The position numbers and the translations under genes are program-made. From Zootoca vivipara (Eukaryota), in NCBI RefSeq assembly GCF_963506605.1, contig NC_083276.1, forward strand, positions 1,302,001-1,366,000: DNA of 64,000 bases. The letters are read 5' to 3'. This document shows, piece by piece, positions 1-64,000 of the stretch (within the stretch, counting starts at the first letter, position 1; every line of letters begins with the position of its first letter). A model generated the notes under the pieces. That model was not told the DNA's origin. It made no database searches and saw nothing but the letters and a program-made list of their open reading frames with translations.

Positions 1-247
1 GGAGCAAGGGCTGAGGCGCTAAAGAAAGCTTGATCATGCAAGCGCCTCAGCCCTTGCTTCCCCCCCCCCAGGACCAATCACCCCCACCCCCCACCCTCTG
101 AATTTTGCTTCGACTCAGACCAACACGGCTAGCTACCTGTTTGCAGTTTTCTGTTTCTCAAGTAATGTCCAGTGGGGCAGCTCTGTTAGTGCCTTGCCTG
201 GGACTTGTCCTTCTGTGTCAAAGACCATCATTTTCAACCTTTTAAGT

Positions 248-627
248 AAAAAGGTAAAGGACCCCTGGACGGTTAAGTTGAGTCAAAGGCAACTATGGGG
301 TTGTGGTCCTCATCTCGCTTTGAGGCCGAGGGAGCCGGCATTTGTCCACAGTTAGTTTTCCGGGTCATGTGGCCAGCAGGACTAAACCGCTTCTGGCGCA
401 ACAGAACACCGTGATGGAAACTAGAGCACATGGAAATGCTGTTTACCTTCCCGCCACAGTGGTACCTATTCATCTACTTGCACTGGCATGCTTTTAAACT
501 GCTAGGTTGGCAGGAGCTGGGACAGAGCAATGAGAGCTCACCCCGTCACGGGGATTCAAACTGCTGACCTTCCGATCAGCAAGCCCAAGAGGCTCAGTGG
601 TTTAGACCACAGCGCTATCCACGTCCC
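248..627 (-). mobile_element. Sauria SINE (Squam1-type), near full length
   Basis: On the minus strand, a tRNA-like head GGGACGTGGATAGCGCTGTGGTCTAAACCAC and a 3' (ACCTTT)n tail; clearly homologous to the copy at 14531. Confidence 0.85.
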
Positions 628-900
628 TTTCAATCTTTACTTGGCTTTGAAACTTGCTCTGGGCATGTATCTCTCTTTGCAACCTGGTCTGATTGGCAGA
701 GCTGTTGTGCAGGGAGATGGGAATAGAATTTCAGGGTGCTGGTATTCAACAAAAAGGATTAATAGTAAGGTTCGAAAGAATCATAGACAGATAGGGGGAA
801 AAGGGGACAGCTCCCAAGGAGCAGTCACTTTTGGGACTGGTGAATAAACTCCAGGAGCCGGGGGAACGCAACACTCTCCCAAACTGCTTGCTTTCACTGA

Positions 901-906
901 TTTATT
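901..906 (-). terminator. Candidate KLHL28 poly(A) signal (AATAAA on minus strand), implying a ~3.85 kb 3' UTR
   Basis: TTTATT at 901-906; the sequence between 906 and the stop at 4759 is largely free of recognisable transposons, as expected for a long UTR. Confidence 0.45.
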
Positions 907-3900
907 TAGTCAACATCGCACAACCAAATGAAATACCGTTACAATGAGAAAAGAACATTATCACACTTAGCAAACACAAAAGAACAAGGAGGTTGCTGAG
1001 CAGGTTCCCACTCAACTCAAATGCCACCTTTGTAAACGGGGTGGGAGAACACGAAGCCCGCTGGTAGGAAGCTACGCTAGTTGCCCAGCAAACCCATGGA
1101 GAAAAACGGGTCAGAGTCGCATTGAAAGCTACAGTACATGAGGGGTCGGAATCCTGCTTTAAAAGCTGGCTTTGCCTTGGGCCAGAGAGGTGACAGCACA
1201 CCCCATGTAAGGCAAAGAGAAGAGCCGTCACCCAGCTCTTCCAATGAGTTCAGAGGGGTTTAAGGCAAGCGTGGAGTGCTCATGTTCTCACACACAACGG
1301 AAGGGGTCACAAAGCAACAAGAATGAGCTTCGTTATCTCTGGTGGGTGGGCAAGAGGGGCAGATGCAAGCAAAGCGACAAACAGGTGCCCAGGGTAGCGT
1401 CACGGTGAAACCACAACACTTCCCAGTGTTCTGCATCAGGTCCTTTTAGGAGCTGAATGGCAACAGTCTTGTGGCACCAAGGAGCACCATGTGCAGCCCA
1501 GCATACCTCACACCTGCCGCCCCTTCAATCTACTCTGCTCTATGTTTCCTGATGGAAGGTGAGTGCGCTTTCAGGCGTGGGCAGTATGTCTGCTTCTTTC
1601 TCCTTGAGTCACCCATTAATGCAAATCTGACCGACAGCAGGCACACACTCCCCCTGATCTACAGTTGCTTTGCCACACGGGGATGATGACTTAAAGCAAG
1701 ACCTTGTGCAATGTCTTACATGGAAAGGCCTTCTCTGAGAGACAAGACAGTTGCTGAACTGCAGCAAACTTATTGCAGCCTAGAAGTGTGACAGCTGGGC
1801 TGTTTGGTTTGCCTTATGCCTGAGCACTTAGGTGAATGGGAAAACGAAGCCCCCAGACAGAAGGGAGTCTGGCAAACTTGCTGAAATATGCCAATCCCTA
1901 GACTTGCATCTACCACACTCACAAATTACCCTGCAAGGAATCAATCCAGTCTTGACTAAAACAGTTATTTGCTCCTTAGCACACTGGTTTTTTAATGAAA
2001 GTGCTCTACATGAATATATTTTTAAAGAACTCATGAACATCTACAGGGCTAGATTCCAATAAGCTAACAATTTTGTAGGCTGCCCCATGAAAGTGCCCAG
2101 AGGCCCTTGATAAAAAGCTGCTACATCCAAGTTGGACCCTCTACTGGGTACTATATGCCGCCACCTTCCAACAGGGCAGCTTAGGAAGGGGCAACGGCCA
2201 GGATTCAATTACTGTGTTTCCAAACACATCCTTGGCTCAGGGGTCCTTAAGCATGATGAGAAACTGTCAGCTCTGCTTATGACGACAGACTAGCAGCAGT
2301 CATGCTTTGCAGGAGGCTCAAGGGGCACGGCAGATAACGAGGGCAAACATGCTCATCAAGGCCTTTGCATCCCGCAACCATTTCATACCCTCCCTCCCTC
2401 GCCCTCCGGTCATGCCTTGTGGCTAGGAGTTGCAATAATCGATCTGCTTCTAAGTTCAAAGGCACCTCAAAGAGAGCGAGAGAGCGCTAGCACACGTGAA
2501 CCGTTTAACCAAGCTTTTTTCTTGAACTGAAATTGAGTAGTTCATGAACACAGAAGAACTGAAACAGCTTTGACGGCCTCCTATAAATTGCTTTAAGGTT
2601 TTCTTCGCGCTGTCCACAGTAAGCATCTCCAAAGGAAGCCTCACAGAAATGAACAGGAATTCCTCCAAGTGCACCATTCCGTACAGGAAAGGTCACTGCA
2701 ACTGTTTGCATGATGCTATTATTGCTGAGGAACAAGAATCGACAAGCCACCCTGCAGCCACTAGGCAGAAAGTACTTGTCTGGTCATTTAGTTGCTTGAA
2801 AACGGCTGGACTCCCTTAATATCTTAAGGGGAGTTTAGGGAAAACACAGTACATGCAAGCGTAGATAGAAATGTGATGCAACTTTGTGCTCTCCTAGTGT
2901 CAGTCTAAATGTGAGCTCATGGGAGGAGGAGGAAGGAAGGAAGGAAGGGAGAAAAACAGCGTCATTTACCCTATTAGAACTTGGAACAAGTTCAGAAGTA
3001 GAAGGCTTAACACAAACTGCATACCCCATTGCTGTATGCTTGTGAATTATGAATAACTGGGGAGAAAGTAACTTGTGTTAAATAGAGAAAAAAGAGGGGA
3101 GAAATAATTTCGAGAGGAAGGAAAGTGGGAGAACACAACAGCAAAAGTACAGCTACCTGAACAAAACAGAGATATATGGGGGCAAACACACAAAACAGAA
3201 ATCTGAAGAACTAGTTTCACAGTCATCTGTATGAAATGATGACCACACAGGGTCTTGCTTAACCCCTTCAGAACTTAAAACTAAGTTTAGATGACTATTT
3301 CTTACAGGAACTGCCCTGCTGGAGAGCAGTTCACCAGCACTGGGCAAGTCCTCCTGAAATGAAGGCTGGCTGAACAGCAGCATTTGAAGAATTGCTTGGA
3401 AAGACGGAAAGTAGCGGGATCAATGCTGCCTAATTATTTGTCTTAAAGGGAAAAGGCAAGAATTCTATACGGAAGAATATACTTTCCGTCCATTAAGAAT
3501 CTGAGTTAGAGTTCTCCAAATGAGGTAATCTAATGAAATGTTATGATGTTAAATGTTCGACATGTTGCACAGGCACGGATGAAAGAAACGGAAGGAAAAC
3601 GTCAAAACAAGAAACCACCAGCATGTAAACTGGCATCATTCACCACATCGGCTTCAGACCACCTCAGACTCGGCAGATCCTGCTCTTTTCGCCAAACCAT
3701 CAAGACAGTGCAGTCCTCTCCTATTTACTCAGAAGCTGGTCCCTCTGGTTTTAATGGGACTTTGCTCCCTTGCAATTGTGCTGCGGGTGAGAGCCTTAGA
3801 CTGCCAACAGCCTTGCTAAAAAATAAATCTTTTCTTAGCACCATGTTAGAATCAGAAGACTTTGAAAACTTGGTTGTACATTCTTTACAGCCATACATGG

Positions 3901-4758
3901 TCTAATTCATATGGATTGAAGTGTGAAGGGAGGGAGGACACTTCTATCTTTTTGAAGTATTTTTACACACATGCTGCAAAACTGATTAAACATGATAAAA
4001 ACGCACACACACACACACAAACAACCCAAGAGGTGTGGGAAGGGTTTGCTGTCTGAACTGCTATCTGTGACAGGCTTGAAAGCTGTTGATCCTTTCATTC
4101 AGATAAGGAGAAGGGTTACAGGTTTTAGACAGGTAGGCAACTCCAAAAAGTGGAGGGCTAAAAAGGCATTCAGCTTATCAACTTAAGAGAGCCACCGGCT
4201 CGTCCACTCGCCAAATCCACACAAGCAAGTTAAGAAAAACAACAGGGAGTGGATACTAAGTGCAGGCAAACAGATGACGACCGCATCAGTTATTTACAAA
4301 CCCGGAGTAAAGGGGGATGGGGGGAGAGGCAGCCCTTTAGTTAACTGTTCATAAAAAAATTGTGAAGCAATGATGGTCTCTCGCTGCAAAGATGAAGCCA
4401 GACATCAACCAGGCAGTCTTCACCAAGGTTAACTACGTCAGTCAGAGGAGGAGGAGGAGAAAGAGGACAAAGCTCCATGAGTCAGGGAGTTTCTACGCCT
4501 ACTTCAGGCAACACAGTGATTCTTGCATCGAGATGAATTATTTTCATGTTAATGACAGTATGCAGCCTGAGTCCCTGCCAGGAACATGGCTCCATTTTTT
4601 TTCCGCCCTTCGCTTCTTTGTGATCAGCAATAACCAGGAACAATTCTCGTTAACCTGTCTGCATTTCATTTGAGCTTTCCCCCCTTCCTCCCGGCTCCAG
4701 GAAGTGCAGCTTCCGGACTCCACAGTCTGTGCCAGTTGCATCCTCAAGTGCTCCCACT

Positions 4759-7700
4759 TCATAGCGCCGTCAAGCCAAAATTGCACCGGCAGTACATCAT
4801 GCCAGCCGTGTCCAGCCAGCTATCCGATATGGGGTCGTATTTCTGTACAGTGTTCAGGTAGGACGACCCTGAGTGTCCGCCAACTACATAAAGGTAGGTG
4901 TCAATTACAGCCGCGCCAACTCCTAGTGGGGGTGAGTAGAAAGGAGAAAAAGAAATGTTGAATGCCAGGAGATCACCTCCCCTTCTCTACAAAAGGAGTA
5001 AGAACATTGTAGGAACAGAATATAGGCCAACTGCAGAGCTTGGAAGACTGATGATAGGCAGGCTCAGATTGAAGCTCTGCTGAGTTCAACAGAACTTACA
5101 GATCCGAGTTTATTTTGGGGCCTAGTTCACCTGGGAAGTTTATCCACCTAGCCACATAAATATTTTCAGGGCAGTTCACAATACCAAATAAATACAGGAC
5201 AATGCAAGTTAACATGGTCCATGAAACTAGCAGCAGGAAGAAATTAAAAGTTGAATTAATAGAGACTGCTGTGGAATCTCTGGGTGATGCCTTGGGTCTG
5301 GTTTATTGTGAAAAGGTGTCTAATAGAAGGGCCAGTACAGTACAGTACCAATCACAGAATGCACTTTGGACCTGCCTTCCAGAAACTCTGAAAAGACCAC
5401 GGCTAAGCTCTCCCAACACCTAGCCCAACTCCCTTTCCTCATTCTCACATAATGATGATGCCTAGTTCTCACAAGGCCACAGTGTAGTAGATCCATGGCT
5501 TGAATTAGCCAACAACATGATAAGCAGAGAAGGCATATCTGGGAGGGAGGGGAAGTGCCAGACCCCTTGAGCATCTAGGCAGGGGAATGCAGGGCTGAGA
5601 AGAACACCCAGCAGAAGCCAGTGGCAGAAAATTGTTCCTTGTCCAACCTACAGTGTCACAAATGCATTCCCAGATGGAACAGAAGCTTCCACTGGTCTCT
5701 AGGCCAGGGTGATGGGAATCCATGGGCTGATCCTGCCCTTGAGCAAGCAGGACACCGCCCTCAAGCTCACAAGGGAGGCGCAACCGCTCGTTGGCTAACC
5801 ATTGCTCTTGGGGCTCAGATTTGGGGACTCCATCTTAGCTACAACAAGCAACTCTATGGAGCTTATTGGGGTTATTCTGCAAGTCAGGGCTACCGACAAA
5901 GGAAATTGTTCCAAGGATCAAGCCTCACCCAATTCCTCAGCAACAGAAAAAAGTACACGGTTGGAAAAGAGGAAACTGGCAAAGCCACATTCAAAGACAG
6001 CAAAAAAAGCAATATATTGCCTGCGTATTAAAGGAGTCAGATGGAGGAAGATACATGATCAGGAGACACTGAAGCATATCAGTAACATTCAGGCTAAGGC
6101 CAGCCTTCTCCCAAGTTGGTGCGCTCCTGATTTTTTGGACTACAAGTCCCATCAGCCACAGAATCACATGGGTTGCGCTGGAGGGTAGTTGTAGTGTAAA
6201 ACGTATGGAGGACACCAGTATGGTAAAGGTAGGCCTAAGGTATGGAAAGCATCTTAAGCTATGTTTGCATCGATAGATCAATCTAACATCCTCTTTCAGT
6301 GCATTTTCAGCTGCTGGGCTGCTCTCACCCAGAGAGGGCTGAAAGTGAGGAAGGAGGACTTCTATTTATATCCCTGAACCATCAGTTATTTGAATGCTGC
6401 TCAAGTAGGTCCCTTGCAGAGTTACTTAGTCTACTGCGGCAAGGACTACTATTTCCTTTCTGAAAAGCAAAGCCAAAGAGCCCTTAGGGGTATCCTGACA
6501 ACTTCACTAAGCACTATCCTGCTCGGACATAACAAATGAAGAATGCATTCCTACAAATAAAAGGTATGTGAAGAGCACTGAGGCAAAGAATATTCTTGCA
6601 CGTGGCCTCAAAGGAGGACCCTGTGCTGTTTCACTTGGTTCCACCCCAGCCCCCGGTAAGTCACAATGAAGTGACAGCAACTTCTAAGCCAACCAGAAGC
6701 AGCTCCTGGGATTCATCCTACCTGTTCGGGGTTCCTTCATCGGCTGGCAAACAGTCCACTGGTTTTGATGAGGGTCGTATCGCTCAATGCTGGACAAGTG
6801 GGAGACACCGTTGTGCCCTCCGACCACGAAAATAAAGCCCAGCATAACCCCAACGCCAAAGTTTATTCTTTTGTCCGCCATCGGAGCGACTGGCTCCCAG
6901 GAGTCCTTGCTGGGATCGTAACGTTCCACGCTGCAGAAGGAGACCAACAAAAGGGATTAGTGGCAACACTTTGTACCGATTTAATCCCTCAAGAAGCCAC
7001 CGTAGCTGTGTTCATGAGGGATTCCCAGCACGTTGAGAATCCCCAGTGAGATAGAGCAGGAGTTACCAGCCTCAATATATTTTGCTGTAACAGAATAGCT
7101 CTGGGTATAAAGAGGAAAAGGTCCACCAATTGCTGAAGGGTCACCCAGTGCAATATCCTTGGCCCACAATGAAAGCAAGGCTGTGAACTAGCTGCATGTA
7201 AGGAGAAGGGCTGTAGTTCAGCAGCAGAATATCTGCTTTGCAAGAGGAAGTTCCCAGGTTCAGTCCCCAATGGCACCCCCAGGAAGGGCGGAGAAAGACT
7301 CCCTGCTCGAAACCCTGAACAACCACAGGCAGTGAGTGTAGACAAGGCAGAGCTTGATGGACCAATGGTCCGACTCCATTTAAGGCAGCTTCCTGTGCGC
7401 CTAAAACACCAAGACAACTGAGGAAAAAAAAAAAGAGGGGCACTGCTCAGGTACACCTGCCTCACCAACATGGTCAGCCCCTCATGGGCTCAGGCTGTGC
7501 TTCCTAAACGTTTTGATGGCTAAGGGGCCTTGCCTTCGTGGACATTTCTACATACCAGAAGTGCAAGGAATGCCACACATGCAATGAAGAATGATGCGGC
7601 CCACAGTAATTCTGCGCCCACACTATATCTTGGCTCAAGTCAATGGAAGCCACCTGTCCCAGCTCTACTTCAAACTCCACTAGGAAGGTAGAGTAGTACC

Positions 7701-10544
7701 GCATTGCCTGTCATAAGCTCCTTCATTCTGCACACCCTGCACAAAGATCCCTTCTCTCAGCACACTTTCTCGAAGAAGTGGAGGGATCCGAGGAAAATGG
7801 CTGGACACACCTCCGTGCCTCCCCCCCCCCTCAATGGGGCACCCCCGTGGGGAGGCAGCGAGGCACTGCATTCTGCGGCACGCTAACATCCTGCCCAGTT
7901 CTAGCAGGAGGAATAAAAAATGCCAAATGCGCTGGTGAAAGGAAGACGCTCCTTGCCCCAAAGAGTTGACGTATCAGGGCAGTGACTCCTGCCTCCAGCT
8001 ACAAGAACATCAAGGCAACCCAAGACCCTGCTCTTTATACCACCCATATAACAAGCCTGGGAACAGACTAGTGCTGAAGCTCTGCTAGTGCAATGGACTT
8101 TCGTGTGCATAACAGAGCTTATTTTTCTTCTTCTCCTGCCCTCCCCACTCAAAATGAGTTCTGGAGGGTTGGGGGACCCTCCAGAGATCTTGAAGGCATG
8201 AAGGGGGAGGAGAGGAAATAAATATCCAACTGTGTCAAGGGAGGTCTTTAAGCAGAGGCTTTGGAGGTCTTTCAGCAGAGGCTTGACAGGCATATGTCAA
8301 GAATGCTTTGATGGTGTTTCCTGCTTGGCAGGGGGTTGGACTGGATGACCCTTGTGGTCTCTTCCAACTCTATGATTCTATGATTCTATGAATCATCCAC
8401 AAGGAGCACTGGACACAAGTCTTAAGCTGTAGCTTTCACGCTATGTGCCTTTTTCTCCCCAAAGAGACCCACCTAAGTGTACCCACAGCAGGAAGAAGAG
8501 AAGATACTGGGTGCAGGGGGAGGGGGGGGGAGAAAGGGTAAGAAACCACAGTGTGTGAACCTGAGCATTTGCCAGCCACATTGCAAGGCTTCCTAGTTTA
8601 GGACTGAAATAGGGAAGGTCTGGGGCAATGGGAATTCTGCTATAAGAATGTGGAAGTGAATAGACAGCTTATTTACTCGTTTTAAGTGGGGCTGGTGTTT
8701 TTATGTGAGCTCATCGCTGAGTCTTGGGCATTGGTTGAGCTAGTAATTCAGTTATATAAAGACTATGGTTGCCAAGGCTGGACAAGAGACGCCGACTCTA
8801 CGGGGGAGGGGGGGCACAGAGGAGTTCCTGCTCCAATTCAAATCCAAACACGAGCTTAACGAAGATGTTTCCATGAGGCAACTTTCCACTCTGCTTTTGC
8901 ACCTTCCACCAAGTGAGCTGAGAGTATTCGGCCGGAGTAAAACTCAGCCTGGAGAAGACAAAGGGTACCCACAGGGGTGTCAACATCTTGCCCTGTAAAG
9001 GGTGCACAGAGACATTTCCGGACCAGGACTTAATATTAGCCTCAAGCCAACTAAAAGCTTCTTTGAAACCTTCAATTTCTCTTTCTAAGTTTGCAATGAA
9101 GGAAAACACATTGAGCTCTACTGCAGGTTTTAGCTGACGATCACAGAGAATCCCTTGGGCAAATCCTCCAGAGCAAGCTAATGAGGCACACTGGGAGCAA
9201 CTACGGGTTGTTTGGAAGCAGCTCTTGCATGTGCCGACTCAACAGGGCTTAGGTCTGTGGGGGCGGGGTGTGTGTGTCTGTGTGCGTGCGTGCGTGCGTG
9301 CTAGGGGGTGCTTCATCCAATGCCCAATGGCCCAGCTCTACTTACCTGTTCATATGAGCGGGGCCGTAACCTCCAATGGCGTAGATCATTCCATCCAGAA
9401 TGGCTGCGGCAAAGCAGCTCCTGGTTTTGCTCATCGGCGCCACAGGCTGCCACTCCTTCACCTTGGGAATGTACTTCTCCACAGACTGCAGGTAGGACTG
9501 CCCATCGTAGCCCCCCAAGGCGTAGATTTCTCGTGACAGAACCGCCACCCCCAGGGTGCTGCGGCTCTCGTTCATGCTCTCGAGGGACGTCCAGGTGTTT
9601 GTGTCGGGGTCCCAGCACTCCACGGAGCTCTCGTGCTTCCGATAGTTGATTCCTTGGCACATGTGGGTTGCGATCCCTCCTATGACGTAGATTTTCTGGT
9701 CAAGGACGCAGATTCCGAACTCATAGCGAGGGACGCTCAAAGGGGCCAGGCCTATCCAGGAGTCGTTCTGAGGGAAGTACATCTCAACGCTGCGGAAGGA
9801 GGAGGAGGGGGAAGAGGTCATGAGGCAAAATGCAAGAAGGTAAGAAGAGGCTGCTGTATTGAGCCAATGGCCCACCTGGTCCAGCATCCCATTCTCACAG
9901 GTGCCTAGGGGAAACTCTCAGTTGAGATTCGAGCAGGAGAGCAGCTCTCCGCTCTGGTGGTTTCCAGCAACTGACGTGCTGAAACACTGCTGCCTCTGAC
10001 CAGCGCATGGCCATCAGGGCGAGGAGCCACTAATAGTTTGACCCTTCATAAAATGGTCCAATCCTTATTCAAAGCCATCCAATTCAGTGGCTACCTTCGG
10101 GTCCTACTTCTAGTTTGCTGGACTCAATGCCCTCCTGGATGTACAGAGCGACACCACTTCACGCATTGCCCAGCGCCAATAAGCATGGGTACAGGCAATC
10201 CAGCAGACATTGTATCTATGGACATTCAAAAGGTTTTCCTTCGCCAAAGTACTGAGCTGACTTAGCAATCATGGGATAAGAGGACAGGTCCTCGCATGGA
10301 CCTGTATAATTGGGCTTATTTATTCTTCTTTCATAAAATTTAAAAACAGCTTGATGGTTAGGGGGGGAAACCTCAAAGTGGTTTACAAAAAGGCTAAAAC
10401 AATAAATTGCCTCTAAAAATGTAAAACACCGCAGAAAGTTAAAACCACAGTAAAATAGACTAAAACAAATGAAAACTCATACAAACTTTTTAAACATCTG
10501 GGTAGGCTTGTCTACATAGGAATGTCTAACAACAAGAAGGCAAC

Positions 10545-10592
<48 letters not shown>

Positions 10593-13500
10593 TATACCCC
10601 GCCCATCTGGCCGGGTTCCCCCAGCCACTCTGGGCGGCTTCCAAAAAAAAACCAGAAATTCTAAAATACAGAAATCCATCAAACATTAAAAGCTTCCCTA
10701 AACAGGGCTGCCTTGAGATGCCTTCTAAAGGTCTGGTAATTGTTCTCTTTGACCTCTAGTGGGAGGGCATTCCACAGGGTGGGTGCCACTACCGAGAAGG
10801 CCCTCTGCCTGGTTCCCTGTAACTTGGCTTCTCGTAATGAGGGAACCGCCAGAAGGCCCTCGGAGCTGGACCTCAGTGTCCGGGCAGAACGATGGGGGTG
10901 GAGACGCTCCTTCAGGTATACCGGACCGAGGCCGTTTAGGGCTTTAAAGGTCAACACCAACACTTTGAATTGTGCTCGGAAACGTACTGGGAGCCAATGT
11001 AGGTCTTTTAGGACCGGTGTTATGTGATCTCGGCGGCCGCTCCCAGTCACCAGTCTAGCTGCCGCATTCTGGATTAGTTGTAGTTTCCGGGTCACCTTCA
11101 AAGGTAGCCCCACGTAGAGCGCATTGCAGTAGTCCAAGCGAGAGATAACTAGAGCATGCACCACTCTGGAGAGACAGTCAGTGGGCAGGTAGGGACTCAG
11201 CCTGCGTACCAGATGGAGCTGATAAACAGCTGCCCTGGACACGGAGTTGACCTGTGCCTCCATGGACAGCTGTGAGTCTAAAATGACTCCCAGGCTGCGC
11301 ACCTGGTCTTTCAGGGGCACAGTTACCCCATTCAGGACCAGGGAGTCCTCCACACCCGCTCGCCTCCTGTCCCCCACAAACAGTACTTCTGTCTTGTCAG
11401 GATTCAATCTCAATCTGTTAGCCGCCATCCATCCTCCAACCGCCTCCAAGCACTCACACAGGACCTTCACCGCCTTCACTGGTTCTGATTTAAAAGAGAG
11501 GTAGAGCTGGGTATCATCAGCATACTGATGGACACCCAGCCCAAACCCCCTGATGATCTCTCCCAGTGGCTGCATATAGATGTTAAAAAGCATGGGGGAG
11601 AGGACAGAACCCTGAGGCACCCCACAAGTGAGCGCCCAGGGGTCTGAACACTCATCCCCCACCACCACTTTCTGAACACGGCCCAGGAGGAAGGAGCGGA
11701 ACCACTGCATGACAGTGCCCCCAGCTCCCAAGCCCTCTAGACGGTCCAGAAGGATGTTATGGTCGATGGTGTCAAAAGCCGCTGAGAGATCCAGCAGAAC
11801 TGGATAAACTATAGGAATAAACTGAGAGTTCTCCAGGATGGAGGCCAGTGAGCTGTTGGGTCCTGCAGTTATCTGTACTGGGGCCTTTTAATCTTGTTCA
11901 TAACCAGTATTTGGGGGTGAGAAGTGGAGTGGTTAAATGACATGCTGACGACATGAAATTACAGTACTGTACAGTACTGTACAGTAAGAAAAGCTATGAA
12001 GAACTGTGAAAGGATCTCTCCAAATTAGGTGAATAGTCAGTAAAGCTATGTGTACTGGGGCACCTTCACATAGACCCTGAAGTGATCCAAACTGGGGGTG
12101 ACTGGTCAGAAAAGGATCCTTGGGAGCAGCAGTGCGTAGCTCAGTGTGCAAGAGATTTGATGAAGGCAAATTCCTTGCTAGGATAGGGGCGAAGAAGAAA
12201 AACTGTCCCCCTTTTCTCCCTCTTTCATAAAACTTGGGAGTCATCCAATGAAGGTGATTATTGGGAGTTTCAGGACAGACAAAAGAAAGCCCCTTTTCCC
12301 AATGCACATAAATTAAATCGTGGAATTCGCTACCACAGGGAAGGCCAGCAACTTGGATGGCCATAAGAGATGAAAATTCATGGATGTTAAACCTCTCAGT
12401 GGCTCCATGCTACCTCCAGGATCAGAAGTACCATGATTCTGAATAGTAGCTGCTGAGGGAAAGCGAGCATGAAAGCCCTATTGCTCTCGTGTCCTGTCTC
12501 TGGACTTCCCGGAGGCACCTACCATCAGCCACTGCAGAAAAGAGGGTGCTGGACTAGGAAGGAGTTTGGTTTAACCAGGGGTCAGCAAGGCTTACTGGCC
12601 ATGGACTGGATCACGCCCACGGAGATCGTTCGTGGGCCGGGCCGGTGCAGCGCAACGCCAGAAACTGCTTCTGCACATGCCCAGATGCAATTTCCGGTAT
12701 CTGCACGTGCGCAGACGCAATTTTTGGCGCCGCTCAGCGAGTCCCCGTCCCGCACCGGTTTAGCACAGTGCTTGGGGGACTCGCTGAGTAGGCAGCTCGG
12801 TTGAGGGGTGGCTCATGGGCCGGTAAAACGGTCTTCGCGGGCCGCATCCAGCCCATGGGCCGCACGTTGTCGATCCCTGGTCTAACCCCCCGGAGATACT
12901 AGTTGCCTTTACAGAGTAGTGACCAGTGTACAGGAAGAACAGAATAACAATGAATAAAGAGCATTACATATTTAAGCATGAACTGATTGCCTTCAGGAAG
13001 CTGTTTCATCCCAAGCCTTTCCTCGCTTGACCCTTCTGCATGCTCTACGAGACTCGGGAAATGAAAGGCCACAGAAGGCTGCCCACCAAGCTGGTATGCT
13101 CAACTACGGGGTGTAGAAACCATCGCTCACTGCCGTGGCTTCAGAACAGAAGCGCTAGGCAAAGCAAGACCGCTGACTCCGAACCCTTTCCTGGCTCCCG
13201 CTATTCCTCACCTCTCCAAGCAAGCAAAGAGTCCAGCCTTCCCTCCCACGGCGCAGATGACTTTAGGAGAGCAGCGGGGGCGTGTGGTGAGCACCGTCTG
13301 GTACGACAGCCTGTGCTCAGGCATGAAGTGGTACTTCAGGGCTTCATTTAGCAGGTGCTTGCAGGTGTGGTCATCGCGAATGAGATGGTTGGCTTCGTAC
13401 AGCCTGGTGAGGAACTTAACGCTCAGCAGAGGCAGCCGCACGCAGTGGAGGAGCTGGGCCAGGTACTGCTGACGTTCCTGCACGTCATACTTGATCCAGG

Positions 13501-14110
13501 ATTCCAGCGCGTAGAAGACCATCTCCTCGGTGGCCACATTCAGGCAGTCATTGGAAACTATTTCGTCCAGCTCGGAATGAGTCAGTTCAAAAAACTCTTC
13601 CGTCTGGCAAACATCTTCAAAGTTCTGGCAAATGTATTTGTTGGCGGCCAAGTAGAGGTCGTGGCAGCCGTACATCTCCGCAAAGCGGGAGATCCCAATG
13701 CAGTTTCCAGGGTCCAGCTGGCTTTCCAAGAACGTGCAGCATTCCTTCAGCACCAGCTTGATCTGCAGGAGGTTGGCAGCAGGCAGCAGGGACTCCACCG
13801 TGTCCTGAGAGATGAAGACGGTCCCTGTGTAGGCGTATTCCACTATGGCCTGCAGGGCAGCCTCGGCGATGCACTGGAATTCCACCTCAGAGTTCTCTTT
13901 CTCTGAGAGGTTGCCGCCAAACATGGCTTTGAAGTACGGGCTGATGCTGGCGAGCACCACTTTGTGGGCGTGGATCTTGACGTCTCCAACGCGAAGGATG
14001 ATATCGCACAGCTCATGGTGCTGCCGGAGGAGGTTCAAGCCCTGCAGGAGTTGTTCCGAGTGCAAAGGGGTCAAGTTGGCAATCATGTAGGTTGGGGACG
14101 ACTGGTCCAT
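4759..14110 (-). CDS. KLHL28: Kelch-like protein 28 (BTB-BACK-Kelch, probable CUL3 substrate adaptor); 4 coding exons, 571 aa
   Basis: Coding exons 14110-13212 (899 nt, ATG directly after the acceptor AG), 9789-9346 (444), 6930-6722 (209) and 4922-4759 (164, TGA). All introns are GT-AG and the total of 1716 nt is in frame. The protein MDQSSPTYMIANLTPLHSEQLLQGLNLLRQHHELCDIILRVG...YCRCNFGLTAL* is nearly identical to recalled human KLHL28. Confidence 0.97.
7205..7398 (+). mobile_element. Squam3-like tRNA-derived SINE with CR1-type tail (decayed)
   Basis: GGGCTGTAGTTCAG...CCCAGGTTCAGTCCCC head and GATGGACCAATGGTCCGACTC...AAGGCAGCTTCCT tail. Confidence 0.6.
8240..8390 (+). mobile_element. CR1 LINE 3' terminal fragment
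   Basis: GGGTTGGACTGGATGACCCTTGTGGTCTCTTCCAACTC followed by a (TATGATTC)n octamer tail; near-identical to 20290-20408. Confidence 0.85.
10543..11800 (-). mobile_element. L2-clade LINE, 5'-truncated, with intact RT C-terminal ORF (10679-11731) and (ATT)n tail
   Basis: ORF motifs GVPQGSVLSPMLFNIY, QYADDTQLY and LVISRLDYCNALY typical of L2 ORF2; microsatellite tail at 10543-10590. Confidence 0.92.
11801..12570 (+). mobile_element. Old decayed CR1/L3-like LINE remnant (5' part at ~10185-10300), interrupted by the L2 insertion
   Basis: Degenerate CR1-type phrases (CATGGGATAAGAGGACAGGTCC; CAGGACAGACAAAAGAAAG; TGGAATTCGCTACCACAGG) on both sides of the L2. Confidence 0.55.
12576..12879. mobile_element. 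Non-autonomous hAT-like DNA transposon
   Basis: CAGGGGTC...GATCCCTG termini, imperfect 8-bp flanks GTTTAACC/GTCTAACC, CpG-rich interior. Confidence 0.6.
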
Positions 14111-23587: not shown

Positions 23588-26500
23588 TTATTTGTTGGTG
23601 GTATTTTTTATTATTAATTTTTTCTAAGCTGTTTCATGGGAAATGACTAATTTCCCCCTTTTTAACAACTGTGGGAAAGTTCAGAGTAACAAGTAGTGGC
23701 GATGTGAGTGAGGAGAATGCCTGGAAGTTGGCTTGGAGCCTGCCCACATGTTATTGTCCTACCTATGGCCGCATTCCTCCCTTCCTTTTAAAATTGCAGT
23801 CATCTACTTTTGAAATGAATGTGTGAGTAAAGCAGTTTTCTTATTTGGTGAGTCCCTCATCTTTAGGAGAGATTGAGCTACTGTACTTCTAACCCTCTCC
23901 TCTTCACCCTCATAGCTAGCAGAAGTGCTAGCTATTTCCCATTCCTTTGCATTTGTGTAGAAAACGTGGTCTTGGTGTGGGGCAGATCACTGAACCCCAC
24001 TGTCTTTCTCAGTTAGGGGTGGGGAACCTCCAGTCCACGGGCTGAATTCCATCTGGTGCAGGTTCTGGTTTGGCCTGTGAGGCTGTTTTCCCCAGACCAT
24101 GGCCACCTACCCAACATACGCGATGCCAGGTAGAGTTGTGGGTTTGATTGGATGCACAACTCAGTTCCCCATAGCGAACTTGAGCATACAGTTTGAAGTC
24201 ACCACCCCATCGCCTGGCAGTCCGTGACTTCAAGCCTAGTAGGTCAGGTGCCCAGCTCAGTTCCCCGGTGGGGAACTGAGGACCAGTAGTCAGGGACCAG
24301 TAGTCAGGGATGATGGGAATTGTAGTCCCAAAACAGCTGGAGGGCCAAGTTTGGCCATTACTGAGCTAATGGATCTGAAAGCTGTAACCAGACACCAGGC
24401 TATCCCTGGGAAGGTGCTAAATCTGGTGTATTTAACTGGTTTGTAGGAAGTTATTGCCAGGCCTGTGCCAGTCCTTAAGCAGGAGAACTTAATGGGAGTG
24501 AGTCTGGAATGGTTAGCATATTTGTAATAGTGACTCCTGAGGAAGTTTTTTTGCACTCTCGTAGTAAGAAGGAGCCGGGCTTTGTCACGTTCCACTATAG
24601 TATTGAAAAGGCCATGCTGGACAAGACCAGCCTTGCTTTGCTCCCTTTGTATGGGCATTGCATTGTGCCCCTGCCTCTGATTGGACTGTGCCAGTTTAGA
24701 GGGACTTGAGAGCTCATTTAGGGTGAGCTCAATTAGAATGCAAGTGTGTGTGTTTGAGGGGCGAGCGGGAGACATGAAATTACTGCATTGTACTTTCAGT
24801 TGTATGTATTTTGTGTCTTTTTAAGGGCTGCTTTTGATTTTTATCTTTCCCTGTCCTGGATCAATTAGGGCAAAAAATACTTAGGAGAAACTGCCGTGCC
24901 ACTTTCGATGTGCCCCGAGAAAAAGGAACTCGGTCTTTTCTGTGTCTTTCCAGTTAAATTATTCTGCCTTGTGCACATGAAGAAAGCTTGTTGTAAGGTT
25001 GCCTTGGGAGCTTCTTCACACTTGGTACTGGGAATGCTCACAGGACGTTCCAGAGTCCCCAAAGAAGTGCATGAACTCCCAGAAGAGGGGCTGTGTGCTT
25101 GCGTGCCTGTGTGTGGTCTCTTTGCTTGCTAAAGTTGCTTTTGAAGTGTTAGTGCTTATGGAAGCTTACTTGACTGCCCTTTCTTTTTTGCTTGAAAGGT
25201 GTGGTGGCCTCTCATCAGCCTCATATTCCAGGGAAATGCGGGCTGCTTGGTTTCTCCCACACTCGCGGGAAGAGCGGCAGTGTGGATTCTGATCTGCAGT
25301 TTCTAGGACTGAGCAATCCCTGGCAAGATAAAGGTATTTGTAGAATAACCATCTTTTAAGCATTTGTGCATGCCAGACCCATTCCAGTGTGCCCTGTGCA
25401 TTGCATATAAGAGGGTGGCTTGCATTGATCCAGATGATTGGTTCAACTGGCAAAGCACTTGCAACGGTTTTCCGGGCCATGAGCAGAAGTCTTTCCTGGC
25501 TTTCTGCTGTCTAACATCTTTAACCTGACATGCACAGAGCATGGCCGCAGAACTGTAGCAATAATAATAGGAGTCATTATGTTCTGAAGCCCTTTAAGGT
25601 CAAAGCTCTGTGCTATTGATTACTTCCTCACACAGTGAATGCATGTATGGGTCAGTTTCCTCCTCTGAAATGAATGGTGAGCCCTTGCAAGCAGTGAGTG
25701 CCCAGTGATGCAGATACAGCGGCCTTTTTTCTTCTTTTGCTTGTTAGGAAGCAGGAACACTGGCAAAGAGCACGAGGAAAGTATGGAGCCCAGCTCATTC
25801 AGCCGGCCTTGGGCACAGGACCCTTGGTTCTTCCTCCAGCCCAACTGCTTATTCACCAAACCTGTAGTGCAGAATTACATCTGCGGTAGGGGGCAGAGAA
25901 GGAACAAATTTTGCAGAATAATAACAAGAAAGATTCCACCCGAGTGTCATGTTGATTGGATGGACTCAGCTAATTTGCATATAATGAATGATATATGAAA
26001 TTTGAAAAAGTTATCTGGATACAGTGTTGGGGAAATGTCTTTAAATTGCTGAAGTTCTGCTTGGATCTCCAAGTAACAGATATGCCGGTAGCCTGAAAAA
26101 AATAAAATAAAATAAAAGTTGTGTGCTTGTTTATTTAGAGGTGATTTCCCTGCCAAGGCACCATCTGCTCTGGTCACCTCCTTTCCTCCTTCAATCTATG
26201 CACACACAGGCACAGCTCACCCACCACCAGTGCTTCTTGATCCCCTGCGATCATTAGAAAGGGCTCCTGTTGTCCAGTGGAAGTAAGAGTGTGCAAAGAA
26301 CTTCTCTCAGACAAGGAGCAGCACAGGCAGACCATTTAAATCCAGTATTTACTTTAGTAATCTGGTGTGGGAGGAAGTAGCCTGGTGAGCACCTTGTCTT
26401 TTGGATTTTAGTCTCTCCAGTGAAGCCAAGGTGGCAGGACCCGTTTGTAGGCCACGGACCATCAGTTAAGCAATGTAACATGTCCTTTTGATATGCTTTT

Positions 26501-28066
26501 GACTTCAAGGAAAATCTCTCGGTGTGACTGGTGCTTGGAGATTGGTTATCAGACAGGTTCGACAAGAAATAATTTTAAAATGGTTGTGTTTCCTTTCATG
26601 CTTCTTTAACCTGGATTCTGTGTTTCTTTTCCCCTTCCACCCAGTGTGTGCCAGCCTCAGTTTCCCCAGCAAGCCTCAGCGGACCTTCTGCAGCCCACCT
26701 GAGCATGCACCGCCTCTCCTGGGCTCCCACCCCAGCCAAGCAGCTTTCATCCTTCCGTCCTATCCATTCTCATCACCCAGGCACAGTCCAAAGCACACCT
26801 CCCCTCCTGCGGACTCGCTCAAGAAGCCACAAGACTTCTCTAATTCCTGGCCTCTGAAGAGTTTCGAAGGGCTTCCAAAACCTAGTCATCAGAAGAAGTT
26901 TTCCAGCCCGATGGCAGGAGAGGACGCAGGTACGAGCCCTGGCGGAAATAGCTTGATGCAGTCTCCAGTAATGCATGCTGAACCTGGTATGGAAGGGTTG
27001 CCAAAGGCGGAAAGAGAAGGAGAAGGAAAGTGCCACCTCACCCTGCTGCAACCCAGTCTCCAGCAAGGGGGTCTTCCTGGGCCCCAGGAGGGAGGAGGGA
27101 GGCTGGGGTCAGCACTGGCAAGAAGCAGGCAACCATGGAAATCTCTGCGTTTCTCCTTTGCACACGGCTTCCCCCACACACTTCCTTTACATGTTACTGA
27201 TCAGTAACTAAGCATCTGCCCAAATAGGGGGAATCTTTCTTTGCCTCTAGAAAGGGGTTATAGCTTCAGGAGTTGGCAAATTCCAGAGAAAGGGAGTTTC
27301 ACAGCTGGTGAGTAACTGGCATTGTGGCAGGACCGGGGGGGGGGGGAGGGGGAGAAGAAGCTGTCTCGGGGTCTGCAGGACTCAAGTCATTGAGGGATTT
27401 ATAGGTCAAAACCAGAAGAGGTTAATTCGGTGTCCAGGGCAGTTGTCTATCAGCTCCATCTGGTACGCAGGCTTAAACCCTACCTGCCGGCAGACTGCCT
27501 CGCCAGAGTGGTGCATGCTCTGGTTATCTCCCGCTTGGATTACTGCAATGTGCTCTATGTGGGGCTACCTTTGAAGGTGACCAGGAAACTGCAACTAATC
27601 CAGAATGCGGCAGCTAGACTGGTGACTGGAAGCGGCCGCCGGGACCACATAACACCGGTGCTGAGAGATCTACACTGGCTCCCAGTACGTTTCACAGCAG
27701 AATTCAAAGTGTTGGTGTTGACCTTTAAAGCCCTAAACGGCCTTGATCCTGTATACCTGAAGGAGCGTCTCCACCCCCACCGTTCAGCCCGGACACTGAG
27801 ATCCAGCGCCGAGGGCCTTCTGGCGGTTCCCTCATTGCGAGAAGTGAGGTTACAGGGAACCAGACAGAGGGCCTTCTCAGTAGCAGCACCCGCTCTGTGG
27901 AATGCCTTTCCATCAGATGTCAAGGAAATAAGCAGCTATCCTAATTTTAAAAGACATCTGAAGGCAGCCCTGTTTAGGGAAGCTTTTAATATTTAATGCT
28001 GTATTGTTTTAATATTCAATTGGGAGCCGCCCAGAGTGGCTGGGGAGACTCAGCCAGATGGGCGGG

Positions 28067-28105
<39 letters not shown>

Positions 28106-31100
28106 CTAGGAAACAATATTAAAAGCCAATGTGGGCTGTGCATCAGTAGTGCAGTATGTTGTTCCCTTCTGTATATGAAAAGAACTCTACTTTTAAAATG
28201 TTCTGAACGTGTTCTGCCTGTGTGTTTTCTGATGCAGAGGCAAAGCCACAGGATACGCCTCCCATTCAGCTGAAACCTGCCTTTGTGAGATCGCCAGCTT
28301 CGCGGAGAGGCCTGAGTGGAACAAAACCAGTGCCTCCCATCCCCAGGGGCCTTAGTCCCTTACCTGACAGAGTGGAAACCAACGTAGTGGGACACAAGAA
28401 CGGGGAGCCAGAAGACATCTGGCTGAATGAGAGGGACAGGAAGCTGGCCATTGATCTTTCAGAGTTGAATGTCAATGAAAAGGAGCTGGATGAGGAAGAG
28501 GTGGGGGCTCAGTGTGGTGTTTTTACTGTTACGAAAGGGTGAATAGCCAAATTATTTTCCTGGACTTCCCATAGAATGTATACACACAGCAAACACAGGT
28601 TTGCTTGTAGTTTCTGTATTCCATGTTGCTTTCTTATCATAGGCACTGCCTGGGGTGGGGGTGGGGGCGGGTGAGATGATGATTCTTTTAAACAAAATTC
28701 CTGCTCCTCACTCCAGCATCCAATCATAGGGGGGGCAGCAAGTAATTCTGTAACCTCACACTTGCGCTTCCTCACAGTATCCAGCCGGGATCACGTCTCT
28801 TCCCTTCTTTTCAGATGCAGAGTTCTCTCCGCTCCTTACGTAACAGTGCTGCCAAAAAGAGGGCAAAGCTAAATGGCAGCACTTCCGATCTCGAAAGCCC
28901 AGACTCTGTCCTGAAACTCGACCTGACCTCAGAGTCTCCTTCTTGCTTGTCGTCCCCAAGCACCAGCTCCTACAGCGAAAGTGGAGTGTATAGCCAGGAG
29001 TCCGTGACGTCCCCGCTTTCGACAGCCCCTCAGGGAATGAGAACAATGTGAGTGTCATTCATAGCACAAGGGGAGGAATCCACAGCCCATGGCTAGGAGT
29101 AAGGGGAGGTTTCGTTATCCCGTGCGGGCCTTTTCCTGGAGGTGCTGGTGGGAGGGTACTGAACCACCTGGGATTTCCTGCATTCAAAGCAAGTGTTCAG
29201 TCACTGAGCTGTAGAGGGGCAGTCCTTGTGTTCTTTTGGAGACTTCAAGGGTTGCTGAGCCCTGATGGGGGCGGCTGGGGACATGTTATGCCAGTGCTCC
29301 AGAATATGCGCTTGCTGAAGCCTTCCGGGTGCCCTTCTCCGGGCTCGGTAGTTTGTGCTCCTTGCCCCTCATTTGAACTCCTATAAACAACAGTTAAAAC
29401 AACAGCACACGCATAGAAGCAGTGCATATCCAAGGCAGACACCAACTGGGACCAAGGCTTTAGAAGGCATGTTGAAAGAGAAACTTGAACTTGCCATCCT
29501 TGTTCTGGGTGCTGGGAGCTGCCATTAGTGGCTCCAGTTCTGTGTGCAGTGAAACACCCACTTGGAGGGATGGTTTCTCTGGGCCATGTGAAGAAGTTCT
29601 CCATTTCTCGTGTGTTCTCGGTCCTCGGAGAGCTGGTTCCTTCCCGCAAATTCTCTCGGATGAGTAATGGTGAAAGCTGGAGCACTTTGTGCAGGGTAGG
29701 AGCGAGTTAACAAAAGCGCCTTTCTTGCTGCCACAGGTCGGACATATTCCCTCTCCTTGGAGGTAACTCCCAGCCAATGAAGCTCTCACCAACACGGAAT
29801 CGAGGTCCTGTAACTGTGGAGCAGAGTTCCAGCACAGGTAGTCTGTAGGGCACATAAAGAGAGGGGGGTGGATTTAATGGGGGCCAAGTTGCTCTGTTTG
29901 CAATGTCTGTGGATGCTCCAGTGGGTCTCCCTTTGTTGACCTTCCAGGTCAGCGAAAGAGGGTGGGCAGGCAGCAGCCTTAGACCCAGCCAGCTTTTTAA
30001 TGCGGATTTGCAATCAGGTCGCATCCTATGTGGGGGTTGGGCTCTAAAGGTTGGACATAATATGGGGAAATGCATATAGCAAAAATTACGTTTTCATTGG
30101 GCTGGGAAAGGAAGGCAAGCCTCTTCCATGTCTCTGCTGGCTCCCCTCCTCCCCATGTAGTGACTCCCAGAAAGGATGGAGGCAGGCAGGCAGGCAGAGA
30201 GAGGGGGAGAGATGGGAGGAGGAAGGCTGGCAGAGAGTGATGCAGGCAGAAGAAAAAGGAGACGTAGCTGAACATGTAAAGTTGAATTTGCGTAAATACA
30301 ATGCACATAGGATGTGACTCAATTGTATTGCTGGGAGGGGTCGATACAATCTACACATTAAGAAAATAAAGGCACTGCAAACTGTCAGCATATTACTTTT
30401 GATGTCCTAGAATGACATGCTTTTTATGAGATTTGCCTTAAAGAAGTTAGTAACAACTTTGACTTGGCATTTGGCTGGTATTGGATCAACTTTATGAAGC
30501 AAGGTTTCCTGTCAGAAAAACATAGTACAGTAGTGGAAAGGTTTCTACCCCAGCCACATTACCTACTGGGTGTTCTGCTACTTCCCCAAACATGTACTGA
30601 GACCTAAATTCTAGTTTTCCTTGAACTATCTCCCAAAGCCCATATGTTAACTCTTTTCATCGGGTTGTGACAAAAATTCGCCAGGCAGATCTGCCCCCTG
30701 CAAGCAGTTTCTACACACAGAATTCACACTCTGGCCACTTTGGGACGGGCATTTGCAAAATTAGGTGGCTTCCCGTGTTGCTCTTCGGAACAATTTGCTA
30801 TGGATTCTGCCTTCCAGGGATAATGTTCCATGAAAAAGCAGCTTCCAGCGTGAGCATCAGCGGCCAGCGCCTGAGCTACGGGAACGGATCAGGAGATTAT
30901 GAAGAGGACAGACAGAAAGTGGCATCGCCTGCCATCCTTAAAGGGCAGAGTAAAGAGCACCAAAGGCACTGTAAATCCACCAAAGGTAATCAGGGGGAGG
31001 GTGCCACTGAGTGGGCAGCTGGAAGGGAGGGCCTTTTACTCTACTCCTCTAAATTTGGGCCTGAATCCTCTTAGTCTTCCTTCCTGATGCTCTGTGTGTA

Positions 31101-34100
31101 ATAGAGAGAGAGTAAAGTGCTGCCTTCAGATGTGGTAGTTTCTAGCTTTTCATTTTAAGGTTAAACTGGAGGGATGTTTCTGGGGGGCATGGGAGTGACG
31201 GCACACATGTTGGACCTGATCCAGAGCTGTGTGATGCTACAGTAGGCATGCAGGGCCTCCGCGAGAGCATTTGCTTCTCTGTCTTTGGATCAGGCTCCTG
31301 AGGGCAAGTGGAGGCCCACCTTGTGTACTGGATCCACTGGTTTGGGCTGTTGATATGAAATGCAAAACCAGAAGGGAACTTTCTCAATGTCGTGGGTGCA
31401 AAGCAAAAATAACTTAATGAGGAATTATAGGTAGTTTTAACACCTGGTTTTTCTTTGCTTTTCTAGGGTTTACAGGGCCCACTTCGAGTTTACAGCAGCT
31501 AACTAGCTTAGACTTCATTTCACCGAGTGCCTTGTCAGAAGACTCTGTAGTCATTGTTGGAAAAGGTATTTCGAACAAGCACATGTTTATTACAATGCTT
31601 CTTCTGCTGGCCTGAAAGATAGTCTCACCCCTTATACAGCCAGTCAGTCACTGCTCTGCAGGTGAGGGCCTCCTTCAGAAACCATCCTATCAGGAGGTCC
31701 ACTCACCCCAATGGAGGAATTGGACCTTTAGTGTCGCCTCCCCCCTTGAATATTGGACAGGCGCCGTGTCTGTTGCCTTTTCAGCACCATCTGAAGATCT
31801 TCCTTTTTCAATAGCCCTTTTCAATTCCCAGTCTCCATTTGGAATGAAATTGTTCTTAAGATGTTTCATCGCTTTTGCCAGGACTCGTTTGGGGAAAAGC
31901 GTGGGATATAAATTTCATTGATATATAAATAATAAAGAAAATGATCAGGAAGGCTGAAAATATATTTTGCTTTATGATCCTTGTTGGAGTGGGAGGTCAC
32001 ATGGACCTGTGCAAACATTTCCTGCTGAGCAAATAATATACTCGGTGTGTGCAAAAAATGGCACATTGGTCACTGTGCTTGCCTTTTCCTGCTGGCAATA
32101 AAAGAGGCAAAGAAAGGTAGAAAAGAAAACAGTTCCTGCGCACATTGAATGACATTGGTGCTGTCGTCGCCTTGTTTAAACCTGTGCATAAAATGGTTGT
32201 GTTTAAAGAAATAATGTGTGCCAGGAAAAAAAAACATTCATCATGAGTGCTGGATCTTACATGATAACCCAATGAGCCATATATCTATTTTTAGGAGTGT
32301 TTGGAAGCCCGCCTTCAGCTCCACTAAGTTATGGTCAGTCCCTGATATTCTCCATGGAGAATGGAGATGCACCTTCGTTCAAGCAAAGCATGGAGCCGCT
32401 TTCCGGGATCTACGGGAGAGCCGTCCAACAGCAGAACCCTGCACTTTATTTTGATGTAGAAAACGAAAGAGATGTAAGAATGGAAAAGATGTTGCAGACG
32501 AGCTTTCTGAAAATGCATAATGCACCTGTGTGCCACGGTTTCTGCGATCACATTTTGTTCTTGTTGATGTTGTTTAATGTGTTAAGATGTTGCATGTGGC
32601 CAAATAATGCGCCTACAGATAATGGGCTCAGGAACGAATTGCAAATAGTTCCTGATACAAATTGCGGCACAGTGACAAATGCTGACATGATCCCATTCTA
32701 CTATCCTAAATGGCTCCAGCAAGTTTAAACAATAAAGCACAAGCTTTTTTTCACTAGGCTACAAAATGCTTAGTGAGGCCCTATTTTTTTCTTACTCTGG
32801 TTAGCAGAATAGAGAGAGACTTACTTTTCACTTTGGCTCATTTCTCCTTTGCGCTAAAGTATCTGGTACAGCCATCTGCAGCCTCTTAGCAATTGCTGAC
32901 CTCTCAATAGCTGATCACTCATGGATATGCAGTGTCTTGCAGAGTGCATCAGAGTTAACATCGCAAACATGGTGTTCTTTGCATGACTGTTTCTTGAATC
33001 ATCTTGTTTTTCTGCTGTATAAATGTTCTTTTGAGTACCAAAATGGTGTGTGTGTGTGTGTGTGTGTGTTTGAAAAAGTGAGGAGATGATTGTGAGGGAA
33101 AGGGGACTTGTCCTGTTTCTTTACTGAAGTGTTATGTCGCTTCATCCATTAAGATAGTGTTGGCCTCCAGGAATGAAGTCATATGACTGGAGAATCCACC
33201 AATAATATTCAGAAATTTTGACATTCAGGTGTCTCTTGAAGACTTTTCATGCCAACGGTCCTTCGTAGCTGTTTTATTTTTGATGAGCCTGGCACATGCG
33301 TTTGCATTTTTAAAACATTTTTTGTTTTTACATTGTACGCCACCTTGATATTTTTTTGATAACAGTGGGTATAAAAATACTTACTATAAAAAAGTACACT
33401 TTCCTGTTCTATGCAGATGAAAGTTGCCTTATCCAAATCTGCCCGGGAGAAGATGAGACAGAAGAAGAGAGAAGAAAAAGAATATCAGGAAGTTAGAGAT
33501 CTTGAAAGAAAAGAACCGCACACTTGGGAACTGCTTAAGCACAATGAATCGGAGAAGAAGACAACCGAAACCAGTAAGCCAAGTTGTTGTTTTTAACTGC
33601 TCTTGCAATGCCACCTTGTAAATAAGCCTGTGAAAGTCACTGACCTTCAAGTCCAGCTCCATCACTTATTTCTGTGCTGTGCATGGAGGGAGAAGCCTTT
33701 CTTCCTCTGGCAGGCTGCTTGGTCTCTGTGTGCAGATCGCAGAGTAAGGATGAAACACTGAAAGCAACAGTGCTTTAAGATCCATTGAGCTCTGTTTCTT
33801 ACTCCAAATGCGATTTATTTCTGGTGTGGTTTGGGGTGTGCGTAGCACTTGTTTCTCTAAATCGGCTGGGGGCTGTACAAAGATTAAAAGAGGCTTGTGA
33901 TTTAAGTAACTTATGGAGATGTGCTGTTTAATGAAATCTGGTTCTTTGCGCTTAGGAAATGCTGCTTTCAGTCCTCTGTTGAAGAGAATGTCAAGTGTAA
34001 AAAGGGCACAGCCTTCGGTCTTGCTAGAATCAGGTGAGACGTCGCAGCTCAGATGTAAAAAAGAGATTGTTGCAGTGTCAGATATTGTGGGGTGTCTCAG

Positions 34101-37100
34101 ATAGGTTGCTTCTACCGTTGGGAACATCTGTCCATCCCTGGGGCTGGGGCTGCATCTGGTTGCTCTGCCTATGCAGCCACATGCTTGTCATGTGTTTCTA
34201 GTCCCATTGCACTTTTTGAATCACCAACTGGGCAATGCTTGCAGGTGAAGTCTCTCTGGGTCCACGAATGCAGTTGAAAGATCGGGTGCTGTCTGTCACG
34301 CACAGTCCAGAGATAATGGAACCATCCGAACTGAGACCCTTCCCTAAACCTGAACTTGCTCTTTCAGAAGCCCTGCATTATCTTGCTGAAGATGACTGGT
34401 AGGTGACCCAGGTTATCTTTCTCTTCTTTATTTTTATTGACTTTGTCATGCAATCAGCAATTAGAATTGAAGTCTGCCCTTTGCTGCTTGCATAGCTTTG
34501 TGTTGTTTCCATTTTCAAACACAGGGAGAAGAAGATTGAAGGCCTGAACTGGATTAGGTGCCTCTCTGCCTACCACCCTGATGTGTTGACGGCAAAGCTG
34601 CACGAAACCAGCCTGTCTGTTGTTCAGGAGGTTAACCTCACCTCTCCTATCTAGATCTTTTCCTGCAATTTTTTGGCTGATGGTTTTGAGGGGAGCATTT
34701 TTACCTCCCCTGAAGCCTTTATCTAAAAGTTTGATTGTTCATTCAGCTTGTTACTTCCACAACGTATGGCAAAATCCTAACCACGATTCAGTCCCAGCTA
34801 AGAGGGGTTAGGGTCACAGCCTAAATTCGCAAGCACATAGGGCAGCCGATAATTTTATGTTAGATACTGAAGTTGGGATTTTGCTTGGCTTCTTTTTCAC
34901 GTCTGTCAATTAATGGGATGCAGGTAAAATACTATTTTTGGTGGCTTTTTTGGCCTACCAAGCCTAAGCAAAGATGGTCCTCGAATTCAGTCCCTCTAAT
35001 TTCATTGGCATTTTCTACTGGACTGAGTTGGGGCTGCAGGTGGTTCTGAATTATAGAACAACAGCCATGTTACTTTGTAGTGGCAAACAAAACAGTTGAT
35101 TTAACAGAATGCATATACCACTTGAGTGTAACAAAACCTTTGAGCAGTTTGCAAGAAATTAAAATTACCAGTAACAATAAGTAGTTAAAACATTTGAAAG
35201 GCAGTTAAAACCAGCAGTAAACTAAAAGGAGATTAAAACACATTGGCTTTTCTTTTACATGTCTATGTAGGCTTGCCTAAACAAAAACGTTTTATGCAGG
35301 TGCTGAAATGACTATAAACAATACACCTGCCTAATTTTAATAGGCACGGAGTTGCAAAGTGTGGGTGCTGCCACACTAAAATATTTTTTAGGTTTTTAAA
35401 AGAAGAAATGTGGAACAAGTATTCTGTGAGACATGTAACAATGCCAGTTCCGCAGAATGGGCCCTTTGGGGTAAGGCAACCCTGCAGGTAAACTCTTCCC
35501 AAGCTGTTAAGGGTTTTATATACCCGTAGCAACACCTTGTGCCTTGGCCAGTGGCAAATCTGCAACCAATGCAGATCTCAGAGCACATGTGTTACATGCT
35601 GACAAGGTCTCCCATCAGCAGCTTGGCTGCAGTGTTCTGCACTGACTGTAGCTTCCAGGTCAAGCCCAAGGGAAGCCCCACATAGAGTGCATTGCAGTTA
35701 TCCAGCCCTAGAAGTCCCTGTTGCCTGAACTACTGTGGTCAGGCTCTCCCACTCCAGGAACAGTCGTAGCTGCCATGCCAGTGGCAAAGCTAGACCCAGA
35801 AGCGCCCTCAGACTGCAAACCTGCTCCTTCAGGGGAGAGCAAACCTGTCCAGGGCAACCATTTCCTCAAGACTAAGGAAAGATTCTCAGTGTGTCTGCTG
35901 TCTCATCTGGATTTAAGGCAACTGTTGCATTTGCCTTTTGCCATCATCATCTGACTCAAGGTCTTTTCTTCCGCACAGGTGAAGAATTTGCGTTCCGTTG
36001 TTTCCCGAGCTGCCGTGGTTTGCTTAGGGGACTTGTTCAACTTCCTGAAAAAGAGCATGGATCAAGAACTGGATAACACGGTGAAAGTCCTCCTGCACAA
36101 GGCTGGGGAATTGAACACCTTCATTAGGGAGGATGTTGACAAAGCCTTGAAGGCCATGGTGAACAATGTGACACCAGCACGGGCGCTCTCGTCTCTGATC
36201 AACGGAGGCCAAAGGTGAGCCTCTTGAAAATTTTGCACTGGGGCTCTGCAAAGCTTCTCCTGCTTCTTATTTGCTCCTTTGTAGGCCTCTTTGTTGTCAA
36301 ACAAATGTAGTTCATAGTAAGAGCCAGTGTGGTATGGCGGCCAGAGTGTTGGACAGAGTGTTGGGGTTCAATCCCGCTCTTGACCATGGAACTCACTGGA
36401 TACGACCTTCGGTCAGTTACTGCCTCTCAGCCTTACCTTCCTCATGGGGAGGAGGAGGAGGAGGAAGACTTAAGTGTGTCACCTTGAGGCCTTGGAGGAA
36501 AGGTAGGGTTGAAATGAAATGAAATGAAATGAAATGAAATGAAATAGCAGTAGTTAAGCCTTGCTGTGTGAGCTCCTCTGGAAGAAATGGGACTTGCACA
36601 GGAGCACTGTTGAGATGAAGTCCGGTTAGAAATTTGTACAAGCTGTTTTGAAAGGTGTGCTTGGTAGAAAGTTGGGACAGGCAAATTCTGTGTGAGTGCA
36701 GAAACCCTGTCACATAAACCAGTCACTCATCACACTTCAGAAAAGTCTTTCTTTCCTGCAGCAGAACTTTGAGAGAGCTGCTTTATTGTTTCCCCTCCTG
36801 AGCAACAGTGATTCATATGAGTTCTTCCTTGGTTGCTGCTTCTTCTGCATGAAACGAAACTGTCCGTTGGTGAAAGGTTTCGTGTCAGCGCATTCCTACA
36901 AGGCACCTGCTCTCTGGTCCAGATTCCGTTGGGAGAATGGAGCGGGGCTGGTGATTGGTCAGCCGGCCAGATCCACTGCTTTAACTCCAGATGATCTCCA
37001 CATTGCTGTGATCAGGGGCTTAAAGGAAAGGTTCTGGTGTGTGCAGCTGTGGAAGTTTTTAGGGTCTGCTTTCAAAATCATTGTTTCGAGGCCAGATAAC

Positions 37101-40100
37101 CACACACCTCTCTCTTGTGGATGTTTCCCTTTCTTCTCATTCCCATTAGCCACTTGAACACAGCAGTGAGAAGATGTGCGGCCCAGCACTTGTCAGATGT
37201 GGTGGAGCACATGGGGCCGGGCCGAGTGTTGTCGGGCATTAAGGATGTGACCGACAAGCTTCTGTCTGCAGTAGCCAAATTTGTCCAAGACGGATCACAA
37301 GAAACAAGGTGGGTGAGCAGAGGCAGAGCTAGAAGGAATACGGGCACTTGTTAGGGTGCTGTGATCTCCAGCTTGTCTGGAAACCTAGATTCTAGCTTCG
37401 CACATGAAGAAATGTGAAGATTTAATGGCAGAAATAGTTGACGGATCAGAGACAAGGAAGGAAATGAAAGAAGCTCATTACATTTTTTCCCCAGCTGATT
37501 TTTCACGCTTGAAAAATATGAGAGACAGAATAACGAGGAAAACACCCAGAAACCCAGAAGACAAAAGTCTTTCTGACTGGCCACTATTGTTCCCATTTTA
37601 CAAAAGGACATCTTTACTCAGAGTTAAAAACTGATCTACCCCCTTTTTTTGGGTTCAGATCAAAGTTGTTGAGCTTTTTTTAAAGGAAGGAGGAAGGCCA
37701 ATTTCCAATTTTTGAGGGGTTCAGGTCAAAGTTGTTGAGTTTTTTCAGGGAAGAGGTAAAATGTTGAGCTTTTTTTAAAGGGGAGCCACAGTTGTTCAAC
37801 TTCTTTGGGGGGAGCCAATGATCTACCAGTGATCTACCGCAGACGTCCAGTGATCTACCGGTAGATCACAATCTACCTGTTGGACATGCCTGACTTAGAG
37901 CATATATTTATGGTGCTTCATAATGTACATCCCAGGGAGGTGGGGCAGGGTGTGAACAGCCCTGAGATCTACAGGTGAAGGACAGTATACACATTTAATA
38001 AATAGACAATGAGTCTGTGACTGAGCTCGGGTATCCTCAGTCAAGCATTGGGTTATGTTCATGGCTGTAAATCTACTTGGTTGATTTGTGGCGGATGCAG
38101 GTACTATGGGCGGAAGATGCTCTTCACTTTGATGACACATGCAGACTTTGACAAGATGCTTGAAAAGTATGTGCTGCCAAAGGACTTGCCTTACGTGAAA
38201 GAGACTGTCAACAGCCTGCGACAGAAGGTAGGCTGGGAAGAATGTAATGCCACGTATAAAAACAAGAGGAGGGAGGATTTGTCAGATTTTGGAAGCAGTG
38301 GTGAACTTACCGCTACTGCCAAGGTTTTGCCAACTTGACAATTCCAGCTTCTCTTTTGAAGAGTCGGGACAGATAGCAGAGGCCTGTCTTTGCCGTGTTC
38401 TCTGGTTGTCACTTAGATGACACCTAAAATACCCAGAAATACTTTAGACCAGGCACCCCCAAACTGCGGCCCTCCAGATGTTTTGGCCTACAACTCCCAT
38501 GATCCCTAGCTAACAGGACCAGTGGTCAGGGATGATGGGAATTGTAGTCCAAAACATCTGGAGGGCCGAAGTTTGGGGGTGCCTGCTTTAGACCATACAG
38601 TATATGATACCCTTCCTGAGAAACAATCCTTAGTTCTAATTATCACAGACAGTGAAGAAGCTCACTGGTCTTCCCTCAATAGCTTTTCACAAATCCTGCT
38701 TTCAGTCCCTGGCTTGTAAGATAATTAGTTGGTCCACGTTACAAACAGACACAATTATTGTTTGCTGCTGCTTTTATTATCTTGTCTGAGAAACTATCCT
38801 TGGAGGCTGATCATTAGCCTCCTGACCCTTGGGTTGTTTCAGAAACTGACTTAACTGCTTTTAAAACCCTGTAACTAATGCCCTTTCCACCCTTTCTCAT
38901 AAATATTTTTCCTTGTGCACCCCCAAAATTTGCTCTTCAGGTGGAGAGAACTCATGAAACAGCACTTGGCGGGCGATTGTTCTGTCTGGCAAGTTGATGT
39001 GCTTGTGCAGATGAAACATTTGCAATAGCACAAGGTTGAATTCTACCCTTAATTTTTTAACCCAGATGCCCTCTTGGAGTTTTATCCAACGGTAATCCTA
39101 CTCAGAGAAGACCCCTTGAAGTTTGTAGACATCTTAGGCTGATTCATTTCAGTGGGCCTTCTCTGAATAGAACTTAGTTGGCTATAACCCAAAAGACCCT
39201 CCCTGTCTTTGTAATGCAATTTCAGGGTCTGGGGGAGATGCCGATAGTCACACCCTCAGCCAAGGGCGGAAGAAGGGGTCACACCAGCAACATGGACAAT
39301 TCGAGATCAGCCTCTGTGTCGCGAGAAGCACTCAATGCTGGTGACAGGTACAGTTGTGCCTTCCTGCTTCAAAACCTTTTGGGGGCGGGGCACATGGGCT
39401 AAGGAGTTGGGAATCTCTCCTGCGTAGCTAACTGGACGGGCCTTCTCCGAAGTTATTACAAAGGCTGCAGAAGTAGGAAAGTTCCACTGCAAACCTCGAC
39501 GTTCTTCTTTTCAGCAGAGAGATTAGAGAAGTACGCGAAATGCCCCGGAAACTAGCTCCCCGTAACGCCTTGGAAAGTGCGGAATATGTGAAGGTCATAA
39601 CGACCCTACTGAATGCAAAAGATTTCCGGGATCGAATTAATGGAATCAAGCAGCTGTTGGCAGACACAGAAAATAACCAGGACCTTGTTGTTGCAAACAT
39701 TGTGAAGGTAACTGTTTAAAGAAAAAACCCTCAACATCCTTGTTGGAGCTAGCAGGAGATACCATAGAGCAGAAACCATGAGATTTAAATTGGAAAATAT
39801 CATGGCTCTGAGGGGAAATGGAGGAGCGCTCTAAACAAAGGAGGAGCCTGTTTTGATGCTATAGGTAGAAGCACAGCTATATAGGGGGAGAAATGATGCA
39901 TGTGACCACCGTTCCAGCTAGCCCTGTGTTGTTTACTGCAACTGGCAGCAGTTCTCAAAGGGCGTCTTGTGGCCCCACCACTGAAATGTACATGGAAATG
40001 CAAAAGTGTTTGATCTCTTTATGGGACTTTGCATGCCCTGCCCTCCTCCTGGACACATGCTCTGCTCACCCCTTTGCACCATGGGATTTGGACCAAGACC

Positions 40101-42297
40101 CCTCATGGCCTGGGACTGGGCACCAGGTTTAGACACTAGGGACTGTTGCTAGGGTTCTCCCTGGCACAAGGATGTGTTGCAGAGCCTTTGACAAGTTAGC
40201 CTTTTCGGTCTCGGCTGCCGATAAAATGGTCAGTAAGAATTTACCACACTGCAGAATGAGCAGGAGAACAGGTCGGAAAGGAGCCTGGTTTCCCTGCTTC
40301 CTTTTTGATTATCTGAGATTAACTTGTTTTTCATATACTGTATCGGCTATTTCTTAAACAAAAGCAGCCCAGAATTCTAACTCCTTCACTGACTGTAGTT
40401 TTCAGAGATGATGGGATGCACGCTGACCAAAGTGGTCTGCAGCCTCTTCCTTTGTTTTGCCCTCCCCACAAGTGTTGGGAGTAGGCCACTTGGTGTGTGC
40501 TGTTGTCATGGGGCGTCCACCGTGTTTAGATCAGCATGCAGAGCCTGGTCAGCTCACTGCCTCTGCGTGAGGAAATGGGCTTCCAGCTGCTGTGGTCCTG
40601 TGCCCTTGTCTAGATCTTTGATGCCTTCAAGTCCCGCCTGCACGACTCCAACAGCAAAGTCAACCAGGTGGCCCTAGAGACAATGCACCGCCTGATTCCT
40701 CTGCTGAAAGAGAAGCTGTCCCCCATCATCAATATGCTGATACCTGCCTTGGTGGACAACAACCTGAATTCCAAGAATCCAGGCATCTACGCTGCTGCCA
40801 CAAACGTTATCCAAGCTCTTTGTCAACACTTAGGTAATGGGACCCTTTCAGCTACCAGCCACGGTTCAGAAAACAAGGTTGCGAAAAAGAATTCGCAGCA
40901 GGTTTGGGGCTGAGCAACCAGGAACTCTTGTTTCTTTTCCCACTGCTCAGTTTACGCATCTGTTCACTGTGCAGATGTTGGCACACTGCTGCTTTGTGTG
41001 TGCTTGAGGAATGTTTCCAAACTGGAGCAGGCCTTCAGCCAATTCTGATGGGGTGGGTGGGTGTTTAGGATTCCAAAGGCCTCATCCTGTATACTTCCCT
41101 GCCAGGGAATTCCAAAATAGCCCCTTCCTGGCTATTCTGTATCAAACACAGGATAAATGTAACCCTCCTGGGACTCCCATTGAGTTGGTTTTCTGTGTCC
41201 CTCCCTCCTCTGCATCTAGACAACTACCTGCTGCTTCAGCCGTTCTGCACAAAGGCCCAGTTTCTGAATGGGAAAGCCAAGCAAGACATCACGGAGAAGC
41301 TTGCAGGTAAGGCTCTTTTGCTTTGCTTCCGTGCCTTCGTACCCGGAGTTCACCCTTCCAGTATGAGCCTACGCAGGACCTGCTTGCCCGAAATTCTTTA
41401 CTGCTCTACAATGGCGTAGTTTGCTCTGCAGGGTCCGTGATGATGCCAGGCAGCTTGGAAGGTTGTTGGCAACCTAAAGGGTGTAAAACCAATGTGAAAT
41501 AGCCCATTGATGTCCCATCCCATTATAGCAGCTGAAAGCAGAGCAGTTGTTTAAGCTTAAGAACAGAGGAAGCCGCCTCACACACAGTCAGGCCATTGAT
41601 CCATCTAGGACAGTACTGTCTACACCAGGCATCCCCAAACTCAACTCTCCAGATGTTTTGGGACTACAACTCCCATCATCCCTAGCTAACAGGACCAGTG
41701 GTCAGGGATGATGGGAATTGTAGTCCCAAAACATCCGGAGGGCCGAGTTTGGGGATGCCTGGTCTACACGCATTGGCAGCAGGGGTCTCCCCTAACCCTA
41801 CCTGGGGATTGAAGCCAAGGCCTTCCACTGCTCTGCTGCTGAGCTGGGCCCTTCCCCACAAAGCTTCTTTGGAGCACCATGGGCTTAATGGATGGCCTTT
41901 CCAGAAGATGCTCTGACTTTGCATGCTTTTAGAGTTGCATTCTTGCTCAAGTTGAGCAGGCCAAGCCTCCTGCTGTGCATTTGGTGTGACCAGTTACTCC
42001 CCCTCTTTCCGTCTCCCCCCCCTTTTTGTTGTTCTGAATCCAGAGCTGGTGGTGGAGCTGTATCCTCGCAAGCCTCACGCTGTGGAGCAGAAGGTCTTGG
42101 TGGTCCTGTGGCACCTGCTGGGCAACATGACAAACAGCGGCTCCTTGCCCGGAGCTGGCGGGAATATTCGGACAGCCACTGCTAAATTGTCAAAAGCGCT
42201 TTTTGCACAAATGGGTCAGAACCTGCTGGTCCAAGCTTCATCCCAGTCCCCCCACATCAAAAGAACTCTGGAAGAATTCCTTGACCAAGCTACCTGA
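17724..42297 (+). CDS. TOGARAM1: TOG array regulator of axonemal microtubules 1 (Crescerin-1/FAM179B); ~21 coding exons, ~1473 aa, TOG2-TOG3-TOG4
   Basis: Exons 17724-18875, 21955-22006, 26645-26929, 28238-28500, 28815-29047, 29737-29837, 30818-30985, 31467-31565, 32295-32473, 33417-33573, 33956-34033, 34245-34398, 34525-34630, 35979-36214, 37150-37308, 38101-38227, 39226-39347, 39518-39707, 40614-40833, 41220-41306, 42044-42297. All are GT-AG and phase-consistent, 4422 nt in total. Motifs LLDDSNFKV, VQARLARKTLPRL, NSWPLKSFEGL, DWEKKIEGL, KNLRSVVSRAA and LHDSNSKVN match recalled human TOGARAM1, which is also head-to-head with KLHL28 in human. Confidence 0.95.
19944..20408 (+). mobile_element. 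CR1 LINE 3' fragment (ORF2 C-terminus plus 3' UTR)
   Basis: Translation [31 protein letters not shown]...TRSNGFKL...IRKNFLTVRAV is a typical CR1 C-terminus; TTCTATGATTC tail. Confidence 0.9.
20983..21124. mobile_element. Small hAT-like MITE
   Basis: AGGGCTGTCCAA...TTGGACATGCCTG termini, flanks CATTAGAC/CATTAGAG (7 of 8 identical), internal GTAGATC repeats; a related end lies at ~37630-37892. Confidence 0.6.
22566..23196. mobile_element. AT-rich non-autonomous hAT transposon, 631 bp
   Basis: Termini CAGGGTGGAT.../...ATCTACCCTG, perfect 8-bp TSD AATGAAAG (22558-22565 and 23197-23204), subterminal TTTAAATC repeats. Confidence 0.85.
23545..23587. repeat. Compound (CT)n(AT)n microsatellite
   Basis: Directly visible in the sequence. 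Confidence 0.9.
24293..24363. mobile_element. Half copy of the 136-bp hAT MITE
   Basis: GGACCAGTAGTCAGGGATGATGGGAATTGTAGTCCCAAAACAGCTGGAGGGCCAAGTTTGGCCAT matches the right arm. Confidence 0.7.
27417..28101 (+). mobile_element. L2 LINE 3' fragment with open ORF2 C-terminus and (ATT)n tail
   Basis: ORF 27430-27996 is nearly identical to the C-terminus of 10679-11731. Confidence 0.9.
33046..33069. repeat. (GT)n microsatellite
   Basis: Directly visible in the sequence. Confidence 0.9.
35255..35720 (-). mobile_element. Older decayed L2 fragment
   Basis: Degenerate ICHWP..KVLL.VYKTLNSLG.VYL translation and AGAGTGCATTGCAGTTATCCAG similarity to the L2 copies. Confidence 0.6.
36510..36545. repeat. 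(GAAAT)n pentanucleotide microsatellite
   Basis: 7 tandem GAAAT units. Confidence 0.95.
38450..38585. mobile_element. Palindromic hAT MITE, 136 bp
   Basis: CAGGCACCCCCAAAC...GTTTGGGGGTGCCTG with perfect TSD CTTTAGAC (38442-38449 and 38586-38593). Confidence 0.9.
41626..41761. mobile_element. Palindromic hAT MITE nested in a Squam3-like SINE (~41560-41855, minus)
   Basis: CAGGCATCCCCAAAC...GTTTGGGGATGCCTG with perfect TSD GTCTACAC (41618-41625 and 41762-41769). Confidence 0.9.
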
Positions 42298-43265
42298 AGC
42301 AGACTGAGCAGGTGCAGGTGTGTGCATGAGTAAATGCACCTACATGGACAGTACGGTTCCTACAGGTTACTGAATAGCTGACAGCAAACTATTTTCCATG
42401 GGGTCGAGTGGAGCACCCCCCTCCCTCGCTGCATTCCTTCACAGTGCCTGTGCTTTTCACGTGGAAGTGGATTTGGATCGACTGCTTTTAATTACTGGGT
42501 TTTCCTTCCCCCTGGTGCACGTCCTAGGCCGAAACCAAAATCAAAATCAGTATGATGCTTGGGAACTCTCCCCCCTCTGGTGCTGTTCCAAGAATTCTGT
42601 GGAGTTGAGGAATGGATGTCTTGCGAAAGCAAAAGTCAGCTCTGCTTGTTTGCACTCTTCTTTAGACTCGGTGGGACAATGCCCTGTGTGTGTGCTAACG
42701 AAGATGAGATTTTAAAAATAGGAATAGTTCTAATCATGAAATCATGTTATGGCATGTCTTCTCATGTAGCCTTAAGAGGGAGGGGGGAAAAACTTTTGAG
42801 AGGCACATTCATAAAGAACAGGGTTCTGTGTGATGTTTGTGGAAAAAAATTGTATTTTTAAAATCAGTCCCAGTCATGATTGTGCAGTGTTCGCTTGCTT
42901 TTGCTGCTGCTGTTGATGTATTACATCTGCTTGACAGTTGGGCATCATTATCTGCACACTCTTGTAAAACTTTTAACAGGTTATAATGAAGCATGTTGAC
43001 CAAAATTTATAGAAAACAAATAATTTTTACATATTTTGAACAACACGTCTTAAAAGAAATGTCATGTTTTGAATATAGCTTCCATATTTTAGTGTGAAAA
43101 ATAATACTGAATTTATCTGTCCAGAATTTATAAAGGTGTTCAAGTTTTCTGCCCTGCTGTGCAATCCTCAGCGATCTAGTGCCAGTTATTCCTTCTGCTC
43201 TCGAAATTTTACCATCTACAAGTACTGTATTCATTTGAAACACACAAAACAAAATGTTATAAAAA

Positions 43266-43271
43266 AATAAA
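43266..43271 (+). terminator. Probable TOGARAM1 poly(A) signal AATAAA
   Basis: AATAAA about 970 nt after the stop codon, at the end of an AT-rich UTR-like stretch. Confidence 0.65.
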
Positions 43272-43275
43272 TGGA

Positions 43276-43281
43276 TTTATT
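43276..43281 (-). terminator. Candidate POLE3 poly(A) signal (AATAAA on minus strand)
   Basis: TTTATT at 43276-43281, about 2 kb downstream of the POLE3 stop codon. Confidence 0.5.
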
Positions 43282-45258
43282 TCTGTAAAAATGATTCCCT
43301 CATGTTGCTGGACTTGAAATTTACTTTGGGAGCTTCAGCATAAAATGTATGCAATGAAAATCCCCATGGAAGGAGGGGGGAAGTGGCAGGCAAGATGCAC
43401 CATTCTGGAAAGAAATTGTTGGGAGGTCAGGATCGGACCATTTAGCTCACTACTGTACTGTGCATAATTAGTCTTCTATGTGGAAAGTTTGCGAGTTGGG
43501 GATATCCTATGCTGCAGCCATATGAACCTTCTAAGAAAGTTCATGTCAGCAACGCCACTTTCAGAGATTGCTTTATGGAACAAACCTTTTGATGGAGGGA
43601 AGAGGTGAGGAGTGGGGGAAGCAGACACACTAATCCTCTTTTCCAAAGGATTGGCCCCATCCTTGCAAAGTGTAACCAAGGGTGTCAGGGGTACTCAGCT
43701 CATGGCACAGCCTCTATTAAGGGGGAGCAGTGGGCTTTGTCCAGTTGGGGGGATCTGGAGTGTGTGTTCCTAGCATTAGGCAAGCAGGATAGGTTAGGGA
43801 TTGTGCTGCTTCTGCCCAGCAGTCTCCCTGCCCTGAGTTGACAGCTGGCCCAACACGTGGGGAAAGACACACTCTGGACCTTGTTTTCTTGACTGGGCAG
43901 GAAGAGGGTGGTCTGAAAGTGGGGGGCATGGACATCAGCCCCGGTCAGATCACTTCCTGTTGCGAATCAGGCTTTCGGCACCTTTTCTCCTCCACGAAGG
44001 CGGGGGATCTACCAGTATTAGGATGGCCCAGCCTCAGGGACTCTTTAGCAAGAGCTGGGAAATAGCAGCTCAGCTAAACTAGATCCAGAAAACACCAACT
44101 GGAGAGCAGCATGAGGCGTAGAGGAACAGGCAGGGGATGGCTTCCCAGGTCCCAATAAAAATGTCACCCCCACCACACGGGACGTGGACTGCTCTCTTAC
44201 TTAAGAGGCTCCTGCGGGGCCACAATGTTGAGGAGCTTGAACTTCTGATGTGTAAACACAAAAGCACACTTGAGCTCAGGGGAAATAATAGGTAATTTTG
44301 CTGTGGGGATCCTACTGGATGCTTAGATGAGAAGTTTGGTGCCTGCAGGTATTCAAAGAAGATAAATCACTATATGGGTAAAAACCACAAATTTAAACTG
44401 TTTAATAGATGTGCAATTGTTTCTTGAACATCTTAACCAGGATATTTTTTATATAGCCTGTTTACTCAAGGTGGTTTTTATTGTATTTTCCTTAATCATA
44501 TGGCAAATCCCATCTTACCTCATTTTTTGGCAATTAAAGTGTCCATTTGAACTGGGCTATCAACTTGTTTTGCTGCATCTATTTTATACATAAAATAACG
44601 TCCATAAGTTATGATCCAATTTTGAGAGTAACTGCATATACTTTTTTTAAATGTGCTTTTCTCAGTGCTGCATGGTCAGGAATTGTTCCTCTTTGACTAA
44701 CCCTCCATCCACTCACATCCCATTCAATGCTCTTTTCAAAATGACTTGCTGGCTTCCCGTTCTGCCACACTTCAAACCTGCCTAGTCTCCACTGCTACCC
44801 ACCAGAGCAGAGAGCCTCATGGGCACAATTTGCTGCCCATGAATGTTACCCTGAACAGCTGTCACCTGACAAAGCCTGGAAATTCCAACTATGAACAAAA
44901 AAACCAACAAATGAATTGTTACAAATTAAATGATGGGTGTAATGATCCTGATGAACCTATGTGGGCAGAAACACTGAATCCACCTGCAGACACTCCAAGT
45001 GGAGTAACTGATCCAGGATCTCCTCCAAAGTCTGCAGTGCTCTCTTGGGACCACTTGATCCAGTAGGCCCATTTCCATGTGCAAGCTCATCCCCGGCACG
45101 GGAATGAAGGAAAAGCACAGAGATTCAGGTGGTGTTGGGGGTTCAACCAAAGTTCAAATCCCCACTCAGTCTCAGACCAGGAACCATATTGCCTCTTCTG
45201 CTTCACAGCTGGTTCTGATGGTGCAATAGGGCTGCCCAGAGCTGAAATCCTAAGCGAC

Positions 45259-47568
45259 TTAGCTGTCTCCTTCCTCCCCCTCCTCCTCATTTTGCTCCTC
45301 CTCCTCCATCCTTTCATCCTCCTCTTCGTTCTCATCGCCTCGGTTCTTCTCAGGGTCTTCTGGATCTCCCTTCTTGTCTTTGTCTTTTTTCTTTAACTCT
45401 GAGGCTCCCTTTTTGCCTTTCTGCTCACGCCTGTAAGCTAGAAGGAGAAGCAACCATCAAAACAAGCCCAGGCAGTGGCTATTATCACCACACACCTGGG
45501 CACAGGTGAATGCGAACCAGAAGCTGAACAGAGGAAACTTGAGCATTTACCTTCTAAGGATTCCTTTAAGGGGACGACAAATCTCTGGAACTCCATTTCC
45601 TCCATGGCTGAGAGGACGTCTGCAGCATTCAGCGTCTTTCTTTTCCCCTTCATTGCAAAATTATTGGCACTAATTAAGGAGAACGCAAAGGAAAAATTAC
45701 TCACCCATCACTAGTGAGAATCTTCCACAAGTCTTTTTCCCTTGGAAAAATTAAACTTCGAATAATTAATTATCTTCCCCCAATTATCTGCCCCCATAAA
45801 ATTAAACAGCAGCAAAATGAATGGCTACACAGTGCAACGATGTGGTTTCAAAGCTTTAATTTTTTTCCCAGGTGACTATCCGTATGAAAAACATACATGC
45901 ACATATATCAATGCACAGCTCTTTTGAGGGTACTAAAAAAACATCTTAATTTTCAAGACCACCATTGTTTAAATAACTTTTTATGGGGAGGCATGGCTTG
46001 CCATGGTGCAAGATGGCAGCATGACCTAATTTCTCCCATCAATTGGACCAATAGGATTTGTATTGAAGCCTTTGTTGATATACAACAATGTCTGCGTTGT
46101 TCTGTACTGTCCACCTTATGGAGCTTGAGGCTACTGGAAGGCTGGAGCGCCACCAAACTTATTGCATTATGTTTGTGTTTGTGTTATTAAAACTGGTATG
46201 GTCATTATTCTTATAAACAACATATAAATTGCAAGTCAGTGTTGTGAAATGTCACACAGGAAAGGTGCGTGTTGCACAATTGTGAAGGGACAGCCCAAGC
46301 TCTCTTTACTTTTTGTAGACCGAGTAAACAAAAAAATATTAAAACCTATCGACATGACCACAACCAGTTCCACTAGCCACAGAGCACTGTCAGTAAGTAA
46401 AAATGTTGAGAGGCTTGAGCTTATCCAGTCCGGCTCATGGGCCTCACCAGCAGCAACACTCACTCACCATGATGTGGCGTACAACACAAACACACTGGCA
46501 GCTCGGGAGATCGCACTTCGGGCTTCTTTGGAAATATTTACTCCGTCAGGAAGCTGAGGGAAAAGAGGTGTGTGTAAGCCTGGGAGATCCATGTCGTGTC
46601 TGCATTTAGCAGGCACCAGCTGCCAGCAGCGTTCTGTCCCACTCCCAATCAACACACATCCGACACAGCACTTCTGCCTCTGTTGAGTTCTCCCTCTCCC
46701 TCTGTCTTGCACACCAACCACTAGCGCCTGTCTTCTCCAACGCTCCAGATTCCCAGCATCTTGTCCACTTACTCATGGCTCCCACGGCACCGAAAGTATT
46801 TTTACAGGAATTTCAACCATATAATGAAACATGATTTTATAAGACAAATACGTAAAAACCAAACCAAGGCTGGCACGGAATGTTACATTCAGCGGAGAGA
46901 ATGTTAAAGCAGGTTGTCTGGGTAGCGGCAATAAGATAAAGGCAGGTAAATAGAGAGCGAATGAGAGAACAAGAGGCGAAGCCCACAGGACTTGTAAGTT
47001 GTACAGAAACACAAACCTTTAACTGAAGCCAACAGAGGCACAAGGAGTACTAAGAACAGGGCTCATCCACACGAGGTTTTTTCTTTTGTTGTGCCACTTT
47101 CCCCGGAAAAACCTGCTGTTTGTACTGCTGAACAAAGGCCAATCCACAGAAAACCCCATCGATGTTTGTTCCGATTCAACAGCAAACAGTGGGTTTCCCT
47201 GGGGAATGCGGCTGGAAAAACAAGAAAAGAAACTACTGAGGGCAACCCTGTATCGGGAGATTTTTAATGTTTGGGTATTTCTGGAGGGCTGGGGAAACCC
47301 AGCCAGATAGGTGGGGTATATTGTCGTTGTTATTATTAATTGAGTTTATATACCGCTCTATACCGGTAGGTAGAATATAATAAAGTTATTATTCTAATTT
47401 TGTATGATAACAACCACCATGATATAATTGCTGCTCTTGCCTGAAGCCCTGGGGCAAAAGGTGGAAGTGGGCCTGAGCCCCGAGAGGTTGCCTATTACTC
47501 ACGGCTTCCTTCATGATGCGAGTGATGACAGCGTTGGGCAGGTTCAGGTCTTCGGGACGTTCTGCCAT
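45259..47568 (-). CDS. POLE3: DNA polymerase epsilon subunit 3 (CHRAC17, histone fold with acidic tail); 4 coding exons, 149 aa
   Basis: Coding exons 47568-47503 ([22 protein letters not shown]), 46553-46468 ([28 protein letters not shown]), 45669-45551 ([15 protein letters not shown]...) and 45437-45259 (YRREQKGKK...EEEGEEGDS*). GT-AG, 450 nt in frame. Acceptor at 47583/4, with a probable UTR exon 1 ending at 47945. Confidence 0.97.
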
Positions 47569-48680
47569 GGCGCCCCCGGAGCCTGGGGAAAGGGAGGGGG
47601 GACACGGCGACCAAGGGGGTTATTTGTGCGCCTCTCCCCCCCACCCCGACCTGCGCAGCGACGGCCTTTGGGCGGCTCTTTCCCTCGCTCCGCGTCCCTC
47701 ACGAGACCCCCTGGTCCCCGCCTCCCTCACGGACAGGCCTTTGGTTCTCGCAGGCGCCTTTGGAGCTCCCCGCGCAGGGGAAGAACCGCCTGAATAAATC
47801 AACGGGCCACCGCTCCCCCCCAAAGGAATGTCCGCCCACGGCCTCCCCCCTCACCGCCCCGGAGTCTAGGGCCGACCTTTCGCCCTCCGCAGCCTCCCGC
47901 GCGAGGGTGCCCCTGAGCATGCACAGAGCGCGGCGCCCACTCACCGCTCCCCTCCGTCGCCGCCAGCAACGGTCGCTCGGAAGGCGCGCCAAGAGGGGCC
48001 GCCTCAGCGCGCTCCCGGCATGCAGCGCGCCTGCGCACGCGCGGCGGAAAGAGCGCCTCGTCGCCACAGGGGTCGTCGCAACGACGCTTCCGGCTGCTCT
48101 GCCTCTGCTGTAACGGAGCGGTTGTTTGCCCTCACGCCGGTCGGCTCCTGCCCATGGCTGCCAAGTTTTCCCTTTTCTCGCGAGGAAGCCTATTCAGCAA
48201 AAAGGAATTTCCCTTAAAAAAGGGAGAACTTGGCAGCTATGCGAAGGAGCCGCGGAAAAGGGGGCGGCGACCCTCGACACGCTTCGGAGCCCTTGTCCCG
48301 CATATGGCGGCGGGACGAACAGGAGCCGGAAGTTTGGGGCCGCGAAGTAGCGCCACCCCGACAACGCTTTGCGAAGAGCGCTCCGCGTCCGCGCCTCTCT
48401 GTCCCGCGCAGTGCACCCTGGGAAGAGGGCGCGGGAGAAGGAGAGGGCGCTTGACGTTGCTTAGCAACCAGAGAGCGGCCCGGCTTAGCCCAGGTGGGGG
48501 AGAAAAGGGCGGGAAAATGGGTCGAGGGCGGGGGGAGGGGAGTGCCGGAATCCTTTCCTCACAGAACAGCCCCTCCCCCCCCGCGCGGTCGTCAGTGACG
48601 GGGGGGTCGGATTAGCACGGCGATGTGGCGAAGGAGCCCCTGAGCATGCACAGAGCGCTTCCCCCCCACACACACACCTC
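47480..48680. promoter_or_regulatory. CpG island / bidirectional promoter of POLE3 and the C9orf43-like gene
   Basis: High CpG density. Motifs: NRF1 GCGCCTGCGC at 48027-48036, ETS CTTCCGG at ~48087, half-CRE TGACG at 48452 followed by RFX X-box GTTGCTTAGCAAC at 48456-48468, and GC boxes. Confidence 0.85.
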
Positions 48681-49419
48681 GGTGGTTGACTCTTTGTTCC
48701 TGTCCTTCTCAAACTCTGGGGTGCAACATTTCCTTTAAATTCGTATCCTCTTTACCTCCTCCTATCTGGAGACGCTTTGCAGCATAAGGAACAAAATTGG
48801 GGGGGGGGGGAAATCACAGCACATTTAAAAACATCAGCAACAAAATACATACTGTACAGTAGTAACAAAAACAAACTAGTTAAGATGACAGCTAAAAGAA
48901 TCAAGACAGCCTTGAAATAATGATTGTCCTGATAGCGGACTTACTTCCGAGTAGACACATATGGGATTGGCTCTTCCCTTACACACGCCACCTGTTTTAT
49001 CCGGACAACAACTCTGCAAGCTAAGTCAGGCCAGCAGAGAAAGATGGAGGGAGAGCCACCAGCCCCAGGCCATGGGGAACCAGGCAGCTTCCCATCCCAT
49101 CCGAGGCTGTTGTAATCGGTGTGCAAGGTCTTCCGGCCCTGGGCATCTCTTGGTTTAAAAAGCACGACAACTACTCTTGCACCCACATCATCTCACTTAA
49201 AAAGTTGTAGTTACAGGTAGGTAGCCGTGTTGGTCTGAGGTAGTCGAAACAAAATAAAAAAATTCCTTCCAGCAGCAAAAACACAAAAAGTTGTGTTTGC
49301 CAGGTCAGGTTTTCACCAGGGGCATCTCTGGATTGTGCCCCAATGAATGTTTTTCCATACTTTTAAATACAATATATTTTTTGCATAAGAGCCCAGTTTA
49401 AGGTGTCTTAAAGGAGGGG

Positions 49420-49457
49420 GGGGTCACGAAGAGTCGGACACGACTAAACAACAACAA
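49420..49457 (+). mobile_element. BovB/RTE 3' terminal remnant
   Basis: GGGGTCACGAAGAGTCGGACACGACTAAACAACAACAA is the characteristic BovB 3' end. Confidence 0.65.
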
Positions 49458-49989
49458 AGGAGGGGGAGGGAGTTTTTATGCATGCAGCTGTGTATTTATT
49501 CTGTAAAGCACCATGTGATCCTCGGATAAAGGCCGGTATATAAATTTGATTAAAAATGAAGTTACTTTGCCATCTTTCCCCTTTGCAAACCAGAGGAAGG
49601 TTTTGCCTTTTTTTCTTCAGGAAATAAGCAGGCTATTGGATGGGAAACGAATGGCTTGGACACCTCTTGACATGCCCTGGTTGCCTTGATCTCTGCTCAC
49701 ATGATCTGGACCAGGAAGGCTCTCTCCATCTTAATGAAGGGGAGGTTTTCTAAAGACCCAGGACTTAGCTATACAGCTGTAAAGAAAATGTTTTAAAAGT
49801 GTTGTAAAGTGCAATATACAAATGTGGCACTGACTAGATGGTAACAGTGAACTATGCAAAAATCATTGTACTTTTTCAACAACAAAATTTTTTTTAAAGC
49901 ATTTCCACAATGTTTTTTATATATGTGTGCAAATTCCACCCCAGTGGGGTTCTAACCAGCAGCAGGACAGTTACTGGCCAGCAATCTGT

Positions 49990-50107
49990 CATAGAATCAT
50001 AGAGTTGGAAGAGACCACAAGGGCTATCCAGTCCAACCCCCTGCCAAGCAGGAAACACCATCAAAGCATTCCTGACATATGCCTGTCAAGCCTCTGCTTA
50101 AAGACTC
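49990..50107 (-). mobile_element. CR1 LINE 3' terminal fragment
   Basis: Reverse complement of the 8270-8390 CR1 end. Confidence 0.85.
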
Positions 50108-50172
50108 CCTGTCCCTTCTGAAAAATTTGCTCACTGTTTCCCCTTCTTTTCAGGCTGCTCTAGAAAGCCAGG

Positions 50173-52175
50173 ATGGCGACCATCGATGCCAGTCAGTGGG
50201 ATGAAACCATTTGTGATAGGATTGCCTGCCAACACCCTCCCTGCTGGGAGACAATCCAGAGGATCGTGAAAGGGCAGCCCCGGATCATGTTGAGAAGCCT
50301 TGACTCTCCGGAGGGAGATTCCCCCGAACCTGAAGGTAAGCCAGAAAAACTCTCACCCTGCACAATACGCTAAATTTATTGATTAAATTTATATATCACC
50401 CTTCATCCGGGGAGCACAGGTTTACGGTATAAAAACACAAAAAGATGTAACATAATAACAAATAACAACAATTTAAACAACAACCCCCTCACCGTTTAAA
50501 AGGCCCAAGATGGTTATTCTTAGTTATTAAATGTATATGCTTCTGATAGAAATTGAATGCCAAACTATACTAGCCAAGTTTGACCCTATAGCTGTTGCAA
50601 GCAGTCTTCTTCTTTGGCGATCCCTCGTAGCCGAGTAAGATTGTCTTCCATAAACACGGCTTTAACAATGAGTCCGTTAGTGACTGTGGAGGCCAATTCT
50701 GGATCCACACGGCCTTCCACAGTGGGGACATTGGTTTCCGAGTGGGAGTTGATCACAGTGAGGGTTTGCCAGGCATGCCTTCCTCTTAGCACGTTTCTCC
50801 CTTGTGTCCTGAGATCGAGTGTCTTCAAAGCCCAGGACACCTTTGGTCAAGGCTGTTCTCCAACTGGAAGTCTCACCACCCATTCCTTTCTGCCTTTCCT
50901 TCTGTAGCTGGAGGGCTCTTCACTTTGGTTTTTCCATGTTTCAGATGAACTGCCAACGCTAAAGATTGTGGACCTTCCCCTCAACTATTCTCAAAGAGAT
51001 CAGATCAGATCTGCTGAAAATTTACTTTCCATCTCGAAAACTATCTCAAGCATCAAAGATTATAGAAGTTACTTTTCAGATACCACCCTGAACAATGCTT
51101 TGGTGCCCCCAATTTCGCGAATCAGGTGAGCACTTTGAGGTTTCCCATAAAAATATGTGCTTCTGGAATCACAGGCTTTGGGTGTCTGATGTGACTAATG
51201 CATTCTTTTGCTGCTTCCATGAATTAGATCCATTCTGGTGCCCTTGGGGAAAAATCCTCATGACAGCCGCCCCCCCCCCCCAGACAGAGGAGGAATCTAT
51301 AGCAGGAAAGATAACCTCCCATGACACTTGCCTGCACAACCCCCATTGAAACAAACTGGAGCTGAGCAGATACATTGCAGTATCATTATGGAAACCCCAT
51401 ATGTTTAAACGAGGCGCTTGCAACAGTTGAGCTGACTGGTGGGTTGTGCCCTGTGTCAATTCATGCTTTTGGCCATGTGGTTTTTCCCAGTTCCGAAAGG
51501 TATCCCTTCCCAGGACTGAACTCCAGGATGGAAACTCGCACTTCCCACTTCACACCGATAGAGAAAGTGAGTTCTGTGGATTGCTGGGAAGCCGGCTGTG
51601 GGTTGGGGGGTTGGAGAGAGACAGTAGGTCATGAGGGGCAACTTACACATGGCCAGGGTCCTGCTGGCTCAGTAGTACTTAGTAAGCACTTCCAGGAAGA
51701 GGCTGCTTTGCGCTGCTCTCTCTGTCTACCTGGCTGCTTCCACAAGCTTCCACAAGCATAATAGCTGAAGCATTGCCTACCAGCCCTTTGGTAGTTTATT
51801 ATTTTGCTCCATCCCCAGCCCCTCCACTGGCCCTTTAATTGGTAATTTCCCCCTAGCTTTGGATACAGTTGGCACTTTAATCGATTGCTTTCCCTTGGCA
51901 GCCTGAGTGCTCCTACCTCCTGCTTTTTAACTCCCTATATATTTTTATTACTGTGATTGCTCAATTAACGACATTGATTACTGCAGTTGCTTGATGGGAT
52001 TTCTTTGTAAGGGTGATAGAGAATTTGTAAGAAGGAAATAATATGCAAATGAAATTAATGGAGAAAAAAAGATAATATGGATTATGTGATTGGAAGTCTA
52101 GTGCACTAGGTGGGTGGTGATGGGGTATGATGTTGTGTGTGAAATGTATAATTTGTTTAATGTTTCCTTAATTTC

Positions 52176-52227
<52 letters not shown>

Positions 52228-55200
52228 TTCTCTTTATTTCTTTTTTAAGTATGAAAGATTGTATGTAAGATGATGTATGTAAATATGTAATTTTCTAATA
52301 CAATTTTTTTAAAAAATTAATTCCATCTAGCCCAACCCCCTGCTGATGCTGGAAACTCACTACAATTGCTAGTTAAATTAATTTCCTTTAACTTGCAGTT
52401 GCCAAACTTTTGGCATTACGATTGATAATAATAAGCAGCACAACTCCACATTCTTGTTATACACCTCCTGCCCAAATAATGTTTGGATATGCATAATGGG
52501 AGAGCTCATAGCCTTCCCTAAACTCCTAAAACAATCTTTATATTATACAGATTTCTTTTTATCTCACACATGCTGTTTACTTACACAGCATTGCCTGAAA
52601 CCTTGGAGAGCTCCTGACGCTGAGCTGGCTGGGCCCCAAAGGCATGACTTGGGGCAAAGCAGCTTCCTGTGTTCCTAAGCAGGCAAGAACTGTGTGTTCC
52701 TTCTTGCCAGCTACATCACAAAGATTATTTAATGGCCAGCCATGGCACTCTACCCATGAAATATCATAAACACTGACAAAAGCTGCTTCAAAAACCACTT
52801 CTTGGGAAATCTTAGTTGTGTTTTTCTAGTGACCTTTTATAAGTTCTTTGGGGGCAGTTGGCTAAACAGAGCATCTCATTTTCCCACACGTACAGATACA
52901 GGTGACAGACTTCAATGAGATTGCTGTGCACGGGCTGTGCACACACCTGCCCCCCTGTGGAAGCTTGGTGGTGACATGGGTCCCAGACAGGCGCCACAGG
53001 CTTCTGCGACCTGAGAAGCCGGCCACAAGAGGGTAGGTAGCAGGATGTGGATCCACATTGTCCCATGTGCATCTTAAGGGTTCCCCCTTGTGCTGGAGGC
53101 TTTACTGGCATGAACTTCTCTGATGGCCTATAGACCAGGCACAGTGAAGCTGACTCCCCTGGGCAGTTCCTAAATACAGAGTCTGAGGACCTTACCCTGC
53201 TAACACCTGTAGGAAATGATCCTGCTCACTTATTTTTTTCTTATATCTTTATTCTCCTTTTCAGCCAGTCTAGTCATGCCCCCCAAAAGCAGCTCACACT
53301 AATTAAAATCCAAAATTAAAACTGAATAACGCGTACTGTATGGTGAGTGGGGAGTCTCAGCTGGGTATAACAAGAAGAAGAAGAAGAAAACATTATGTCA
53401 GGGGGTTTCAGTGGCTGGTTGAGAGGGGAGTTCTCTTCTGGAGAGTTCCCCTTCCCTTCCCTTCCCTGCCTGCCTTCCTCTCCTTCTGATAGCCGCAGCA
53501 ATGGTAGCTGAAGGGCTGGGTGTAGGAAGTTGCCTTATTAGAAATGAGAGTTTGCAAGAAATTAACTGTGGGGCTTCTCTTTTATTAGAGTGCGGGTGAG
53601 AGACCTTGCTTCAGAAAGCACCCTCATGGTTGTGGAGAAGAAGGAGATGGTAAGTTGAGCTTATTGCACTGCCTAGATCTTGCTCCTGCTTTCTAGGTCA
53701 GAAGCCGCCTGCCCAAAGCGTGCTGCCTCTTTCCTTTTCTTGGTGTGCTGGCCTGGCTCCTGTGCCTTTAATGGCAGCCTGAAATGCTGAAATGTAACAT
53801 GTGAAGCTTTTGCTGGCATTGGGAGAAAGGGCTGAGGGAGCACTCTGCCTGCTACATTTTTGTTGGCTGCTGATAAAGGCAGGTGAACGTCTAGGTGTCC
53901 CACTTCCAAGCTGTTCCAAGTCTACAGCCGGGGGGAGATTCCGTCGGGCTGAATTCTGTGGCAGCAGGTGCTCAGTGATGTTGAGTTGGGAGCAAAGAGC
54001 CTGCCTGTTGCAGGGTGTTTTGTGTGAGCCGTGAGTGCCATGTGCCAGTGGGTGGGCCTGCCTTTTTCGAGCGGGTGGGAAGGGCAGAACAGAGGTGGTA
54101 GGAGCAGTGGGAGAGTGTTTGTGGCTTTCCTCCCCTCCTGCCCACTGGAATTATCTCATTTCACAGAAAAGAAAAAAATCGAATAAAGTTCCTACAGGTG
54201 GTCAGCCCTACCTCCTTCATCTAAGGAAGAAGCCAAAGGAACCTGCCAATTTGCCGAGGTCAGCTCCTAAACCACACCTCTTAAAGAGCCAGGCCTTTAT
54301 CTTGGTCCACAGGCTTTGGTATCCTGACCCCCCAAGAGCAAAGAAAACCCTCAAGAAGCCCATGAGCCTGGATGCATCACCAGCATCATCCTCCGGGGCT
54401 TGGCCAAGTTACTCCCAATTCTGCAGAAACTGCAACAGCTGGGTGGGCAGAGCATGTTCCCCATTCTGTAGTCATCATGTGCTGTTGTTTTTGCCCTAAA
54501 GTATCCTTTCAGGTAAAGAAAGGGTCCCCAAGGGAAGCCTCCTTGTGAGTAAAGAAAGGGAACCCAAGGGAGGCCTCCTGAGGGAGAAGAGCTTCTCATC
54601 CTGTCACTCGCAGCCAGCTCCTGTTGCACCCCTCCTGCCTCGCTCCAAGAGCCTCCTGCATCTAGAGAACAGGAGGGGGGAAGTGGCAGCCAGGAAGGAG
54701 GAGCTGCAGTCCCCCTTCACTGTGCAGAAGGCACCCAGTGCAAAGGTAAGCAGTAACTGGGAGGGAGTTGGTTGCGTGGGTCCATATGTTATCATTATAC
54801 TAAGGTGTGCCTTTGGCCTGATGGTCTCATGTTCAAAACTCCTATTGTGTTCAAGCGCTGTTGCTTTTCAGATGACGGCATCCTTGACACAAGGATAAAG
54901 TGGGGTAGGGGAGGCAAGCACTTCTGACTTGGCCTGAAGACCTGTGGGGCTCCAGATCTTCTGCCAGGGAGAGGAGCCCCTGCCTCCCCGCTGCAGTGCC
55001 TCATAAGAGGCTGCGGCAAAGGTGTGTAGGCTTCCTTCCCTGTGTTCGCTAGAGCAGCCACCTGTTGCTCCTTCAGCTGATGCCATGATCCAGGCCTTGC
55101 TTCTGGGGCAGGGGGTGCTCAGCAGGGGTGCAGGTTTTACCATGTGCCTCAGTGACTCCGCAGTGTTTTTGTGGAAAGGGAGAAAATGCCTTTAGTTGCC

Positions 55201-58200
55201 ACATGCAGCAACTTTTGAAACATTTTGTTGCTGTTACAGAGTCCTGTAGAATAGGAGAATCCACGCGCACAATCCACAAGTCTTTGAGAGATAAGATTAT
55301 AACCCTTGATGCCTCCTCAGTTCACCCTGCCTCTAGTACCCAGCCTGGCTTTTGTGGGTTGTTTGCATGAGGAGCACTTTGAGTCAGGCAATGTGCTTTT
55401 TTATGTGTGTGTTAATTTTTTATTATTATATGTGCTTTTGTGGTTGTAAGCCCCTTTGAGACACCTTAGTAGAATGTGATGAGTAAATGTGATAATCATA
55501 ATAGAAGCAACAACAGCACACCTTGGTGTGTCTGTGATGGGTCATTAAGAAATAGTATGCATTTATTGGCCCATCAAGCAATCCTACATGTGTTTGGTCA
55601 GAAGTGGGAGGGAACAGAGTCCGCTGGGGCCAGGAGTGAGTGAGTGCAGCTGTGGTCTCCTAAAAGCTGCACCAGACAAAACCAAATCCACCAGAGAAGA
55701 GATCCTTGTGTGGAATGAGAAGGTTCAATGGAATCCACCCTTGGACTGACCCAATAAAGACACAGCTATATTGCAATTGTGGACTGGGGGCAGGAGGGTT
55801 GCAGAAGTGGAAACTGGATGATACTTCTACATCTCCAGTTCGTTTCCGTTGCATTTTCGTTCATCTCCACCCTAGTAAGGTGGAGAAGGCACAAATATCT
55901 ATCTATCTATCTATCTATCTATTCCAAATTGGAGTTTTGTTTTGAAGTCGTACCAGGTAAGGATGTTAGTCCAGTTTCTTCTCCATCCTGTTACTGACAT
56001 GTGGTTTTGAAACTTGATGTGGCGGCGGCGGCTTAGAACCAGGTTCAATCTCACATGTTTGCTCTTGACTCGGGTGGTTTTTGTTGCATTTGGCTCACAA
56101 GAAACCCATTCAGAGGAATAATTGGTTCCAAACTGCTTTCTCTTCTCTTCTTCCTTCCCCTCCATTCTTTAGATTCCCATGAAAGAAAATCTCTTGAGAC
56201 GGACCCCAAGCCGACTAAAGTTTGCCTTAAGAGGTTTGGATAGCGTATTTCTAGCTGTAGGTACTGCCTAAATCTAGCTGTGGGGGCAGGCATCCAAGAG
56301 ATTATCTAGGAAAATCTGATCTGTGTGTTCCGGTTTTGCTCTAGACTCTGTGGCTTTCAGGCGTCCGATGCCAATGCTAGCAGAGCAGCAGGAAGGTGTG
56401 GATCCCAGTTGCAGTGGAGGAGGAGGCCTCCCAGACACGGCCCAGCTCTACCAGGAAGGCATAAGTGCTGTCAGAGCAGGACAGATTTCTCAGGTAGGTT
56501 AAGAAACTCCATTTCCTACCCATGCACCAACTGAGTATGTGGAATTTGAACAGTGGTAATCAAGATGATAGGTTTTTCGAAAAAGCAACATGGTAGAACA
56601 ACTTGCTAGAGAGTAGAGAGGTGGGCTTGCTTTGTTACTTATTAAAATGTAAGATATAGAAATGCAGGACAAGAAAAGAAAATATTTTGTAATGTGTAAT
56701 AATGAATAAAAAGGAGTGACTCCCCCTCACCAACCCATTGCATGTCTTTTCAGGGTGAATTTGAGTCTTCCATGGCCCAAATTGGGCAAAAGGTGTGAAA
56801 CAACTGGATTAGATTTTTTTTGGGGGGGGACTGTTCTCTTCTGCATAATTAAGGTTTCCATCACTCTGTCCCCCACTGGGCCATAACAGACTTTTTTAAA
56901 AAGGGTACCTCATTTATCCACCCCAGCTGATAACAACCATCCCATCTTTGAACATCCATAGACGATAGATTCTGCCTTTGGGAAAGTTCTCAGAGGACAC
57001 CATGGTGGTATTTTAAAGATGTTATTGTCCTTCGCCATGAGGGCTAGAAATGCAGACATTTCAGACACTTTAGGTTTAGTGTGTGTTTTGGTTCCCCAGT
57101 CAAATCTCTTATCTATCTTGGGCAAGCAGTCCTAAAGGGTGGGGTAGAGAGATCCACCATTGCCACTTATTCTCCTTCTCAGCCTGCAGAAAACAGCAGA
57201 ACACAGGTGGTGCCGCCGCCGCCGCCACCAGCCACGGCTGCCACTGCTGCTGATGGGCAAAAGCCCTCGGTCAAGTTTGAGTCGCACAAGAGCAGCACGG
57301 GTGCTTCGTACATGGAGGGTGAGTGCTGCCAGCACCTTCTGCCTTGTGGCAGCTCTTGCCATGCACTGTGCTGTGGAATGGAAAGGTGGGCAGGTATGTG
57401 CAGGCACACCATCTAGGGAGGGGCAGTCCCCACCCCAAAATGTAAATGTGCAGGCCAGGCCCTCACAAAGTTCTGCAGTGTCTTAACAACAGGCTAAACG
57501 AAGACCAGGCCCAAAGGGCTGTTGTTGGGGTTGGGCTGGAGAAAAAAGATGGGCAGAAGGCCAGCAGCCCCTTGGCCTGAGGCCATGGACCTCTGCAGGC
57601 CACTTTGCTTATTGAGTTGGGGTTGTTGTTGTATTGAATTGATTATCAAAAAGCCAGCAGTCAAATAACAACAGCAATGACAGATGGACCAATAATTTGC
57701 CTGAGGGTGGCGTGGAGGGGAAAAGAAAAGAGGAGATCCGCTCAGGTGCAGGAGAGCTGTTTGTTGATCCACATAACATAAGCCTCTTTTCCAGCATGTT
57801 GCACACAACAAGCTCTTTCCCAGGGGACTTTGCAAAAGGAAATGCAAGTGGCCCTAGAGGAAGGTCAGGTCTTGTGAGGCACAGGAGCACTTCCCTCACT
57901 CAGCCCAGGGATCTGCTGTGCCTCCTCTTAGTCTCTGCCTTGTGGTGCTGACGTTTGGTTGTGCTGTTTTCCTTAAGGACCTTGGAAGGGGGGGGAGCAA
58001 AGAGGAAGTGCTGTGGCAGAGGATGCAAAAGACATAGGTTTGTGTCCAGTGCTATTGCTGCTCAGAGTAGACCGATTAAAATTAATGGGCATGATCCACC
58101 GAGGTCTGCTAATTTAAATGGGTCTGCTTTGAGTGGGATTTAGCTGGATATGTCCAACAATAACAACAAATTTCTTTGAATGCATCAGTAGCAGGACACC

Positions 58201-58622
58201 CATCTCAACAAGCAGTTGGACCATTGGATGTCCAGGGAGTCCGAGATGTTCTAAAATAAGGAATTTGCAGTGAAGCCCAGTAGATCCTTGGTTTGTTCCT
58301 CAAGTGGACTGACCAGCCCCATGGTCACAGGGAGACTGTCCTCCTCCCATACACCTTTCCTGTCCTCCTCATGTTGGAAATCCTCAGGGGGCCAAGTTTT
58401 GATCACATGGCCAGGAAGTCAGCGTTATGCGCATCCCTGTCCTTGTGCCTCACTCTGTTTCTGTTTTCCTCTTCTTCCACAGCTGAGAGAGAGTTCTGGC
58501 TGAAGAGAGTGGCTCAGAAAACAGAGAAGACCCACTTGCAGTTCCAGTCCATAAATCCTCCTCCTCCTCCTCCCTCCCCACTCATGTCTGACAGCAGCGA
58601 GGAACCTCTAGACCTGGCTTGA
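50173..58622 (+). CDS. C9orf43: C9orf43-like (DUF4647-family) protein; 5' exons well supported, 3' exon chain tentative
   Basis: Exon 50173-50335 (MATIDASQWDETICDRIACQHPPCWETIQRIVKGQPRI) resembles recalled human C9orf43 ([31 protein letters not shown]). Phase-consistent exons follow at 50945-51125 (DELPTLKIVDL), 51491-51566, 52896-53032 (LVVTWVPD), 53589-53649 and 54167-? (donor unresolved). Tentative exons: 54614-54745, 56173-56260, 56345-56493, 57183-57318, 58483-58622 (TGA), with ATTAAA at 58647. Head-to-head with POLE3, as in human. Confidence 0.75.
50605..50870 (-). mobile_element. RTE-clade LINE 3' fragment
   Basis: Translation WRTALTKGV..FE...EKRAKRK...CPHCGRPCGSRIGLHSH is the C-terminal zinc-finger-like motif of RTE ORFs; short (GAA)n tail. 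Confidence 0.75.
52180..52223. repeat. (TA)n microsatellite
   Basis: About 22 uninterrupted TA units. Confidence 0.95.
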
Positions 58623-60149
58623 AGTGACACTCCGGCAGTAATTATTATTAAACCCTCAGAAATGCAGTTGCCTGTGTTATTCTGCTCCAGTTCTGCAGAG
58701 TGTGCACTGCTCTCCCACCGTTGTCTTCTCATAGTTGCTTGATGAGTCTTGCAAACGAGTTCGCAAAAGCCGCTAGCCCATGGAAAATGTTAGTAGCCCA
58801 GTCTGCCCCATCCTACCTGTTTGAATCACTTGTGGCACATGGGTGGCCTGAAAGGAAGAAAAAGGGAAATGAACAACTCTTACTGGCTTTATTCAGAAAT
58901 GTCTTTGCCTGGAAGATCCCTTTTTCTCCACAGACGACCAGAGGACACAGTGGCTGTTGAAAAGCCTGGTTTAGCGTAGATGCAACCTACATTCTAACCT
59001 AATTGTAGTGCAGAAATGTAGTTTTTCCTCAATCCAGAGTCATTCACTCTCATCATCAACATACCACTTTCGATCAAGATTGATCCTAGCATGATCCTGC
59101 CGTCTGCAAGGGTGAGTGTGGCTGCTTGATACACGTTTGGAAATGCTCCCCTTGATTAGGTTATCCACGCCTTTCCCAGGAAAGGGGGCGGGGTGGCAAT
59201 CCTGCTATATGGCCACCCACAATTTCACTGAGCAGTAGGACTGCCTACATCGGTTTGTAAGTGGACACACTGCAGAGTAACACAAAATCAATCTGCAGTG
59301 AGCTTTTATTTTTGGAATGGAACCAGTTTCTTAAGAAGTGCTTTTCAGGGGCAGGGCAAAAAATATGTGATTGATCTATATTGTGGGTGGGCTGCATAGA
59401 AAAAGCAAGCACTCGGTTTCCATTGATTGTAGGATAAAATTCTTGCATAAGGCAATGAATTAACACAAAGCAGGTGAAGCCAGTTTTTGTTTCTCCCTGC
59501 TGCTCTGAGAAGTAGGAAATTCAGGGAGGAGACTAGGGGCATCTTGAGGTTTTAGAAATAATGACCCCCTTCTCTCATGGCTTCGGATGGAGGTGCAGGC
59601 TCCCTGGGAGGAGATGGCAGACACTTTGCACTTCCCTGGTTTGTTCTTGGCTGCAGCTTGTGGCTGAGGAGGAGAGAGCAGAACCACCAACCTGAGCTTG
59701 GATGACCACCTGAGCTAAGCCATGGTTTACTGAGGAGCCACAAAGCGGGTGGGAGCTCCTGGAAGGGGCAGGCAGGACGGTTGCATAGTTTGACTTACCA
59801 TGTCACAAGGTGAACCAGTGCATTTAAAAAACGATTATTGTGTACAAATGGACAGGGAGGCCTTTCTTGGCTCCAGCCCTGCCCTGGCTGTTTCTGTTGA
59901 CATTTGCCCTGGCTGTTTCTGTTGACATTTGCACTCCATGCTGTATTCCAAGCATAGTCCCATGACAGAATTGTGCAAGAATATTGTGTTGCTGGCGGTT
60001 CTATTTTCAGTGCTTTCTCAGGCATCCCTTGTGTGGAATTTGCCCTTTTCATCGCTGGCACTGGAGCTCAAGTTCTCCTCCTGGTGTGTGTGTGTGTGTA
60101 TGTGTGATCTCCAGGTCAGATCCTTATATATATGAAGTTTCCCCAAATG

Positions 60150-60284
60150 GGCATCACTACGACCCGGAAGCTGTCTGCAGACAAACGCCGGCTCCCTCGG
60201 CCTATAGAGCAAGATGAGCGCCGCAACCCCAGAGTTGTGCATGACTGGACTTAATGGTCAGGGGTCCCTTTACCTTTACCTTTA
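60150..60284 (+). mobile_element. Sauria SINE 3' half
   Basis: GATGAGCGCCGCAACCCCAGAG...TAATGGTCAGGGGTCCC(TTTACC)n, as in 14765-14832. Confidence 0.8.
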
Positions 60285-62019
60285 TGTGGAATGGAATCAA
60301 ATGGTATTTGCCCCTTTTCATTTCCTGCTCACCCAGTTTGGAGAGACCCTTTTGGAGCTCTTTGCGACCCCTTTCAGCTTTTTTAACCACCCTGAACAAT
60401 CTGCCAACTCAACCCCCTCACCCTGCCCCCCCCCCAAACTCCAGATCATTTGGGAACAAGTTGAAAGACCCTTGCAGGAGGAAATAGCTTCACATCCTGC
60501 CCCCTGGCTCCTATCCAAGCACCTACTTTGGCCTTGGCAGAAAGGTTTTCAGAAGAGGCCAAACCTTCGCTCCATGCTGGGGATTCTTCTGGCAGCCCTG
60601 CGAAGCCGCTGTGGGCAGAGGCCCCTCCTGCCTCCCTCCTTCCAAGTTGCTTCTTCTAATCCCCACCTTCCTCCTCCTGTGCTTTGGTCTCTTGGCATCA
60701 GACAGGACTGTCTGTTGCAAATGAGACTTAAGTTGGTTCCTCATTCTTGATTTGTGGCCTCTCTAACTCCTTGTTCAATTCAGTGATCCAAGTAGCTTTG
60801 GACAAATAACGTTTGACAGTCCAGCCAAAAAAACAAACACCAAAATACCCCATATGCCTCCAGTTCTGGCAACCCTAGGAAGATTCCCATGCATAATCAT
60901 TTTTGACAGTTGCCATTTTTGATGGGCCTGGGTAAAAAAAGGTACCTAGTTGTGCTATGATGGAGTTAACGTCCCTGACCAGAGGTCCTGGCAAATGATT
61001 TATGCTATTCTTGGACTGGAGAAGGAGGAGGCAGGTTATCCAGGTAGAAGGCAGGTTATCGAAAACTGCCTGCTAACTGGCCCTTTTCTGTTGCTTCCCA
61101 GGCTCTGAGGGGCAAAGTCCTCGCTGCTTGCTGGGGGTTCTCTTGGCAACGCTACCCTTCTGAGGAAAAGAGCCCTTTCCCAGGACTCCTCCCCCTCAAA
61201 GTTGTTAATTCTCCTTGTCTTCTCCCTCCCTCCCTCCCACTGGCTTCCATCCATGCTAGTCAGGCAGTCCCAGTGCAAAAAGGCTTCCCTGCAGCTTCAT
61301 CCCTTCGTTCCTTGGAGAGCAGGCGGGTTCTTCTACAGGACGCTCACTTGCCTCATCTGAAGGTAGGTTCCAGGTGGCCCCTCCGTAAGTGCCCCTTTGC
61401 TTGGCGGCAGTTGTTTGAGGAGGCTGGTGTGATCTGCTTGAACTTGGGGTCCTCGGGCTTGGCTGCTAGTTTGCTTTTAAATACAACCCTGCTTTCTGCA
61501 AGGAGGTAGCTGTGCAGATCCAAGGTCTGACCTGTGCAGCAAGGCAGCAGCACAGGGGGCTGGGGGAAGTGGGGTGCTGGTTTGATGACCCGGAGTTTCC
61601 CTTGACACCAGTATGAAAACCCTTCTCTTCCAGGCACTCATGAGGTGAGTTGCTGTTGGCCTCCGTTTCCCATCTGTGAAATGGAGTGAACAGTGGGACT
61701 ATGGCCTAGTAAGGCTTTGTGCGCTGTCCAGCATTTTGGTCCATGGACCCCGCCAGTGGTGTGTAAGCTTCATCCAGGGGGTCTGTAAAAATGCAGTTTT
61801 TGCTTTTAGCACTGGCTGGTACGTTACAATTGCTACAACAGGTAGAAAAATCACACGTGGTCCGCCAAGACCATCAAGTGCTTCTCAAGTGGTCTGGGGG
61901 GGGGGAGGAGAGAAATGTTTGGGAACCGTAGAATTTCAGAGTTGAAAGGGACTCTGGGGGAATATGCAACCTGTGACCTTGGCATTATCAGTACCATGCT
62001 CTAACCAAGTTTGTAAAAT

Positions 62020-62342
62020 AATGCATAGTGTGGAACTTGCTGCCGCAGGAGGCAGTAATTGCCACCAACTTGGAAGGCTTTAAAAGAGGATTAGCCAAAT
62101 CCATGGAGGAGGAGAGGGCTATTGACGGCTACTAGCCAGGATGGCTATGCTGTGCCTCCACCGTTGGAGCAGCCATGGTTCTGACTACCAGTTGCTGGAA
62201 GCCACAGGAAAGGAGAGTTCTCTTGTGCTTGAATCCTGTTTGTGGGCTTCCAGCAGTCATCCGGTCGGCCCCTGTGAGAACAAGTTGCTGAACTAGATGG
62301 GGTTTGGTCCTCCTCCAGCAGGCTCTGCTTATGTTCTTATGC
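62020..62342 (+). mobile_element. Old CR1-type 3' end
   Basis: TGGAACTTGCTGCC...GGCTTTAAAAGAGGATTAG...GCTCTGCTTATGTTCTTATG, similar to 12320-12570. Confidence 0.6.
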
Positions 62343-63207
62343 TTGATGCTCATTGCTGCACATCAATCTGATGCCAATCGTGGTTGCAGGAGCAAGCGAA
62401 GCTCTTGTTTTTCTGTGCAGTTGGCAACTCCAAAGAATGCAGTAAAAAGGCAGCGTCAGGAAGCTGTGCCTAAAAGATGGAGGGAGTTTCTAGGAGACAC
62501 ACAGTGGCATGTCAGCCAGGCCAAAAGGAAAAGCCCTGCCTAGGAAGCAAGAGATGCCGCCGGGGGGCGGGTGGGTTGGTGGATCAGAGCAGGTGGGAGA
62601 ATTTAAGGGATGCAGAGCGGGTTATCCAAGGGGATGTCTAGAAACCACTCCAAGTGCCCTTGTCTGGCTGAAGGGTGTGTGTGTGTGTGTGTAGAAAAAT
62701 TAGTCTGGAGGCTGAGAGAGGAAAGGGAAGCTCCCAGGTGAGACAAGAGAGCTTTTTATTTCTTCTCTCTTTTTGTTGAAAATTTTTTCATTTTTATTTA
62801 GATTAATCTGTATTTATTGTATTCTCTGCTGAAAAGTATTTAGATTAATCTGTTTTTATTGTATTCTATGCTGAAAAGTTCCATTGAAAATAAATATATA
62901 TACACACCCACACCCCACATGAAGACTATGAGTTAAGAGATGATAAGGAGCTACCACTCAGTAGGTCATGCCATGTGTCCATTGATCCCAGGGTGGTCTA
63001 ACGGGATTTCCGGAGGTTCTTCCCTTAAGTCTGTACCTCTTTGTCCTGTCTTCAATTTGGTCCTGTGGTAGGTGTTCCCACTCGTAGTTTTTGCCTCAGA
63101 GCCCTGAAGCCCCATGTTTCCCTATTTATTCTTCCTCTAATCAAATGTCTCCACCTTCAGCTCTGCCCACCTGTGGCAGAGAGTTAGAAAACCAGATTAG
63201 GCAATCC

Positions 63208-63862
63208 TTTGATTATTGTAACTCGCTTTACGCGGGGCTGCCCTTGAAACTGACCCAGAAACTCCAGTGGGTGCAGAATGCCACAGCGAGGCTCCTTACG
63301 GGGTCCCAGCTGCGGGATCACATTCATCCAGTGCTTTACCAGCTGCACTGGCTCCCGGTGGAGTACAGGGTCAGGTTTAAGGTGCTGGTTTTGACCTTTA
63401 AAGCCCTATGCGGCTTGGGACCCTTGTACCTACAGGACCGCCTCTCCTGGTGTGCCCCGCGGAGGCCCTTAAGGTCCACAAATAACAATATTTTGGAGAT
63501 CCTGAGCTATAAGGTGGCTAGATTGGCCTCAACTAGGGCCAGGGCCTTTTCAGGATTGGCCCTGAGTTGGTGGAACACTCTCTCACAGGAGACCAGGGCC
63601 CTGTGGGATTTGACATCTTTCCGCAGGGCCTGCAAGACGGAGCTGTTCCGGCTGGCCTTTGGGTTTTGATTTGGGCCATTTTAAAATGAGGCTGCTTTTT
63701 AAAACAATTTTTAAATATAAATTGTATTTTAATCTGCATTTTAATCAATTCTTTTTCTTTTTTTACGTTTTATTGTAAATTTATTGATGTCAGCCGCCCT
63801 GAGCCCGGCTCTCACTGGGGAGGGCGGGGTATACGTAAAAATTTATTATTATTATTATATTA
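63208..63862 (+). mobile_element. L2 LINE 3' fragment, distinct subfamily
   Basis: DYCNSLYAGLPLKLTQKLQWVQNATARLL...LHWLPVEYRVRFKVLVLTFKAL; GGGCGGGGTATA plus (ATT)n end. Confidence 0.88.
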
Positions 63863-64000
63863 TACAAAAGGAACCGTGACCCTTCCAATGTGTATCATTT
63901 AATACTTATTACAATAAAAAGAAATGAGCAGGAACGCAATGTTTTACTTGTATGTTGTTTGATTTTTATATGAACACTAAACAGGGGAAAGTAAAGTAAA

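Follow-up and report, generated by a model that had tools for sequence, protein, structure and literature searches.

The window analysed here, a 64-kb stretch of DNA (G000:C1:1302001-1366000) in a genome of 1.44 Gb, contains two genes that converge on a common 3' region, TOGARAM1 on the plus strand and POLE3 on the minus strand. TOGARAM1 was identified by the match of its exon-1 frame to FAM179B (5dn7; E 5.7e-91). Its last coding exon, placed at 42044-42297 from the translation and from a spliced loose end before 42041 in an RNA contig (X1), terminates with a TGA codon at 42295-42297, and the 3'UTR runs from 42298 to approximately 43290, with first-mate-minus depth of up to 60-129 in three RNA runs. 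The minus gene is presumably POLE3, a name taken over from a preliminary description of this DNA and from the known protein; its exon at 45552-45665, single copy in the genome, matches NF-YB-type histone folds (E ~1e-3). This exon is followed by an intron of 113 nt (45438-45550), with the joint 45437/45551 found in runs X20 and X21 and in X1, and by the last coding exon at 45259-45437, with the stop codon TAA at 45261-45259. The main form of the POLE3 3'UTR, ~0.9 kb long (44375-45258), showed first-mate-plus depth above 10 in 13 of the 18 run-bins over 44481-45224. No Pfam family was assigned to the short exons of TOGARAM1 and POLE3. At their other ends, POLE3 (ATG at 47568) and C9orf43 (ATG at 50173, plus strand) lie head to head over a CpG-rich stretch, and TOGARAM1 and a KLHL28-like Kelch gene on the minus strand diverge from a CpG island near 16-19 kb.

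Three raw RNA runs from one study (X20, X21 and X22, with ~6% of each read) and the contig set X1 were placed on positions 42001-45720. In a run index that recorded no RNA run as containing the words searched, six runs of organism A presumed to be RNA had 0.94, 0.73, 0.69, 0.62, 0.61 and 0.39 of them, and runs of organisms B-G had shares of 0.17-0.21; from this index, X1 alone serves as evidence here. X20 and X21 were re-read in 50-nt bins, which represent the same records as the first pass and are not independent of it. The first mate was opposite to the gene for 93-96% of the depth in both 3'UTRs, the wrong-orientation share being 4-7%. Spliced reads over the POLE3 joint 45437/45551 had an unexpected minus-mate in 4 of 4 cases in X20 and 15 of 22 in X21, possibly an effect of the read filter or of sampling, and mate orientation is thus unreliable at low depth. 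Peaks differed tenfold between runs within one exon, with run-specific peaks and troughs in both genes. Since no poly(A) loose ends were seen at any site in X20-X22 or X1, those of POLE3 included, all cut positions given below are predicted.

The palindromic element

An 18-bp inverted repeat, AAATAAAT-GG-ATTTATTT, consisting of two 8-bp arms and a GG spacer, was located at 43265-43282, between the stops of the convergent TOGARAM1 (42297) and POLE3 (45259). As the preliminary description had stated, each half of it contains an AATAAA, at 43266-43271 on the plus strand and at 43281-43276 on the minus strand, and both the repeat and its position between the two stops were confirmed. A motif scan of the window for AATAAA-N(0-11)-TTTATT returned this element as the sole occurrence.

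In the whole genome, AATAAA-N4-TTTATT is barely enriched (1850 occurrences vs 1684 for the reversed control); this is no real excess, and genome-wide selection for the arrangement is rejected. The form with 8-bp arms was counted 101 times vs 54 in the control, and among the matches listed many resemble (TAAA)n/(TTTA)n junctions. In the surrounding 264 kb, 6 of the 165 plus-strand AATAAA hexamers have a TTTATT no more than 30 nt downstream, and the same was obtained in 5.2% of simulations from the local AT-rich UTR sequence. A perfect 8-bp arm at the exact spacing of the palindrome was rare in simulation (8.5e-5), yet a double poly(A) signal works without a perfect arm, and a mirror hexamer next to such a signal, although uncommon, is nothing remarkable among thousands of gene ends. 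A hairpin role was rejected: the 18-mer alone forms no stable hairpin (MFE 0), and contexts of 71 and 111 nt on both strands gave z values of -0.22 to 1.06 vs shuffles. An origin from a repeat was likewise rejected, the segment 43150-43420 having a single match in the genome in a search that skips simple repeats.

RNA reads at the two gene ends

In X21, TOGARAM1-oriented depth was 113.5, 61.5, 9.5 and 0 over 43156-43355, 11 molecules began at 43268 (5) and 43273 (6), and no TOGARAM1 read extended beyond 43305. These reads support the earlier proposal that TOGARAM1 uses the plus-strand AATAAA, which is likely its ordinary full-length poly(A) signal. Cleavage is predicted at TA 43286/43287 or CA 43301/43302, and a TGTA (UGUA) at 43226-43229, 37 nt before the hexamer, is a candidate upstream element. 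Vertebrate cleavage has been described as taking place at a CA or UA located 10-27 nt past the hexamer, with an upstream UGUA (PMC11870849). Compared with the canonical vertebrate signal (CPSF/CstF/CFIm) as set out there, the TOGARAM1 end has the AAUAAA, a UA or CA in or near the 10-27 nt range, the candidate UGUA and the X21 read end, but the U/GU element that follows is of no more than moderate strength (U rank 64 and GU rank 119 of 322 local AATAAA sites). In both X20 and X21, TOGARAM1-oriented depth was absent past 43305 until a low background was reached, and in all three runs there was little beyond this position, the TOGARAM1-oriented depth of the spacer being 2.3% of its UTR level. A second plus-strand AATAAA at 44154-44159 has a weak downstream element (rank 281 of 322); X20 minus-mate depth of 2-3.6 over 43856-44205 ended near it, by 44255, and the hexamer may serve as a backup for TOGARAM1 read-through.

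RNA ending just downstream of the plus hexamer was found in one of the three runs (X21), and the other two faded earlier. In X20 the depth fell from 43.3 to 5.1 at ~43155, fading over ~43150-43200, and in X22 it fell from 54.8 to 0.02 at ~42991, where 8 molecules begin. Variant hexamers used for alternative polyadenylation may account for this early fading, or else uneven sampling. If the former applied throughout, TOGARAM1 would mostly end at AATGAA (42985) and TATAAA (43129), which are located at the drops in X22 and X20, and the palindrome would be its most distal site, used in some tissues. We regard this as unlikely, since the same two runs show the tenfold run-specific swings upstream and in POLE3 that indicate uneven sampling at 6%, and since 43266 is the only canonical AATAAA from the TOGARAM1 stop to 44154.

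POLE3-oriented depth peaked at 34, 130 and 71 within 44481-45224 in X20, X21 and X22, respectively. Towards the palindrome, the X21 coverage stopped inside 44356-44405: depth was 0 in all 24 bins over 43156-44355 and then 5.4, 18.7 and 21.6. This stop lies just past a minus-strand ATTAAA at 44406-44401, which is followed by a CA at +25 (44376/44375) and a U-rich tract (its U count would rank 14 of 322) and probably serves as the main poly(A) signal of full-length POLE3, with 44376/44375 as the predicted cut. A minus-strand AATAAA at 44482-44477 has a weak downstream element (rank 196 of 322) and a predicted cut at ~44460, which X21 reads pass (depth 18.7 in 44406-44455). The end at 44.38 kb was reached only in X21; X22 stopped near 44.6 kb, either by alternative polyadenylation or by patchy sampling. 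Early ends in X22 were seen for both genes (~42991 and ~44.6 kb) and could represent tissue-specific short 3'UTRs or uneven sampling.

The two read ends leave a spacer of ~1.05 kb (43306-44355) with 1-2% read depth in both orientations. Over 43365-44356, POLE3-oriented depth averaged 1.30, 0 and 0 in the three runs, i.e. 1.1% of its 3'UTR level, and no run-bin exceeded 2.24 (plus mate) or 3.36 (minus mate); the TOGARAM1-oriented depth of the spacer was the higher of the two. The region contains one spare AATAAA for each direction, plus-strand 44154 and minus-strand 43281. A contig of 4168 nt in X1 bridges the spacer, extending from a TOGARAM1 splice joint into POLE3 exons that are likewise spliced; the spacer is thus covered in that run, but the contig indicates neither the strand nor a single transcript.

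Proposed use of the two hexamers

Read depth thus stops separately for each gene, with 1-2% depth between, and we consider it probable that the plus AATAAA is the ordinary signal of TOGARAM1 and that POLE3 ends mainly ~1.1 kb earlier, likely at its own ATTAAA (44406-44401). Evidence against this explanation is that TOGARAM1 reads reach the hexamer in number in only one of the three runs, X21. In the standard vertebrate mechanism, CPSF binds AAUAAA and CPSF/CstF direct cleavage downstream. At this locus, CPSF would bind the AAUAAA at 43266 and the TOGARAM1 pre-mRNA would be cut ~15 nt (TA 43286/7) or 30 nt (CA 43301/2) downstream. The mirror half, UUUAUUU as read on the plus strand, would form a U-rich stretch ahead of the cut, and the A-rich sequence that precedes the plus hexamer could act as a downstream element when read on the minus strand. 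For POLE3, CPSF/CstF at 44406 would direct a cut near 44375, which the U/GU tract of this gene follows. The minus hexamer would then be incidental to the AT-rich end of TOGARAM1, catching at most the few POLE3 transcripts that run past their main site. Polymerases may still encounter each other in the spacer, as they may wherever convergent genes lie close together, and a shared element would be unnecessary for this; PCF11 has been described as guarding closely spaced convergent loci (bioRxiv 10.1101/491514).

It had been proposed that i) the one 18-bp element terminates both genes, ii) the two mRNAs overlap by a few tens of nucleotides, and iii) a ciliary and an S-phase gene could be coupled through this overlap. 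In favour of such a main terminator, with mRNAs that would usually overlap and be coupled through collision or through duplex formation, are the two canonical hexamers, the strong context of the minus one, the existence of such arrangements in zebrafish, and the single contig across both genes, subject to the limits on its strand and continuity given above. The proposal had named POLE3 transcripts ending near 44.4-44.6 kb as the contrary outcome, and this is what the RNA reads show: POLE3-oriented depth in the spacer is only 1.1% of that in the 3'UTR and is 0 in two of the three runs. Since POLE3 depth ends ~1.1 kb before the palindrome, the main mRNAs do not overlap, and coupling through overlapping mRNAs is unsupported. 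Moreover, POLE3 has signals of its own at 44406-44401 and 44482-44477, and the predicted overlap of 30-45 nt would be almost all A/U. A shared main terminator is therefore already largely refuted, and we regard it as extremely improbable.

A lesser role of the minus hexamer deserves more attention. The palindrome presents a signal and a downstream element readable on both strands, and the site on the minus strand is better formed than that on the plus strand (GU rank 4 vs 119 of 322). The AATAAA at 43281-43276 has a CA at +20, giving a predicted cut at 43256/43255, and is followed by a U/GU-rich tract at 43233-43254 that ranks 4 of the 322 AATAAA sites in 264 kb and 3 of 80 among similarly AT-rich ones. 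Three other sites score as high, two of them GT/TTG repeats and one the plus-strand AATAAA at 63913-63918, and the same GU score is reached by 32 of 270 windows on the minus strand of 42991-43300, windows that overlap and include the tract itself. The hexamer at 63913-63918 has the second-highest GU score of the 322 local sites and may be the poly(A) signal of C9orf43.

The palindrome could accordingly be an unequal bidirectional site, the main end of TOGARAM1 and a minor distal or fail-safe end of POLE3 in some tissues, which would give a POLE3 form with a 2.0-kb 3'UTR overlapping TOGARAM1 by ~30-45 nt. Besides the context of the minus hexamer and the contig spanning the spacer, reads in X20 point in this direction: 1181 plus-mate bases over 43156-43705 correspond to ~4 fragments, and the bin totals of 35, 50, 127, 165 and 150 can be decomposed, although not uniquely, into ~3 reads starting in 43256-43305, just inside the predicted cut. 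A further 240 plus-mate bases were found over 43117-43364 in X22. The X20 cluster consists of few fragments from sampling that looks clumped, with duplicates possible, and one of its plus-mate reads starts near 43171 and crosses the predicted cut. No plus-mate read was found in 43156-44355 in X21, the run with the most POLE3 RNA; in addition, the spacer depth leans towards TOGARAM1, mate orientation at this depth is unreliable, as the joint reads showed, and the GU score is not rare among the local windows. Taken together, the hexamer context and the X20 fragments make a minor distal POLE3 end possible, if rather less likely than its absence, and such use would add to the preferred explanation, with separate main ends, rather than replace it.

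Palindromic bidirectional poly(A) elements were reportedly described in C. elegans by Jan et al. in 2011. In zebrafish, according to a study that also cites C. elegans, such elements occur at convergent gene ends, and 797 pairs of opposite-strand poly(A) sites lie within 50 nt of each other, 336 of them within 10 nt (PMC3460199). The present locus shares with the elements outlined there the convergent genes, the mirror-image hexamers and an A-rich side that supplies the U/GU element of the other strand. However, those cases leave little or no intergenic space, whereas the main ends here are ~1.1 kb apart rather than within ~50 nt, separated by a ~1.05-kb spacer of 1-2% depth, and the second strand is at most a candidate for minor use. 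For ACAT2-TCP1 and MINK-CHRNE, overlap has been attributed to rearrangement followed by adoption of a signal in the neighbour's non-coding strand (PMC2151771). Similarly, POLE3 appears to have become the neighbour of TOGARAM1 by rearrangement, and a usable signal is present on the TOGARAM1 reverse strand, but POLE3 retains a signal of its own, and there is no overlap between its main mRNA and TOGARAM1. Yeast has bidirectional termination zones (bioRxiv 10.1101/2022.11.02.514956) and Arabidopsis has shared poly(A) regions (PMC3032780), which are also short zones lying between convergent genes and containing signals that can be read from either side; they differ in motifs and organisms, and no shared main end is present here. 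In anatomy the locus resembles the zebrafish and ACAT2-TCP1 types, but it lacks their defining feature, its main ends being non-adjacent and the POLE3 signal retained.

As the reads stand, this is an ordinary gene end. If minor use of the minus strand were confirmed, the locus would offer a compact case of a bidirectional poly(A) site that arose once a gene block had moved; since the bidirectional class has already been described in zebrafish and worms, it would add a member and a test case rather than a mechanism. In the body of literature searched, no publication treats both TOGARAM1 and POLE3, and none joins POLE3, C9orf43 and ALAD.

Gene order around POLE3

TOGARAM1 and PRPF39 (C1:1449235-1453776) enclose POLE3, a DUF4647 gene (C9orf43, from 50173 onward) and an exon with an RGS domain (C1:1434796-1435284); beyond PRPF39 is a BTHB gene (C1:1475402-1477705) that we take to be FKBP3. 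ALAD, a HAD hydrolase gene and a B-box/SPRY gene were found on C14 near 26.68-26.71 Mb (C14:26683562-26710000). The scan for neighbouring genes took in 122 of the 821 open frames listed, and further genes may lie in these stretches. The human gene orders are BSPRY-HDHD3-ALAD-POLE3-C9orf43-RGS3 and, on a different chromosome, KLHL28-TOGARAM1-PRPF39-FKBP3. If the human order is taken as ancestral, the separation of POLE3-C9orf43-RGS from ALAD suggests a lineage-specific move. On this comparison, a block of ~100 kb was likely moved between chromosomes, with a breakpoint in or near the spacer at 43.3-44.4 kb. Since the POLE3 block is apart from ALAD, unlike in the human order, the convergent pair likely arose by this move, and since the move likely took place in this lineage, there is no ground for taking a shared terminator to be ancient. 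No trace of the spacer was found beside ALAD by blastn of window positions 42001-50000 against C14:26600001-26720000, the only hits being short ones beyond 47100.

One may go further and suppose that, once the POLE3-C9orf43-RGS3 block had moved beside TOGARAM1, POLE3 took the reverse strand of the TOGARAM1 poly(A) site as a tissue-dependent second end, a combined scenario that we consider doubtful, and slightly more so than minor use of the minus hexamer taken by itself. If true, it would imply a POLE3 form with the 2.0-kb 3'UTR and the 30-45 nt overlap with TOGARAM1, POLE3 read-through stopped at the border of TOGARAM1, and an early phase of overlap formation along the ACAT2-TCP1 path, in which the old signal persists.

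Two intron-containing loci of the PRPF39 family were observed in the genome, at G000:C1:1449235-1453776 and G000:C17:28025244-28026895. Frames of Ty3/gypsy-type LTR retrotransposons were also found at L013:5214-10000 (Pfam gag, RT, integrase and chromo) and L034:6192-10000 (RT and integrase), one of the two falling between POLE3 and PRPF39 and the other upstream of ALAD.
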